Source: an uncultured cyanobacterium (GTDB lineage Bacteria > Cyanobacteriota > Cyanobacteriia > Cyanobacteriales > CAWCAG01). Taken from it: DNA of 64,000 nucleotides. The notes beneath the pieces were generated by a model. It saw only the letters and a list, made by a program, of their open reading frames with translations. It searched no databases and was not told the origin of the DNA. Made by a program: the position numbers and the translations under genes. Shown one piece after another: positions 1 through 64,000 of the stretch. The stretch spans positions 672,001 to 736,000 of the forward strand of contig CAWCAG010000005.1 of assembly GCA_963793425.1 (NCBI GenBank). Direction: 5' to 3'. Numbering within the stretch: position 1 is the stretch's first letter; each line of letters begins with the position of its first letter.

Positions 1-881
1 AAGTAACATCCCTTAATTCCTTGAGGTAAGTTAATATCTCTTAAAGGACTCCAAGGAATTAATTCAGCTCCTAATTGCTCCAAAATATCTAGATTATCTT
101 GATAATAAAAGTTAAAAGCTCTGTCCCAAGCCAGAGCAATTTTGACTTTTTTATCTACCCTAGGAGAGAGTGAGTTGGAAACAGGAAAAGAAGTTTTTTT
201 GGGGGTTAATAAAGGTAGTAATTTATCCCAATTAAAACACTTAGCTGCTAGGTTCGTTAAGGGGGTAATAATTTTCTTAAACTGTGGTAATTCCCCCGTT
301 GGTACTAGCCCTAAATGTCTGTCTGGTATAGCGATGTCATCTTGACGACGGAGGATACCCAAAATAGGTAAATTGAGAGATTCTAAGGCTTCTTGAAGTA
401 ATTCTAAATGGCGATCGCTACCAACTTTATTTAAAATAACACCAGCCAGCTTAACTTTGGCATCAAAGCTACTATAACCGTGGGCGATCGCAGCTACAGA
501 ACCAGAGAGGCGGCTACAATCAATTACTAATACCACAGGTAATTCTAATAACCTAGCAATGTGTGCCGTACTAGCAAAGTCGGCTAGAGATTTAAACTTA
601 ACCCCATCAAATAAACCCATCACCCCTTCTACCAAAGCATAATCTTTGTCTTGGCAATGGTAAGCAAAGCACTTGGATACATAAGCTTCAGAAGTTAGTA
701 AGGGATCGAGATTGCGACAAGGAAGCCCCGTAACCCGACTATGGAACATGGGGTCAATATAATCTGGCCCTACTTTGAAAGATTGTACCTTATTACTTTT
801 TTGAGCCAAAAACGCTAGTAAAGCGAGGGTAATAGTTGTTTTCCCTACTCCACTACGTTCCCCTGCAATAATTAAAGCCAC
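1..881 (-). CDS. cobB: Cobyrinate a,c-diamide synthase (CobB/CbiA); 3' end runs off the window
   Basis: Absent from the ORF track. Manual translation from GTG at 881 gives MALIIAGERSGVGKTTITLALL...FKVGPDYIDPMFH...RNLD...VEGVMGLFDG, the P-loop and GPDYID signatures of CobB/CbiA. Confidence 0.93.
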   Translation of the reverse strand, partial: MALIIAGERSGVGKTTITLALLAFLAQKSNKVQSFKVGPDYIDPMFHSRVTGLPCRNLDPLLTSEAYVSKCFAYHCQDKDYALVEGVMGLFDGVKFKSLADFASTAHIARLLELPVVLVIDCSRLSGSVAAIAHGYSSFDAKVKLAGVILNKVGSDRHLELLQEALESLNLPILGILRRQDDIAIPDRHLGLVPTGELPQFKKIITPLTNLAAKCFNWDKLLPLLTPKKTSFPVSNSLSPRVDKKVKIALAWDRAFNFYYQDNLDILEQLGAELIPWSPLRDINLPQGIKGCY

Positions 882-1251
882 TACTTATAAAATTAATTGT
901 AGACTCTTTATTATACTAACTTTTACAAATTAAGCTCTCATAAAAATGACTTCAAGTAGTTAACATATATGTCAAAAAATAGACATTCTTAATAGTTTTT
1001 GTGCTATAATATTCCCTAATATTCACTTACCTACGAATGTAGGGAATTGCTAAAATAATCACCAAATATAATGAGGAGGCATATTAACAAAAAATATTAT
1101 TTAAAAACCAAAAATTTTATTTTCAAAAGTTATAGCTATTTTTTTAAACAACTTTATATTGCAATTTCTGTATAATTATATTTTGAATATAACTCTTTTT
1201 GATTATTAACTATATCTTTAGTAAAAAACAATAACGTTTATTATTTATAAA

Positions 1252-1389
1252 ATGGAGATTTTAAATAAGTTAAAAGAGCAGGGAACTATCAAGATAAACA
1301 ATTTGCCAGCCAAGCTAAAAAGCGAGTTTCCCGGAGAATTTACTGATATGACTCTTAATGAAATTAGAAAATTTGAGGAGGAGGTTTAA
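1252..1389 (+). CDS. Small 45-aa ORF, possible truncated toxin-like protein
   Basis: ATG1252..TAA1389 reads MEILNKLKEQGTIKINNLPAKLKSEFPGEFTDMTLNEIRKFEEEV. It ends 4 bp before the HEAT-repeat frame. Confidence 0.4.
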   Translation: MEILNKLKEQGTIKINNLPAKLKSEFPGEFTDMTLNEIRKFEEEV

Positions 1390-1393
1390 GTTC

Positions 1394-1873
1394 GTGAAAA
1401 TTTTTCTCACCGAAGCAATTAAACAAGCTAACACTGAACAATTACGGGCTATTATCTTCGCTTTAAGTAATCAAGCAAACTAAGATACAAAAATAATACA
1501 ACTCTTATCTCAATATCTTCGAGATAAACGCCCAATAATTGTTGCTGAGGCTATAGATGGCTTAACCAAACAAAATGAGACAACAGCTATTTCAGAAGTC
1601 TCAGCTTTATTGAATTCTCAGTCTCCTTACATTAGAAATAGCGTTCTTCGTTACCTCAGTAAACTGTATCCAGAACAGGCATTTCCTTTACTAAAAGAAG
1701 CATTGCAAGATCCAGATTATCTTGTTCGAGAAAATGCGGTAGATGAACTAGGAGAATTAGATAAGCCAGAAGCGATCGCTTATCTTGTTCCTCTAACCAA
1801 AGATCCTCACCCTGATGTACGCCAAGCAGTAGAGACGGCAATAGATATGCTATCTTGCATTTCGGTTGTTTGA
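1394..1873 (+). pseudogene. HEAT-repeat protein interrupted by an in-frame stop
   Basis: The frame of ORF 1610..1873 extends upstream to GTG1394 with HEAT-like sequence (LRAIIFAL, LRDKRPIIVAEAIDGL) and a single TAA at 1481-1483. Confidence 0.7.
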
Positions 1874-2110
1874 TAACTAGTTCTGTTAACACTGCTTTTC
1901 AGCATTGATCGTCTTGCGATCGCAGAAATTTATCTCCAAAAAAAACAACCGCGAGACAGAAATTCACGGTTGAGATGGATGTGAAGGAGTAATATGATAC
2001 TTCTTATCATAGGGGTAGAAAAGCTCAACCTAATCTCGGTTACAGTTTTTGCAACAGAAAATATTTTTCTTAAACTTACAGAGTAAAACCCGGAGTTAAG
2101 GAATTGGTAC

Positions 2111-3169
2111 ATGGGCAATGAGACACAATTAAAAACCCGACAACAGGATGTACGCAGTTGTGGCATTAATCCTAATCATTGGTATGTTGTAGCCTCTGCT
2201 AAGGAAGTGCAAGAAAAGCCTTTGGGGGTAACTCTTTGGCAACAAGCTATAGTTCTTTATCGCGATGAAACAGGGGTTGTTAGGGGGCTAGAAGATCGTT
2301 GTCCTCATCGCCAAGTTAAACTAAGTCACGGTCAGGTTAAGGGGGAAAACCTTGAATGTGCTTACCATGGGTGGCAATTTGACTCTGGGGGTAACTGTGC
2401 AGAAGTTCCTTATTTAGGGACGCAACAAAAGTTACCCAGTTGTAAAATTCGTTCCTACCCCGTCCAAGAATTACATGGCTTTATTTGGTTATTTTTAGGG
2501 GAAAATGATCCAGAATCGGTCACTCCTTTAGGGCTACCGGAATGGCAAAATTTAAACTACATCGCCACAGTTTCAGTAATAGATTGCCAAGCCCATTTCT
2601 CTTACTTAATCGAGAATCTGATGGATATGTATCATGGGCATTTACACCATGATCTCCAAGCTTGGGCAAGTGCAGCTTTACAAAGCTTAGAAGCGAATGA
2701 TCAGCGGGTTGATGCCCATTATCAGGCACAAAGTTATTATCGTATTGATAAAATTTGGTCAATTTCTCAGCTTTTCTTTCCTGCCCTACGTCGCCTTCAC
2801 CTTGAACCTTTAGATGTCAGTTATGTTTATCCCCATTGGCAATCAAGTTTAGGGCAAGATTTCAAAATTTGCTGCCTATTTTGTCCTGTTAGTCCCACCC
2901 AAACCCGTGCTTATTTAGTTCATTTCACTTCCCTAAATGCCTTTTGGCGTTTACAGAAACTACCGATTTGGTTTCGCCGTTTCATCAAAGAAAGTCTTTT
3001 CGGGGCAGCACAAAAACTTCTTGATGGTTTGGTGAAACAAGATGTCAAGATGATTGAAGAGGAACAACAAGCCTATAGCCAAAATCCTTACCAACGTAGC
3101 TATGAACTCAATTCTGCTGTAATTAAGGTGCAAAAGTTAATTCGCCAACAGGATAACAGTGAACAGTAA
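2111..3169 (+). CDS. Rieske non-heme iron oxygenase, alpha subunit
   Basis: Rieske ligands CPH...CAYHGW; mononuclear Fe motif ENLMDMYHGHLH. Confidence 0.9.
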   Translation: MGNETQLKTRQQDVRSCGINPNHWYVVASAKEVQEKPLGVTLWQQAIVLYRDETGVVRGLEDRCPHRQVKLSHGQVKGENLECAYHGWQFDSGGNCAEVPYLGTQQKLPSCKIRSYPVQELHGFIWLFLGENDPESVTPLGLPEWQNLNYIATVSVIDCQAHFSYLIENLMDMYHGHLHHDLQAWASAALQSLEANDQRVDAHYQAQSYYRIDKIWSISQLFFPALRRLHLEPLDVSYVYPHWQSSLGQDFKICCLFCPVSPTQTRAYLVHFTSLNAFWRLQKLPIWFRRFIKESLFGAAQKLLDGLVKQDVKMIEEEQQAYSQNPYQRSYELNSAVIKVQKLIRQQDNSEQ

Positions 3170-3255
3170 ACAGTTATCAGTTATCAGTAAACAGTGGATG
3201 ACAAGTACAATTATTGGTTAAGTAGTTAACTAATAATTGGTAACTGATAACTACT
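3155..3255. repeat. Short tandem heptamer repeats (STRR-like)
   Basis: aacagtg/aacagta/aacagtt/atcagtt/atcagta array, with an inverted taactga/taact counterpart near 3240. Confidence 0.6.
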
Positions 3256-3266
3256 GCAAGCTAATA

Positions 3267-3689
3267 TTACACCCCTGCTGCCTGCTCCCCACTCCCTACT
3301 TCTTTCCCCAAAGATTGCGGATCTAACTCCTCTAATTCTGGTTCTGTTTGCTGTAAATGTTCTTCTAATATCTTGAGGTTGCGGACGTTTGATTTGTAGA
3401 AAGCATCAAAGATATCCCCAATTAAAGGAACTGTACCTGCTACGGCTTCTAAGGTGATATTGAAAAGCATTTGTCTAAAGTCTTTACCCGATAAATTGAA
3501 GCGAGTGGCTAAGTAAATGATATAAGCGGAAAAAGCAGTACTAACCACATCTCCTGCCCCAGGAATTAAGCCAATAATCGGGTCTAAGCCAATGCGAAAT
3601 TTAGTTCCGGGGAGGCGAAAAGCAGTATCCATTAAGCGAGAGAGTTTGCGAATGCGGTTGAGGTTAGCAAGGCGTTGGGCTGAGTTCAT
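3267..3689 (-). CDS. DUF4112 family membrane protein
   Basis: LMDTAFRLPGTKFRIGLDPIIGLIPGAGD and VPLIGDIFD signatures. Confidence 0.88.
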   Translation of the reverse strand: MNSAQRLANLNRIRKLSRLMDTAFRLPGTKFRIGLDPIIGLIPGAGDVVSTAFSAYIIYLATRFNLSGKDFRQMLFNITLEAVAGTVPLIGDIFDAFYKSNVRNLKILEEHLQQTEPELEELDPQSLGKEVGSGEQAAGV

Positions 3690-3780
3690 GCCAAATATGT
3701 CTAATGCTAAAGATTTGAGGATGAGTTGTAGTGGTGAATAAAATACTAAATAGTTCCGAATGACTGGCTAACTTCTGACT

Positions 3781-4053
3781 CTATGGCCCAGAAAAAACCG
3801 CTGATTCTATATCACCGCGACTCAGGGAATATTTGAAAGAACGGGTAACATTGTGTTCCGCTTTATCAGTTTGAAAGTAATGGACAGTTAATTCCTCAAC
3901 CTCTAGACATAATTCAGCTTGCCAACTAGGTCGTTTTACTTCCCAGCAATGTAAATTTTCTCGGTTTTGTTTGCAGCCTAAGTTAGCTAGCCATTGCTCA
4001 ATTTCTGGTAAAGGATGGTTATAAAGGGGGGTGTCAGAAGGTAAGGTAGGCAT
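3781..4053 (-). CDS. DUF3143 family protein
   Basis: TPLYNHPLPEIEQWL...SLSRGDIESAVFSGP. Confidence 0.85.
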   Translation of the reverse strand: MPTLPSDTPLYNHPLPEIEQWLANLGCKQNRENLHCWEVKRPSWQAELCLEVEELTVHYFQTDKAEHNVTRSFKYSLSRGDIESAVFSGP

Positions 4054-4616
4054 TAACTTAAAAATAATACTTTTAATACAGTCTGGAAATTGGTAATCGC
4101 GAAAAAGTGGATTTTAGTGAAGTGGGATACTTGAAGTGCTGTATCTCCCCTGGTTAAACCGATAAATATAGCAATCATTAAACAGCCAATAAAGGTCAAA
4201 CCTAAGATAAATAAAGCAAATAGTTCTCCAGAGGAAAGAGGACGGTCTGTCGGGTCAAGATAAGCGGAATTAGACCACTTTCTAGGAGATGATTCCCCCC
4301 TTTCTGATTCTAAAGGTGGTTGAATTACATGGTAACGGGAATAACCAATTTTATGATCGTAGAGCGATCGCAACTCTGGATTGCTTAAGGTAGCATAGGC
4401 TTCATTGAGTTGCTGAAATTTAATTGTGGCTTCTGGTATGGGTAAGTTAGTGGTATCAGGATGGTAGCACTTACTTAATTCTCGATAAGAGCGGCGAACT
4501 TCCACAACGGAGGCTGAAGGATGAAGCCCTAAAAGATCATAGTGACTATGGGCCAGCTTAATATGGGCTGGTAAGGAGCGCGAGGTTGATTTTTCTGTTA
4601 CTCTCTCCTGGTTCAC
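4053..4616 (-). CDS. J-domain co-chaperone with C-terminal TM helix
   Basis: HYDLLG...HPD...LNEAY J-domain plus a hydrophobic C-terminal segment. Confidence 0.88.
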   Translation of the reverse strand: MNQERVTEKSTSRSLPAHIKLAHSHYDLLGLHPSASVVEVRRSYRELSKCYHPDTTNLPIPEATIKFQQLNEAYATLSNPELRSLYDHKIGYSRYHVIQPPLESERGESSPRKWSNSAYLDPTDRPLSSGELFALFILGLTFIGCLMIAIFIGLTRGDTALQVSHFTKIHFFAITNFQTVLKVLFLS

Positions 4617-4703
4617 TTGCTTCGATGTTTAATTATTGATGTATGTTATTTTAACTGAATTCTCAATTGAGATTAGCTAAATTTTCCCTAGAGGGGCTTA
4701 GTT

Positions 4704-5114
4704 ATGAAACCTCAAAACATTTCTCCCCTTGCTGAGACTGACCCCAAACTTGCTAAGCAAGTACAAAGATTGCACCGCCTTACAGTTTATTTTAGATGGA
4801 TTATTGTCGTTATTTGCTGGTTAAGTCTGGGTATTTTCGGTATTTGGGGACTACGCCACGAAATTGAACTGTGGAGAGAATATTTTACTTGGGTTGCGGT
4901 GCGCTACGGTTTGTTTTACAACCCCCTAGCTACCCTATGTGTGGCCTTTTGTTGTGGTCTGACCACAGCAGTTTTAGTTTGGCAAAGTCGTAATATTTTG
5001 CTTGGTCTTCCCCCAAGGGAAAGGCAACATTTAGAAAGAGGAGTATTAAAAATCCGCGCTGTTGGGCCGAGTCATCCCCTTTGGAAATTTGTGGTGAGAG
5101 AAACAAAAAAGTAA
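4704..5114 (+). CDS. Conserved cyanobacterial membrane protein, function unknown
   Basis: 136-aa ORF with two hydrophobic segments and a GPSHPLW C-terminus. Confidence 0.75.
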   Translation: MKPQNISPLAETDPKLAKQVQRLHRLTVYFRWIIVVICWLSLGIFGIWGLRHEIELWREYFTWVAVRYGLFYNPLATLCVAFCCGLTTAVLVWQSRNILLGLPPRERQHLERGVLKIRAVGPSHPLWKFVVRETKK

Positions 5115-5136
5115 TTAATTAGCAATTAGCAATAAT

Positions 5137-6096
5137 CTAAACTTCATCGGAAACTTGCGTTTCTGGAATGGCAATATTTTTAATCCCTTTGAGATTCCTC
5201 CACCACGCTAACAAGCTACTAGCAACAAAAATACTGGAATAAGCGCCCAAAATAAAACCAATTATTAAAGCTAGGGCAAAATATTTTAAAGTTTCTCCCC
5301 CAAACAGAAAGATTGCTACTAGGGGGAGTAGGGTCGTTAATGTGGTGTTGATGGAACGTCCCAAGGTTTGATTAACCGCAAGATCAACGATTTCATTAAT
5401 TGATTCATTGGGCATTTTGCTACTGGTTTCGCGGACACGATCATAAATAACTACAGTGTCATTGACAGAAAAACCAATGATAGTAAGTAGGGCTACTAGG
5501 AACAAACTGTCTACTTCAACATTAGCTACTAAACCTAAGACGGCAAAAACACCCGTGGTAACTAAGACATCGTGGAATAGGGCTAAAATAGCGAAAATAG
5601 CATAGTCGAATTTGAAGCGAAAGCTGAGATAAACTATGATACCGAAAAAGGAAACAATCAGAGCAAGTAAACCCGCTACGAATAGTTCTTTCCCAACGGT
5701 GGGGCCAACGGTATCTATTTGAATGCCGTTAGGGTCAAATTTACCAATTGCTTTGCTTAAATCCTTTTCTAAGTCGCTGCGTTGGTCTACACTCAGGTTT
5801 TCTTTGATTCGTATAGCGACGGTATGCTCGTCAATAACCTGAACACCACTTCCCCCTAGTCCTTTTGCTGTGAGAACTTCCCTAACTTCACCAGGTTCGA
5901 TTGGTTGTTCACAATTTTGGGGTTCAGAACAATCTAAACTTAATTGTAGACGAGTTCCCCCTACAAAGTCTAAACCAGGGCGTAAGGGGGCATTTAACTG
6001 GCTAAAGGAAACAACCATCGCCAGCAAACTACCGACCATAGCAACAGCAGAAATGCTCCACCACAAACGTTGCCGTTTAATAACACTAAATTTCAT
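5137..6096 (-). CDS. secF: Protein translocase subunit SecF
   Basis: [29 protein letters not shown] motifs; downstream of secD. Confidence 0.97.
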
Positions 6097-6120
6097 CTAT
6101 TACCTACTACCCATTACCTA

Positions 6121-7524
6121 TCACTTAGTTGCTACATTTAAGTTTGGACAAAATAGTTCTGGTTTTTGACGAACTTTTGGCACACTGAGGACTATTAACA
6201 TTAACAGAGTACGACTACAGGTTAAAGCAGTAAACATACTCACAACAACACCAATTGCTAGGGTTAAAGCAAAACCTTTAACTAAGCCAGAACCTAACCA
6301 AAATAGGGCAGCACAGGCGATTAAAGTTGTGACATTACTATCTAAAATACTCGAAAACGCGCGGTAAAAACCCGATTCTACTCCTCGATAGAGACTTTTA
6401 CCTGCCCTGAGTTCCTCCCTGGTACGTTCAAAGATAAGTACGTTAGCATCCACTGCCATACCAATGCTGAGGATAAATCCGGCGATTCCAGGTAGGGTTA
6501 AGGTGACTCCAACTAAGGTGAAGCAAGCTAGGGTCAAAATGGTGTAAATGATTAAGGAAATATCAGCGATTATTCCTGGCAGACGATAATAAACTGCCAT
6601 GAAAATTAGTACTAATACTAAACCAGCGATCGCTGCATAAACACTACGCCTGATACTATCTTGCCCCAAGGTAGCCCCAACGGTGCGATTTTCCACTACT
6701 TCTACGGGGAAAGGTAAGGAACCACCACGAAGTTGAATTTCTAAGTCACGAGCTTCTTCGATGGTAAAGTTACCGGTAATATCTGCGCCGCCCCCATCAA
6801 TACCTTTTTCAGCATATTGTGGCCCTACGGTAGGGGCGCTAATTAAAACCCCATCAAGGAAAATACCAATACTGCGCCCTGTACCCGCTAAATTTTTAGT
6901 TAATTGGGCGAAATCTTCCCCTCCTTGTTTATCAAAAGCAATGGAGACTTGCCAACCTAAACCTGATGGTGATTGAGTTGCTAAGGCATTAGTTAAGTTT
7001 TTGCCTTCTACTTTTGGGGAGTCAAAAAGCTCATTTATGGCTTCTCTGGTTTGAGTGAGAGATTCCTGCTTTTCAGCAATTTCTTCTTCTTGGCCATCCT
7101 GTTTTTGTAGTGTTTCTATTTCTGCTTCGAGTTGTTGTTGGAGAGCAAATTCTACCCGCAATTCTTGTTCTGTTCCTGCTAGTTGTTCGCGAAACTCCAA
7201 TTGCGCTGTCCCTTGAAGCCTTCTTTCTGCTTGAGTAGGATCACTAACCCCTGGTAGTTGGACAAGAATTTTATTTCCCCCGGCTGTTTGTACTACTGCT
7301 TCAGATACCCCACTAGCATTAACCCGATTTTGCATAACGCGCTTAACGGCTTCTAGGTCTTCTTCTGAGATTTCTTTGATATCTTCAGTAGGTTTGACCT
7401 GAATAGTTAATTGCGCCCCTCCTCGCAAGTCTAAGCCTAGATTGAGGGGTAATTGTACTAAAAGAACAATTGCGCCAATTACTAGAACAATGATGAGGGC
7501 GATTAGGGAACTTTGTTTTTGCAT
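6121..7524 (-). CDS. secD: Protein translocase subunit SecD
   Basis: LGLDLRGG and [13 protein letters not shown] motifs. Confidence 0.97.
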
Positions 7525-7653
7525 AGCGGCAGTCTGTCAGTTTTTAGTTGACGGGTAAAGGGAAGTAATAAGTAGTAACTAATTAAGTAAAGAATATACT
7601 TTCTTTGTGGTATGCGAGATTGAATTTGTGGTTTAAGGGAGAAGGATAGAAAG

Positions 7654-7676
7654 CGAGGCGCTACAATAACGCCTCG
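7654..7676 (-). terminator. Hairpin downstream of pdhB
   Basis: cgaggcg-N9-cgcctcg stem just past the pdhB stop. Confidence 0.5.
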
Positions 7677-7689
7677 TACTATAAATCAA

Positions 7690-8673
7690 TTAAACCTGTA
7701 AAGCGACCATTTTCTTTACAGCTTCAACAATTTGCTCTGGTTGAATAATGGTTAGCCTTTCTAATGTTCCATTGTAGGGGGTAGGAATGTCTTGGGAAGA
7801 CAGTCGTACAACAGGAGCATCTAATTCATCGAAAAGTTGTTCGTTGATCAATGCAGTTAATTCTGCCCCAATTCCCCCGGTTTTCATACATTCTTCGACA
7901 ATGATGACGCGGTGGGTTTTCTTGATCGAAGCGCCGATAGTTTCTAGATCAAAAGGCTTAAGGGAGATTAAGTCAATAATCTCTGGATCTAGTCCTTCTT
8001 TTTCCAGAGGCTTCAAAGCTTGCAGACAGTGATGGCGCATTCTAGAGTAGGTGAGAATAGTTACATCCTTACCTTCTCTAACCATTTCTGCTTTATCAAT
8101 GGGAACCAAATATTCATGTTCTGGCAAGTCTTCTTTTAAGTTGTAAAGAAGCACGTGTTCAAAAAACAATACTGGATTATTATCCCGAATGGCTGCTTTA
8201 AGAAGACCTTTGGCATTATAAGGGGTTGAACAAGCCACAATTTTTAATCCCGGAACCGCATGAAAGTAAGCTTCTAAGCGTTGGGAATGTTCTGCCCCTA
8301 ACTGGCGACCTACTCCCCCAGGGCCTCTAATAACCATCGGAATGGTAAAATTTCCTCCGGAGGTATAACGTAACATACCAGCATTATTAGAAATTTGGTT
8401 GAAGGCCAGGAGCAAAAAGCCCATGTTCATACCTTCAATTATCGGTCGCAAGCCTGTCATAGCAGCTCCAACAGCCATACCAGCAAAGCTATTTTCGGCG
8501 ATGGGAGTATCTAATACTCTCAATTCACCGTACTTCTCGTATAAGCCCTTGGTCACTTTGTAAGAACCGCCATAATGCCCTACGTCTTCTCCGAGGACAA
8601 ATACAGTGTTGTCACGAGCCATTTCTTCATCAGTTGCTTCGCGCAACGCATTATAGAAAAGAGTTTCTGCCAT
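7690..8673 (-). CDS. pdhB: Pyruvate dehydrogenase E1 beta subunit
   Basis: [26 protein letters not shown] motifs. ATG at 8673 ([10 protein letters not shown]) preferred over the track start at 8685. Confidence 0.96.
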
Positions 8674-9031
8674 CCATCGCCTCACCTGTTTGCAGCAAAC
8701 ACAATCCTATCATTTCATTTGGTGCTTGGTGTTGGGGAATTTAGCTAGCGCTTCGGGAATTTTCTTGACTAAAATCCAGTTCGTGATTCTAAAACTAGAA
8801 CAATTTTTCTCCTAATTGTTTACATAAAAAATTAAAATTTTGTGGTAAGAAGGCTTTGTATATTGGTGATTTTACGACATATATAAAAGAGCGTAAATCT
8901 ACTCTAATAAACTTTGAAAAGATATGCTGTTGGAGATAAGAGAATTATTTAATTACAGTAAATTTCTATTTAATATTAATAGGTTAATACCAGTAACTTC
9001 CTGATTGAAATTTTAATAAACATCTTGTTGA

Positions 9032-9244
9032 TTACTGTAATTCTTCTTCAGTGAAAGAAGGAGAGTTATGAATCAACCACTCCTTTAAAGCTTCTTCTAA
9101 AGCTTCACTTTGACTAGTTTGCTTAGAAGTACAAGCAATTTTAAAACGAATGGCTAAATTTTTAGGAACATAGCCGCTTACTTGAGCATAATTGGGGTCG
9201 TCACGTTTAGTTACCACAGTTATCTTTATACATATTATTGACAA
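9032..9244 (-). CDS. Ribbon-helix-helix (CopG-like) DNA-binding protein
   Basis: YAQVSGYVPKNLAIRFKIAC...SQSEALEEALKEWL fits a beta-alpha-alpha RHH pattern. True start may be the GTG near 9217. Confidence 0.75.
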   Translation of the reverse strand: MSIICIKITVVTKRDDPNYAQVSGYVPKNLAIRFKIACTSKQTSQSEALEEALKEWLIHNSPSFTEEELQ

Positions 9245-9390
9245 TGCGATCGCGAACTAATGAATTCACAATCGCATGAATTAACCAACTAATGTTACAG
9301 TAATTGGTCATAGACATCATCTAACCATATCACCAACCCAGTTATTAACTAGTAACTCAATTAGTTGGTACTTTGAAAACTGAAGGCAAA

Positions 9391-9428
9391 AAGCCAGCAG
9401 ACAAGTTTACACGGCTTCCTGCTGGCTT
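9391..9428 (+). promoter_or_regulatory. Leader hairpin preceded by a boxA-like motif
   Basis: Perfect 10-bp stem aagccagcag/ctgctggctt with an 18-nt loop, 30 nt before ATG9459; actttgaaaactgaa at 9370-9384. Confidence 0.5.
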
Positions 9429-9458
9429 CGGGCTTCTTATCAAAAGGAAACCTTTACT

Positions 9459-10373
9459 ATGGTAAAACCAGTTGGTACAACTTCCAATAGCTATGGAAAA
9501 AGTCAGCAAGTTGAAGATGATTTTGGGCTGAAGAAACTGCTGTCTCATTTACGCAGCCACACTGATACAGAATCAATTAATGTTGAAGAACAAGAGCTTA
9601 AAAGCTTGGCAAAGATGATCATTGAAGGCTTAGCTAAAAGTCTTGATAGTAAGCAAGTTGCTAGTTATCTTAATGCCTTGCGCCATGGCCATAGCAAACC
9701 CTGCCAAGATAGCCTTAATTTAGAAATTCCTGCCTCTACAACCAAAGCTATAGATAACTTTCCTGCTAATACAAAACCTCGCTATCAAGAAGGGGATCGC
9801 GTCAGATGGCAATCTCCAGGTAATAGCTCTGATTGGGGGGTGATAATTGGTCACTTTTATGCCTATGCTAAACACAATTATCAGTGGGGAATTTGTTACC
9901 TTGTGTGGTTAGATGTTAATTCTCCTAGCGCTGATTGGATAGTTGCAGATACAGCTTGGGAAGAAGATTTGGTGCTGATTGTTTCTCAAGATTTAAAAGA
10001 TTCTTTGCCTAATTTAATCAATAAACGCCAATCTCTTCATGCACCCCCAGGAAGTTATAAATCTGACAATCCTCATCAACCAACTACGCGCCAACTATCC
10101 CAACGAGAGCAAGAATTAGTGCAATTGTATAGCGAATGTCAACTAGCCATGACACCCAAACATTTTTATCATAAATGGCAAGTTAGCCACGATATCTTAG
10201 CGATGGTTTGCTCTCGTTCTACTTCTACCGTTCGCCACTGGTTTTCTAAGGGGAAAAGCTATCGTCGCCCCAACAAAGATGATTTACGCAATCTGGCTTT
10301 GATGGATTTTGTATTAGAGCATTTTGAGAGTATTCCTGCTGAGGTGTTTAGTTTCCTTTGCGCCCCTAAGTAG
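9459..10373 (+). CDS. Hypothetical protein with SH3-like barrel and C-terminal HTH
   Basis: PRYQEGDRVRW...WGVIIG...YLVWLD...AWEEDL (SH3/KOW-like); C-terminal WQVSHDILAMVCSRSTSTVRHWFS (HTH-like). Confidence 0.75.
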   Translation: MVKPVGTTSNSYGKSQQVEDDFGLKKLLSHLRSHTDTESINVEEQELKSLAKMIIEGLAKSLDSKQVASYLNALRHGHSKPCQDSLNLEIPASTTKAIDNFPANTKPRYQEGDRVRWQSPGNSSDWGVIIGHFYAYAKHNYQWGICYLVWLDVNSPSADWIVADTAWEEDLVLIVSQDLKDSLPNLINKRQSLHAPPGSYKSDNPHQPTTRQLSQREQELVQLYSECQLAMTPKHFYHKWQVSHDILAMVCSRSTSTVRHWFSKGKSYRRPNKDDLRNLALMDFVLEHFESIPAEVFSFLCAPK

Positions 10374-10398
10374 CAAAATGCCTATACCATGAAGAGGT

Positions 10399-10442
10399 AA
10401 AAAAAGACATGTCAGATGGGCATGTCTTTTTTCTTTTTTTTC
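10399..10442 (+). terminator. Intrinsic terminator-like hairpin
   Basis: aaaaaagacatgtc-agatg-ggcatgtctttttt followed by a long T run. Confidence 0.7.
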
Positions 10443-10481
10443 TATTAAGGTGGCTAAAGTTCAATTCATTTACTAATTAAA

Positions 10482-10703
10482 ATGACCTATTTTGAACAGC
10501 TTTACCCTTGGTGCATTATCAAACCCGTAGCCGATGTGCAGTGGCGAGTACTCGCTCGTTTTCGTCGTCGTAATGATGCAGAAGCACACCTACAAGTGTT
10601 GCGGCGATTAATTCCTGATGTTAGCTACCAGATTATTTTCGATGTGAAGCTAGAGAAAGAAGAAAATCACCCAGAGCAACCCAAAATTCTGGAAAAAGTT
10701 TAA
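10482..10703 (+). CDS. Small conserved-type cyanobacterial protein
   Basis: MTYFEQLYPWCII...ARFRRRNDAEAHLQVLRRLIP...YQIIFD; compact alpha/beta pattern. Confidence 0.75.
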   Translation: MTYFEQLYPWCIIKPVADVQWRVLARFRRRNDAEAHLQVLRRLIPDVSYQIIFDVKLEKEENHPEQPKILEKV

Positions 10704-11006
10704 ATAATAACTACACCATCATCGTTTGCTCACTTTTGAATTATAGCCTCTGCCTTTGCTTGAATATCCCTTGTTATGAACTGGTACGTGTGTTTCCCAA
10801 AAAATAAGGCGAGGCTAATTTTTTTTCTTTACATTTGGTTATGATAAATTTCTGCTTTCTGACTTTCAGGGGAACTGGAAGACTAGTAAACAAGCTACAA
10901 GATGTCGCTTTTTTCTGTACATCACTTTCTTATCCCCTACTTCCCAAAATTTCTCTGATCGGGATGCTTTAGAGGCGATAATTGAAGATGTTATTAGTCA
11001 TCAAAA

Positions 11007-12008
11007 GTGATGAAACATCTTAGTTATAAATTTCTTGCTAGCTTTAGTGTTGTTGCCGCTATTTGTGGTGTAACCTTAGCTGCCTCCGCCCAAACACTGC
11101 CAGTTAGTGTTGCGGTTGCCCCTAGAAATGCAGAAGATTTATTTTATCAAGGCATTGAAAAGTATCAACAGGGCAACTATCAAGGGGCTATTGAAGATTT
11201 TAATCAAGTACTTGAGCTTAATCCTAACCACTACCCAACTTACTACAATCGGGGGTATATCCGTTATAGTCTTAGGGATTATCGCGGGGCAATAGAAGAT
11301 TATAATCTGGCTCTAAAAATTAATCCTGACTTTACTGAAGCATATAATAATCGCGGTTTAGCCCGACGCAAATTACGAGATTATCAAGGGGCAATAGAAG
11401 ATTATAACCGCGCTTTACGTCTTAATAGTAATTATGCCCAAGCCTACGTTAATCGAGGCTACGCCCGTTATCTTTCCGGGCAATACCAAGAGGCGATCGC
11501 CGATTTTAATCAGGGTTTAAAAATAGATCCTAATTTCCCTGAAGCGTACAGTAATAGAGGTTTGGCACTACGCCAATTAGGAAAATACTCTGAAGCAATA
11601 GAAGATTATAATCGCGCTTTACAACTTAATAGTAATTATGCTCAAGCCTATGTTAATCGTGGGGTAGCTTACTTTTATTTAAAAAAAGATTCTCAAGCCC
11701 TAGAAGATTATAATCGCGCCTTGAGTATAGATCCTAACAGCGATGAAGCTTACCTCAATCGGGGAGTAGTGCGCCGTCAAAGGGGAGATACCCAAGGTGC
11801 GATCACCGATTATAGTCAAGCAATTAGACTCAACTCTCAGTATACAGAAGCCTATCTGAATAGAGGCATTGCTCGTTATTATTTAGGGGATACTAAAGGT
11901 GCAATTGAAGATACGAAAAAGGCTGCTTCTTTAGCACAACAACAAGGTTATACCAGCGCCTATCAACGGGCGCAAAAACACTTGCAGGTGTTTAGAAATA
12001 GCCAGTAA
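11007..12008 (+). CDS. Exported tetratricopeptide repeat protein
   Basis: Signal peptide plus eight 34-aa TPR units (AYxNRG...AIEDYNRAL). Confidence 0.93.
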   Translation: MMKHLSYKFLASFSVVAAICGVTLAASAQTLPVSVAVAPRNAEDLFYQGIEKYQQGNYQGAIEDFNQVLELNPNHYPTYYNRGYIRYSLRDYRGAIEDYNLALKINPDFTEAYNNRGLARRKLRDYQGAIEDYNRALRLNSNYAQAYVNRGYARYLSGQYQEAIADFNQGLKIDPNFPEAYSNRGLALRQLGKYSEAIEDYNRALQLNSNYAQAYVNRGVAYFYLKKDSQALEDYNRALSIDPNSDEAYLNRGVVRRQRGDTQGAITDYSQAIRLNSQYTEAYLNRGIARYYLGDTKGAIEDTKKAASLAQQQGYTSAYQRAQKHLQVFRNSQ

Positions 12009-12035
12009 TAGTTAATATTAATTAAAGTCTAGCCT

Positions 12036-12785
12036 TCAAACCTTGCCAAAACGCCGGTTACGATTTTGATAAGCTAACAAAGCCTTATGAAATTCTACCC
12101 GATTAAAATCTGGCCACAAGGTTGAAGTTACATAAATCTCCGCATAAGCCATTTGCCATAGCAGGAAATTACTCAAACGCATTTCCCCACTGGTACGAAT
12201 CAACAAATCAGGATGAGAAAGTTGTGCCGTATAGAGGCTTTTCTCAAACACCTCCTCATCAATCTCTTCCACTGTGAGAATACCTTGTTGAACTTGAGAA
12301 GCGATTTCTCGACAAGCTTGGAGAATTTCTTGCCTGCCTCCATAATTAGTCGCCACCGTAAATTGGATACCTTGGTTATTTTTGGTATCTTCCATCGATC
12401 GAAAAATCTCGTCTTGTAGGGAGTCCGGTAGGGCGCTTAAGTTGCCAATAAAACGAATTCTGACATCTTCTGTCATCATCTCTGCCAATTCTCGTCGCAA
12501 CACCCTTTCAAATAGGGTCATTAAGAAATCTACTTCTTCTAAAGGTCGGCCCCAATTTTCCGTAGAAAAAGCGTAGGCAGTTAAGGCAGGAATCCCCCAA
12601 TCTCGACAACAGCGCAGCAAATCTTTTAAAACATCTACACCCCTACGATGACCCATAATTCTTGGTCGCCCCTTACCCTTTGCCCAGCGGCCATTGCCAT
12701 CCATAATTGCTGCCACATGGCGAGGCAAACGATTTTGATCTAAATCTGGGGGTAACTGTTCTAACACACTTGGCTTGGCAGTCAT
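12036..12785 (-). CDS. uppS: Isoprenyl transferase (undecaprenyl diphosphate synthase)
   Basis: [36 protein letters not shown]. Confidence 0.96.
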
Positions 12786-13702
12786 TTCTTCTTTTTGAAG
12801 GTTGATGACGGAAAACGAAGGATACGCTCTAGTAACGCTAGTCCTTGGGAACCTAAAAGGCGACCCAAACGACCTAAACCAGGGGCCACAGCCTCTCGGT
12901 CAACCACAGGAGAGAACCTTGCTTCCAATAGCTCTTTTAGTTTACTGCTAGTCAACGGTCGGTTTAAGTTTCTCTTTTCAGCTAAAGATATAGAACCAGT
13001 TTCTTCTGATACAACTATACATAAACATTTTTCCACCCTTTCGGTAATCCCCATAGCTGCCCGATGGCGAGTACCTAATTGTCGTGAAGCTATACGTTCA
13101 GACAAAGGCAAAATCACCCCAGCCGCAGCAATACGAGAACCACGAACTAATACAGCCCCGTCGTGGAGTAAAGTTGAGGTTTGGAAAATAGTTTGCAATA
13201 ATTCCTTAGAAATTTCCGCATTGATAACAACTCCAGGAACCGAGAAATCTCGTTCGTCAATAGGAGTTCCTGTTTCCATGATAATTAGAGCGCCAGTACG
13301 ATTTTGAGATAATTGTTTAACCGCATCAACAATTTCATTAATGACATTATCAGGATCTGGTAACAAGCGGCGGGTGGGTTTTTGCCATAATTGCTTGATC
13401 TCTCCCCGCCCTAAGCGTTCTAAAAATTGACGAAACTCTGACTGGAAAATAACAGCCATAGCAACAGAAGAACCGACCACGAGTTTTTCTAGCAAAAAAC
13501 TCAACAATTCTAGGTTAAGTCTATTGCTTATAACCGCAGCTAGCATGAGAATAATTAATCCTCTGACCATCCATAGGGTACGACGCTCTCCAATAATTAG
13601 GAGAACGAGATAGGTAAGAGCGAGAACCAATCCAATATCCAGGCTATGAACTAACCAAGATTGAATTTCCCGGAGGTCAGGAAGTGAACCCGACAAAGGC
13701 AT
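12782..13702 (-). CDS. cdaA: Diadenylate cyclase CdaA
   Basis: Three N-terminal TM helices; DAC motifs LHDGA and GTRHRAA; lysA-cdaA-uppS order. Confidence 0.95.
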
Positions 13703-13742
13703 TACTTATACTTAAAGTGAAATAATGCTTGTACTTACTCAA

Positions 13743-15185
13743 TCAGTGGCGATCAAGTAACTTGTTTTGAACAAGTCTTTCTGGCAAACAATCTTGCTTA
13801 ATTAAATCTTGATAGGTTTCCCTTTGAATAATTAAGTTAGCTTCCCCTTTATACACTAAAACAGTAGCTGGGCGGGGTAAGCGATTGTAGTTAGAGGCCA
13901 TACTATAGTTATAAGCTCCAGTAGCCAAAACTGCGAGAATATCCCTCGGTTCTAGTTTCGGAAGAAGTATATCTTTGATGACAATATCCCCTGATTCGCA
14001 ATGCTTTCCGGCAATTGTAACAGTTTCTTGGAAAACTGCCGACATTCGGTTAGCCACAACGGCCCGATAATCTGATTGATAGGTTATAGGACGAGGATTA
14101 TCTGACATACCACCGTCTACAGAAACATAGGTTCTCATGCCTGGTATTTCTTTACGACTGCCGACCCGATAAGCGGTGATGCAAGCTGAACCGATCAGCG
14201 ATCGCCCTGGTTCAACAATCAGCTTGGGTAGGGGGATTTGTTTACTTTGGCAAGCTTTTTCCATGGCTTGGCAGGCAGCTTTGACCCATTCATCAATACT
14301 AGGGGGATCATCTGTTTCTGTGTAGCGAATACCTAAACCACCACCGATATTTAATTCTTTGATGGCTAAGCCATATTCTTCTGCTTTCTCTAGCCATTCT
14401 ACTAAAACCCCAGCTAAATCTTGATGGGGTTGGCTCTCAAAAATTTGAGAACCGATATGGGCATGAAGACCGACACAGTTTAGAGTAGGCTGTTCTTTGA
14501 GGAAGCTAAAAACTTTAGGTAGCTGATGAGGATCGAAGCCAAATTTACTATCAAGATGACCTGTACGGATATATTCGTGAGTATGGCACTCAATGCCAGG
14601 AGTGATACGAACCATAACCCGGAGGGGTTTGCTCAATATTCCGGAGAGAGAATATTCTTTCGTCATTTCAGCCAACATCTCTAACTCAAGCCAGTTATCA
14701 ATAATCACGCTACAGCGATTATCAATGGCGAGTTGTAATTCTGCGGCTGATTTATTGTTACCGTGGAAATAAATTTTTTCTGGACTAACCTCAGCTTGTA
14801 AAGCCGTATAAAGTTCTCCCCCAGAAACTACATCTAAGCCTAGTCCTTCGCTATCGACGATGGCACAAATTGCTAAACAACTCCAAGCTTTGGAAGCATA
14901 AATAACTAAAGATTCTCCAGGGTAATATTTAGCCAGGGCATCTCGATATTGGCGACAAGAGGCTCTTAAGGTTTCTTCATCCAAAATATAAAGGGGGGAG
15001 CGAAATTGTTCTACTAAGGTAGTTAAATCGCAACCACCAATTTCTAAACAATCTTTTTCATTAACTTTCGCAGTTAAAGGTAAAAGGCTCTGGTTAGGAG
15101 AAATAGGCTTGTCTACATCCCTATCTCTATGGTGAGGTAGATACTGATGTCCTGTTGATTCTAATTGGGGTTGGGTGGATAACAT
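13743..15185 (-). CDS. lysA: Diaminopimelate decarboxylase
   Basis: YASKA (PLP lysine), HIGSQ, EPGRS, CESGD. Confidence 0.96.
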   Translation of the reverse strand: MLSTQPQLESTGHQYLPHHRDRDVDKPISPNQSLLPLTAKVNEKDCLEIGGCDLTTLVEQFRSPLYILDEETLRASCRQYRDALAKYYPGESLVIYASKAWSCLAICAIVDSEGLGLDVVSGGELYTALQAEVSPEKIYFHGNNKSAAELQLAIDNRCSVIIDNWLELEMLAEMTKEYSLSGILSKPLRVMVRITPGIECHTHEYIRTGHLDSKFGFDPHQLPKVFSFLKEQPTLNCVGLHAHIGSQIFESQPHQDLAGVLVEWLEKAEEYGLAIKELNIGGGLGIRYTETDDPPSIDEWVKAACQAMEKACQSKQIPLPKLIVEPGRSLIGSACITAYRVGSRKEIPGMRTYVSVDGGMSDNPRPITYQSDYRAVVANRMSAVFQETVTIAGKHCESGDIVIKDILLPKLEPRDILAVLATGAYNYSMASNYNRLPRPATVLVYKGEANLIIQRETYQDLIKQDCLPERLVQNKLLDRH

Positions 15186-15275
15186 AGTTGTTGTTATTTT
15201 TTGAGTCGCTTTGCTCTGGTGAGCAGAGAGTAGGGAAGAGGGAGTAAAAACCCCACAGATGCCCTTGTTTTTTAA

Positions 15276-15866
15276 GTGTACAATTTCCAGGCTATGACTT
15301 TATCAGAACTTGTTCTTGAACCTCTCAAACCAGAACAGCTTTCTTTAGCTGTGGAATTAGATAAGTTATGTTTGGGAGGGCTTTGGAGCTTAGAAGGATA
15401 TCAAAGAGAATTAGTTAGTCCTAATAGTCAATTTTTGGTGATATCAAGAAATTCTGCCACGGCTTCCCAGCAAAACTTAATTGGTTTAGGTTGCTTTTGG
15501 GCCATTTTAGAAGAAGCTCATATTACTCTTTTAGCTGTTCATCCTGATTACCAAAGTCAGGGACTGGGACAATTATTATTAATTAATTTACTAAAACAAG
15601 CTCGATTTCGTAACCTAGAGCGGGCAACTTTGGAAGTGCGCGAAACCAATCAAGCAGCTTTATCTATCTATCAAAAGTTTGGTTTTCAAATAGCCGGAAA
15701 ACGCCGAGGATATTATCAAAAAACCAACGAGGATGCCTTGATACTGTGGCTTAATCATTTGCAAACAGAAGAATTTGCCCGGAAATTGGCTATTTTGTCG
15801 CAAAAAAACCATCAGTGCTTAGTTTTCTCTGGCTGGGAAATAAGAGCGATCCCCACCTCAGTTTAG
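15276..15866 (+). CDS. rimI: Ribosomal-protein-alanine N-acetyltransferase
   Basis: GNAT motif LAVHPDYQSQGLG, LEVR..N..A..Y...GF; upstream of clpC. Confidence 0.88.
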   Translation: MYNFQAMTLSELVLEPLKPEQLSLAVELDKLCLGGLWSLEGYQRELVSPNSQFLVISRNSATASQQNLIGLGCFWAILEEAHITLLAVHPDYQSQGLGQLLLINLLKQARFRNLERATLEVRETNQAALSIYQKFGFQIAGKRRGYYQKTNEDALILWLNHLQTEEFARKLAILSQKNHQCLVFSGWEIRAIPTSV

Positions 15867-15960
15867 CTTAGCTGAATTTAAGCCACAGCAAGAAATTTGC
15901 CCTATGCTAGAATCAGCTTACAAGGGCAAGCAACAAAGCAACAGGTGATGGGAAAAGATC

Positions 15961-18432
15961 ATGTTTGAACGCTTCACAGAAAAAGCCATTAAGGTGATCA
16001 TGTTGGCTCAGGAAGAGGCACGTCGCCTGGGGCATAATTTTGTAGGTACTGAGCAGATTCTCTTGGGTCTGATTGGTGAAGGAACAGGGGTCGCCGCAAA
16101 AGTGCTGAAATCCATGGGTGTCAATCTCAAAGATGCTCGGATTGAAGTAGAAAAAATTATCGGCCGCGGCTCTGGCTTTGTAGCAGTAGAAATTCCTTTT
16201 ACTCCCAGAGCAAAGCGAGTTCTAGAATTATCTCTAGAAGAAGCTCGTCAACTCGGACACAACTACATTGGCACAGAACACTTACTCCTTGGCTTAATTC
16301 GAGAAGGAGAAGGTGTTGCAGCTAGAGTGCTGGAGAATTTGGGAGTAGACCTATCAAAAGTACGCACCCAGGTGATCCGGATGCTGGGAGAAACAGCAGA
16401 AGTGCCTGCCGGGGGAAGTCAAGGTAGAACAAAAACACCGACTCTCGATGAGTTTGGCTCTAACTTGACCAACTTAGCAGCAGAAGGAAAACTCGACCCC
16501 GTAGTAGGTCGCCAAAAAGAAATTGAAAGGGTAATTCAAATTCTGGGACGGCGTACCAAAAATAACCCGGTTTTAATTGGGGAGCCAGGGGTGGGCAAAA
16601 CAGCGATCGCCGAGGGTTTGGCCCAGCGCATTGCTAATAATGATATTCCTGATATTCTCGAAGAAAAACGAGTTGTTACTCTTGATATCGGTTTATTGGT
16701 GGCTGGAACCAAGTACCGAGGAGAGTTTGAAGAGCGACTCAAAAAAATTATGGATGAAATTCGTCAGGCGGGGAATGTTATTCTCGTAATTGACGAAGTA
16801 CATACCCTCATTGGTGCGGGGGCCGCAGAAGGAGCAATCGATGCTGCCAATATCCTCAAACCAGCTTTAGCGAGGGGAGAATTGCAATGTATCGGTGCGA
16901 CAACCCTGGATGAATATCGTAAACATATTGAAAGGGATGCAGCCTTAGAACGTCGTTTCCAACCAGTTATGGTGGGGGAACCTAGCGTAGAAGAAACCAT
17001 CGAAATTCTCTACGGTTTGCGCGAGCGCTACGAACAACACCATAAGTTAAAGATTCTTGATGAAGCTTTGGATGCTGCAGCCAAACTTTCTGACCGCTAT
17101 ATTTCTGACCGTTACTTACCAGATAAGGCCATTGACTTAGTTGATGAGGCTGGTTCAAGGGTAAGACTTATCAACTCCCAACTGCCCCCCGCAGCCAAGG
17201 AGTTAGATAAGGAAATGCGTCAGATCCTCAAACAAAAAGATGATGCTGTACGGGCCCAAGACTTTGACAAAGCTGGGGAACTGCGGGATCGCGAAATGGA
17301 AATTAAAGCAGAAATTCGGGCGATCGCTTCGGCGAAAAAAGGTGAAGGTGAAGGAGAAGATGCCAATCAAGTGGTAGATGCAGAGGAAATTGCTCACATC
17401 GTTGCCTCTTGGACAGGGGTTCCAGTCAACAAGCTCACGGAATCTGAGTCTGAGAAACTGCTCCATATGGAAGACACCCTCCACCAACGCTTAATCGGGC
17501 AAGAAGAGGCGGTGAGGGCTGTTTCTCGTGCTATTCGCCGAGCTAGGGTTGGTTTAAAAAATCCTAATCGACCTATTGCTAGTTTTGTTTTCTCCGGTCC
17601 TACTGGGGTTGGTAAAACTGAATTGGCTAAATCTTTGGCAGCTTACTTCTTTGGCTCTGAAGATGCCATGATTCGCCTGGATATGTCGGAATTTATGGAG
17701 CGCCATACAGTTTCTAAACTAATTGGCTCTCCTCCGGGATATGTGGGTTACAACGAAGGGGGACAATTAACCGAAGCAGTACGCCGTCGTCCTTATACCG
17801 TGGTGCTATTCGATGAAATCGAAAAAGCTCACCCCGATGTCTTTAATATGCTGCTACAAATCTTGGAAGATGGTCGCCTAACTGACGCGAAGGGTCGTAC
17901 CGTAGATTTCAAGAATACCCTACTGATCATGACCTCTAATATCGGTTCTAAGGTTATTGAAAAAGGTGGCGGTGGTTTAGGTTTCGAGTTCAGCGATGAT
18001 TTGGCTGAATCTCAGTATAACCGCATTCGTTCTTTGGTTAACGAAGAACTGAAACAGTACTTCCGTCCTGAATTCCTTAACCGTCTTGATGAGATTATTG
18101 TCTTCCGTCAACTTAATAAAGAAGAGGTCAAGGAGATCGCCGAAATCTTACTTAAGGAAGTCTTTGGAAGGCTTACGGAGCAAGAAATTACTCTGGAAGT
18201 AAGCAATCGCTTTAAAGAGCGTTTAGTAGAAGAAGGTTACAATCCTGCCTATGGTGCTAGGCCTTTACGTCGCGCCATTATGCGTCTTTTAGAAGATGTC
18301 TTAGCAGAAGAAATCCTTTCTGCTCGCATTGGCGCAGGAGATACTGCCTACGTTGATGTTGATGATGATGGCAAGGTGAAAGTAACTGCTAGCGAAACTA
18401 AGCGAGATTTAATAGCTCAAGGTGCTGAGTAA
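15961..18432 (+). CDS. clpC: ATP-dependent Clp protease ATP-binding subunit ClpC
   Basis: [10 protein letters not shown]-terminus; two Walker A motifs ([16 protein letters not shown]); GGLGF loop. Confidence 0.98.
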
Positions 18433-18461
18433 ACTTTTATTGACAGTATCTTAAAAATTGA

Positions 18462-18500
18462 GCGGTGGGTAAGCCAAAAATTTTCCCACCGTTTTTCTTT
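18462..18500 (+). terminator. clpC terminator
   Basis: cggtggg...cccaccg stem followed by tttttctttt. Confidence 0.65.
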
Positions 18501-18526
18501 TGTTGTCAAAACAAAAAGAGGATGTC

Positions 18527-18650
18527 ATACTAGACCCGGTTTACTAGCACAGGTTATTTGTGAGGGTAGGGAGTAGGGAGCAGGGAGCAAGGGTTGGAGA
18601 ACTTTATTCGGTCGATTTTATAGCGGGCCTATCATAACCGGATTTGGTAT
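18527..18650. mobile_element. MITE-like element (~124 bp) with internal STRR
   Basis: Imperfect terminal inverted repeats atactagacccggtt / aaccggatttggtat; internal tagggag repeats; its right ~60 bp recurs at 42425-42487. Confidence 0.65.
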
Positions 18651-18772
18651 CATACCGAATCAAATAAAAACCGCCGCTGTGGTGAGGGCGGTTCATATAA
18701 GCAATCGGAGGGTTTTCTTAGCTTACAATGACGACTTTTTAGGGTTTGTAGCTTACTTTACTGATTCGACAG

Positions 18773-19750
18773 TTATTTATCGGAATAAGCTGCCATTGGC
18801 TCTTTAATAAAGCGGATATAGAAGTGTTTAAAGGTTGAACGCAGAATGCGAGGAAAACCAAAATCTATGGGCAACAGTGCTGCGGGGAGTTTCCAATCAG
18901 AGACTTGCAAATCTACGGGGCGTTGGTGGGGGAAGTTAATCTCTGCTAACTCTGGACATAATCCTAAACGTTGAGAGGCTGCCACTGTAGGGACTAAAGC
19001 GGGTTCAACCTGAAGTAGTTCCACCAAAGCACGATCTAAGGCAAATACATCTGTAGATGCGCCGAGAATCCCTAATTGGCGAGGTTCTCCTCCACTGGGA
19101 CCATTGCCTTCATGACCAATGATACCATCAATAATGGTTAAATCTGGGCTAATTGCTCTAGCCGTTTCTACTAACATCTCTCCAAAACGGTTAGCATCTT
19201 TGCCCGCTTCCATATGCCACCAAGCTTTCATTTTACCGGGAACGCAACCAAAGAGATTTTTGACTGCCATTGTCATGGTGAGTTGAACGTGGGATTTAAC
19301 TTTAGGTAAATTAATCACTACATCTGCATTCATAGCTTCTTTGGAGAGACGGAGATGATTAAAGTTATCATTTTCGGTTGCATAACGCTGCCCATGAAAT
19401 TCCACGATAGGTAAGTTAAGTTGTTCCATCATGGGTAAATAGCCATTATTTTTTGCTACTCCCATCGCACTACCAAAAGCAGGGCTGTCCCCAAAAAAAG
19501 GTTCTCCCCCTACTTCTTTTACCAATTCTGCAACACAAGCAACAATTTCTAGGCGAGTGATAGATTCATTGCCAGGGCGGGCAGCAGTAAGTAAGTTTGG
19601 TTTAAGCAGTACGCGATCGCCTTTTTTAACGAAAGCAGCTATTCCTCCTAAAGGTTCGAGGAGTTTTTCTATGGAGTTACGTAGTGCTTGTTTTTGATAG
19701 GATTGGGCGGATATTAAACTAACGGTGGGTTGCATAGGAAGATTTAACAA
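18773..19750 (-). CDS. DUF362 domain protein
   Basis: VLLKPNLL, INLPKVKSH, AVKNLFG, EGNGPSGG. Confidence 0.9.
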   Translation of the reverse strand: MLNLPMQPTVSLISAQSYQKQALRNSIEKLLEPLGGIAAFVKKGDRVLLKPNLLTAARPGNESITRLEIVACVAELVKEVGGEPFFGDSPAFGSAMGVAKNNGYLPMMEQLNLPIVEFHGQRYATENDNFNHLRLSKEAMNADVVINLPKVKSHVQLTMTMAVKNLFGCVPGKMKAWWHMEAGKDANRFGEMLVETARAISPDLTIIDGIIGHEGNGPSGGEPRQLGILGASTDVFALDRALVELLQVEPALVPTVAASQRLGLCPELAEINFPHQRPVDLQVSDWKLPAALLPIDFGFPRILRSTFKHFYIRFIKEPMAAYSDK

Positions 19751-19777
19751 CTATAAATTGTCTTTAACATAAACTAG

Positions 19778-19817
19778 GTTATGTCATTTATCATTGATCA
19801 TTAAACATTAAACATTT
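19778..19817. repeat. Heptamer array (aatgatc/aatgttt type), also at ~34205-34237 and ~42048-42076
   Basis: The reverse complement aatgtttaatgtttaatgatcaatgataaatgacataac matches the other two arrays. Confidence 0.6.
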
Positions 19818-19831
19818 TATTTCTTGCATCC

Positions 19832-20458
19832 TTGGCATGGGGGAATAATATTATGACAACAACCTTACTTATTCAAACTGAAACCACTCCTTTGACTGTC
19901 TTTGTACCGGCGATCGCTCCCATGACTCGCGATCAGTTTTATGGCTTTTGCCAAGCTAACCGCGACCTACGTATTGAACTAACTGCTACTGGAGAAGTTA
20001 TCATTATGCCACCTGCTTTTTCAGACACCGGAAACCGCAATTTTAATATTGCCCTCAAGCTCGGTATTTGGTCTGAGAAGGATGGTACAGGGCTGGGTTT
20101 TGACTCCAGTGCAGGGTTTACCCTCCCCAATGGAGCAGTACATTCCCCTGATGCTGCTTGGATTAAGTCCCAAAGGTGGAATGCCCTTACTGAGGAAGAA
20201 AAGGCCTCTTTTGCACCCATTTGTCCAGATTTTGTTATTGAGTTACGTTCTGCTAGCGATACATTAAGCAGCCTTAAAGCTAAGATGCAAGAATATATTG
20301 ATAATGGCGTATTACTAGGTTGGTTGATTGATCGCCGAAATCGCACTGTTTATATTTATCGCCCTAATCAAGATCCTCAAGTTTTAGAAAATCCAGATCA
20401 AGTTAGTGGTGAGCCAGAATTACTAGGTTTCAGCTTACCAATGGCGAAAATTTGGTGA
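19832..20458 (+). CDS. Uma2 family PD-(D/E)xK endonuclease-like protein
   Basis: FDSSAGFTLPNGA..SPDAAW, CPDFVIELRS, LGWLID. Likely start is the ATG of MTTTLL. Confidence 0.92.
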   Translation: MAWGNNIMTTTLLIQTETTPLTVFVPAIAPMTRDQFYGFCQANRDLRIELTATGEVIIMPPAFSDTGNRNFNIALKLGIWSEKDGTGLGFDSSAGFTLPNGAVHSPDAAWIKSQRWNALTEEEKASFAPICPDFVIELRSASDTLSSLKAKMQEYIDNGVLLGWLIDRRNRTVYIYRPNQDPQVLENPDQVSGEPELLGFSLPMAKIW

Positions 20459-20465
20459 TATCAAT

Positions 20466-20493
20466 GATGCCTAACGGCAACGGCAAGCCGAAC
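20466..20493. repeat. Short dispersed repeat (SDR-like)
   Basis: gatgcctaacggcaacggcaagccgaac; its reverse complement resembles gttcgcgtagcgttgccgtaggc at 42399-42421. Confidence 0.5.
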
Positions 20494-20505
20494 ATTTATC
20501 ATTTA

Positions 20506-21885
20506 TCAACTCAGCTTAGTAATTAATTCTGCAATACCGTTAACCGGTAGTATTTTAACAGCTAATTTTGTTTGTAATTCTTCTACAGTTAAATCATCAA
20601 GAAAGCAAGTATCGCCATGTTTTAGCATTACTGAAGGTAACAAAATCGCCTCGCCTAAATCTTTTCCTTGTAAATTTTTCAGCAAATCCTCTCCGGTAAG
20701 CAAACCCGTTACAGTTATTTCTTGCCCCCAATATTCACTATTGATTGCAGCAAGATTAACTTGTAGTCCTGCTACTTCATTTAACTGTTCAACTAAAGGT
20801 TGAAACGCTTTTTCAACCGCATTACCCACCACCCAAGTAAATTGTTTTGGTTCCGTTAATTTAGTTGGTAACATCTCCTTGGCAGTGGTTTGAAATTCCT
20901 GGAGAAATTTACGGATAGAACCCACACCATTACCGATTTGAGGATAAGATTCGTAATGGGAAGTGGAAGGGAGTTGTTGTTGGGCGATTAAAAACCATTC
21001 ATCCGCTAACCAAGCGAAATTTGTCCCTAACTGACTGCGAAACTTAGCTTGTAAAAGCTGTACTTGCTGAATTACTTCTGTTGCTTTGTGGCGACTTACT
21101 GGGGTTAATTCTGTTAAATTGGGGCGGAAACGAGTTAAACCTACAGGTACAACGGCAGCAGAAGCGACAGTAGGGATTTCTCCTTGATGGAAAGAAGCTA
21201 AATCTAATAGGGTTTTTTCTAAATGAATACTATCATTAATGCCTGGGCAAACAACTACTTGGGCATGGATTTGTAAACGTCTTTCTTGAAACCAAGCTAA
21301 TTGTGCTTTAATTTGCCCTGCACGGGGATTTTTAAGTAGGTTGATGCGTATTTCTGGTTCGGTGGCGTGAACAGAAACATAAAGGGGAGAGAGACGCATG
21401 GCTTCAATGCGTTGCCATTCTTTATCGCTTAAGTTAGTTAAGGTTAAATAGCTGCCATAAAGAAAGCTGAGGCGATAGTCATCATCCTTAAGATACAAGC
21501 TATCTCGCTTACCCGGTGGTTGCTGATCAATAAAGCAGAAAGGACAGCGATTATTACACTGAATTAAACCATCAAAAAGAGCAGTTTCAAATTCTAAGCC
21601 CAAATCGTCGTCATAGTCTTTTTCAATTTCAACTTGATGAAGTTTGCCTACACTATCAATAACTTCTAATTCCAATACTTCATCGGCACATAAAAACTGA
21701 TAATCAATTAAGTCGCGAGGACGAGTACCGTTTATAGCTATTAAAGCATCCCCAGCTTCAAAACCAATTTCTGCGGCAATAGAATTTGGTGAAACATTGG
21801 TGATTTTAGCGGGATTAAGGGAAGCTTGACTCATAACTTTTGATTTTAGCGATTCCATCTTAATTTTAGCTAATTCAATCCTCAA
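20506..21885 (-). CDS. TIGR03279/DUF512 radical-SAM-like protein with N-terminal PDZ
   Basis: CNNRCPFCFIDQ, KDDDYRLSFL, PQIGNGVG. Likely start is MSQASL. Confidence 0.92.
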   Translation of the reverse strand: MRIELAKIKMESLKSKVMSQASLNPAKITNVSPNSIAAEIGFEAGDALIAINGTRPRDLIDYQFLCADEVLELEVIDSVGKLHQVEIEKDYDDDLGLEFETALFDGLIQCNNRCPFCFIDQQPPGKRDSLYLKDDDYRLSFLYGSYLTLTNLSDKEWQRIEAMRLSPLYVSVHATEPEIRINLLKNPRAGQIKAQLAWFQERRLQIHAQVVVCPGINDSIHLEKTLLDLASFHQGEIPTVASAAVVPVGLTRFRPNLTELTPVSRHKATEVIQQVQLLQAKFRSQLGTNFAWLADEWFLIAQQQLPSTSHYESYPQIGNGVGSIRKFLQEFQTTAKEMLPTKLTEPKQFTWVVGNAVEKAFQPLVEQLNEVAGLQVNLAAINSEYWGQEITVTGLLTGEDLLKNLQGKDLGEAILLPSVMLKHGDTCFLDDLTVEELQTKLAVKILPVNGIAELITKLS

Positions 21886-21958
21886 GACAGAAAACTTTCC
21901 GGAAACACAACTTAGCCACCGAAAATAAATAGCTTAGGCTAATTTTTCGCTTCTTTGT

Positions 21959-23032
21959 GTGATGGAGAATAATAAAATAGTAAATGCGATCGCTAATGGT
22001 CAGTATAAGCCAGAGTCTTTATCTGTACTCAAATCCTATGCCCAGGAAGATCCGAACTTTGAGGTAAGGCATTCTGCCATTAAAAAGATTGCTCAACATT
22101 ATCACGATGAGCCGCAAACTTTGCCTTGGTTGAAATCTTTAACTAATTCTCAAGGCTACGAGGATATTCGAGAAGCGGCGGTTGAAGCGATCGCGGCTTA
22201 CTATCAAGATGAGCCAGATACTTTATCTTGGCTAAAATCTTTACTGGTTGGGCAAGGGGACATTGATCCTCATTTGCAAGCCCAAGCTATTTGTACTATT
22301 GCTACTTACTATAAAAATGAACCAGATACTTTAGCTTGGTTAAAAGCCTGCACGGAAATTGAAGAAGACGATGGTATGTTGGTACGACAAGCAGCTATTA
22401 GTAGTATTGCTGATTGTTATCGAGATGATTCAGATACTTTGCCTTGGTTGAAATCCTGTGTTGCTGCTGATGCTTTTTGGGGTGTGAACGAAGCTGCTAT
22501 TTTTTCTTTGGTAATTAATTATCAAGAAGATGCCGCTACTTTAGCTTGGCTGAAAAATAAGGTATTATCTCACCCAAGCTCTGAGATTAGGAAGTATGGT
22601 GTCATGGCGATTGCTGAATACTATAGTCAATTGCCAGAAATTTTACCTCTGTTGAAAAACTGTTTTTGGGCGGAAACGGAAGCAGATACTCAGGTTATCA
22701 TTATCCAAGTTTTGGCTGAAGGTTGGGGAAAAGAAGAGGGAATGCAAGAATTTTTCTCTCACTGTGCTACTCTACCTCACCATGGCATGAAACAAGAAGA
22801 TAAAGGCTATGAAGATACAGAAGAAGAAGAAGATTCTTTTGCAGAACTTTTAGCGAATTCTATAGCAGGGATGTTTATCAAAAATCCCCGGCAAGCAGCC
22901 CTTGAAGCCCTTTTTAAGTATTATCCTTCTCATCCGCAAACTCTAGAAGTGTTTCAAAATCGGGCTGAAAATGATTCTGATAAAAATGTACGCCAGTTTG
23001 CTTTAGAAAAGTTGCCAAACTTTAAGGATTGA
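21959..23032 (+). CDS. HEAT-repeat protein
   Basis: Repeats of VRxAAIxxIAxxYxDEPDTLxWLK. Confidence 0.85.
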   Translation: MMENNKIVNAIANGQYKPESLSVLKSYAQEDPNFEVRHSAIKKIAQHYHDEPQTLPWLKSLTNSQGYEDIREAAVEAIAAYYQDEPDTLSWLKSLLVGQGDIDPHLQAQAICTIATYYKNEPDTLAWLKACTEIEEDDGMLVRQAAISSIADCYRDDSDTLPWLKSCVAADAFWGVNEAAIFSLVINYQEDAATLAWLKNKVLSHPSSEIRKYGVMAIAEYYSQLPEILPLLKNCFWAETEADTQVIIIQVLAEGWGKEEGMQEFFSHCATLPHHGMKQEDKGYEDTEEEEDSFAELLANSIAGMFIKNPRQAALEALFKYYPSHPQTLEVFQNRAENDSDKNVRQFALEKLPNFKD

Positions 23033-23609
23033 CTTCTTTAGTTGACCAATTGCCATTTTCTTGTAGAGCGTATAAATAGCGATCTTGCGGTTCTCCTTTT
23101 AATTGCAAAATATCAACTAACTCTGGTTCTAAAAGTAGTAAAATAAAGTTATCTACAGGTTGATTGCTGTTCAGACAATCCGCAGTAAAATCCTCTTTAT
23201 CTTGATATCTCTCTTTTTTGGGATGAGGCCAAAAAAATTGTAATCTTGCACCATCAGAAAGATTTTGCCAAGCAGTTTGACGGGCATTTTGCAAACTTAG
23301 GTGGTGTTTATCTACCACAACCAACTGACCAGATAAGCGAAATTGTTCTCTGGTTTTGGGGAAATACCAACAAATTTCTCCCCAGGGTTTATGTTGGATA
23401 TGTTCGATTTTTTCGCTACGGGAATCAGTGACTATTTGTATTTGATTTGTCTGATTGAAAAAGCCTCTAAAAACCACAGTTCGGTTAGTAGGACGACCAT
23501 TTTTATTGACTGTTGCTAACTGGAAGTAACGGGAATTTGCTAAAGAGCGATTGTGATGAAGGGCGCGGGAAAGTTGCGATCGCCAAGGGGCTAGGGAGTT
23601 GTTGTGCAT
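23022..23609 (-). CDS. Pyridoxamine 5'-phosphate oxidase-like FMN-binding protein (Npun_F5749 family)
   Basis: LAPWRSQL, QLATV..GRPTNRTVVFRGF, CWYFPKTREQFR. Start moved to ATG23609 because the upstream extension is translated tandem repeat. Confidence 0.88.
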   Translation of the reverse strand: MHNNSLAPWRSQLSRALHHNRSLANSRYFQLATVNKNGRPTNRTVVFRGFFNQTNQIQIVTDSRSEKIEHIQHKPWGEICWYFPKTREQFRLSGQLVVVDKHHLSLQNARQTAWQNLSDGARLQFFWPHPKKERYQDKEDFTADCLNSNQPVDNFILLLLEPELVDILQLKGEPQDRYLYALQENGNWSTKEVNP

Positions 23610-23610
23610 T

Positions 23611-23660
23611 TGGGTTGGGAGCTGGGGAGATGGGGAGCTGGGGAGCTGGGGATATGGAGA
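23611..23660. repeat. G-rich octamer tandem repeat (ctggggag)
   Basis: tgggagctggggagatggggagctggggagctggggatatgg. Confidence 0.7.
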
Positions 23661-23675
23661 GAAAACTATTAGCAA

Positions 23676-24380
23676 CTAGCCATTAGCTATTAGCCATTTT
23701 AAAAGCTTAGGCTTGTTGGTGATAATATTATCAACACCTAGTTTAATCATTTTTTGCATATCCGCTTCAGCATCAACAGTCCAGACATGAACTTCTTTCT
23801 TGAGATGGTGAGCTTTTTGTACAAAGTCGCGGGAAACTATAGCAGAATGAACAGAAAAAATTTCTACTGGTAATGCCAAAATATCATCTTTTAGTTCTTT
23901 AATAATTATCCCCCTAGAAATTGTTTCATCTAAGTTTTTGACTTGCTCGATTGTGGCAGAATCAAAAGACGTAACTGCACATTGCTCAATGAAGCTGCTT
24001 TTTTGCAAAACCTGCACAACTCTATAAGCAAGACTTTGTTGATGCCCATTTAGTTTCAGTTCAATATTTAATTTGATTTTATTCCTGGCAACTTCAATCA
24101 CCTCTTTTAACTTCGGTACTTTCTCTCCTAAAAACTGTGGGGCAAACCAGTTTCCTGCATCTAATTTCTCTAGTTCATGATAAGAGATTTCCCAAATATT
24201 TCTCTCAACCCCAGTAACCCTTTGTAAATTGCCATCATGGAAAACGACTAATTCCCCATCTTTAGTTTCTTGAACATCAATTTCCGCCCAGTCTGCCCTC
24301 TCTCCGATAGCAGATTTGATAGCGCTAATAGTATTCTCAGGGGTGGAATCAGAATTACCCCTGTGGGCAGTAATTTTCAT
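23676..24380 (-). CDS. Glycerophosphodiester phosphodiesterase
   Basis: AHRG, PENT, EIDVQETKDG, VFHD, NIELK, WTVD. Confidence 0.93.
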   Translation of the reverse strand: MKITAHRGNSDSTPENTISAIKSAIGERADWAEIDVQETKDGELVVFHDGNLQRVTGVERNIWEISYHELEKLDAGNWFAPQFLGEKVPKLKEVIEVARNKIKLNIELKLNGHQQSLAYRVVQVLQKSSFIEQCAVTSFDSATIEQVKNLDETISRGIIIKELKDDILALPVEIFSVHSAIVSRDFVQKAHHLKKEVHVWTVDAEADMQKMIKLGVDNIITNKPKLLKWLIANG

Positions 24381-24529
24381 ATGAGAAATTGGGTATACTG
24401 TGTTGTTGGTAAGTGAAAGATAATACCAAATAAAACCTCTGAAGAAAATAAAACAATAGTGGTAATCTACTTGCTGACTAACTTATAATTTACGAGTTGA
24501 CTTTTAACGTTTTTTGTGTGTAGGAAAAA

Positions 24530-24874
24530 ATGAAAATCTCGAATCTTTTTTTAGTAACAGCTTTAGCTACCAGTTCAATGTCGATTGCCTTTGCTCAGGC
24601 ATCCTTTGCCCAAGATGACATTCTTACTAATGATGTAGTAGAAGAAATAGTTGATGATTGTACTGATATGTATTGGCCTTCAGATCCTGCTAAGTATCAA
24701 GGTTGCATACTCCAAAAAGAAGCTGACCTACTTGATGATAATAATGTAGAATTACCTAGACCATCAGGTAGTTCAGCCCCAGAAATGTTTAGCCCAGAAA
24801 GTAGCCCTTCTCCAGAAATGATGGAAGAAGAAATGACCCCAGATACGAATAATACGGTTCCCCCGATGAACTAA
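24530..24874 (+). CDS. Secreted acidic hypothetical protein
   Basis: Signal peptide (ASFA-Q), a Cys pair, Pro/Glu/Ser-rich tail. Confidence 0.7.
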   Translation: MKISNLFLVTALATSSMSIAFAQASFAQDDILTNDVVEEIVDDCTDMYWPSDPAKYQGCILQKEADLLDDNNVELPRPSGSSAPEMFSPESSPSPEMMEEEMTPDTNNTVPPMN

Positions 24875-24932
24875 ATTAAGCATCCACGTAGTTATTTGGA
24901 GGGTGCATCCCTAAAAACTCAGATATCGGGCC

Positions 24933-24956
24933 GGCAAGGAAACTAGCTTCCTTGCC
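24933..24956. terminator. Hairpin between convergent genes
   Basis: ggcaaggaa-actagc-ttccttgcc. Confidence 0.6.
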
Positions 24957-24968
24957 TAATTTAAGCCT

Positions 24969-25316
24969 CTAACGGCAGCCCCACCTACGATTGCGACTAA
25001 TCAGTACATTCCTGGTTTGAGGGCCAGCTACCCCATCAGCCACCAAACCATTATCCCTTTGGAATGCTTTAACAGCCCTTTGAGTAACTGGGCCAAACCA
25101 ACTGTCGTTACCAACACGGTAATAACCCGCACAACGCAATTCTTCAATAAAATCATAGACAAGAGGCCCCCGATCACCGTAACGGAAGCAATAGCTACCT
25201 GCATTAGCCCCACCCTGACAGCGGCTGTAACCAGCTTGGGCTGGTTCTGCAATAATAGTAAGTCCGCTACAAACTACAGCTAAAGCTATAGCTGTACTAA
25301 AAAGAGATTTTTTCAT
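24969..25316 (-). CDS. Small secreted peptidoglycan-binding domain protein
   Basis: Signal peptide; FGPVTQRAVKAFQRDNGLVADGVAGPQT (PG_binding_1). Confidence 0.88.
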   Translation of the reverse strand: MKKSLFSTAIALAVVCSGLTIIAEPAQAGYSRCQGGANAGSYCFRYGDRGPLVYDFIEELRCAGYYRVGNDSWFGPVTQRAVKAFQRDNGLVADGVAGPQTRNVLISRNRRWGCR

Positions 25317-25560
25317 GGCTTGTTATTCCTTAAACTTAAGTTTTTGGTCAACCTGGATAAGCCTAAGTAGTAATTCTTGAATAACTTAGAGATATCTAAA
25401 AATTATAAGGGACTATACTTAGTAAGCCTAGATGATATTACACTTCTTTTTATCTCTGATTTAAGAAAAATCATTTAGCAGATAGGCATCAACTATTCAC
25501 AACAAAAACCAATAATTTCGCTAGGATCTTATTCTAGAGATTGAATCTGCTGAAACTGCC

Positions 25561-27441
25561 GTGACTGCATCAACAAAACCAACTCCTTTACTTAAAGATC
25601 CTGAACGCTTAGAAACTCGCCTTAAAGAAATACCTGGTGAACCGGGAGTTTATTTAATGGGAGATCAAAGTGGGAATATTCTTTATATTGGTAAATCGAA
25701 AAAGTTGCGATCGCGGGTTCGTTCCTATTTTCGTGCTTCCCAAAATTTAAGTGAGCGCATTGCTATGATGGTGCGTCAGGTGGCCGATATTGAGTTTATT
25801 GTCACCGATACCGAAGCAGAAGCCCTGGCCCTTGAAGCAAACTTAGTTAAGCAACACCAACCTTACTTCAACGTATTGCTGAAAGATGATAAGAAATATC
25901 CTTATGTTTGTATTACTTGGTCAGAGGATTATCCCCGCATCTTTATTACTCGTAAACGGAGGAAAGGTAAAGAACAAGATCGTTACTATGGCCCCTATGT
26001 TGATACTCGCCTGCTACGCTATACCCTCCATGTCGTCAAAAAAACCTTTCCTTTGCGCCAGCGTCGCCGTCCTTTATTTAAAGATCGTCCTTGCCTTAAC
26101 TACGACTTAGGTAAATGTCCGGGGGTTTGTCAGTCCTTAATTACTCCGGAAGATTATCACAAAATTGTTCAGAAAGTAGCGATGGTATTTCAAGGGCGTA
26201 CAGGAGAATTACTTGATATCCTCAACTCGCAAATGGCAAGGGCCGCAGAAGATTTGAACTTTGAACAAGCCGCATTAATCCGTGATCGCATTAATGCCCT
26301 CCACAGTCTCCATGCAGGGCAAAAAGTTTCCCTCCCTGATGATACAGTTTCCCGCGATGCCATTGCCTTAGCAGCAGATGCAGAACGTGCTTGCATTCAG
26401 CTTTTCCAAGTTCGTGCCGGTCGCTTGGTGGGTCGTTTAGGCTTTTTTGCTGAAGCTGAATCGGGAAGCCCTGGGGCGATTTTACAGCGGGTTTTGGAAG
26501 AACATTACAATAATGTTGAAGATGTGGAAATTCCCACCGACATTTTAATACAACATGAACTGCCCCATCCTGAAATGCTTGGCCAATGGTTAAGCGATCG
26601 CAAGGGTAAAAAAGTTAACTTCACCGTCCCCCAACGCCAAACCAAAGCCGAATTAATTGAGATGGTGGAACGCAATGCCAAATATGAATTAGCTAGTGTG
26701 CAACGCTTTGCTAGCCGCAACAGCCAAGCGATGGAAGATTTAGCCGAGATTCTTGACTTACCGGAATTACCGAAACGGATTGAAGGTTACGACATTTCCC
26801 ATATTCAGGGTTCCAATGCCGTAGCTTCCCAAGTCGTTTTTATTGATGGTGTACCCGCCAAGCAACATTATCGCCACTATAAAATTAAAAACCCCGAAGT
26901 TAAAATCGGTCACTCCGACGACTTTGCGAGTATGGCGGAGGTGATTCGTCGTCGCTTTCGTAAGTATCAAGATATTAAAAGAGAAAACTTGGTACAAGAT
27001 GCTGATTTTCCTGACTTAATTATGATTGATGGGGGCAAAGGTCAACTTTCTGCGGTTGTTGCAGTGTTGCAAGAAATGAACCTTTTAGAAGAAGTCCGGG
27101 TGATTAGTTTAGCGAAACAAAAAGAAGAAATCTTTCTCCCCGGCGAATCTTTATCCTTACCAACAGAAAAAGAACAACCGGGAGTGCAATTATTACGCCG
27201 CCTGCGGGATGAGGCACACCGTTTTGCGGTTAGCTTCCATCGTCAACAAAGAAGCAGCAAACTGAAGCGATCACGTTTAGATGATATTCCTGGTTTGGGT
27301 TTCGAGCGTCAAAAACTACTTTTGGCTCATTTCCATTCCTTAGATTATATTCGCCTCGCCACCCCAGAAAAGTTACAAGAAGTATCAGGAATTGGCCCTC
27401 GGTTAGCAACAGAGATTTATGATTATCTTCATCCTAGTTAA
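25561..27441 (+). CDS. uvrC: Excinuclease ABC subunit C
   Basis: GIY-YIG (PGVY..ILYIGK), [25 protein letters not shown]-terminal HhH. Confidence 0.98.
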
Positions 27442-27459
27442 AGCAGCTTTTAAAGCAAA

Positions 27460-27788
27460 CAGGACTTACGCAGTGAGAAAAAATCATAACGGCTGAAAGG
27501 GTTGTAAATTAACAAAGACAAGGAAAATAGTAATCAAAGGGTAACAAGCAAAAATTTTTGTCAATGCTAAGGTGAAGCAATTGACAGGTATTGAATCTTG
27601 TCAGTGTCGTCAAGCAAGGATTCAAAGAAACCATATTAATTGCGCTATTTTAGTTTGGCTCAGACTCAAACAAGTTGCCTATGATACGGGTAAAACTGTT
27701 TACCAGCATTTTGCATGAATTGCTTTCTAGCTATCTTATTGCTCAATTAAAATCACCTTCTATTTCTATGTCTTTTGCGTAAGTCCTG
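27460..27788 (+). mobile_element. Internally deleted IS (IS701/ISH3-like DDE family), 329 bp
   Basis: Perfect 13-bp TIR caggacttacgca / tgcgtaagtcctg; flanking direct repeat gcaaa (27455-59, 27789-93); transposase C-terminal remnant VKQLTGIESCQCRQARIQRNHI...SMSFA* with a frameshift. Confidence 0.88.
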
Positions 27789-27801
27789 GCAAAGTAAGTA
27801 A

Positions 27802-30800
27802 CAAGTTCAAGTAGAGTATGGGGTGAATTTTGGGCGGGAGGTGAAACGGGCGGATATTGTCGTGATGGATAAAGATCGCCCTAACACAGTATATATGTTG
27901 GTGGAGGTGAAGAAGCCGAAGCTAAAAGATGGGAAAAATCAACTTCGTTCTTACTGTAACGCAACAGGAGCGCCTATTGCAGTTTGGACAAATGGGGAGC
28001 AAATTTCTTATTATCAGCGTAAAGATCCTAACTATTTTGAAGATATCTCTGGTTTGCCGAATGTTAATCAAACCTTGGCAGATATTCTACAAATTAAATT
28101 TACCCTGGAAGACTTAATCGCTAATGACAAGTTAGTAAAGGAAAATAAGTCTCTCAAAACCTTAATTGAAGAGATGGAAGATGAGGTTTTGGCTAATGCT
28201 GGGGTTGATGTATTTGAGGAGTTGTTTAAGCTGATTTTTACTAAGCTTTATGATGAATGGTATTCCGGGCAGGGTAGTCGGCGTAGTAAACGATCTTTGG
28301 AGTTTCGTAATACAGGGCAGACAGAAGCTGTTTTAAGGAAGAAGATTCAAGAGTTGTTTGATAAGGCAAAGAAAAAGTGGGAGGGAGTGTTTAGTGAAGA
28401 TGCTAAGATTCGCCTCACACCGTCTCATTTATCGGTTTGTGTGTCTTCGTTGGAAAATGTGAAGTTGTTTAACTCCAACCTAGATATTATCGATGAAGCT
28501 TTTGAGTATTTGATTAACCAAAGTAGCAAGGGGGAAAAGGGACAGTTTTTTACTCCCCGTTATGTGATTGATATGTGTGTGAAAATGCTTAATCCTCAAG
28601 AGGATGAGTATATGATTGACACAGCAGCTGGATCATCGGGTTTTCCGGTGCATACAATTTTTCATGTTTGGCGAGAGATATTAGCTGATGAGGGGTTGCA
28701 AGCAAGTCATTTGTTTTCCTTAGAAGATAAGCCGCCACGGTGTAAGGAGTATGTGGAAGAGAAGGTTTTTGCTATTGATTTTGATGAAAAGGCGGTACGG
28801 GTGGCACGTACCCTCAATCTGATTGCTGGGGATGGACAAACTAATGTTTTGCACCTCAACACTTTGGATTATGAATTGTGGGATGAGGTGACGGAGCAAG
28901 AGGAATGGCAGGATACTTACTATACTGGCTTCAAACGGTTAAGGAAGCTACGACCGAAGGGTAGTAAGGATTATCGGGAGTTTCAGTTTGATGTGTTGAT
29001 GGCGAATCCGCCCTTTGCTGGAGATATCAAGGAACACCGGATGATTGCCCGTTATGATTTAGCAAAGAAGCCTAATGGTAAATGGAAAAATAAGGTTGGG
29101 CGGGATATTTTGTTTATTGAACGCAACCTAGACTTTTTGAAACCGGGGGGCAGAATGGCGATTGTTTTGCCCCAAGGTAGGTTTAATAACTCTTCGGATC
29201 AGAATATTCGCGAATTTATCGGGGAACGTTGCCGTATTTTAGCGGTGGTGGGGTTGCATGGCAATACTTTTAAACCCCATACGGGAACAAAGACTTCGGT
29301 TTTGTTTGTGCAGAAGTGGAATGATGACCCCGGAGTAGGAGCGTTTTGTCCCCGTGAGGATGATTACAATATCTTTTTTGCGACGATGCAAAAGAGTGGT
29401 AAGGATAATTCTGGTGATAAGATTTATCGCCGCATTGTACCGCAGGAGGAAGAAGGTTTACCGGAGAAGGAAAAGGAAAAGCAGTTTTTACTTGATCCTC
29501 ATGATCATTTGATTGTAGATCATGATTTGTATAGCCATGAAGGGTTGACAGAAGAGGGTATTGCTGAGGCGTTTATTGAGTTTGCGAAGAAGGAGAGTTT
29601 AAGTTTTTTTGAACAAAGCCTATCTGTTAAGCCGTTTGATGTTGTTAGGTATGAACGGTTAATGGATGGGCTTGAAGCGGTTGAATTGAGTTTGAGTGAA
29701 GTTTTAAGAAATAAAGATTTTAGAATTGATAGTGAGTTTCATCGAAAATCACCCATTCAAAATCCAAACTACAGTTATGTTGATATCGGTGATAACTTAA
29801 CTTTCATTCAATACGGAATTTCAATAGAGATGAATGAAGAAGGTGAAGGCACAAAAATATACAGAATGAATGAGATTCACAATATGTTCTGTGATATAGA
29901 GGTTTCAAAGTTTGCAAACATTTCTTCTGTAGATATAGAAGTTTTCAAAATCAAAGATAGAGATATTTTATTTAATAGAACAAATTCTTTTGAATTCGTT
30001 GGTAGAACAGGCATATTTAGAAGTTTTTCAGATGAAGATTTAGTTTTCGCATCTTATCTCATAAGATTAAGAAGCAACGAATCAAAGATTTTGCCTGAAT
30101 ATTTAGTTACATTCTTAAATTCTAGTTTAGGAATTTGGGACATAAAAAGAAGAGCCAGAATTTCAATTAACCAATCAAATGTCAATGCTCAGGAATTAGC
30201 CGCAGTTAAAATTCCTCTATTAAACTTAGTATTTCAGTTAAGGATTAAGAAACTATTTGAAGAATCACATCACAATAAATTGAAAGCAATTAATTACTAT
30301 CAACAAGCTGAAGATTTACTATTATCAGAACTCAACTTAAAAGACTGGCAACCTACAGAAGAAACCATTGCTGTTAAGAGTTTTTCTGAATCTTTTCTAT
30401 CCTCTGGTCGCCTCGACGCTGAATATTATCAACCGAAGTATGATCAACTAATTGAACGACTTGAGCAAAAAGTTCAACTTGCTTTTCTTGGTGATTTACT
30501 TACAGTTAATCAAAAGGGTCGACAACCTAATTATATTGAAGAAAACCGAAGATTTACTTAACTGTTTACCTGTTGTTAATTCTAAACACGTTCGAGCAGG
30601 CGAAGTAATTTTATCAGATAATCGTTATGCATATTTTCCAGAAAATGATAATCTTCTTAGTAATTCAAAAAGATGATATTCTTTTCAATGGTACAGGTGT
30701 TGGTACAGTTGGAAGATGTGCGCCATATTTTTATGAACAAGAAGCTTTACCAGACACAGAAGTTACAGTTCTTGAGAAGTGAATTCACTTGATCCAGTTT

Positions 30801-31106
30801 ACTTATCAATTTATCTCAACAGTATTTCAGGGCAATTACAAGTTCAAAAACATTTGCAAAGGTTCATCAGGAAATATTAGAGTTTATCCTAGTGACATTA
30901 CTCAATTTCTCATCTGGAATGCCCCTAACTCTGTTCAGCAAAAAATCAGAAACAAAGTTGAAGTCTCTCATCAAAAAAGAGAACAATCAAAACAACTACT
31001 AGAAATTGCTAAAACAGGAGTAGAAAAAGCCATTGAAACTGATGAAAGCATAGCTACAACTTGGATAAATCAACAACTTACAGCCCTGGGGATAGAATTG
31101 CCATAA
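27802..31106 (+). pseudogene. Fused restriction-modification-specificity gene (HsdR-N-like nuclease + N6-adenine MTase + TRDs), apparently 5'-truncated and frameshifted at the 3' end
   Basis: RADIVV...VEVKK nuclease motif; GQFFTPR, DTAAGSSGF, NPPF MTase motifs; RIDSEF and RLDAEYY specificity repeats. In-frame TAA at 27799 just upstream of the nuclease motif; several frame switches between 30545 and 30860. Confidence 0.82.
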
Positions 31107-31143
31107 AAAAAAGAGAAGTTGTGCGATCGCAACTTAACTAAAA

Positions 31144-31911
31144 TCAAACCTCAGCAATCTTAACCGCCATAATACGCAAACGACGATAATCAGCATACCA
31201 ACTTCCCTCATCATATAAATAGGGTTTACATTTCTGTTCTGTTTCTTGCAAAATCGCCTCCTTTTGTTCCTCTGGTATTCCAGCTAAAAAAGAATCTTCA
31301 GCAAACATTATTAACCAATTTCTTAACCCTTCTTCCCCTTGTAAAAGAGTCGGGCGATTTAATAACAAAGCGAAAGTTAACTCGAAACCATTTTTTTCTA
31401 ACAAAGTTCCATATTCCACAATTCCAGGAAAATACCAAGGATTTTTTCCTGCTGTTTTGTAACCCGCTCCCTTTAGGGTTTCAGAAAGAGCATTGACAAT
31501 TGTTTTAATATTTCCCTTCCCCCCAAATTCAGCTACAAAACGCCCTCCTGGTTGCAAGGCGCGGTTAACTCCTTTAATCACTTCTTCGGCATTCTTCATC
31601 CAATGCAATGCTGCATTAGAAAAGACGGCAGTAAATTCTTGGTTAAAATCTAACTTTTCCCCATCTTTTACCCTCAAATCTAATTGCGGAAAAAGGTGTT
31701 TTCCTTCTTCAATCATTTCTGAGGAATTATCAACACCAATAACCTTTGCCCCTTGGTTAGCAATTTCTTGGGTTAAATGCCCCGTACCACAACCGAGATC
31801 GAGAATTTTCTCTTCTGGTTGAGGGGTAAGCAATTCCTTAATTCCTGCCCCCATTTCTGCCACAAAAAAATGCTTGTCATCATAAAGTTGGGGATTCCAG
31901 TTTTGAGTCAC
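31144..31911 (-). CDS. Class I SAM-dependent methyltransferase (Tam-like)
   Basis: ILDLGCGTG, FSNAALHW, LQPGGRF. Confidence 0.9.
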   Translation of the reverse strand: MTQNWNPQLYDDKHFFVAEMGAGIKELLTPQPEEKILDLGCGTGHLTQEIANQGAKVIGVDNSSEMIEEGKHLFPQLDLRVKDGEKLDFNQEFTAVFSNAALHWMKNAEEVIKGVNRALQPGGRFVAEFGGKGNIKTIVNALSETLKGAGYKTAGKNPWYFPGIVEYGTLLEKNGFELTFALLLNRPTLLQGEEGLRNWLIMFAEDSFLAGIPEEQKEAILQETEQKCKPYLYDEGSWYADYRRLRIMAVKIAEV

Positions 31912-32117
31912 AAAATATCTCCTAAATCAAGAAAAAATCAATTATTATACTGAAATTATCAATTCTTCTCTCTATTATCTATTATCTATTCCCTATCCCT
32001 TCTTTTTTAGTAGATGTCTATAATATTTTAATCTTGATCTATGCCAAAAATAGGATGTCATTGATAATCCCCCTGCCTAAACTCAATTAGAGAAATCATT
32101 GTCATCTACACAGGATT

Positions 32118-32471
32118 ATGTTTAAAAAAGTCTCCTTAGTATTGTGTCTCGTTAATGGCATTATCTTTAGTAGTAATGCTGTTCAGGCTCAAGTCATAGA
32201 ACCAATAATTCCCTTACCTTCTGATTCAGATGATTCAGATAACTCTATCCCAGTTATAGAATCAGAATCAGAAACTGAAATTGAGGAAGGTAAAGCTGTT
32301 TTAACCCCAGCGGATTTACCTGCTGGTTTTCAAACTTTACCCCCAGAATTTGCCGAACAAATAACTAATCAATTCAAACTCCTTAGCCAACAATTAGGGC
32401 AAGGAAATCTCCAACCAGAAGACTATTTTGTGTTAGTTAATCCTAATTTAGCCAACTTGCTAATAAGTTAG
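32118..32471 (+). CDS. Secreted hypothetical protein, possibly C-terminally truncated
   Basis: Signal peptide (AVQA-Q), acidic linker, LTPADLPAGF motif, then an abrupt end before repeat DNA. Confidence 0.6.
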   Translation: MFKKVSLVLCLVNGIIFSSNAVQAQVIEPIIPLPSDSDDSDNSIPVIESESETEIEEGKAVLTPADLPAGFQTLPPEFAEQITNQFKLLSQQLGQGNLQPEDYFVLVNPNLANLLIS

Positions 32472-32534
32472 ATGAGCGCATCCTAGAGTCATCCTCACCA
32501 ACTGAAACTATGCTCAACGACAACTGATAACTGT

Positions 32535-32656
32535 CAGTAGCGCTACCTAGCTAAAATTCTCTGTTAGGGCGGGTTTATTTGGTTTAAGGTTAATCTTACA
32601 ATCTGACTCAAAACCCGCCCCTACTATTGCCTCATTTTAGGCGTGTCATGCTGCTG
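32535..32656. repeat. REP-like inverted-repeat mini-element
   Basis: tagggcgggttt (32565-76) / aaacccgcccctac (32611-24) inside weaker outer inverted repeats ending in ctaaaa / ttttag. Confidence 0.55.
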
Positions 32657-32731
32657 GGACTTGTCATTATGATTAGGCATCAACGACTCCCTTTGCTAGA
32701 ATTTTAGAAACATTACTTAATAATTATTCCT

Positions 32732-32998
32732 ATGGAGCCGAAAGTAGAAATCTACACTTGGAGTCGTTGTCCTTTTTGCATAAGAGCGAAGGGATTGTTA
32801 GACAACAAAGGCATTCAGTACACAGAATATTGTATTGATGGCAAACCTGATGATAGGGAAGAAATGTCCCAAAGGGCTAACGGCCGTACTTCTGTACCAC
32901 AAATCTTTATCAATGATGAACATATTGGCGGTTGTGATGATCTTTATGCTTTAGAATCAGCTAATAAGTTAGAGCCTTTGCTCGTTGGTAATGGCTAG
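32732..32998 (+). CDS. grxC: Glutaredoxin 3
   Basis: CPFC active site, SVPQIFI, GGCDD; adjacent to gshB. Confidence 0.94.
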   Translation: MEPKVEIYTWSRCPFCIRAKGLLDNKGIQYTEYCIDGKPDDREEMSQRANGRTSVPQIFINDEHIGGCDDLYALESANKLEPLLVGNG

Positions 32999-33035
32999 TT
33001 GCTAATAGTTTTTCCCTCTATTCCCGATTTCCTGT

Positions 33036-33998
33036 ATGAAATTTGCTTTTATCATAGACCCTTTAACCAAGCTAGATCCTGGACATGATAGTAGTGTTGC
33101 CATGATGGAATCTGCCCAACAACTAGGACATGAGGTTTGGGTAACTCAAGGGGAAAAGCTAAGCGTGGTTGAGGGGAAAGCTTGGGGGCTTTTGGAAAAA
33201 GTGGAACTTACCCCGGTGGAATTAGTGGAGGGGCGTTGGGTTTCTGTGGTTGATTGGTATCATATTTCCCAAGGAAGATTTCTGGCTTTGGAAGAAATGG
33301 ATGCTGTGTTGATGCGAACAGATCCTCCTGTCACGATTCCTTACCTCTACACCACCCAAATTCTCGATTTAATTAATCCTGATAAAACCTTGGTTGTTAA
33401 CAAGCCAAGGGGGATACAAGCAGCCAATGAGAAGCTTTATGCTTTGAATTTTAGCTCAGTTATTCCGGAAACCATTGTTACCCAAGATAAACAAGTTATT
33501 AAAGATTTCGTGGCAGAAAAAGAAGCAGGAGTCCTTAAACCTTTAGCAGGAAAAGCGGGAGAAGGAATTTTATTTCTTGCTGATGGTGATCCCAACTTGA
33601 ATTCTTTAATTGAGATTAGTACCAAATGGGGAAAAGAGCCTGTGATGGTACAAGCCTATTTACCCGCTGCCAAAGAAGGAGATAAAAGAATTATTTTGCT
33701 GGATGGCAAACCCTTGGGGGCAGTTAACCGCATTCCCACCGGTAAAGAATTTCGCGGCAATATGGCTGTGGGGGGTAGGGTAGCAAAAGTGGAGATTACC
33801 CCCAGGGAAAAAGAAATTTGCGCGGCGGTTGCCCCGAAGTTAAAAGAGGATGGTTTATACTTCGTCGGTATTGATGTTATCGGCGGTTACTTAACCGAAG
33901 TCAATGTCACCAGCCCTACAGGTATCCGAGAAATTGATCGCCTCAATAACGTTAGTTTGGGGAAAGAAGTAATTCAATGGCTAGAAAATCGTTGTTAA
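33036..33998 (+). CDS. gshB: Glutathione synthetase
   Basis: MRTDPP, ANEK, GDKRI, RGNMAVGG, EVNVTSPTG. Confidence 0.97.
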   Translation: MKFAFIIDPLTKLDPGHDSSVAMMESAQQLGHEVWVTQGEKLSVVEGKAWGLLEKVELTPVELVEGRWVSVVDWYHISQGRFLALEEMDAVLMRTDPPVTIPYLYTTQILDLINPDKTLVVNKPRGIQAANEKLYALNFSSVIPETIVTQDKQVIKDFVAEKEAGVLKPLAGKAGEGILFLADGDPNLNSLIEISTKWGKEPVMVQAYLPAAKEGDKRIILLDGKPLGAVNRIPTGKEFRGNMAVGGRVAKVEITPREKEICAAVAPKLKEDGLYFVGIDVIGGYLTEVNVTSPTGIREIDRLNNVSLGKEVIQWLENRC

Positions 33999-34258
33999 TT
34001 GATGATTGCAGCACATCTTTTTGTAACAAGTTAAGCTAAAGGGCAAGATAATCCGTAAAAATTTAGTATTGTTTTTACTGCTCAGGAAAAAAATTGCATC
34101 TCCCTTCCCGATTGACTATTAGCTTTTGAAAATAGCCTAAAAGTTTTAATTCTGCGTTCAGATTTTAAAGATGAATTGCTATATAAACTAAATGTCTTGA
34201 TAATAAATGTTAAACATTAAATGATTAATGACATAACTTGTGTGAGGAGATGAACTAA

Positions 34259-36952
34259 GTGCCAAAGGCAAGGGGAATAGTAGGGGCAAGAAGACTCTTG
34301 GTCTTAACTGCGATTATTTGCAACTTAATGCCTACCGTTGCGAAAGCAGAATTAGGCAGACTAGGTGTAATTAAGAGTGGAGATAATGCCGGACAATGGA
34401 CAGGTATCAATAGTCGTCTTCAAACTACTGGGGTTGATTACTGCATTATTGAGCAGGATAACTGGCAAGATAGCAGTGATTTAGCCGGGATTAAAGCTCT
34501 TTTTGTCCCTAACATCGAAACCTTGAGCGCTACTCAAGTTACGGCTCTTCAGAAATGGCTCGAAAGTGGAGGCAAAGTTGTGGTCAGCGGTCCTACTGGT
34601 AGCCTTTCACAGCCCCAAGTCCGTACTAAATTGCGATCGCTGTTGGGAGCTTATTGGGGTTTTTCTCTCTCCTCACCCGCCACCTTAGACCCCTTGCAAG
34701 TGAAGCAGAATCAATGGTTGGGGCGCAGAGACTTAGCTGGTACTATTCGAGGGGGAGTAGTTATTCCTTCCGGGGCTAATAGTACCACCGCAGCGGTTTG
34801 GGTTGCTGATGAAACTCGTCCTGCGGTGGTTGTTACAGATCGCTCTACATTCTTTGGTTGGCGCTGGGGGGTCGATACTGCCTCTGATGCTGATTTAGAC
34901 CAAGCTTGGTTAGAAGCAGCCTTGAGTCGCTACGGACAGTTTGCCTCGGCAAGGGAGGCTGAGCCGGAATTTTGTAATTCTACTACAGCGAGTGAAGGTA
35001 ATTCTGACCGTTGGTTAGAAGCGAGGCCTCCTTCTTCTCCAACAAATGTTCCCACTGTTCCTACTTCACCGAATGTAAACAGGCCATCAGCCCCAGTCTT
35101 GCCGCCTCGTCGCCCTTCTCCTACCAACAATTCAGGGGCGATAACTCCTCAGCGAATTCGGAGTATGGAGCGAGAATTGGTTGGTTTGATTGGTCGCTTT
35201 GAAAGTGCTTTGCTAGCTGCTGATGCAATTAATAGCAACATCAACTCACCTATTATTCAAACTATTGAGCGCTATACTAACACAGCTAATAAAAGCGGTG
35301 TAGGGGAGACGGGGAGAGGGGGAGAGACATTGATTTCGGGAAATAGTGTCGCTCAAAATAGTAACTTAACTACTCCTGGACATAAAGCTTTGGCTGAGGC
35401 GAGAAAAGGGCTGCAAAGCTTCCTTAGTTATGCAAAGCAGGGTAAATATGATTTGGCCCAAAGAGCTTGGCAACAAGCCCGCAACCAATTGTGGAATAAT
35501 TATCCCACAGATCGTAAGTTAGCCGGTGCAGAAATCCGGGCTATTTGGTTAGACCGAGGAACCATTGTCAAGACTCGCTCTGAAGACGATTTAGCGAAGA
35601 TTTTTGACCGCCTTGCTGCTGCGGGTATTAACACTGTCTTTTTTGAAACTGTTAATGCCAGCTATCCTATCTATCCTAGTAAGGTTGCCCCGGAACAAAA
35701 CCCTTTGGTTAGGGGCTGGGATCCTCTGAAAGCAGCGGTTAAGCTAGCCCATGAGCGGGGGATGGAACTTCACGCTTGGGTGTGGATTTTTGCGGCTGCA
35801 AACCAAAGGCACAATGCCATACTCAATCAACCAGCAGAGTACCTTGGCCCTGTGTTATCCCGACATCCTACCTGGGCTGGTACAGATCGTCAAGGACAAC
35901 CTTTTCAACGCAACACCTACAAAGCCTTTTTTGATCCAGGCAATCCAGAGGTACGCACCTATCTATTATCTTTGCTCTCAGAAATTGCCACTAACTACAA
36001 CGTGGATGGGGTTCAATTAGATTACATCCGCTATCCTTTCCAAGATCCGCAAACAGAGTTGCTCTATGGTTATGGGGTGGCTTCTCGCAAAGAATTTTCT
36101 CGAATGACAGGGACTGATCCGGTGCAAATCAGTCCGAAAGATACGGCTCAATGGGCAAGGTGGAATCTCTTTCGAGTGCAGCAAGTAGATAACTTTGTGG
36201 CTGCAGCAGCCGAAATGCTACGGGAGAAGAAGCCTAATTTAACTATATCAGCAGCAGTGTTTCCTATAGAAAGGAAAGAGCGCTTAGACAAAATTCAGCA
36301 AAACTGGGAAGTTTGGGCAGAAAAAGGTCACATTGACCTAATGATGGCTATGAGTTATGCAGACAAAACCGATGATTTAGAAGACATTACCGAGCTTTTA
36401 TTCCGCTACACTCCGAAAAGTTCTACCCTACTCATACCAAGTATTCGCTTGTTAGGTTTACCCGAAGAAGTAGCGGCAGATCAAATGCAATTATTGCGTA
36501 ACTCTCCAACTACGGGCTACGGCTTATTTGCAGCAGAAAACCTGGATTCTAGCTTTGCAAATATTCTCAGACTAACTCAAGGTGGTGCAACAAGTAAAGC
36601 TGAACCTATCCCTCACCGCAAACCCTTTGAGGCAGCTATGTACCGTTATCAAAGTTTGCAGTTACAATGGAATTTTCTTCTTTCCCGCAATCAATTGGCG
36701 ATGGATGAAGAAGCGATGAAGGAATGGGCAACCCAGGCAGATAGTTTAACTCTAGCCCTGCAAGCCCTAGCAGAAGATTCTTCACGCTCAAATTTGCTCT
36801 CAGCGAAAGCAAATTTAGCCGCATTTCGGGGTTTGTTTCGTAATTGGATGAAGCAAGAAGTTGGCACGAACCCTTATCAAGTGCAGGTTTGGGAAAATAG
36901 TTTAGCTACAGTGGAAGGGTTGTTGTTGTACGGGGAGAGAGTGGGAGAGTAG
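34259..36952 (+). CDS. Exported glycoside hydrolase-like family 10 (DUF187/GHL10) protein
   Basis: Signal peptide; EIRAIWLDRG, AHERGMELHAW, VDGVQLDYIRYP, QNWEVW. Confidence 0.9.
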   Translation: MPKARGIVGARRLLVLTAIICNLMPTVAKAELGRLGVIKSGDNAGQWTGINSRLQTTGVDYCIIEQDNWQDSSDLAGIKALFVPNIETLSATQVTALQKWLESGGKVVVSGPTGSLSQPQVRTKLRSLLGAYWGFSLSSPATLDPLQVKQNQWLGRRDLAGTIRGGVVIPSGANSTTAAVWVADETRPAVVVTDRSTFFGWRWGVDTASDADLDQAWLEAALSRYGQFASAREAEPEFCNSTTASEGNSDRWLEARPPSSPTNVPTVPTSPNVNRPSAPVLPPRRPSPTNNSGAITPQRIRSMERELVGLIGRFESALLAADAINSNINSPIIQTIERYTNTANKSGVGETGRGGETLISGNSVAQNSNLTTPGHKALAEARKGLQSFLSYAKQGKYDLAQRAWQQARNQLWNNYPTDRKLAGAEIRAIWLDRGTIVKTRSEDDLAKIFDRLAAAGINTVFFETVNASYPIYPSKVAPEQNPLVRGWDPLKAAVKLAHERGMELHAWVWIFAAANQRHNAILNQPAEYLGPVLSRHPTWAGTDRQGQPFQRNTYKAFFDPGNPEVRTYLLSLLSEIATNYNVDGVQLDYIRYPFQDPQTELLYGYGVASRKEFSRMTGTDPVQISPKDTAQWARWNLFRVQQVDNFVAAAAEMLREKKPNLTISAAVFPIERKERLDKIQQNWEVWAEKGHIDLMMAMSYADKTDDLEDITELLFRYTPKSSTLLIPSIRLLGLPEEVAADQMQLLRNSPTTGYGLFAAENLDSSFANILRLTQGGATSKAEPIPHRKPFEAAMYRYQSLQLQWNFLLSRNQLAMDEEAMKEWATQADSLTLALQALAEDSSRSNLLSAKANLAAFRGLFRNWMKQEVGTNPYQVQVWENSLATVEGLLLYGERVGE

Positions 36953-37021
36953 GAGACGGGGAGCTAGGGGGTAAGGGAAAGAAGTCGAGGGGAGGGTTTT
37001 TGTCGTTTCTTATCTGTAGTT

Positions 37022-37150
37022 CGTAGGGTGTCGTTAGCTGCAAGCGTAACGCACCATCTTGAAGTAAAAAAGCGAAGACGGTGCGTTAAGCGCTGAATCA
37101 AGATTGTGGTAGACTTGCCATAATTTTTCGCAGCGCCAACACACCCTACG
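37022..37150. repeat. REP/REPIN-like palindromic element
   Basis: Ends cgtagggtgt / acaccctacg; internal inverted pair taacgcacc / ggtgcgtta. Confidence 0.7.
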
Positions 37151-37354
37151 TTGTAGAATCTAACCACAGGGGTTTGACAGATTGGACTTTTACTTAACTT
37201 GTTATCAATGCCTATTACTTTGTTCCCAATAGGTAATCTAAATGTCTGACAGCTTACTCAAGTATTTGTATACGCTATATACTTACAGGTATTTCTTTGG
37301 TTATAATAATTTAGGGTGAGGCACAATAAAAATACTGAGTCAATAACCAAGATT

Positions 37355-40300
37355 ATGCTCATAGAATCTATTATCAGCGCCCTAACAAGTCTGGTTAATC
37401 CCAGTGAAATACTCAAGGATGAACTGAAGCGTAGTGAGACAGTTATTAAACTCCTCAAAAAGTTTAATCTTGATCCTGAACAACCTGCTAAGGAGTTTGC
37501 AGTGGTTTATGGCTATGCTTTGGTGGAGTATGGGGTGGGAAAACCGTCAACTATTTTGAATGTTTTTCGGCAACAGGAAGTTAAGAAAGCCTTTAAACAA
37601 GCTTTTGATAGTAATCAACCTCCTCTATTGTTTCAGGAAGTGGAAGAGTTTTTGACTGGGCATTCCTTGGGGCAGCAATTGATAGCCGAGAATCTTGATT
37701 GGCAACGGGAATTGGCTGAGTTTGTAGGTATCTTTTTAACCGTAGCGAAGCGAACTCGTACCCCGGCAGAAGTATTAGCTAATCAGCAATTGGGTTCTCT
37801 ACATAAAAAACTGACTCAATTACAACAAACTTTAGCCAGTTTGCCGACAACGGAGAGTGTACAAGCAGCAATTACGCAATTAATCACTCAAAGCAACCTG
37901 GCATTGCCAGCCGCATCAAGGCATTGTCAAGCTGTTGAGTTGGGGCAGCAACTGTTAGATTGGTTTGAGACTTTGGGTTATGGGTTTGAAGGTTATGAGG
38001 TTTGGGAAGAGGAATATTTTGCGACGATTATTAATGTTCGGGCTTGGCGCAAAAACTATCGTCGCATTTTGGTGATGGGTATTGCGGGAGAAGCAGGGAT
38101 TAGAGACGTGAATGCTTTGCAGGCTGCTGTAACTCAACAAAATACTCAAGACGGTTGGCTAGTTTCTGCGAGAAGAGTTAGTCAAGCAGCACGTAAAGAG
38201 GTGGAGAAGGAGGAAAACAATCACTTAACTTGTTGTACTTTTGATGAATTATTAGATGAAGATGCAAATTTCACTGCTTATTTAGATTGGTTAGCAGAAG
38301 AAGTACAACGGCGTAGCATTGACCGTTTTTATGTGCCTTTAGGTTGCACGAAAGAAGAGATTGATCCTGAATCTAAACAGAGATTGGGAGTTAGTTGCTA
38401 CGGCGAAGAAGATGGTTGGATTGAGGGTTATGTTGATTTGTGGTTAAGTGATCCGGCGAAAGAACACCTTTCAGTTTTAGGGGAGTTTGGTACAGGAAAA
38501 ACTTGGTTTGCTTTGCATTATGCTTGGGTAGCTTTGCAAAAGTATCAAACAGCGAAACAAAAAGGTTTGCCCCGTCCCCGTTTGCCTTTGGTTATTCCTT
38601 TGCGGGACTATGCTAACGCCTTGAAAGTCGAGTCTTTGTTTTCGGAGTTCTTTTTTCATAGATACGAGATTCCCCTCCCTAGTTACAGTGCCTTTGAACG
38701 ACTTAACCGCATGGGTAAGCTGCTGCTGATTTTTGATGGTTTTGATGAGATGGCGGCGAGGGTAGATAGGCAAGAAATGATTAACAATTTTTGGGAGTTG
38801 GCTAAAGTTGTGGTTCCCGGTGCGAAGGTTATTCTGACTTGTCGTACAGAACATTTTCCAGAAGCAAGACAGGGCAGGGCTTTGTTGAATGCAGAATTAC
38901 GTTCTTCTGTGGCGAATTTAACGGCAGAGTCTCCCCAATTTGAGGTTTTAGAATTAAATAAGTTCAATGACAAACAAATCCGTCAAGTCTTCTCTTTTCA
39001 GGCGCAACCGGCCACAGTAGAACAGATTATGGGCAACCAACAACTCCTGGATTTAGCCCGTCGCCCAGTGATGACAGATTTGATTTTAGAAGCGTTGCCG
39101 GATATTGAAAAGGGGAAACCTGTGGATATGTCCAGGGTTTATCTCTATGCAGTGCAACGGAAAATGGAACGGGATATTAAGGCGGAACGCACTTTTACAT
39201 CTTTGGCAGATAAGCTTTATTTCCTCTGTGAGTTGTCTTGGGAGATGCTTTCTACTGACCAAATGAGTTTGAATTATCGCCTCTTTCCTGACCGCATTAG
39301 GGAGTTGTTTGATATTAAGGTGCAAGAGGAGAAAGATTTAGATCATTGGCACTACGATATGATGGGGCAAACCATGTTGGTGCGTAATTCTGAGGGAAAT
39401 TATAGTCCCGCCCATCGTTCTTTGTTGGAGTTTTTTGTTGCTTATAAGTTAGCAGCAGAGTTGGGGGTTTTGGCAGAGGATTTTTTAGATGTGGTACAGC
39501 AGCAGTCTGATTTAGATAGAGAGGTTGCACCACAGAGTTATACTTGGTCTGAATATTTTAAGCGTCGGAGGAATAGTGAGGGGGAGATTGTTCCTATTGC
39601 AAGGTTAAGGGAATTTTGTTGTGAGTCTTTGGGGCGTTTGCGGGGAAGTTTAGGTTTGCAGCCTTTGGCTAAGGCGGTTTGGGATTTATTAGTGCCAATG
39701 GTGGATGAGGAGAAGGTTGGTAGGTTATTGGAGGTTGTGGAGGGGACGCGGGGGAAGACAGAAAAGGAGGTTGGTTATGTGGGAGGGAATGCAGCGACGC
39801 TTTTGGTTAAGGTTGATCCTTCTGGGTTGGAAGGTGAGGATGTGAGTGATTGTATAGTTTTAGGGGGAGATTTTGTCGGTGCAAACTTGCGTGATGTTAA
39901 TTTTGCTCAAGCAAATCTTGCTAATTCTATTTTTCCTCAAAACTTTGGTACTATTTTTGCAATAGTTTTTAGTCCTGATGGAAAGCTTTTAGCTACAGGT
40001 GATGCTAATTGCAATGTTGTTCTCTGGGAAGTAGCTACAGGTAAACAGAGTTGGCTTGGTCAAGGTCATACTGACTGGGTAAGATCAGTTACTTTTGACT
40101 TAACAGGAAAGATTATAGTTAGTGGTAGCTTCGACCATACTATCAAACTTTGGGATGTACATAGTGGAGAATGTTTAGCTACTTTCCGAGGTCATACTAG
40201 TCGAGTCCATTCAGTGGCTATTAGTCCTGATAATTACACCCTAGCTAGCAGTAGTCAAGATTGTACAATCAAGCTTTGGAATTTAGCTTCAGGTACTTGT

Positions 40301-41815
40301 CTGTATACTTTGCTAGGACATACTGAGGCAGTACGTTCATTAGCTTTTAGTCCTAATGGTCAACTTTTAGCTAGTGGTGATAGCAATCATCAAATCAAAC
40401 TTTGGCACTTACGAACTAGAGAATGCTGTCGAACTCTGCAAGGTCACAATCATTCAATCAAATCAGTTGTTTTTAGTCAAGATGGTAACATCCTGATTAG
40501 TGGAAGCGATGACCAAACAGTGAAACTATGGAATGTAGAGACTGGAGAATGTTTTCAGACTTTAGAAGGACATACTTTTTCAGTAAGATGCGTGACTATT
40601 AGTCCCAACGATACAACTATTGCTAGTGGAAGCTATGACAAAACAGTAAAATTATGGGATGTAAAGACAGGAGAATGTTTACACACTTTACAAGGACATA
40701 CGAATTGGGTTAGATGTGTTGCCATTAGTTCTGATAGTACAACTATTGCTAGTGGTGGTGATGACCAAAGTATCAGGTTATGGAATAGCAAGACTGGAGA
40801 ATGTTTACAAATTTTACAAGGTTATACAGGATCAGTTAGAGGAGTAGAAGTATGTCCGGATGGCAGAACAATTGTTAGTTGTAGTGAAGATAGTATTGTC
40901 AGAATTTGGGATTTCTTCTCTGGTAAGTGTCTGAAAACTTTACAGGGACATACCAGTCGTGTTAATGATTTAGCTATTACTCCAGATGGCAAAGTTATTG
41001 TTACTAGCAGCTATGATAAAACTATTAAGCTATGGAACAAACTAACAGGTGAGTGTTTACAAACTTTGCAAAGACACAATCGACCAGTTAGTTCTGTAGA
41101 CATTAGTTGTAACGGAAAACTATTAGTTAGTGGCAGTGCAGACAAAACTGTTAAGTTATGGGATTTAGCTACAGGAGAATGTTTAAAAACACTACAAGGA
41201 CATGATGATTGGGTTTGGTCAGTAGCTATAAGTCCTGATGGTGAGTACATTGTTAGTAGTAGTGGCGATCGCATAGTCAAAATTTGGGAAGTTTCTTCTG
41301 GGCAATGTCTAAGTACTTTACAGACAAATGTTACCTGTTTTAACTCAGTAGCAATTAATCAAGATGGGCAAACTTTAGTTATGGGGAATGATGATTATAC
41401 TGTAAGTGTTTGGAATTTTCGGACAGGTAAGTGCCTGAAGAATTTACAAGCTCATAATAAGATTGTAACTACAGTAACGTTTAGTCTTGATGGTCAATTT
41501 ATTGCTAGTGGCAGTGTTGATCGCACCATAAAATTATGGGATGTAGAGACAGGAAAATGTCTCAAAACTTTAACAGGACACACTAATTTAATACAATCAA
41601 TAGCGTTTAATGTTGATGGAAAAACTCTTATTAGCGGTAGCAATGACGAAACCATTAAAATCTGGGACATAGAAACAGGGCAATGTCTCAAAACCCTCAG
41701 CAACAAACCCTACGCCAACATGAACATCACCGGAGTTAAGGGACTAAGCACAGAAGAAATTAATTCTCTCAAAGCCTTGGGCGCTGTGGAAAAATTATAT
41801 ACCGCTACGGATTAA
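37355..41815 (+). CDS. NACHT (STAND) NTPase: N-terminal helical + REase-like domain, pentapeptide segment, 14 WD40 repeats
   Basis: Walker A GEFGTGKT, Walker B LLIFDGFDE, ILTCR; 14 countable WD40 units. ATG37355 (MLIESII) preferred over GTG37316. Confidence 0.92.
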   Translation: MLIESIISALTSLVNPSEILKDELKRSETVIKLLKKFNLDPEQPAKEFAVVYGYALVEYGVGKPSTILNVFRQQEVKKAFKQAFDSNQPPLLFQEVEEFLTGHSLGQQLIAENLDWQRELAEFVGIFLTVAKRTRTPAEVLANQQLGSLHKKLTQLQQTLASLPTTESVQAAITQLITQSNLALPAASRHCQAVELGQQLLDWFETLGYGFEGYEVWEEEYFATIINVRAWRKNYRRILVMGIAGEAGIRDVNALQAAVTQQNTQDGWLVSARRVSQAARKEVEKEENNHLTCCTFDELLDEDANFTAYLDWLAEEVQRRSIDRFYVPLGCTKEEIDPESKQRLGVSCYGEEDGWIEGYVDLWLSDPAKEHLSVLGEFGTGKTWFALHYAWVALQKYQTAKQKGLPRPRLPLVIPLRDYANALKVESLFSEFFFHRYEIPLPSYSAFERLNRMGKLLLIFDGFDEMAARVDRQEMINNFWELAKVVVPGAKVILTCRTEHFPEARQGRALLNAELRSSVANLTAESPQFEVLELNKFNDKQIRQVFSFQAQPATVEQIMGNQQLLDLARRPVMTDLILEALPDIEKGKPVDMSRVYLYAVQRKMERDIKAERTFTSLADKLYFLCELSWEMLSTDQMSLNYRLFPDRIRELFDIKVQEEKDLDHWHYDMMGQTMLVRNSEGNYSPAHRSLLEFFVAYKLAAELGVLAEDFLDVVQQQSDLDREVAPQSYTWSEYFKRRRNSEGEIVPIARLREFCCESLGRLRGSLGLQPLAKAVWDLLVPMVDEEKVGRLLEVVEGTRGKTEKEVGYVGGNAATLLVKVDPSGLEGEDVSDCIVLGGDFVGANLRDVNFAQANLANSIFPQNFGTIFAIVFSPDGKLLATGDANCNVVLWEVATGKQSWLGQGHTDWVRSVTFDLTGKIIVSGSFDHTIKLWDVHSGECLATFRGHTSRVHSVAISPDNYTLASSSQDCTIKLWNLASGTCLYTLLGHTEAVRSLAFSPNGQLLASGDSNHQIKLWHLRTRECCRTLQGHNHSIKSVVFSQDGNILISGSDDQTVKLWNVETGECFQTLEGHTFSVRCVTISPNDTTIASGSYDKTVKLWDVKTGECLHTLQGHTNWVRCVAISSDSTTIASGGDDQSIRLWNSKTGECLQILQGYTGSVRGVEVCPDGRTIVSCSEDSIVRIWDFFSGKCLKTLQGHTSRVNDLAITPDGKVIVTSSYDKTIKLWNKLTGECLQTLQRHNRPVSSVDISCNGKLLVSGSADKTVKLWDLATGECLKTLQGHDDWVWSVAISPDGEYIVSSSGDRIVKIWEVSSGQCLSTLQTNVTCFNSVAINQDGQTLVMGNDDYTVSVWNFRTGKCLKNLQAHNKIVTTVTFSLDGQFIASGSVDRTIKLWDVETGKCLKTLTGHTNLIQSIAFNVDGKTLISGSNDETIKIWDIETGQCLKTLSNKPYANMNITGVKGLSTEEINSLKALGAVEKLYTATD

Positions 41816-41823
41816 AATCCCTA

Positions 41824-41968
41824 GCTAACAGCTAAACTCATCTCAAGATGACTCGGAATCCTTGTATTTTCAATCAGAAAAACTCCCTGCTATTTCCCTA
41901 TCTCTCATCGTTGGTTAGTTATCTTCAGATAACTTTGGCTGTTAGCCTGAAATTTATTTCTAGGCGGG
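41824..41968. repeat. REP-like long inverted-repeat element
   Basis: gctaacagctaaa...tttggctgttagc arms with inner palindromes (tcatctcaagatga; agttatcttcagataact) and terminal gcctgaaatttatttctaggc. Confidence 0.65.
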
Positions 41969-42071
41969 ATTGATGACCTTCTTGAATTGGATATCTCAGA
42001 AGTCTTGCCCTATCTAGCTTAGATGCAATAAAAGCTATTATAAAAGATAAATGTTTAATGTTTAATGATCA

Positions 42072-42383
42072 ATGACGACATATAGCCTTATTTATAAAAC
42101 GGTTCGTCAAATTCCGGTGGGTAAAGTTGCTACCTACGGACAAATAGCGGATTTAGCAGGACTTTCTGGTAAAGCGCGTGTAGTCGGATATGCCTTATTT
42201 CGGGTAGATACGGCTGCTGATGATATTCCTTGGCATCGAGTAGTTAATGCTAAAGGCGAAATTTCTTATTCCGACTTGCGCCAAGGTGGTGATTATTTAC
42301 AGAAGAATTTGTTGGAAGAAGAAGGTATTGAATTTGATGCTAAAAATAAAATCAATCTCAAACAATATCAATGGCGAAGGTAG
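42072..42383 (+). CDS. Alkyltransferase-like protein (MGMT family, ATL/YbaZ type)
   Basis: IPVGKVATYGQIA, ARVVG; PWHRV, with Trp in place of the catalytic Cys. Confidence 0.92.
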   Translation: MTTYSLIYKTVRQIPVGKVATYGQIADLAGLSGKARVVGYALFRVDTAADDIPWHRVVNAKGEISYSDLRQGGDYLQKNLLEEEGIEFDAKNKINLKQYQWRR

Positions 42384-42485
42384 GGAATAGGGAGTAGGGT
42401 TCGCGTAGCGTTGCCGTAGGCTACAGGGTTTGAAAACTTTATTCGGTCGATTTTATAGCGAGTTTATCTTAACCGGATTTGGTAT
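42380..42485. mobile_element. Partial second copy of the 18527-18650 MITE-like element with a nested SDR-like insert
   Basis: Shares aactttattcggtcgattttatagcg...taaccggatttggtatca with 18600-18652. Confidence 0.65.
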
Positions 42486-42509
42486 CACTAGGGTTGATTG
42501 TTCTTTTTA

Positions 42510-42677
42510 TTAGGTAATCCCGATACCAAAACATTCTGTAAAAAGAGCTTGAGTTTGGACAAAAGCATCTTCCAAATTTTGGCGATCGCTCTCATCTCGT
42601 AGACCAAAATAGGGCCAGTGATCAATAAAACGACCAAAGAGTTTTTCGCAGTCTTCTCTGTACTTGGCGGTATCTAA
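42510..42677 (-). pseudogene. 3' fragment of a glycine-rich-domain-like (HILDT..Y..DC..FG..H.PYFG) protein gene
   Basis: Start-less frame LDTAKYREDCEKLFGRFIDHWPYFGLRDESDRQNLEDAFVQTQALFTECFGIGIT* overlapping the thioesterase stop. Confidence 0.6.
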
Positions 42678-43072
42678 GAAGCGAATAAAGCCTTTATCTC
42701 TGGTAAAAGTCGCTTCGGACGCATAGTTTTTGTATTGACAAATAAACCTTTTTGAACTCCTTGAGCAGCAAGTTTTTCTTCGTGATTATGAAAACGAAAC
42801 TGCATCACCGCAGAAGCATTTCTTAACTCCGATAACCATAATTGCACTTGAACGCCATTCCCTAAATATAAAGGTAATTTATAATCAATGCTAGTATGCA
42901 CCAAAACAGGAGCAAACCCTTGTTTCATGATTTCATGGGTAGGCATTCCTATGGCTTCCAATAGTTTAATTCTACCGATTTCCATCCACTGAATATAAAC
43001 AGAATTATTAACATGACCCATAAAATCAATTTGATAAGTATAAATATCTAAATCAAAAACAATTTTCTGCAT
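42674..43072 (-). CDS. Acyl-CoA thioesterase (4HBT/YbgC hotdog fold)
   Basis: IDFMGHVNNSVYIQWMEIGR. Confidence 0.9.
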   Translation of the reverse strand: MQKIVFDLDIYTYQIDFMGHVNNSVYIQWMEIGRIKLLEAIGMPTHEIMKQGFAPVLVHTSIDYKLPLYLGNGVQVQLWLSELRNASAVMQFRFHNHEEKLAAQGVQKGLFVNTKTMRPKRLLPEIKALFAS

Positions 43073-43105
43073 AGTTTAAGCTGTCACTTATTACTTATTA
43101 CTTAC

Positions 43106-43720
43106 CTAACCCCACACCCGACGCAAATTCAAGATAAAGCCCGGTAACACTTCCTCACCAGATAACCCAGCAGGATTCTCTAACACCTCTACCATTAATT
43201 CCGGGCGATAAATTTCCACTCGCCGATGCTGCGGATCTATCAACCAACCTAGTTTTGCTCCATTATCAATGTACTCTCTCATCTTACTTTGCAACGACTT
43301 GAGAGTATCGGAACTAGAACGTAACTCAATGACAAAATCGGGGCAAATATTAGCAAAAGTTCCTTTCTGTTCTATAGTAAGCCCGTCCCAACGTTCCTGG
43401 CTAACCCAAGAAGTATCAGGGGCGCGAATTGCACCATTGGGCAAAGTGAAGGCTGTGGAAGAGTCAAAAGCTTCACCCGGTTCCCCTGCATTACGCCACC
43501 ATAAATACAGTTCCCCAGACATACTCCAATTACGTCTTCCGGTTTCCCAGCCTGTTGGTGGATTCACAACTAACTCTCCTTGTGATGTCTTTTCTAGTCT
43601 TAAGTCTCGATTTACTACTGCTAAGGCTGCAAACTGTTCTTGGGTAACGTGCAGTTTAATCTCCTTGGGTAACTCAAGTGACAAGGTTTTAGTTTCAGTT
43701 TCAGGCTGTGTTTGTAGCAT
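43106..43720 (-). CDS. Uma2 family endonuclease-like protein
   Basis: FDSSTAFTLPNGAIRAPD, CPDFVIELRS, LGWLIDP. Confidence 0.92.
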   Translation of the reverse strand: MLQTQPETETKTLSLELPKEIKLHVTQEQFAALAVVNRDLRLEKTSQGELVVNPPTGWETGRRNWSMSGELYLWWRNAGEPGEAFDSSTAFTLPNGAIRAPDTSWVSQERWDGLTIEQKGTFANICPDFVIELRSSSDTLKSLQSKMREYIDNGAKLGWLIDPQHRRVEIYRPELMVEVLENPAGLSGEEVLPGFILNLRRVWG

Positions 43721-43839
43721 CTTGATATTTAGATAGGAGTGAGGGGAGATGGCGAAGTAATAAGTAATAAGTTAAGAATATACTATTCCCTATGGGGGTG
43801 ACTTGGTAACGCTGTAGATGTCAAATGTTAAATGATTAT

Positions 43840-45438
43840 CTATTTGCCTATTTTCTGCCGTATCCTTCTTACTAAAATATCTACTTCTGGTAACTTCAAA
43901 AAAGTAATCAAAACAGCAAAAACCAATAAAGCCGCTGTTGCCCCAGAAAGAAATTGTAAAACTAATAGCAGTAAATTATCGTCACCAAAAAACTTTTGAA
44001 AACCCCAACTAGTTCCCCAACTTGCTAAACCGGCTGTGGCGCTACACAGAGTTATATTCAATAAAGCTAAACCCCATTCTGCAAAAGGTAAACCGTTGAT
44101 CTTACGATTTAATGCCCATAAAAGTAGGGTCATAGAAACAACATTAACCCCGATAGTAGACATGATTAAACCTGGAGTTGCGAAAGCTTTAACTAAAAGA
44201 AAATCTAACAACCCGTTGAGGAAAATATTGAAGATACTAATACGAAAAGGAGTTTCTCCATCTCCTAAAGCGTAAAACACCCTCACCAAAACATCCCTCC
44301 CTAAATAAAAGAACATCCCTGCCCCATAAGTCATTAAAACGGGGGCCACAATTAAGGATGCTTCTTTATCAAAAGCAAAACGTTCATAAACAATACGAAC
44401 AATGGGAATTCCTAAAGAGATAAAAATTGCACTTAAAGGCAACATTGTTAGGGCAGTGAGGAGTAAGCCTTGACGAATGCGGATTTTTAAATCTGGCCAT
44501 TGTTCGGGGGAAGTAAGGCGAGAAAACACAGGCAACATGGGAACCAAAATCATGTTAGAAATGATTCCTAAAGGGGTTAACACAATCAGGTTGCCAAACT
44601 TCATTGCCGCAGCAGCACTTGGGATGTAGGATGCAAAAAAGAAGTCTGTGTAAACGTTGATGTGTAACATCCCGGAAGAAAGGGTTGCAGGCAACATCAC
44701 CTTCATCACCTCTTTCAACCCAGGAATACGCAAGTCAAAACGTAGCCGCAACCCTCCCAAACCAGAACGCAATTGGGCTAAGAGTTGCGCCAACCATTGT
44801 AAAATTGCCCCAACAAGGGTTCCTCCTGCTAGGATTAAGCCGCCAAACTCTGCATATTGAGGATCTGAGATTTGTTCCCCTAACTGAAAAGCTAATGCTC
44901 CCAAACCAAACATAATCGCTAAGCTAGAAAACAAAGGACTGACACTAGGCAACCAATATTGATCCGCAGCGTTGAGAGTACCAAAACCAATGCCAATTAA
45001 CCCCGCTAAAAGTGCCAGAGGGGCCATAATTTGTAATTGTTGAACGGCGATCGCCCGTACTTCCGCTTCTAAACCGGGGGCGAGGAGATCGATAAAAGTC
45101 CCGGCGAAGATAATTAGTACAACAGTAACAACTAAAAGAATCCCACTAACCAAAGTTGTTACCGCTTCTACTAAAGGCGCAGCTTCTGATTTATCTCGCT
45201 TAGCAAGGACACTAACTAAGGCACTATGGAAAGGGCCATTAATTCCTCCTAAAAGAATTAATAAAAATCCGGGAATCACATAGGCATAAACATAAGCATT
45301 AGCAACTGGCCCCACTCCAAATGCAGCCGCGATCGCTTGTTCCCGTACTAAACCGAAAACTTTACTAATCAAGGTGGCAACGGCGACAATACCCGCAATG
45401 CCAGCTAGGGAACGAGAGGTTTTTTTCTTGACAGACAC
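43840..45438 (-). CDS. murJ: Lipid II flippase MurJ (MviN)
   Basis: SKVFGLVRE..IAAAFG, GGINGPFHS, RVFYALGD; many TM helices. Confidence 0.95.
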   Translation of the reverse strand: MSVKKKTSRSLAGIAGIVAVATLISKVFGLVREQAIAAAFGVGPVANAYVYAYVIPGFLLILLGGINGPFHSALVSVLAKRDKSEAAPLVEAVTTLVSGILLVVTVVLIIFAGTFIDLLAPGLEAEVRAIAVQQLQIMAPLALLAGLIGIGFGTLNAADQYWLPSVSPLFSSLAIMFGLGALAFQLGEQISDPQYAEFGGLILAGGTLVGAILQWLAQLLAQLRSGLGGLRLRFDLRIPGLKEVMKVMLPATLSSGMLHINVYTDFFFASYIPSAAAAMKFGNLIVLTPLGIISNMILVPMLPVFSRLTSPEQWPDLKIRIRQGLLLTALTMLPLSAIFISLGIPIVRIVYERFAFDKEASLIVAPVLMTYGAGMFFYLGRDVLVRVFYALGDGETPFRISIFNIFLNGLLDFLLVKAFATPGLIMSTIGVNVVSMTLLLWALNRKINGLPFAEWGLALLNITLCSATAGLASWGTSWGFQKFFGDDNLLLLVLQFLSGATAALLVFAVLITFLKLPEVDILVRRIRQKIGK

Positions 45439-45915
45439 AAATGGCTTAAAATAGGGAGATTAAAGTGCTTCAGTCTTATTTAACCGCGAATTGGTGAATA
45501 TGTAGAGATGTTTTTGGGTTAGGCACTCTTACAATAGTTTTTTCTGGTCGCCTTATCACCCCATGATTAATTTATCTCTACAACCAAAACTAAGCATATT
45601 CTAATTAACTCTCTCTAAACTAGGTTTTCAGGAAAGTGTGTTGCTTTTTACTTAGCCCTATTCGATAATTTCTGTAAAATGGGTACTAAGAACCTAATTT
45701 TTGTCTCGGTCAATTACTTCTAAGATTTATCTACTTTTCTCTGTTTAATGGGTGCAAATATTAAGCTTATCAGGCCTTAAAAAAAGTACTTTTGCAAAAG
45801 GTTACTAGTAACTGATGTGACCTGTTGCTGATTACATATAACCCAAACCCAAATGCCTAATAGCTTAAAAACTAACCTCTAATTTACCTAACATCCATTC
45901 TGAGAGAACTAACCC

Positions 45916-47118
45916 ATGATGACGGACTTGTTTTATAATGAACTTCCCTATTTAGATAATTTTATTGAGTTTACTGAATTAAATCGGTTTCGCTCTATTC
46001 CCCTTGATTGGTATATTGTGATTACCGATGTTATTGGCTCAACCAAAGCCATAGAAGCAGGCAAATATAAAGATGTTAATTATCTGGGTGCATCTTCTAT
46101 TGTTGCGGTTTTAAATATTGCTGATAAGTTAGAAATCCCTTTTGTTTTTGGAGGTGATGGGGCTTCTTTAGCTATACCTCCCTCCCTTTATCTGGCAACA
46201 AAAAAAGCTCTTTTAGGTTTGAGAAAATTAGCAAAAGAAGAGTATGATTTAGACCTGCGGGTAGGGGCAGTACCTATAGAAGAGGTTATCCGCGCAGGCT
46301 ACGAGGTTAAAATTGCTAAATGGCGAGTTTCAAAGAACTATTCTCAAGCTGTTTTTATTGGTGGTGGATTAACTTACGCCACAGAATTAATTAAAAGTTC
46401 TGTCAATTCCCATCTTTATCAATATTCTTGTTCTAATACAGACTTTTCCCATAATGAAGTTAGTTTAGAAGGGCTAGAATGTCGCTGGCAAGACATTTTC
46501 AGCAAATCAGGTGAAACCATTAGTTTGATTGTGCAAAGTACTGATAGAAATTTTGATTCATCTCACCAAGTTTATCGCAACTTCCTGAAGAAAGTATATA
46601 AACTATACGGCATCCAAAATGATTATCATCCTGTCACTAAAGAAACTTTGAATTTAAGTTTTAGCTACCGCAATTTACGTTCAGAGGTTAATAGTAGAAC
46701 CCAAGGGCAAGGTGGTTTACATAAAGGTTTGTGTTTTCTTAAATTAGCTTTTATTAATGCTCTGGGTTGGTTGTTAATGAAGTTTGAACCTCGGTTAGGA
46801 GATATGGACTGGGGTAAATATAAAGATATTTTGCTTGCTACCTCAGATTACCAAAAATTTGATGATATGTTGCGTATGGTTATTGCTAGTAATAGTAGCA
46901 AAAGAAAACAACTGGTTAAATATTTAGAAAAGCAATTCCGGGCAGGAAAGCTAGTTTACGGCATTCATAAATCAGATCGTGCCTTGATGACTTGTTTAGT
47001 GTTTGAACGTAATGGCAAACAAGTTCACTTCGTTGATGGGGCGGATGGTGGTTATACTTTAGCTGCTAAAGCAATGAAACAGAAAATCGAGAGTCAATCG
47101 CTGATGGCTAATTACTAA
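45916..47118 (+). CDS. DUF3095 domain protein
   Basis: DWYIVITDVIGSTKAIEAGKYKDVN, FVFGGDG, GLECRW, KFDDMLRMV, HFVDGADGGY. Confidence 0.88.
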   Translation: MMTDLFYNELPYLDNFIEFTELNRFRSIPLDWYIVITDVIGSTKAIEAGKYKDVNYLGASSIVAVLNIADKLEIPFVFGGDGASLAIPPSLYLATKKALLGLRKLAKEEYDLDLRVGAVPIEEVIRAGYEVKIAKWRVSKNYSQAVFIGGGLTYATELIKSSVNSHLYQYSCSNTDFSHNEVSLEGLECRWQDIFSKSGETISLIVQSTDRNFDSSHQVYRNFLKKVYKLYGIQNDYHPVTKETLNLSFSYRNLRSEVNSRTQGQGGLHKGLCFLKLAFINALGWLLMKFEPRLGDMDWGKYKDILLATSDYQKFDDMLRMVIASNSSKRKQLVKYLEKQFRAGKLVYGIHKSDRALMTCLVFERNGKQVHFVDGADGGYTLAAKAMKQKIESQSLMANY

Positions 47119-47184
47119 AAGAAATAAGATGTCGCGATTATGTGCTTCAATACATCATTGTTGAACTTCTAATCTTTAGCCAAC

Positions 47185-47910
47185 TTGCTTTACCAATATC
47201 CTCCCTTGCTTCCTGGTGTCCTACTCCGCCGCTACAAACGCTTTCTTGCTGATATTGAACTAGCTTCAGGAGAAGTCATTACTGCCCACTGTGCCAACAC
47301 TGGCCCCATGACAGGTTTATGTAGCTCAGGAAGCCCTGTACAAGTATCCCGTAGCAACAACCCCAAACGAAAATTAGCTTATACTTGGGAACTGATTCAA
47401 GTTGAGGATAACGAACCAACTTGGGTTGGCATAAATACTGCCCTACCTAACCGAGTTATTAAGTTAGCATTAGAACAAAAACTATTCCCTAGTTTAGGGA
47501 AGGAATATAATAAGATTCGCCCGGAGTTTCCCTACGGTAAAGAAAAAAGTAGGGTTGATTTTCTATTAACAGGGGAATCTTCACAAAAGTCAATTTATTT
47601 AGAAGTTAAAAATACTACCTGGGCAAATAAAAGATTAGCTATCTTTCCTGATACGGTAACAACAAGAGGACAAAAACATTTGCGAGAACTCACCTCTTTA
47701 TTGCTGGAACATCGCTCTATAATTCTTTATTTTATTAATCGGGAAGATTGCACAACTTTTTCCCCTGGAGATTCAGTTGATCCTGAATACGGCAAGCTTC
47801 TACGCCAAGGGATAGATGCCGGGATAGAAGTTTTACCCTGTCGTTTTAAGGTAACGCCAGCGGGTATTGAATATTTAGGTCTAGCAAAATTGGTCATTAA
47901 GAAACTTTAA
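47185..47910 (+). CDS. sfsA: DNA/RNA nuclease SfsA
   Basis: RYKRFLAD, HCANTGPM, SRVDFLL, EVK, FPDTVTTRGQKHLREL. Confidence 0.95.
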   Translation: MLYQYPPLLPGVLLRRYKRFLADIELASGEVITAHCANTGPMTGLCSSGSPVQVSRSNNPKRKLAYTWELIQVEDNEPTWVGINTALPNRVIKLALEQKLFPSLGKEYNKIRPEFPYGKEKSRVDFLLTGESSQKSIYLEVKNTTWANKRLAIFPDTVTTRGQKHLRELTSLLLEHRSIILYFINREDCTTFSPGDSVDPEYGKLLRQGIDAGIEVLPCRFKVTPAGIEYLGLAKLVIKKL

Positions 47911-47961
47911 TAAATATTAAGTATAATTAATACTATTGAGACACCAAACTGTATAAACAAA

Positions 47962-48531
47962 ATGAAGAAACTAGCCCTATTTGCCAGTATTTTTAGCTTG
48001 GCAACCCTTGCTACTTTTCCTGCCGTAGCAGAAGTAAAAGCAGAGGAAGTAATTTCTCAAGCAACTCCCCAGGAAACTTCTACTCCCGTTGGCAATATTG
48101 TCCAAGTTGCCTCCAGTAACGATTCTTTTGATACCTTAGTGGCTGCGGTACAAGCTGCAAACTTAGTAGATACCCTTTCTAGTCCCGGTCCTTACACTGT
48201 TTTTGCTCCTACTGATGCCGCTTTCGCAGCCCTCCCTGAAGGCGCATTAGAAGTATTGCTTAAGCCTGAAAACAGAAACTTGCTTGTTAAAGTACTCAGC
48301 TATCATGTTGTCAGTGGGGAAGTAAAATCTACCCAGCTTAGAACTGGTAGGGTACAAACCCTTGGCGGTGGTATTGCTGTACGAGTTTCTCCTAATAGGG
48401 TAATCGTCAATGGCGGTAGTGTAGTTTTAGCTGATGTAGATGCTAGCAATGGAGTCGTCCATGCTATCAATACTGTCTTGATGCCCCGTAGTTTAAGGAA
48501 TCAAATTGTCAGCTTAGTTAATGCTCGTTGA
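47962..48531 (+). CDS. Fasciclin (FAS1) domain protein
   Basis: Signal peptide; TVFAPTDAAF, LSYHVV, NGVVHAIN. Confidence 0.94.
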   Translation: MKKLALFASIFSLATLATFPAVAEVKAEEVISQATPQETSTPVGNIVQVASSNDSFDTLVAAVQAANLVDTLSSPGPYTVFAPTDAAFAALPEGALEVLLKPENRNLLVKVLSYHVVSGEVKSTQLRTGRVQTLGGGIAVRVSPNRVIVNGGSVVLADVDASNGVVHAINTVLMPRSLRNQIVSLVNAR

Positions 48532-48635
48532 CATCCTTGAAAATGTTGTTCTGGGATGAGGCTCTTCTTGGGATTGGATTATGCCTTGCCCAAACATCAT
48601 CACAGCTATGATTGGAGTACTCTAGGTTTTTCGCA

Positions 48636-49799
48636 ATGGCTGAAAAAACTTACGGTTGGATAGAGCGATCGCTTTCCACAATCCATCAAGCTAATTGGTA
48701 TCGAACTGTTCGCCCCATTAAAGGTTGTACAGGGGCTATGGTGGAGTTAGAAGGACAATCAGTAATTAACTTTGCCAGTAATGATTACTTAGGGTTAGCA
48801 AGAGACAAAAGGCTGATAGAAGCTGCGGTGGCAGCAACCCAGGAATTTGGTACTGGTAGTACAGGTTCACGGTTACTAAGTGGACATCGGCAACTACATC
48901 AACAATTAGAAGAGGGAATCGCCTCTCTGAAACAAACAGAAGCCGCTTTAGTATTTAGTTCCGGCTATTTAGCCAACTTAGGAACCATCGTTGCTATAGT
49001 CGGGCAACGAGATTTAATTCTCAGCGATAACTATAACCACTCTAGTTTAAAAAACGGCGCTCTTTTAAGTGGGGCTAAGGTAATAGAATATAAACACTGC
49101 GATGTCCTTGACTTAAAAACCAAGCTGCAAGAACATCGCCATCAATATCGCCGTTGTTTAATTATCAGTGATAGCGTCTTCAGCATGGATGGGGACTTAT
49201 GCCCCCTACCAAAAATATTGAGTTTAGCAGAAGCCGAAAATTCTATGGTTTTGGTAGATGAGGCCCACGCCACAGGAGTCATGGGGGCAAGAGGGGCAGG
49301 TTGCGTAGAACATTTTGACTGCACAAACCACGAATTGATTCAGATTGGCACTTTAAGTAAAGCCTTGGGAAGTTTGGGAGGCTACGTAGCTGGTTCAGCG
49401 AATTTAATCGATTTTCTCAAAAATCGCGCCCCTAGCTGGATTTATACCACTGCCCTTTCTCCTGCCGATAGTGCTGCTGCCCTTGCTGCTATCAAAATTG
49501 TTCAAACAGAACCCCAACGCCGGAATAAATTATGGTGTAATGTCAAGCAATTAAAAGAAAACTTAACTCAAAACCCAAAATTTTCTCTCTTAGCTTCAGA
49601 TTCACCAATCATCTGCCTAGAATTAGCCAGTGCAACTCAAGCTTTAGCTCTGGCGAAAAAACTCCAAGAAAATGGCATTTTTGCCCCTGCCATTCGCCCT
49701 CCCACAGTACCAACTAGCCGCATTCGCTTTTCTTTGATGACAACCCATGCCCCAGAACATTTGCAGAAGTTGGTTACAGTTCTTAATCAGATAAAGTAG
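48636..49799 (+). CDS. bioF: 8-amino-7-oxononanoate synthase
   Basis: [43 protein letters not shown]48636 preferred. Confidence 0.93.
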
Positions 49800-49816
49800 T
49801 GAAAACGATCTAAAAG

Positions 49817-50275
49817 TTATTCGTCATCCAGATACTTCGACTCAAGTTCCTCTTTCTCTCGCTTAAAACTTTCTTCCAATTCCTGCATTTGTTCTTCACG
49901 GGTTTCTATTTCCAAGAGACGGCGAGTTAAATCTTGGTTTTTCAAGGTTAATTCCTGCCGCCATTCTTCAATCTTGGTTTTCTCTGCTTCCATTGAGCCA
50001 GAAGAGGCTGTATTATTGCCAAGAAATTGATTTACTAAACCTAAAACCCAATCTTGCGCTTCTTCAGCGCTAATAATTGTTCCATCCTCTTTTAGATCCA
50101 CCAATACCAAATTACCTTCCCCTATCATAGGCCCTTCGGTAAGACTTTCTTCTAAAAGACTAACTGGTTTTTCATCGCCCAATGACCATTTACCATCAGC
50201 TTCCTGACGAGCAAGAATTTGTAATTCCATCTTGCCTGAAATGGTATTTTTTTGCACTTTTGCTAGGTGTAACAT
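49817..50275 (-). CDS. Conserved cyanobacterial protein with C-terminal coiled coil
   Basis: MLHLAKVQK...EEWRQELTLKNQDLTRRLLEIETREEQ. Confidence 0.75.
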   Translation of the reverse strand: MLHLAKVQKNTISGKMELQILARQEADGKWSLGDEKPVSLLEESLTEGPMIGEGNLVLVDLKEDGTIISAEEAQDWVLGLVNQFLGNNTASSGSMEAEKTKIEEWRQELTLKNQDLTRRLLEIETREEQMQELEESFKREKEELESKYLDDE

Positions 50276-50400
50276 TTAATTTGTCAGTGGTCAGTGGTCA
50301 GTGGGTTAGAGGCTGTGAGTTAAGCATTTTGAGCTTATAAATGAGCGGAATAGCAAGTTTAAACCGACAACCTGTAACCTGCAAATAGTGACAAAAAATT

Positions 50401-53400
50401 TTACTGCAAACGCTCTAGGCGTTTGTGTAAAATTTCTGATTGTTTTTTTGCTTCTGCTAGATTATCCCTTGCACCTTGCACCACATCAGGAGGGGCTTGG
50501 TTAATAAAGCCAGGATTGTTGAGACGACTAGTGAGAGATTTTATCTCTTTGTCCAATTTACTCAAGTTTTTCTCTAGCTTAGCTTGTAAGACTTCCACAT
50601 CAACAATATCAGTCAAGGGTATCAGTACCTGTACAGTGCCAACAACCCCAACGATGGCTTTTTGGACTTCTTGGTTAGTTTCTTGGGTAATTGTTAATAA
50701 TTCTACTTTTCCTAAATCTTGAATGTAGTCTTGGCCTGCTGTTAATATACTTTCTTCAGTGAGACTGTCGCTTTGTAAAATAACAGGCGTTTTTTGATTT
50801 GGTTTAATATCTGCTTCTGCACGTAGGTTGCGAATTATCCCCACTACCCCAAAAATCAGTTCAAAGGCTTCTTCTAAATTAATTTTGCTAGAGGGGCTAT
50901 CTTCAATGTTAGCAACCTCAGAAGAATTAGCTGCTAAAGAAGAAGTAGCCTTAACTTCTTTCTTTTTGAGTTGAGGTGAGGCTTTAAAATCGACATTCCC
51001 AAGAATTTGTTCTACCAAATTTCCAGATATTTTCTTTACCTCTTGGCGAGTTTGGGATTTTAATAAATAGCGAATAGCAAACCAAATTGTGTAACCAACA
51101 CCAATTAGTTCAAAGGTTGGTAATACCAAAGGAATTTTGTTGATGTTGTTTAATGCCCCTCCTATGGCTTGTAGGGCAATAATGGTTACAGCAGCTAAAC
51201 CTAACCAAACAAGGGGTTTTTGATAGTTACCAAAGATTTTAGCTGAGGTAGTGGGGAACTCAGCCAGAAAATTCATTACCTCGTTACTAATTTGTTTGAA
51301 ATCGCTTCCTAAAGGTTGAGAAGGAGAAACGTTTTTTTCTGATGTGCTTGTAACCCCAACTTGATATGGGGCTAAAGATAAGGTAGCAATATCTGCCAAA
51401 TCAATTGCCCCAACTTCTGGATAAGCTTGCAGGGCTAAAGTATCTCCTTCTTTTTGGGTTAAGGTATGCCAAATTTCTTCGGTAATATGAGGCATGAAAG
51501 GATGAAGTAATTTGAGGATGCCTTCTAAAACATAGGCTAGAGTTTGTTGGGCAACCCGGCGAGAAATTGGTGCAGTATCCTCTCTTAAGCGGGGTTTAAC
51601 CAATTCTATGTACCAGTCGCAAAAATCTCCCCAAATGAACTCATAAACTCCTTTAGCAGCTTCTCCTAAACCATAATCATCGAGATATTCCCTGGTTTGC
51701 TTAACGACTTTATCAAAGCGAGTTAAAATCCAGCGATCGCTTAGTTCCAAAGCCTCTATTTTGGGCATTCCCAAGGCTTCAGGATTTTCCCCTTCAAGGT
51801 TCAACATCACAAACCTTGAAGCATTCCAAAGTTTGTTAGCAAAGTTACGAGATGCTTCCACAGAAGCTGATTCGCTCTTTTCCCGGTCATATTCTAAGCG
51901 AATATCCTGCCCTGCCCCCGCCACTTCTTTAATCAAGGTATAACGGAGGGCATCTGTACCATATTTATCAATTAGTAGTAGGGGATCAATACCATTACCG
52001 GCACTTTTTGACATCTTCTTGCCATTTTCATCCCGAACCAAACCGTGGATGTAAATATCCCCAAAAGGTATTTTCCCTGTAAAATGACCAGACATCATCG
52101 TCATCCGGGCTACCCAGAAAAAGATAATATCAAAACCCGTCACCATAATAGAATTAGGGAAATAGGCTTGAAAATCTGCTGTTTCTTCAGGCCAACCTAA
52201 AGTAGAAAAAGGCCATAAACCAGAGGAAAACCAAGTATCAAGAACATCAGGATCTTGCTGAATTTGTACCTCTTCTCCAAACTTGGCAACCGCTTTTTCT
52301 TTCGCTTCTTCTTCGTTATCTGCAACTACAAAAGGTGTCTCATCGGTGATTTCCCCTGCGGTTTCACTAACAGCATACCAAGCCGGAATTTGATGTCCCC
52401 ACCACAGTTGCCGCGAAATACACCAATCTTTTAATTTTACTAACCAATCCCGATAAACTTTGGCCCAACGTTCTGGGATAAAATGGGGCGCACCTTCATT
52501 ATCTAAACTAGCTAAAGCTTTGTCGGCTAAAGGACGAATCTTCACAAACCACTGAGTAGAAAGTAATGGTTCGATGGGAACTTTGCCGCGATCGCTATAA
52601 GGGACAGCATGATGATAGTCTTCTACCCTAACTAAAAAGCCTTCCTCTTCCAACTGCTTAACAACATTCTTCCTAGCCTCAAAGCGATCTTGTCCCACAA
52701 AGTGACCAGCATTCTCATTAAGGCTACCATCCTTGTTGAGAATATTAATAAACTCCAGTTGATGACGCTTGCCCATTTCAAAATCGTTGGGATCATGGGC
52801 AGGGGTTACTTTAACGCAGCCTGTACCAAATTCTTTATCTACCAACTCATCAGCAAAAATGGGAATTTCTCGACCCACAATTGGTAAAATCACTGTTTGA
52901 CCAATCAAATCTTGATAGCGTTCATCCTCTGGGTTAACAGCAATTCCTGTATCCCCCAACATCGTTTCTGGTCTTGTCGTTGCCACTTCTACATAGCTTT
53001 CACTATCTTTAAGGGGATAACGCAAATGCCAAAGATGCCCATCAACTTGCTTATTTTCTACCTCAATATCAGAAACCGCTGACTGGGAAGCAGGACACCA
53101 GTTAACCATATACTTCCCACGATAGATTAGCCCTTCTTCGTAGAGTTGGAAAAAGGCTTTCCTAACGGTTTTCGATATGCCTTCATCAAGGGTAAAACGT
53201 TGTCGTGACCAATCAGCAGAAAGACCCAAACGTTTTAATTGATTAGCAATATTATCACCAGATTCTTGCTTACATTGCCAAGCAAGCTTGAGGAATTCTT
53301 CTCGCCCCAGATCATAGCGAGTTTTTCCTTCTTCCCTTAAGCGCCTCTCAATTACCGCGTGTACAGCTATACTGGCATGATCAGTTCCTGGCAGACACAA

Positions 53401-53640
53401 AGTATTTTGTCCTAGCATCCTGTGGTAACGTACCAAGGTATCAATCAAAGCAGCTTCAAAAGCGTGTCCCATGTGCAAGCTACCTGTCACATTAGGAGGA
53501 GGGATAACAATGCTATAGGGTTGATCTTTATGTTGGGGATCGGCCTCAAAGACGCGATCTTCTTCCCAGTATTGTTGCCACTTCGCTTCAGCAGCGGTGG
53601 GGTCATATTTTTTGGGCAAGCTGGGTATATTTGCAGTCAT
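50401..53640 (-). CDS. valS: Valine--tRNA ligase with inserted CAAD membrane-anchor domain
   Basis: [29 protein letters not shown]; 1079 aa, with an extra ~175 aa containing two hydrophobic helices. Confidence 0.97.
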
Positions 53641-53936
53641 AGAAAGAATCGTACTGACAGAAGCAGAAGTCTTATGTTCTTTTCAAATTTTGCCACACTG
53701 ACCTACGCTTTTACTCATTACTCTAAGGGCTATTTAAGATGTTTCCTCTTTTGACTGTCAACTTCAAGCTCTAATTTTGTGCTTTTTTGATGAAAACAGA
53801 ATAGTGAAATCTGCTCAACTTCTACAGCCTTTATTTTCTAGCACCAGGATTATTTGTAACCTAAAATCTGTAAATTTTTGTAAAGAAGAGGGAACTTTCC
53901 TTAGACAAGAAAGGAATAAGGGGTTTCTCTAGCTAA

Positions 53937-54551
53937 TTAATTTCCGCAAACATCTTTAACAAAAGAACTGATTACAGTCAAAACTTCGGGCAGAATTTCA
54001 TGCCCCATCTCAAACTCACGATAATCTACTTGCACTCCTAATTTATTTAATTCATCTCTAGCTTGTTGGGCTAGTTTTAGGGGTACAACTTGGTCTTGTT
54101 TACCATGAACAATCAATACAGGAGGATTACTTTCCCCATCTTGGGGAGGAGAGTGAAGATAACCGCTTAAACTGCAAATACCGGCTAAAGGCAAACTCAA
54201 TCCTACATCTAAAGCCATAGCTCCTCCTTGAGAAAAGCCAGCTAAGATAGTTTGAGAAAGAGAAATACCCGTCAATGCTTCTAATGATAAAAGCCAATCT
54301 CTTAACTTTTGGCGACTTTCCGGTAAACCCAAATAGTCTGACTTTTCTAGAGCATACCAAGCCTTTCCGCCTGGGGCTTGAGGATGAGGAAAGGGGGCAT
54401 CCGGAAAAACCATTTGGTAATCCGGAAGTTGTAACATGGGCGCTAAAGAAGCTAAATCTCTAGAATTTGCTCCCCAACCATGCAAGCCAACTAGCAAATG
54501 AGTAGGAGATTTTCCAGATGTAGGTTTGAGTTTAATTGCTTGTAAAGACAG
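53937..54551 (-). CDS. Alpha/beta hydrolase (phospholipase/carboxylesterase)
   Basis: LHGWG, GFSQGG nucleophile, HGKQD, MGHEI. Frame extended to CTG54551 behind a GGAG. Confidence 0.88.
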   Translation of the reverse strand: MSLQAIKLKPTSGKSPTHLLVGLHGWGANSRDLASLAPMLQLPDYQMVFPDAPFPHPQAPGGKAWYALEKSDYLGLPESRQKLRDWLLSLEALTGISLSQTILAGFSQGGAMALDVGLSLPLAGICSLSGYLHSPPQDGESNPPVLIVHGKQDQVVPLKLAQQARDELNKLGVQVDYREFEMGHEILPEVLTVISSFVKDVCGN

Positions 54552-54854
54552 AATTTTTCTCCGGAAAATATAACGGTTTAATCAGTAATTTTAGGGGGTT
54601 AGGAAAGTTATTAGTAACCTTGAGATCAACTTCACAAAAAGCATCATTAACAATAACTAACTTCTCATAATTTCTTTAATTTTAAAGATTTCATGTAGAT
54701 TAACCCAATTAGCTATTTTGGTCGTGGCGGTTAACAATAGTTATTTGTTATCTTTGCCTAGGGTAGTAATCCCTACAAACAGCTTTTATTTTCATAATTT
54801 TCAGTTCATTAATTGGCTCATTGTATCTCTACAAAGTTTTAGGAGAAAACTATC

Positions 54855-55253
54855 ATGGTAATGTCTCAAGAAGTTGCTCAGGCTAAACCTGTATCTTTCC
54901 CTTCCCTTGGCACTCCCACAGAAACCCGTCCTTGGGGTTCTTTTACTACTTTAGAAGAAGGTAATGGCTACAAAATCAAACGCATAGAAGTAAAGCCAGG
55001 GCATCGCCTTAGCTTGCAAATGCACCATCACCGTAGTGAGCATTGGATTGTTGTTTCTGGTACAGCTAAGGTTGTTTGTGGAGACACTGAAGAAATTTTA
55101 GCAAGTAATCAATCAACCTATGTTCCCCAATGTACTTCCCATCGGTTAGAAAATCCTGGGGTAATTAATTTAGTGTTAATTGAAGTCCAAAATGGCGAAT
55201 ACTTAGGAGAAGACGATATCATTCGTTTTCAAGATGATTATGCCCGTAAGTAA
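54855..55253 (+). CDS. Cupin protein, type II phosphomannose isomerase C-terminal-like
   Basis: RPWG, LSLQMHHHRSEHW, HRLEN, IEVQNGEYLGEDDIIRF. Confidence 0.92.
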   Translation: MVMSQEVAQAKPVSFPSLGTPTETRPWGSFTTLEEGNGYKIKRIEVKPGHRLSLQMHHHRSEHWIVVSGTAKVVCGDTEEILASNQSTYVPQCTSHRLENPGVINLVLIEVQNGEYLGEDDIIRFQDDYARK

Positions 55254-55348
55254 TTATTGATATTTCCTTTGATTTGGCTTATCCCTGCTTGAAAGACAGG
55301 GGTTTGCGCCTTCCCGGATTTACCTGCAAAATTCCGAATTAACTTGCC

Positions 55349-55678
55349 ATGATTGAGCTTAGTTCAGCAGCTAGAAAAGAAATAAAAAGATTGCAAGTAA
55401 CCCGCCATCAAGTTAATAGCAACTTGCGTTTAGGAGTCAAGTCTGGAGGTTGTGCCGATTTTTCTTACACCCTTGATTTTGCTGAAACAGTGAACCCAGA
55501 GGATAGTATTTGGGAAACTGATGGCATCTCTATCGTCGTAGAAAATCAGAGTCAGCCCTACCTTCAAAACTTAACTTTAGATTTTACAGAAGATTTAATG
55601 GGGGGAGGTTTTCGCTTTCATAATCCTCTAGCTTCTAACACCTGCGATTGTGGCTATTCCTTCTCAGCTAAAGTCTAG
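55349..55678 (+). CDS. HesB/IscA family Fe-S cluster assembly accessory protein
   Basis: GGCAD, LDF, NP...CDCGYSF. Confidence 0.9.
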   Translation: MIELSSAARKEIKRLQVTRHQVNSNLRLGVKSGGCADFSYTLDFAETVNPEDSIWETDGISIVVENQSQPYLQNLTLDFTEDLMGGGFRFHNPLASNTCDCGYSFSAKV

Positions 55679-55781
55679 AATTTTATCTCGTCGATTTTAT
55701 TGACATAGATGGTTTTAGCTTCTATGATTAGAGTTTGTCAACTATGGCAAATCCATGACTATCCTGGCTACACATTAACTC

Positions 55782-56153
55782 ATGCCCACTATTCAACAAC
55801 TTATTAGAGACGAAAGATCCAAAGCCAAAAAGAAAACTAAATCCCCTGCCCTCAAGCAATGTCCTCAGCGCCGTGGAGTTTGTACAAGAGTTTACACAAC
55901 CACACCCAAAAAACCAAATTCAGCATTGCGTAAAGTGGCTAGGGTTCGTTTAACTTCAGGCTTTGAAGTTACTTCTTATATTCCAGGCATTGGTCATAAC
56001 TTGCAAGAACACTCTGTAGTATTAATACGCGGTGGCAGGGTCAAAGATTTACCTGGAGTTAGATACCACATCATTCGCGGAACCCTAGATGCTACTGGGG
56101 TTAAAGATCGCCGTCAAAGCCGTTCCAAGTATGGCGCTAAGAAGCCAAAATAG
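55782..56153 (+). CDS. rpsL: 30S ribosomal protein S12
   Basis: [27 protein letters not shown]. Confidence 0.99.
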
Positions 56154-56391
56154 ATCCTAATAATCAGCTTCGACTCGTGTTTAATTGAAATTGATATAGC
56201 GAAGCCGAAATATAATGCTGTGATAGTTTTCAGCACTCTATTATTGCTGTTATAAAAAAGGAAATACTGCTTTCTAGCGCTTTATGCAATAGCAATACAG
56301 CGCAATTCCCATAAGCAAATTGGCTAAAGTCTAAATAACTAATTTGGTTACAAAAATAGAGAATCAGCAATCTTAAGGATAAATAGTTACT

Positions 56392-56862
56392 ATGTCTCGT
56401 CGCACAGTTATCAAAAAGCGTCCCGTTCCACCCGACCCAGTTTATAATAGCCGTTTAGTTAGTATGACTGTGCGGCGAATTATGAGCGATGGGAAGAAAT
56501 CTCTCGCTTCCAGGCTCTTTTATGATGCCATGAAAATCATTGAAGAGCGTACAGGCAGTGAACCTCTAGAAACTTTTGAAAAAGCCATCAAAAATCTCAC
56601 ACCTTTGGTAGAAGTCAAAGCTCGTCGTGTAGGTGGTGCAACCTATCAAGTGCCAATGGAAGTACGTCAAGGTAGAGGAACCACCTTAGCATTGCGATGG
56701 TTAGTTAAATTTTCCAGAGCTAGAAGCGGTCGTACTATGGCTATCAAGCTTGCTAACGAAATCATGGATGCGGCTAACGAAACAGGTTCTGCTATTCGCA
56801 AAAGAGAAGAAACTCATCGTATGGCCGAAGCAAACAAAGCCTTTGCTCACTACCGTTATTAG
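56392..56862 (+). CDS. rpsG: 30S ribosomal protein S7
   Basis: [25 protein letters not shown]. Confidence 0.99.
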
Positions 56863-57062
56863 TGCTTAATGCAGATAAGTTGGTTTTAGGTAAATAAAGG
56901 CAATTGATGAGGTGAGCAGAACCATGAGCAACCTCTAAAAACTTTGATTGCTAAAACTAACTACAAAATAGTACAAAGCATTATAAAAAAGTATAGAATT
57001 GTAAAAAGTGTAAATATATAGCAACATAGAAATAATTTTTCTGCTATACGAAGGAGGAAACT

Positions 57063-59138
57063 GTGGCACGTACCATCCCGCTGGATAAAGTACGCAACAT
57101 CGGAATTGCTGCTCACATAGATGCGGGCAAGACAACAACAACAGAGCGAATTCTCTTCTATTCAGGGATTGTTCACAAGATCGGTGAAGTTCATGACGGT
57201 ACAGCCGTTACCGACTGGATGGAGCAAGAGCGGGAGCGTGGTATTACAATTACTGCCGCAGCCATTAGCACAAACTGGCGCGACCATAGAGTCAACATTA
57301 TTGATACACCAGGACACGTTGATTTCACCATTGAAGTTGAGCGCTCCATGCGTGTGTTAGATGGCGTTATTGCTGTGTTTTGCTCTGTAGGAGGAGTACA
57401 GCCTCAATCTGAAACTGTTTGGCGACAAGCAGATAGATACAAAGTACCTCGCATTGCTTTTGTGAATAAAATGGATCGCACTGGTGCGAACTTCTTTAAA
57501 GTTCATGAGCAAGTCAGAGAACGCCTGAGAGCCAACCCTGTAGCGATTCAAATACCCATCGGTAGTGAGAATAACTTCCAAGGAATTGTCGATTTAGTTC
57601 GGATGCGGGCAAAAATCTATCAAGACGATATTGGTCAGGAAATTGAAGATACTGAAATTCCTGAAGATATCTTAGAAGTAGCTAAAGAATATCGCACTAA
57701 GCTAATTGAAGCCGCAGCAGAGGCAGATGAAGAGCTACTAGAGAAATACCTAGAAGGGGAAGAATTCTCTGAAGAGGAAATCATGACCGCCTTGCGTAAA
57801 GGAACGGTAGAAGGCTCTATTATGCCCTTTCTCTGTGGTTCAGCCTTTAAAAATAAAGGAGTTCAACTACTACTAGATGCTGTCATTGACTACTTACCTG
57901 CTCCTACAGAAGTGCCTCCTATTAAAGGGACTTTACTCGATGGCACAGAAGTGGTTAGGCGCTCAAGTGATGAAGAACCTTTTTCAGCTTTGGCTTTCAA
58001 AATTTCTTCTGATAAGTATGGGCGAATGACTTTTTTGAGAGTCTATTCTGGGATACTAGCAAAAGGCAGCTATGTCTATAACTCTACAAACGATGAAAAA
58101 GAAAGAATCTCTCGCTTAATCATACTTAAGTCCAATGATCGCATTGATGTAGATGAATTGCGTGCAGGAGATTTAGGTGCAGCATTAGGCTTGAAAAAGA
58201 CCATTACTGGGGATACCCTTTGTGATGAAGATAACGCTGTAATTCTTGAATCTCTCTATATTCCTGAGCCAGTAATTTCAGTTGCTGTGGAGCCGAAAAC
58301 CAAGCAAGACATGGATAAGCTTTCCAAAGCTCTCCAATCTCTTTCTGACGAGGATCCTACCTTCCGTGTCAGCATTGACTCAGAAACAAACCAAACTGTA
58401 ATCGCTGGCATGGGAGAGTTACACCTAGAAATTCTGGTGGATAGAATGTTACGGGAATTCAAGGTTGAAGCCAACGTTGGGCAACCTCAAGTAGCTTACC
58501 GAGAAACCATTCGTCAGCCTACCAAAGCCGAAGGTAAATTTATCCGTCAAAGTGGCGGTAAAGGTCAGTACGGTCATGTGGTGCTAGAAGTGGAACCAGC
58601 AGAAACAGGCAAAGGATTTGAGTTTGTTTCTAAAATTGTCGGCGGTGCTATCCCCAGAGAGTACATTTCTTCTGTAGAGAATGGCATCAAAGAATCTTGT
58701 GAATCAGGTATCCTAGCAGGGTATCCTGTCATTGACCTCAAAGTAACTTTGGTAGATGGGTCTTACCACGAGGTAGACTCTTCGGAAATGGCCTTCAAAA
58801 TTGCCGGTTCAATGGGCATTCAGAATGCTGTTAAAAAAGCATCTCCTGTTCTATTAGAGCCAATGATGAAAGTCGAAGTTGAAGTCCCCGAAGACTTCCT
58901 TGGAGATGTGATCGGTGACCTCAACTCCAGGAGAGGACAAGTCGAAGGAATGAACTCCGAAGATGGCTTAGCAAAAGTTTCCAGTAAGGTTCCCTTAGCT
59001 GAGATGTTTGGTTATGCCACAGATATTCGGTCAAAAACCCAAGGTCGAGGTATATTCTCAATGGAGTTCAGTAACTACGATGAAGTTCCTCGCAATGTCG
59101 CAGAAGCGATCATTGCCAAAACTAAAGGGAACGCATAA
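57063..59138 (+). CDS. fusA: Elongation factor G
   Basis: [29 protein letters not shown]. Confidence 0.99.
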
Positions 59139-59162
59139 CTAGGAAAAGGAATAGTTAAATTA

Positions 59163-60392
59163 ATGGCACGCGCAAAGTTTGAACGGAATAAACCCCACGT
59201 AAATATTGGTACTATTGGTCACGTTGACCATGGTAAAACCACTCTGACAGCAGCAATTACTTTGAGTTTATCTGCTTTAGGTCAAGCTAAAGCTCAGAAC
59301 TATGAAGATATTGATGCTGCCCCAGAAGAAAAAGAACGGGGTATTACCATCAATACTGCTCACGTTGAGTATGAAACCGAAGACCGTCACTATGCTCACG
59401 TAGACTGTCCCGGTCACGCCGACTATGTGAAAAATATGATCACTGGTGCTGCCCAAATGGATGGAGCAATCCTAGTCGTTTCAGCAGCGGATGGTCCCAT
59501 GCCCCAAACCCGTGAGCATATTTTGCTAGCGAAGCAGGTAGGAGTTCCTAATCTAGTAGTTTTTCTCAACAAGCAAGATATGGTTGATGATGAAGAACTA
59601 CTGGAGTTGGTAGAATTAGAAGTCCGTGAGCTTTTGAGCGAATATGATTTTGATGGTGACGAAATCCCGATCGTCTCTGGTTCTGCTTTGCAAGCTGTAG
59701 AAGCTATGAAGTCTAACGCCGCCACCGCTAAAGGTGAGAATGAGTGGGTAGATAAAATTCACGCTCTAATGGCTGAGGTTGATGCTTATATTCCTACTCC
59801 TGAGCGGGATATAGACAAACCATTCTTGATGGCGGTTGAAGACGTATTCTCCATCACTGGTCGGGGAACCGTTGCGACAGGACGCATTGAGCGCGGTAAA
59901 GTTAAAGTTGGTGAAACCGTAGAACTAGTTGGTATTCGAGATACCCGCAGTACAACAGTAACTGGAGTAGAAATGTTCCAGAAAATCCTTGATGAAGGCT
60001 TAGCTGGAGATAACGTCGGAGTACTGTTGCGGGGTCTGCAAAAAGATGATATTGAGCGAGGCATGGTAATCGCTAAGCCTGGTTCAATTACTCCTCATAC
60101 CAAGTTTGAGTCTGAAGTCTACGTCCTTAAAAAAGATGAAGGCGGCCGTCATACTCCTTTCTTCAGCGGTTATCGTCCTCAGTTCTTCGTCAGAACCACT
60201 GATGTAACGGGTACAATTGAAGCCTTCACAGCTGATGATGGTAGTACAGCAGAAATGGTTATGCCAGGTGATCGCATTAAGATGACTGTACAGCTAATTA
60301 ACCCCATTGCTATTGAGCAAGGAATGCGCTTTGCTATTCGTGAAGGGGGTCGTACCATTGGTGCAGGAGTTGTCTCCAAAATTCTAGAATAG
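59163..60392 (+). CDS. tuf: Elongation factor Tu
   Basis: [20 protein letters not shown]. Confidence 0.99.
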
Positions 60393-60421
60393 TCATAACT
60401 TAACTCTTACCTAAAATTGAC

Positions 60422-60446
60422 AAAGGAGCGTCTTAGGCGCTCCTTT
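60422..60446 (+). terminator. Hairpin after tuf
   Basis: aaaggagcgtc-tta-ggcgctccttt. Confidence 0.7.
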
Positions 60447-60517
60447 ATTCTGTTATCATCAATGGGGACTTAAAGTCTCCTCAAGAAAAATTGAACACTG
60501 AACCTTGAAAATCAAAC

Positions 60518-60835
60518 ATGGCAACTATTCAACAACAGAAAATTCGCATTCGTCTTAAAGCTTTTGATCGCCGTCTTCTTGATACTTCTTGTGAGAAGAT
60601 TGTCGATACAGCTAATCGCACCAATGCCACAGCTATTGGACCAATCCCTTTACCAACTAAACGTCGTATCTACTGTTTATTACGTTCTCCCCACGTAGAC
60701 AAAGACTCGCGAGAACATTTTGAAACCCGTACCCATCGCCGTATTATTGATATTTATCAACCATCTTCTAAGACTATTGATGCTTTGATGAAACTTGACT
60801 TACCCGCCGGGGTAGATATTGAAGTTAAGCTTTAA
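60518..60835 (+). CDS. rpsJ: 30S ribosomal protein S10 (NusE)
   Basis: [28 protein letters not shown]. Confidence 0.99.
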
Positions 60836-60849
60836 CTTTATCAACAGAG

Positions 60850-60884
60850 GATCTTTTGGTTTTCTTAGTTGCAACCAAAGGATC
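60850..60884 (+). terminator. Hairpin after rpsJ
   Basis: gatcttttggtt...aaccaaaggatc. Confidence 0.55.
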
Positions 60885-60993
60885 AACTTTGTAACTAAAG
60901 TGATAAATTTAAGCATAATTGTTTTTTAAGTATAAGCTGACCATCAAGAAATCCGCTAAAGTATAAGAAACATACTGTTTTGCATAAGAAATA

Positions 60994-61635
60994 ATGGCTC
61001 CCTCTTCCTCAATTGCTGTAAGAGAAATTCCCCTGTTTCCTCTACCTGACGTAGTTCTTTTTCCTGGGCGTCATCTTCCTCTGCACATCTTTGAATTCCG
61101 TTACAGAATCATGATGAATACAATTCTGGAGAGCGATCGCCGTTTTGGAGTCTTAATGTTTGATCCTGTTAAGGGTCAAATTTCTCCTGTGGGTTGCTGT
61201 GCTGAAATTATTCACTTTCAGCGTCTGCCAGATGACCGTATGAAAATGGTTACTTTAGGACAACAAAGATTTCGTGTTCTAGAGTATGTTAGGGAGAAAC
61301 CTTACCGTACTGGTTTAGTGGAATGGATTGAAGATATTCCTCCAGAAGAAGATCTTAGACCTTTAAGCAAAAAAGTTGAGCAGTTGTTGCGAGATGTGGT
61401 ACATCTTTCAGCTAAATTGACTGAGCAGAAAATTGAACTCCCTGATGACTTGCCAGACTTGCCTACTGAGTTATCCTATTGGGTAGCTAGTAATTTACAT
61501 GGTGTAGCTCCAGAACAGCAAGCTCTTTTAGAGATGCAAAAGACTGCTGAACGCCTGAATAGGGAAGCAGAGATACTTTCCTCTACTCGCAACCATTTAG
61601 CTGCACGTACAGCCCTTAAGGATGCTTTAGAGTAA
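60994..61635 (+). CDS. LON peptidase substrate-binding domain protein
   Basis: PLFPLPDVVLFPG..LPLHIFEFRYR; usual position after rpsJ in cyanobacteria. Confidence 0.92.
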   Translation: MAPSSSIAVREIPLFPLPDVVLFPGRHLPLHIFEFRYRIMMNTILESDRRFGVLMFDPVKGQISPVGCCAEIIHFQRLPDDRMKMVTLGQQRFRVLEYVREKPYRTGLVEWIEDIPPEEDLRPLSKKVEQLLRDVVHLSAKLTEQKIELPDDLPDLPTELSYWVASNLHGVAPEQQALLEMQKTAERLNREAEILSSTRNHLAARTALKDALE

Positions 61636-61651
61636 ATAAATCACTTCTGAA

Positions 61652-62506
61652 TTAAATATTCTTAAGATCGATAGCTAAAAAATCGTAGTGACCAAAAACT
61701 TTCAGTATTTCTGTGTAGCTGGCTAGTTCTAGTAGAGCATCGTGGATAGAATGAGGAGCTAAGTTTGCTTCTAAGTCGATGAAAAATAAGTATTCTCCTA
61801 AAGAGCGTTTAGTAGGGCGAGATTCAATACGACTGAGGTTGATTTGGCGTTCTGCAAACACTTGTAAAGGTTTTACAAGGCTTCCAGGTACATTTGCCGG
61901 GACGCTGAAAGCTAAGGAAGTATGGCTTCCCTTGGTGGTCGGTCTTAAACCCACTACCCAAAAACGAGTACAGTTATCAGGATAGTCGTTAATTTCAGAT
62001 ACTAATATTGGCAAATTGTAAAGCTTTGAAGCCCTCGGTGAGGCGATCGCCCCTGCTGTTTCATCATGGGAGAGGTATTGCAATGCTTCTGTGGTGGAAT
62101 TGGTGGGTACTAACTGAACTAAAGAAAGATGTTTTTCTAACCAAACTTGGCATTGAGTGAGGGCTTGGGGATGGGAGTAAACAGTCTTGATTTTTTCCAG
62201 GGATGAAGCTTGGGAAAGCAAAGTATGGGAGATCGGTAAGATTAAGGCTTGTTGAATTTGTAGCCCCTCTAGTTGCCAGAAGGTATCTAAGGTGGTTGCT
62301 ACACTGCCCCCAATAGAATTTTCGACTGGCACTACTGCAACCTCAGCTTTTCTTTGGGCTACACTCAGCAGACTCTGGGCAATGCTAGGGCAAGGACATA
62401 ATAAAGATTCAGTATTGTATGTTTGATTCAACCACCGGGAATAGCCAATGGCTGCGGTTTCTGCATTCGTCCCAGTTGGCCCTAAATGTGCTATGGATAT
62501 TGCCAT
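61652..62506 (-). CDS. pheA: Prephenate dehydratase
   Basis: LGPTGT, PVENSIGG, SHPQAL, NCTRF, IESRP. Confidence 0.95.
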   Translation of the reverse strand: MAISIAHLGPTGTNAETAAIGYSRWLNQTYNTESLLCPCPSIAQSLLSVAQRKAEVAVVPVENSIGGSVATTLDTFWQLEGLQIQQALILPISHTLLSQASSLEKIKTVYSHPQALTQCQVWLEKHLSLVQLVPTNSTTEALQYLSHDETAGAIASPRASKLYNLPILVSEINDYPDNCTRFWVVGLRPTTKGSHTSLAFSVPANVPGSLVKPLQVFAERQINLSRIESRPTKRSLGEYLFFIDLEANLAPHSIHDALLELASYTEILKVFGHYDFLAIDLKNI

Positions 62507-62703
62507 AAAGTATGAGTTGGTTTTGTTGTTTCCATAAATCTTAGTTTGCCTCTTGCCAATTTTTATAACTAAAGGTGAAGATAATTTTGCCTATCTCAGA
62601 TAGTAAATCTATCTCACTAGGGCTTTATGAAAATATTGGCTATTTTATTAAATAAATGTAAAGTAAAATCTACTAAGAAGCCCAATGAAAAATTTAGATA
62701 CTG

Positions 62704-63297
62704 ATGAGTATAAGTTTTACAGCCTCAGAAAATTTGCAACTAGGTGTAGTAGAAAAGTCTGTTCCTATTAAGCATTACCTGCGCCAACCTCAGCGTTTGG
62801 TTAAGGCGATCGCTAATCCTAAGTTGATGACTCAGCTTGGAAAAGAGCGTTTTGAGTTGAGAATGAATCCTTTGAACTTTATGGAAATGTATCATTTTCA
62901 GCCTGTCGTTGTTCTCAAGGTGTGGTCAAGTTCAAAGGGAACAGTTTATTTAAAGTCAGAGTCTTGTAAAATAGAAGGAAATAACTATATTAATGACCGT
63001 TTTTCCCTTGATGTGACGGGAAAATTGTCTCCTCAAGAGCAGCAAGGAAGAACTTTATTGGTGGGGCGTGCTGATTTGGAAGTTAGAGTTGATTTGCCTC
63101 CCCTACTACAGTTTACGCCGAATATAGTTTTAGAAAAGGCTGGTAACGGTTTATTAAAGAGTGTTTTGTTAAGGATTAAACAAACTATCAAAAGTCAGTT
63201 AATACAAGATTATCAACAGTGGCTTAAGGATAATAGCTCTAGTGAAAATATCTCCAAATCTTCTGATTTATCTATTGTTAAACATTCAACAATTTAA
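62704..63297 (+). CDS. DUF1997 domain protein
   Basis: HYLRQPQRLV...GNGLLKSVLLRIK...DYQQW. Confidence 0.85.
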   Translation: MSISFTASENLQLGVVEKSVPIKHYLRQPQRLVKAIANPKLMTQLGKERFELRMNPLNFMEMYHFQPVVVLKVWSSSKGTVYLKSESCKIEGNNYINDRFSLDVTGKLSPQEQQGRTLLVGRADLEVRVDLPPLLQFTPNIVLEKAGNGLLKSVLLRIKQTIKSQLIQDYQQWLKDNSSSENISKSSDLSIVKHSTI

Positions 63298-63317
63298 GTT
63301 AATCAAATAAGTTTTTA

Positions 63318-64000
63318 TTAAGAAGCTACTGCAAATTGATGAGGATGATTGACTACTAAAGCAGGATTTAAAGAGCTTTGATGCTGTAGCTGTTGTAGAG
63401 GGATTTTAATAATTACTTTGGTTCCTTGTTTAGGTTGTGAATAACAAACTATTTTTCCACCATGTTTTTCTACAACAATAGAATAACTGATTGCTAAACC
63501 CATGCCAGTACCTTTACCAATCGGTTTTGTGGTAAAAAAAGGATTAAACAACTTGTTGACTAAATCTTGTTTAATTCCTATACCGTTATCGGAAATAGCA
63601 ACTTCTAACCAGTTAGAATTGATTAGTTGAGTATGTATCCTAATTTGTGGCTTTTCGGAAATATCATTATCTAAACCAAGCCTTTCTTCTATAGCATCAA
63701 TAGCATTAGCCAAAATGTTCATAAAAACCTGGTTTAATTGCCCTGGATAACACTCCACTGCTGGCAATTGGTCATAATCTCTAATCACTTCAATATTGGC
63801 ATAGCTTTGTTGAGATTTAAGACGATTTTGCAGAATCATTAAAGTATTATTGATACCTTCATGAATATCTACATTTTTAATCTCTGCTTCATCCATATGG
63901 GAAAAATTTCTTAAACTGAGGACAATTTCGCGAATTCGTTCTGCCCCCACTTGCATTGACTTGATGGTTTTAGGTAAATCTTCCACAGCAAAATCTAAAT
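63318..64000 (-). CDS. Sensor histidine kinase, C-terminal HATPase part (5' end outside the window)
   Basis: LNQVFMNILANAIDA (N box), DNGIG (G1), FNPFFTTK (F), GTGMGL (G2). Confidence 0.93.
   Translation of the reverse strand, partial: LDFAVEDLPKTIKSMQVGAERIREIVLSLRNFSHMDEAEIKNVDIHEGINNTLMILQNRLKSQQSYANIEVIRDYDQLPAVECYPGQLNQVFMNILANAIDAIEERLGLDNDISEKPQIRIHTQLINSNWLEVAISDNGIGIKQDLVNKLFNPFFTTKPIGKGTGMGLAISYSIVVEKHGGKIVCYSQPKQGTKVIIKIPLQQLQHQSSLNPALVVNHPHQFAVAS

Follow-up and report, generated by a model that had tools for sequence, protein, structure and literature searches.

The question raised by this locus is what kind of genetic unit is formed by three small genes that lie between pdhB and a TPR gene in the analysed stretch of cyanobacterial DNA (64,000 nucleotides, referred to here as the window). 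An earlier note, based on the sequence alone, had placed there an RHH gene and, divergent from it, genes for a 304-aa and a 73-aa protein (p73), and these positions were borne out by the list of open reading frames and by Pfam (Table 1). What lies here is a fused version, on the chromosome, of a mobile cassette composed of a divergent RHH gene, two parts called N and C (one gene in the window), and an optional p73 gene. As to its function, the best explanation is a TA-like, autoregulated controller/effector module of the addiction or abortive-defence type, to which we assign a probability of roughly 0.45.

Table 1. Features of the cassette and its flanks, with positions in the window
Feature	Positions	Strand	Remarks
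E1-beta gene, transketolase-type (pdhB)	7690-8685		Pfam Transket_pyr and Transketolase_C
RHH gene	9032-9244	-	70 aa, TTG start
Divergent control region	9245-9458	.	214 bp, repeats and hairpin
N-C gene	9459-10373	+	304-aa ORF
N-terminal helical region, aa 1-103	9459-9767	+	Predicted helices
Trp-rich acidic SH3-like beta-barrel, aa 104-181	9768-10001	+	Predicted, pLDDT about 85
Disordered variable linker, aa 182-208	10002-10082	+	pLDDT <50
Xre/Cro-type HTH domain, aa 209-304 and stop codon	10083-10373	+	Predicted model
Intrinsic terminator after N-C gene	10400-10442	+	14-bp stem and T run, folding z -3.18
p73 gene	10482-10703	+	73-aa ORF
Long-range stem and T8 after p73	10744-10826	+	Possible terminator, stem 10744-10816
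TPR gene	11007-12008		Other flank of the three-ORF module

Judged by comparison with a same-genus genome, the three ORFs are genuine, conserved, and under purifying selection. Their dN/dS values (0.21 for the RHH, 0.22 for the 304-aa, and 0.03 for the 73-aa protein), together with an intergenic identity of 93%, place them above chance. The RHH protein was 90% and p73 99% identical between the two genomes. Synteny with the same-genus genome stops at position 10798. In the sister genus, synteny was lost directly after pdhB, and no empty site with a clean cassette boundary or a target duplication was found there; because of this loss, neither of the two can be defined. The window contained no CRISPR array detectable by a k-mer finder, and Rfam gave no match between 8600 and 11100 at E-values up to 1.

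Searches of Pfam, NCBIfam, PADLOC, and PHROGs assigned neither the 304-aa nor the 73-aa protein to an integrase, transposase, or enzyme family, in agreement with the earlier statement that such motifs are lacking, and matched no part of the window's cassette to a toxin, antitoxin, or defence family. PADLOC returned 0 families at E-values up to 1 for the RHH, 304-aa, and 73-aa proteins. By these searches, the N, C, and p73 families are without a Pfam or NCBIfam model and carry 'hypothetical' labels only. NCBIfam also had no model for orf84-89, an alternative partner gene of C described below, and it recognised Cas1, RT-Cas1, and Cas2 from the same loci. A published description of the cassette families was not found in a literature search, which leaves the claim of no described function standing for the libraries and the literature searched.

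The 304-aa protein matches two adjacent ORFs, N and C, in other genomes, and its gene is, according to these homologues, the fused form of a gene pair that mostly occurs unfused. Among 80 cyanobacterial loci, N was located 5' of C in 67, fused to it in 22 and split from it in 45, and the N stop and the C start overlapped by 4 nt in 39 of 44 split loci. Fused N-C proteins were represented by 44 database entries. The 4-nt overlap and the fold of C provide the tightly linked gene pair with an HTH member that is a criterion for type II TA modules. The genomic arrangement demonstrates a single functional unit of N and C, realised either by fusion or by translational coupling.

In the N part, the helices predicted for the first 103 residues had low confidence (pLDDT <50); the region was conserved in 37 fused homologues as well as in split N proteins, and residues 1-100 showed a dN/dS of 0.29. 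The barrel that follows (pI 4.8, 6 Trp in 80 residues) contains the invariant residues W117, G127, G131, and W143 and the motif DTAWEEDLE in alignments of fused and split N. Its best structural match was R67 DHFR (VIA Z 6.8, 60 residues, 2.8 Å), followed by chromo, PWWP, Tudor, KOW, and CAP-Gly barrels tied at Z 5-6.2. In VIA, the predicted model superposed as a five-stranded small barrel on SH3/Tudor/chromo/KOW domains, so the SH3-like barrel proposed in the earlier note is supported by the model (Z 5-6.8). MazF and CcdB were absent from the best 50 VIA matches. As modelled, the N barrel has the look of a binding module (Tudor, chromo, KOW, R67) rather than of any known toxin fold. The linker between barrel and C domain, the length of which varies widely among fused forms, coincides with the boundary between the individual N and C genes of other loci.

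Folded alone, the C domain yielded a 6-helix HTH (pLDDT 90), and its best VIA matches were all Xre-type HTH domains (Z 4-6.4, 50-68 residues aligned), among them Aca10 (Z 6.4), Aca1 (5.9), MqsA (5.5), C.EcoT38IS (5.2), HigA2 (5.0), and P22 c2 (4.5). C.Kpn2I, C.AhdI, and C.Esp1396I were further fold matches. The HTH assigned previously to the 304-aa protein is thereby upheld at the level of the model. As all Z values were below 8, the matches of barrel and C domain indicate a shared fold only. Foldseek found nothing in the PDB at E 1e-3 or better for the barrel-containing or the C-domain model, and by sequence the C domain matched no solved structure at E below 0.1. Within the C family, Pfam HTH_23 was matched weakly by 16 of 20 members and Sigma70_r4_2 by 12 of 20. 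The C domain had a dN/dS of 0.10 in the same-genus comparison. Homology of the C domain to the N-terminal HTH of TnsB, in the manner of the Mu repressor, was considered and rejected (hhalign probability 16%).

In the product of the third gene, p73, a basic core (RFRRR...AEAHLQ) is combined with an acidic tail. Its description as a small basic protein applies to the core (residues 1-56, pI 9.5) and not to the whole protein (pI 7.9). Similarly, the assignment of its own hairpin to the 3' side of each gene was confirmed for the 304-aa gene, where a strong terminator is predicted (hairpin and T run at 10400-10432; Table 1), but not for the 73-aa gene, after which a weak stem folded no better than shuffled sequences (z 0.27). 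The p73 gene was found 3' of C in 35 of the 80 loci (median gap 182 nt, range 78-866 nt) and was absent from 45; by this distribution, it is a facultative third gene of the cassette. The 121 homologues were unannotated save for a few UniRef 'SPOR domain' labels. For the window's p73, this assignment was rejected, as Pfam SPOR gave no match at E-values up to 1 and the label is a source name only. The p73 family is hugely expanded, reaching at least 19 copies in certain genomes, and also pairs with other partners. A complex prediction of p73 with N-C returned 'no answer' (score 0.00), which weighs neither way.

On the opposite side, the RHH identity claimed for the 70-aa protein was verified by a match to Pfam 56B_RHH above the curated cutoff (E 2.4e-8, 34.2 bits, cutoff 27.2); ParG and RHH_1 matched more weakly. 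The RHH protein is presumed to be a repressor of the control region common to both divergent genes. This region contains a candidate operator repeat, ACCAACTAAT, at 9284-9293 with an inverted copy at 9360-9369, a direct repeat, AACTAATG, at 9255 and 9287, and a hairpin (9391-9400/9419-9428) just 5' of the 304-aa start, the stems of which are kept in the same-genus orthologue and the loop of which is variable. The whole region was 93-95% identical to its same-genus orthologue, with a perfectly conserved stretch of ~90 nt, compared to 69% for the neighbouring spacer. We infer that the repeats may act as operators. A HIP1 palindrome at 9247-9254 was rejected in this role since it lacks conservation in the same-genus orthologue. 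Purifying selection and the conserved control region leave one suggestion of the earlier note, a plasmid or phage-satellite remnant, unsupported; its structural calls held, and two further suggestions, a TA-like unit and a module of mobile elements, gained support.

The gene order and the co-occurrence counts across the 80 loci identify the RHH / N-C / p73 layout as a recurrent cassette. A divergent RHH gene lay upstream at the same position in 26 of the 71 loci in which this could be judged, and belonged to several Pfam RHH families, including Antitox_RHH, RHH_1, and ParG. Among 301 genomes, N was present in 66, C in 82, p73 in 81, and all three together in 42; both N and C were found in 55, N alone in 11, C alone in 27, and neither in 208, a strong co-occurrence by statistics that take no account of phylogeny. 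Altogether, N had 494 database matches, and C occurred at 287 loci among GTDB species representatives. The distribution is patchy and multi-copy, and has so far been found only in cyanobacteria. The proposal of an undescribed system had been made dependent on co-occurrence of the three genes and on their not mapping to a characterised system. As they do co-occur (N-C in 67/80, p73 in 35/80, divergent RHH in 26/71 loci) and matched no characterised system in the libraries and literature searched, the proposal withstood this check.

Gene neighbourhoods show a link of the cassette to the mobilome, with Tn7-like and integrative elements as carriers and cas1-cas2 and CRISPR arrays as neighbours. 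Within 6 kb, tns (Tn7) genes were found in 20 and cas genes in 5 of the 80 loci; 51 loci, and likewise the window, had no tns gene, cas gene, or array at this distance. In a clade of 14 loci, the cassette directly follows tniQ of tniQ-tnsC-tnsB in Tn7-like elements, within the DNA block that it shares with tnsB-tnsC-tniQ, and next to tniQ an RHH_5 gene is transcribed divergently from N-C. Among the annotated loci, annotation showed no cas12k-like ORF adjoining tniQ. No tRNA attachment site was found near the Tn7-like loci (16 loci), and additional NCBIfam naming of tns genes and neighbours gave nothing useful. In 9 of the first 20 loci, cas1-cas2 lay directly 5' of the cassette. On plasmid-sized contigs, this genome included, the cassette is situated between cas1-cas2 and a CRISPR array; the slot right after cas2 and before the array is occupied in L020, L021, L029, L031, L036, and L090, and hosts from at least nine families carry this cas2-array subfamily. 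The subfamilies of C form clades, each specific to a context. Furthermore, the cassette was found in integrase/helicase elements and in defence islands with R-M, GmrSD, CHAT, and STAND neighbours. Its similarity relations were discordant with those of the adjacent tns genes, and the comparison of loci shows that it recombines as a discrete unit, about 1.6-1.8 kb in length.

The N-C fusion, the link to Tn7 and cas1-cas2, and the expansion of the 73-aa family had been missed by the earlier note. An array-targeting cyanobacterial Tn7-like family was considered as a reason for the cas/array link and rejected, since it is, in the accessible part of the source, a cargo-free TnsAB-TnsC-TnsD system and thus a different family (PMC11837452). 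A family combining SH3 and HTH is not listed among CRISPR accessory families in the accessible part of Shah et al., 2018 (PMC6546367).

When the upstream partner of C was not N, it was either a RelE-like gene, orf84-89, or one of the small ORFs c55, c28, c64, and c45. In cas-linked loci, C lies directly 3' of orf84-89, which is probably a RelE/ParE-like toxin gene. Its Atlas feature neighbours were RelE/ParE toxin clusters (score 0.94), and 15 of 31 scanned distant profile hits matched the toxin Pfams ParE, YafQ, HigB, or Gp49, with 3 exceeding the curated cutoff, all of these being weak, transitive matches. Direct searches with orf84-89 gave nothing in Pfam, NCBIfam, or PDB profiles. The alternative of a short N-type barrel was rejected, as the HMM of the barrel gave no match (E above 0.5).

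In the TA-like module, an RHH dimer would bind the repeats of the control region and repress the divergent promoters. The C domain would bind DNA as an autoregulator and neutraliser of the HigA/MqsA/Aca/C-protein type, and the effector activity would reside in the variable upstream partner, usually the N barrel and sometimes RelE/ParE-like or other small genes; in the cas-linked subfamily, C behind a RelE/ParE-like gene would give the toxin-first order of higBA. The p73 protein would be made from its own cistron behind the terminator and modulate the system. Alternatively, N may be the partner-binding half of a split antitoxin, with p73 as the effector. Several observations count against a TA-like module. 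Stable N-C fusions, as in 22 of the 80 loci, are unusual for toxin and antitoxin, an extra divergent repressor is atypical of type II TA modules, and p73 is set apart from C by the terminator and the gaps and is missing in 45 loci. The window's cassette has no toxin or antitoxin family match, and its barrel is unlike known toxin folds; a recognised toxin family beside an antitoxin appeared weakly and in the cas-linked relatives only (orf84-89). Finally, two types of cas-linked locus, L020 (duplicated as L021) and L028, contain the RelE-like gene, N, and C at once, so that a simple replacement of the toxin by N does not hold.

A pure transcriptional switch without a toxic part, in which RHH and N-C are opposed at the shared control region, seems rather unlikely, although several features agree with it. 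In N-C, an Xre HTH would be combined with a barrel for the binding of a ligand, a partner, or RNA polymerase, and RHH and N-C would jointly set p73 as well as neighbouring genes on mobile elements, the chromosomal copy being a domesticated regulator; the arrangement would resemble CI/Cro pairs, R-M C-proteins, and CvkR/Arc of type V-K CASTs. The two DNA-binding proteins that flank the conserved, repeat-bearing region and the Tudor/KOW binding-type barrel fit such a switch, as do the fused forms, which have housekeeping genes as neighbours and show local synteny (FKBP, sigma-70, LytR), and the purifying selection on the chromosomal copy. The RHH_5 genes beside tniQ in the 14 Tn7-like loci are likewise consistent with it: small RHH (RHH_5 'Arc_2') and MerR repressors are divergent from cas12k in cyanobacterial V-K CASTs, according to the accessible part of PMC9938897. 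However, a switch leaves the swapped partner of C, including the probable RelE/ParE-like toxin, unexplained, and also the multi-copy, patchy, mobilome-biased spread and the recombination as a self-contained unit. In the window, the regulated target would be the cassette itself alone, with no other evident.

That the cassette provides an accessory DNA-binding factor of DNA-integrating machines is improbable. N-C, with or without p73, would help Cas1-Cas2 to find the leader-repeat junction, or would act as target selector or assembly factor in Tn7-like elements with a small TniQ and without cas12k, the solitary chromosomal copy acting in trans. The fixed slots, one between cas2 and the array in the six loci named above and the other behind tniQ inside the shared block of the 14-locus clade, argue for such a role, together with the context-specific C clades and the annotation-based finding on cas12k beside tniQ. 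For other cyanobacterial Tn7-like elements, a dependence on native host factors was suggested by the authors in the accessible part of PMC11837452, which would be compatible with it. However, most loci (51 of 80) and the window are not near a tns gene, cas gene, or array, and the Tn7-like loci were without a tRNA attachment site. The control by an RHH protein, the exchange of partners, and the RelE-like neighbour are signs of a selfish or regulatory module, and cyanobacterial CRISPR loci flanked by TA modules are known.

A variable small gene beside a conserved HTH on mobile elements is the pattern used to find Acrs, and the layout of the cassette fits it. In an Acr-Aca-like anti-defence operon, C would be an Aca-type HTH autorepressor and the variable upstream gene (N or another) or p73 would inhibit a host defence, for example type III or I-D CRISPR-Cas, which these cyanobacteria commonly have; an effector fused to an HTH would have its counterpart in AcrIIA1/AcrIIA15-type proteins. 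Besides Aca10 and Aca1, the structural neighbours of C included Aca7, Aca2, Aca11, and the HTH parts of AcrIF24 and AcrIIA15, and the cassette is carried by transposons and integrative elements and adjoins CRISPR-Cas loci. Nevertheless, such an operon appears distinctly improbable. The Aca matches (Z 4.7-6.4) are at the generic Xre-fold level, with Z at most 6.4, and tied with antitoxins and C-proteins; one subfamily is stably inherited between cas2 and array, an odd place for an anti-CRISPR; and chromosomal copies are under purifying selection. Moreover, the HTH is N-terminal in Acr-Aca fusions and, oppositely, C-terminal in fused N-C.

We consider it very doubtful that N-C, together with p73, is a protein-based accessory for DNA recognition in DNA-integrating machines, that in a lineage of V-K-like Tn7 elements (tnsB-tnsC-small tniQ) it took over both the slot and the RHH repressor of cas12k in CASTs and would there select or license target sites, that a sister subfamily would guide Cas1-Cas2 at the leader of type III/RT-Cas1-linked modules, and that the solitary chromosomal copies would be trans-acting or domesticated derivatives.

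The cassette adjoins two machines, CAST-related transposition of the Tn7-like type and CRISPR adaptation including RT-Cas1. If it is TA-like, it would represent a new combination of effector and antitoxin that exists naturally in both fused and split form, and it may help to keep defence plasmids and transposons of cyanobacteria stable. Should its role be to regulate or assist integration, it would bear on the poor reconstitution of cyanobacterial Tn7-like elements in E. coli and on target choice by Cas12k-less CAST relatives. Either way, a common cyanobacterial unit receives a name and boundaries and offers a small, testable system.

Among known systems, the type V-K CASTs share the position of the repressor. 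In the accessible part of Ziemann et al., 2023 (PMC9938897), CvkR, Arc_1, and Arc_2 are described as RHH (RHH_5) or HTH repressors divergent from their target, in cyanobacterial Tn7-like elements with tnsB, tnsC, and a small tniQ. In the Tn7-like loci with the cassette, the same slot at the side of tniQ holds an RHH_5 gene divergent from N-C-p73, a putative relative of Arc_2. The controlled gene is cas12k in the CASTs, whereas in the cassette the controlled operon would be N-C(-p73), with no cas12k seen. In contrast to the described Arc repressors, the window's RHH belongs to the 56B_RHH family and lies outside a transposon, in a window without tns genes.

Acr-Aca operons have in common with the cassette the conserved HTH beside variable small genes on mobile elements and the top neighbours of C, Aca10 and Aca1. 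They differ in that the likeness is at fold level only, one cassette subfamily lies inside cas loci, and the HTH is C-terminal. The C-proteins of R-M systems are small autoregulators of the Xre type; they set the timing with which a mobile two-component system is expressed. Four of them (C.EcoT38IS, C.Kpn2I, C.AhdI, and C.Esp1396I) share the Xre fold of C, but the cassette controls no R-M genes and has an extra barrel, an RHH gene, and p73.

HigBA and MqsRA are type II TA modules in which the toxin gene comes first and the antitoxin is an Xre-HTH protein. In contrast to these, the partner in the window is helical with an SH3-like barrel, has no toxin match, and is fused to the HTH, and the window has an extra divergent RHH gene and a third small gene. 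In common with HigBA and MqsRA, the cassette has a variable upstream partner tightly coupled to an HTH protein of ~100 aa, a C fold that matches HigA2 and MqsA (Z 5.0-5.5), a probable RelE/ParE-superfamily toxin upstream in the cas-linked loci, and a multi-copy, mobilome-biased spread.

Open reading frame calling placed the three genes of the cassette at exactly the positions claimed for them in the earlier note, between a transketolase-type E1-beta gene on one side and a TPR gene on the other (Pfam). The 70-aa product matched Pfam 56B_RHH above the cutoff, bearing out its designation as RHH. No match was found for the 304-aa and 73-aa proteins in Pfam, NCBIfam, PADLOC, or PHROGs. Of the two hairpins proposed, one behind each plus-strand gene, that of the 304-aa gene was confirmed as a strong terminator, whereas only a weak structure (z 0.27) follows the 73-aa gene.

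Features of the cassette in the window and dN/dS values (Nei-Gojobori, window versus same-genus genome)
Feature	Position	Strand	Description	dN/dS
RHH gene	9032–9244	-	ORF; product 70 aa	0.21
N-C gene	9459–10373	+	ORF; product 304 aa	0.22 (whole gene)
Helical N-terminus of 304-aa protein				0.29
Barrel				0.22
Linker				0.42
C domain				0.10
Terminator	10400–10432		strong, intrinsic; 3' of 304-aa gene	
p73 gene	10482–10703	+	ORF; product 73 aa	0.03
Adjoining housekeeping genes				0.02–0.06

Synteny with the same-genus genome spans 4001–10798. The divergent intergenic region is 93–95% identical between the two, with a stretch of ~90 nt perfectly conserved, compared to 69% for the pdhB–RHH spacer. 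Together with the dN/dS values, this contradicts the earlier suggestion of a remnant; judged from these sequence comparisons, the window cassette is therefore a maintained locus. A HIP1 palindrome (GCGATCGC) lies within an inverted repeat at the RHH start (9247–9254); the same-genus orthologue reads GAGATCAC there, so the palindrome is not conserved. In the right flank (10798–11700), same-genus synteny is lost ~95 nt past p73, and similarity of the TPR gene beyond is at repeat level only; this flank is therefore a rearrangement point. As synteny with a sister genus ends directly after pdhB, the window site is a variable junction. No CRISPR array was found in the window, nor any tns or cas gene near its cassette.

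The 304-aa protein is a fusion: in a whole-genome search, residues ~1–180 (N) and ~209–304 (C) corresponded to two adjacent ORFs elsewhere. AlphaFold2, with 37 fused homologues, predicted a confident small beta-barrel (104–181) and, beyond a linker without order, a helical C domain, the latter reaching pLDDT 90 when folded alone. The barrel, which is acidic and contains 6 Trp per 80 residues, matched R67 DHFR (Z 6.8) as well as chromo, PWWP, Tudor, KOW, and CAP-Gly folds (Z 5–6.2) among solved structures; in the predicted model, its likeness to SH3-like barrels is generic. The nearest solved folds of the C domain were Aca10, Aca1, MqsA, HigA2, R-M controller proteins, and P22 c2 at Z 4.5–6.4, hence a likeness at fold level only. 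Pfam HTH_23 was weakly matched by 16 of 20 C-family members. By its predicted fold, the C domain is an HTH of the Xre/Cro type. The models and structural matches thus support the proposed combination of SH3-like barrel and HTH.

A search with the C alignment, one genome per prokaryote species, returned 287 relatives. The 80 loci most similar to the window C domain were analysed, a sample therefore biased to the window C subfamily; all named records among them are cyanobacterial. N lay directly 5' of C in 67 loci (22 fused, 45 split), and p73 downstream of C in 35 (median gap 182 nt). Of 44 split loci, 39 show a 4-nt overlap between the stop codon of N and the start codon of C; N and C therefore function as a single unit. 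A small divergent ORF from an RHH cluster was present in 26 of the 71 loci having enough upstream sequence (RHH_5, RHH_10/ParG, Antitox_RHH, or RHH_1, called by Pfam on one representative per BLAST cluster); another 8 carried a small divergent ORF without Pfam match. Across 301 genomes of the order (E ≤ 1e-5), the number with a match was 66 for N, 82 for C, and 81 for p73. Both N and C were present in 55 genomes, whereas 11 had only N, 27 had only C, and 208 lacked both; all three families were found in 42. Odds ratios from this survey are uncorrected for relatedness of the genomes. On these counts the homologues co-occur; the lack of co-occurrence that the earlier note named as refuting its proposal was not seen.

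For p73, 121 homologues, all unannotated, and an Atlas cluster of 874 members were retrieved. At least 19 matches each were found in 12 of the 301 genomes, every one large (6.9–10.6 Mb); for an unannotated ~65-aa protein, this expansion is very large. At solo loci, p73 has other small proteins as pairing or fusion partners, and a small Xre-type HTH gene stands nearby in several of them. A different partner family (~95–116 aa, motif YKLTYQPAPISAW) was observed at loci L137, L120, L121, L125, and L126; at L137 (G016:C41, 4021–4521, minus strand) it is fused with p73 into 166 aa.

In 9 of the first 20 relative loci, the N/C pair stood directly 3' of cas1-cas2, followed, where visible, by the CRISPR array. 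Three plasmid-sized contigs from the window's own genome are among these nine, and two of the three are identical to each other. Cas1 is fused as RT-Cas1 on an own-genome contig, and other loci encode plain Cas1-Cas2, with RT-Cas1 and type III markers nearby. The identical module, on contigs L020 (G000:C2:1–14000) and L021 (G000:C8:17000–31198), comprises RT-Cas1 (669 aa), Cas2, RelE-like orf87, N, and C together with a CRISPR array; more arrays and a gene for an MntA-like antitoxin are in the vicinity. Its presence on both contigs may reflect either a real duplication or a repeat in the assembly. The third copy (L022, G000:C6:40000–58000, ~8200–13800) lies behind a broken cas1, of which two ORFs of 155 and 103 aa are left. 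A TnpB-family gene adjoins, and 2 kb off, on the opposite strand, is an unbroken RT-Cas1 that has an array of its own.

Between cas2 and N or C, the cas-linked loci hold a conserved ORF of 84–89 aa. It was tested for the barrel and ruled out as such, and no direct family match was found. Language-model comparison placed it next to clusters of RelE/ParE toxins (score 0.94). From 1.84 billion representatives, a profile search retrieved 35 hits; two that were partial and two that were long and multi-domain were set aside, and the other 31 were scanned. Of these, 15 matched ParE, YafQ, HigB, or Gp49 toxin families (3 above curated cutoff) and one an unrelated family. These two indirect lines point to the RelE/ParE superfamily. 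With such a gene 5' of it, C would occupy the HigA-type antitoxin slot of toxin-first modules. Other C genes have different small upstream partners again.

The explanation we favour, with a probability of about 0.45, is a toxin-antitoxin (TA)-like, autoregulated controller/effector cassette. RHH and the C-domain HTH would control the divergent region, C would neutralise or control a variable partner, and N (or p73) would be the effector; alternatively, N may be that half of a split antitoxin which binds the partner. Several observations speak against the TA-like reading: N and p73 showed neither a toxin family nor a toxin fold, N–C fusions are stable and common, an additional divergent repressor exists, some loci hold RelE-like, N, and C together, and the linkage of p73 is loose. 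The leading rival is a pure regulatory switch, which, given the RelE-like neighbour of C, we consider rather unlikely; a small share of the probability is kept for explanations other than those named here.

Tn7-like genes were located ≤6 kb away in 20 of the 80 loci, and 14 loci share the order RHH (-), N, C, p73 (+), then convergent tniQ (~168 aa), tnsC, and tnsB. By pairwise comparison, the DNA block common to the Tn7-like elements starts just beyond the RHH stop and extends past the tnsB start. Identities to locus L073 were discordant between cassette and tns genes (93% vs 76% in one element, 79% vs 93% in another); the cassette is therefore a separable module of ~1.6 kb. In a quick C-domain tree of limited resolution (98 rows, 98 columns; two of the 80 loci, with stop codons, and one duplicate omitted), copies grouped by context: the 14 Tn7-linked copies formed one clade (SH-aLRT 95), 12 of 12 cas-linked copies fell inside one 17-row group (support 87), and the window copy had a long branch without supported sister. 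An accessory of integration machines would suit these contexts; with a window copy away from tns and cas genes, it appears improbable.

A degraded tniQ was seen directly 3' of the RHH gene at loci L064 (4219–5303), L060, L061, L069, L072, and L073, with TniQ residues 39–168 kept in L064, 26–123 in L061, and 122–168 in the other four. The cassette thus has a complete tniQ on one side and a decayed one on the other, an arrangement suggestive of Tn7/CAST-like elements that are nested or have recombined; no cas12k was visible in them. In L064, a MerR (CvkR-like) gene follows the degraded tniQ, and two big co-directional ORFs (11–3613) next to the element encode 606 aa (weak AAA_5 match) and 592 aa (Cys-rich zinc-ribbon-like ends, no family match), a possible two-gene defence-like cargo. 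Further loci were located within integrase/helicase/DnaB elements and beside R-M, GmrSD, CHAT, and STAND genes, and many fused N–C forms stand amid housekeeping genes. At loci lacking p73, the gene ~200 nt past C often encodes a pentapeptide-repeat protein of 274 aa that NCBIfam identifies as HetL/Alr5209-like (L050, L056, L067, L076, L093, L098, L116). It is followed in L076 by a TnsD-type gene (640 aa); locus L035 has a 641-aa TnsD-type gene 3' of a 210-aa ORF without family match.

With Aca1 and Aca10 standing beside MqsA and HigA2 as fold-level neighbours of C, an Acr-Aca-like operon is the least probable reading.

No published description of the cassette was found in the literature searched, and one may exist. 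Cyanobacterial adaptation-associated small proteins were catalogued by Shah et al. (2018; PMC6546367); no SH3 plus HTH family is on the main-text list, as far as the available part of that paper goes. The array-targeting, cargo-less Tn7-like family of Chacon Machado and Peters (2025; PMC11837452), as described in the available part of the article, differs from the cassette-bearing elements. The described systems that come closest are TA modules of the toxin-first type with an HTH antitoxin, the V-K CAST repressors CvkR, Arc_1, and Arc_2 (PMC9938897, available part), Aca regulators, and R-M C-proteins.
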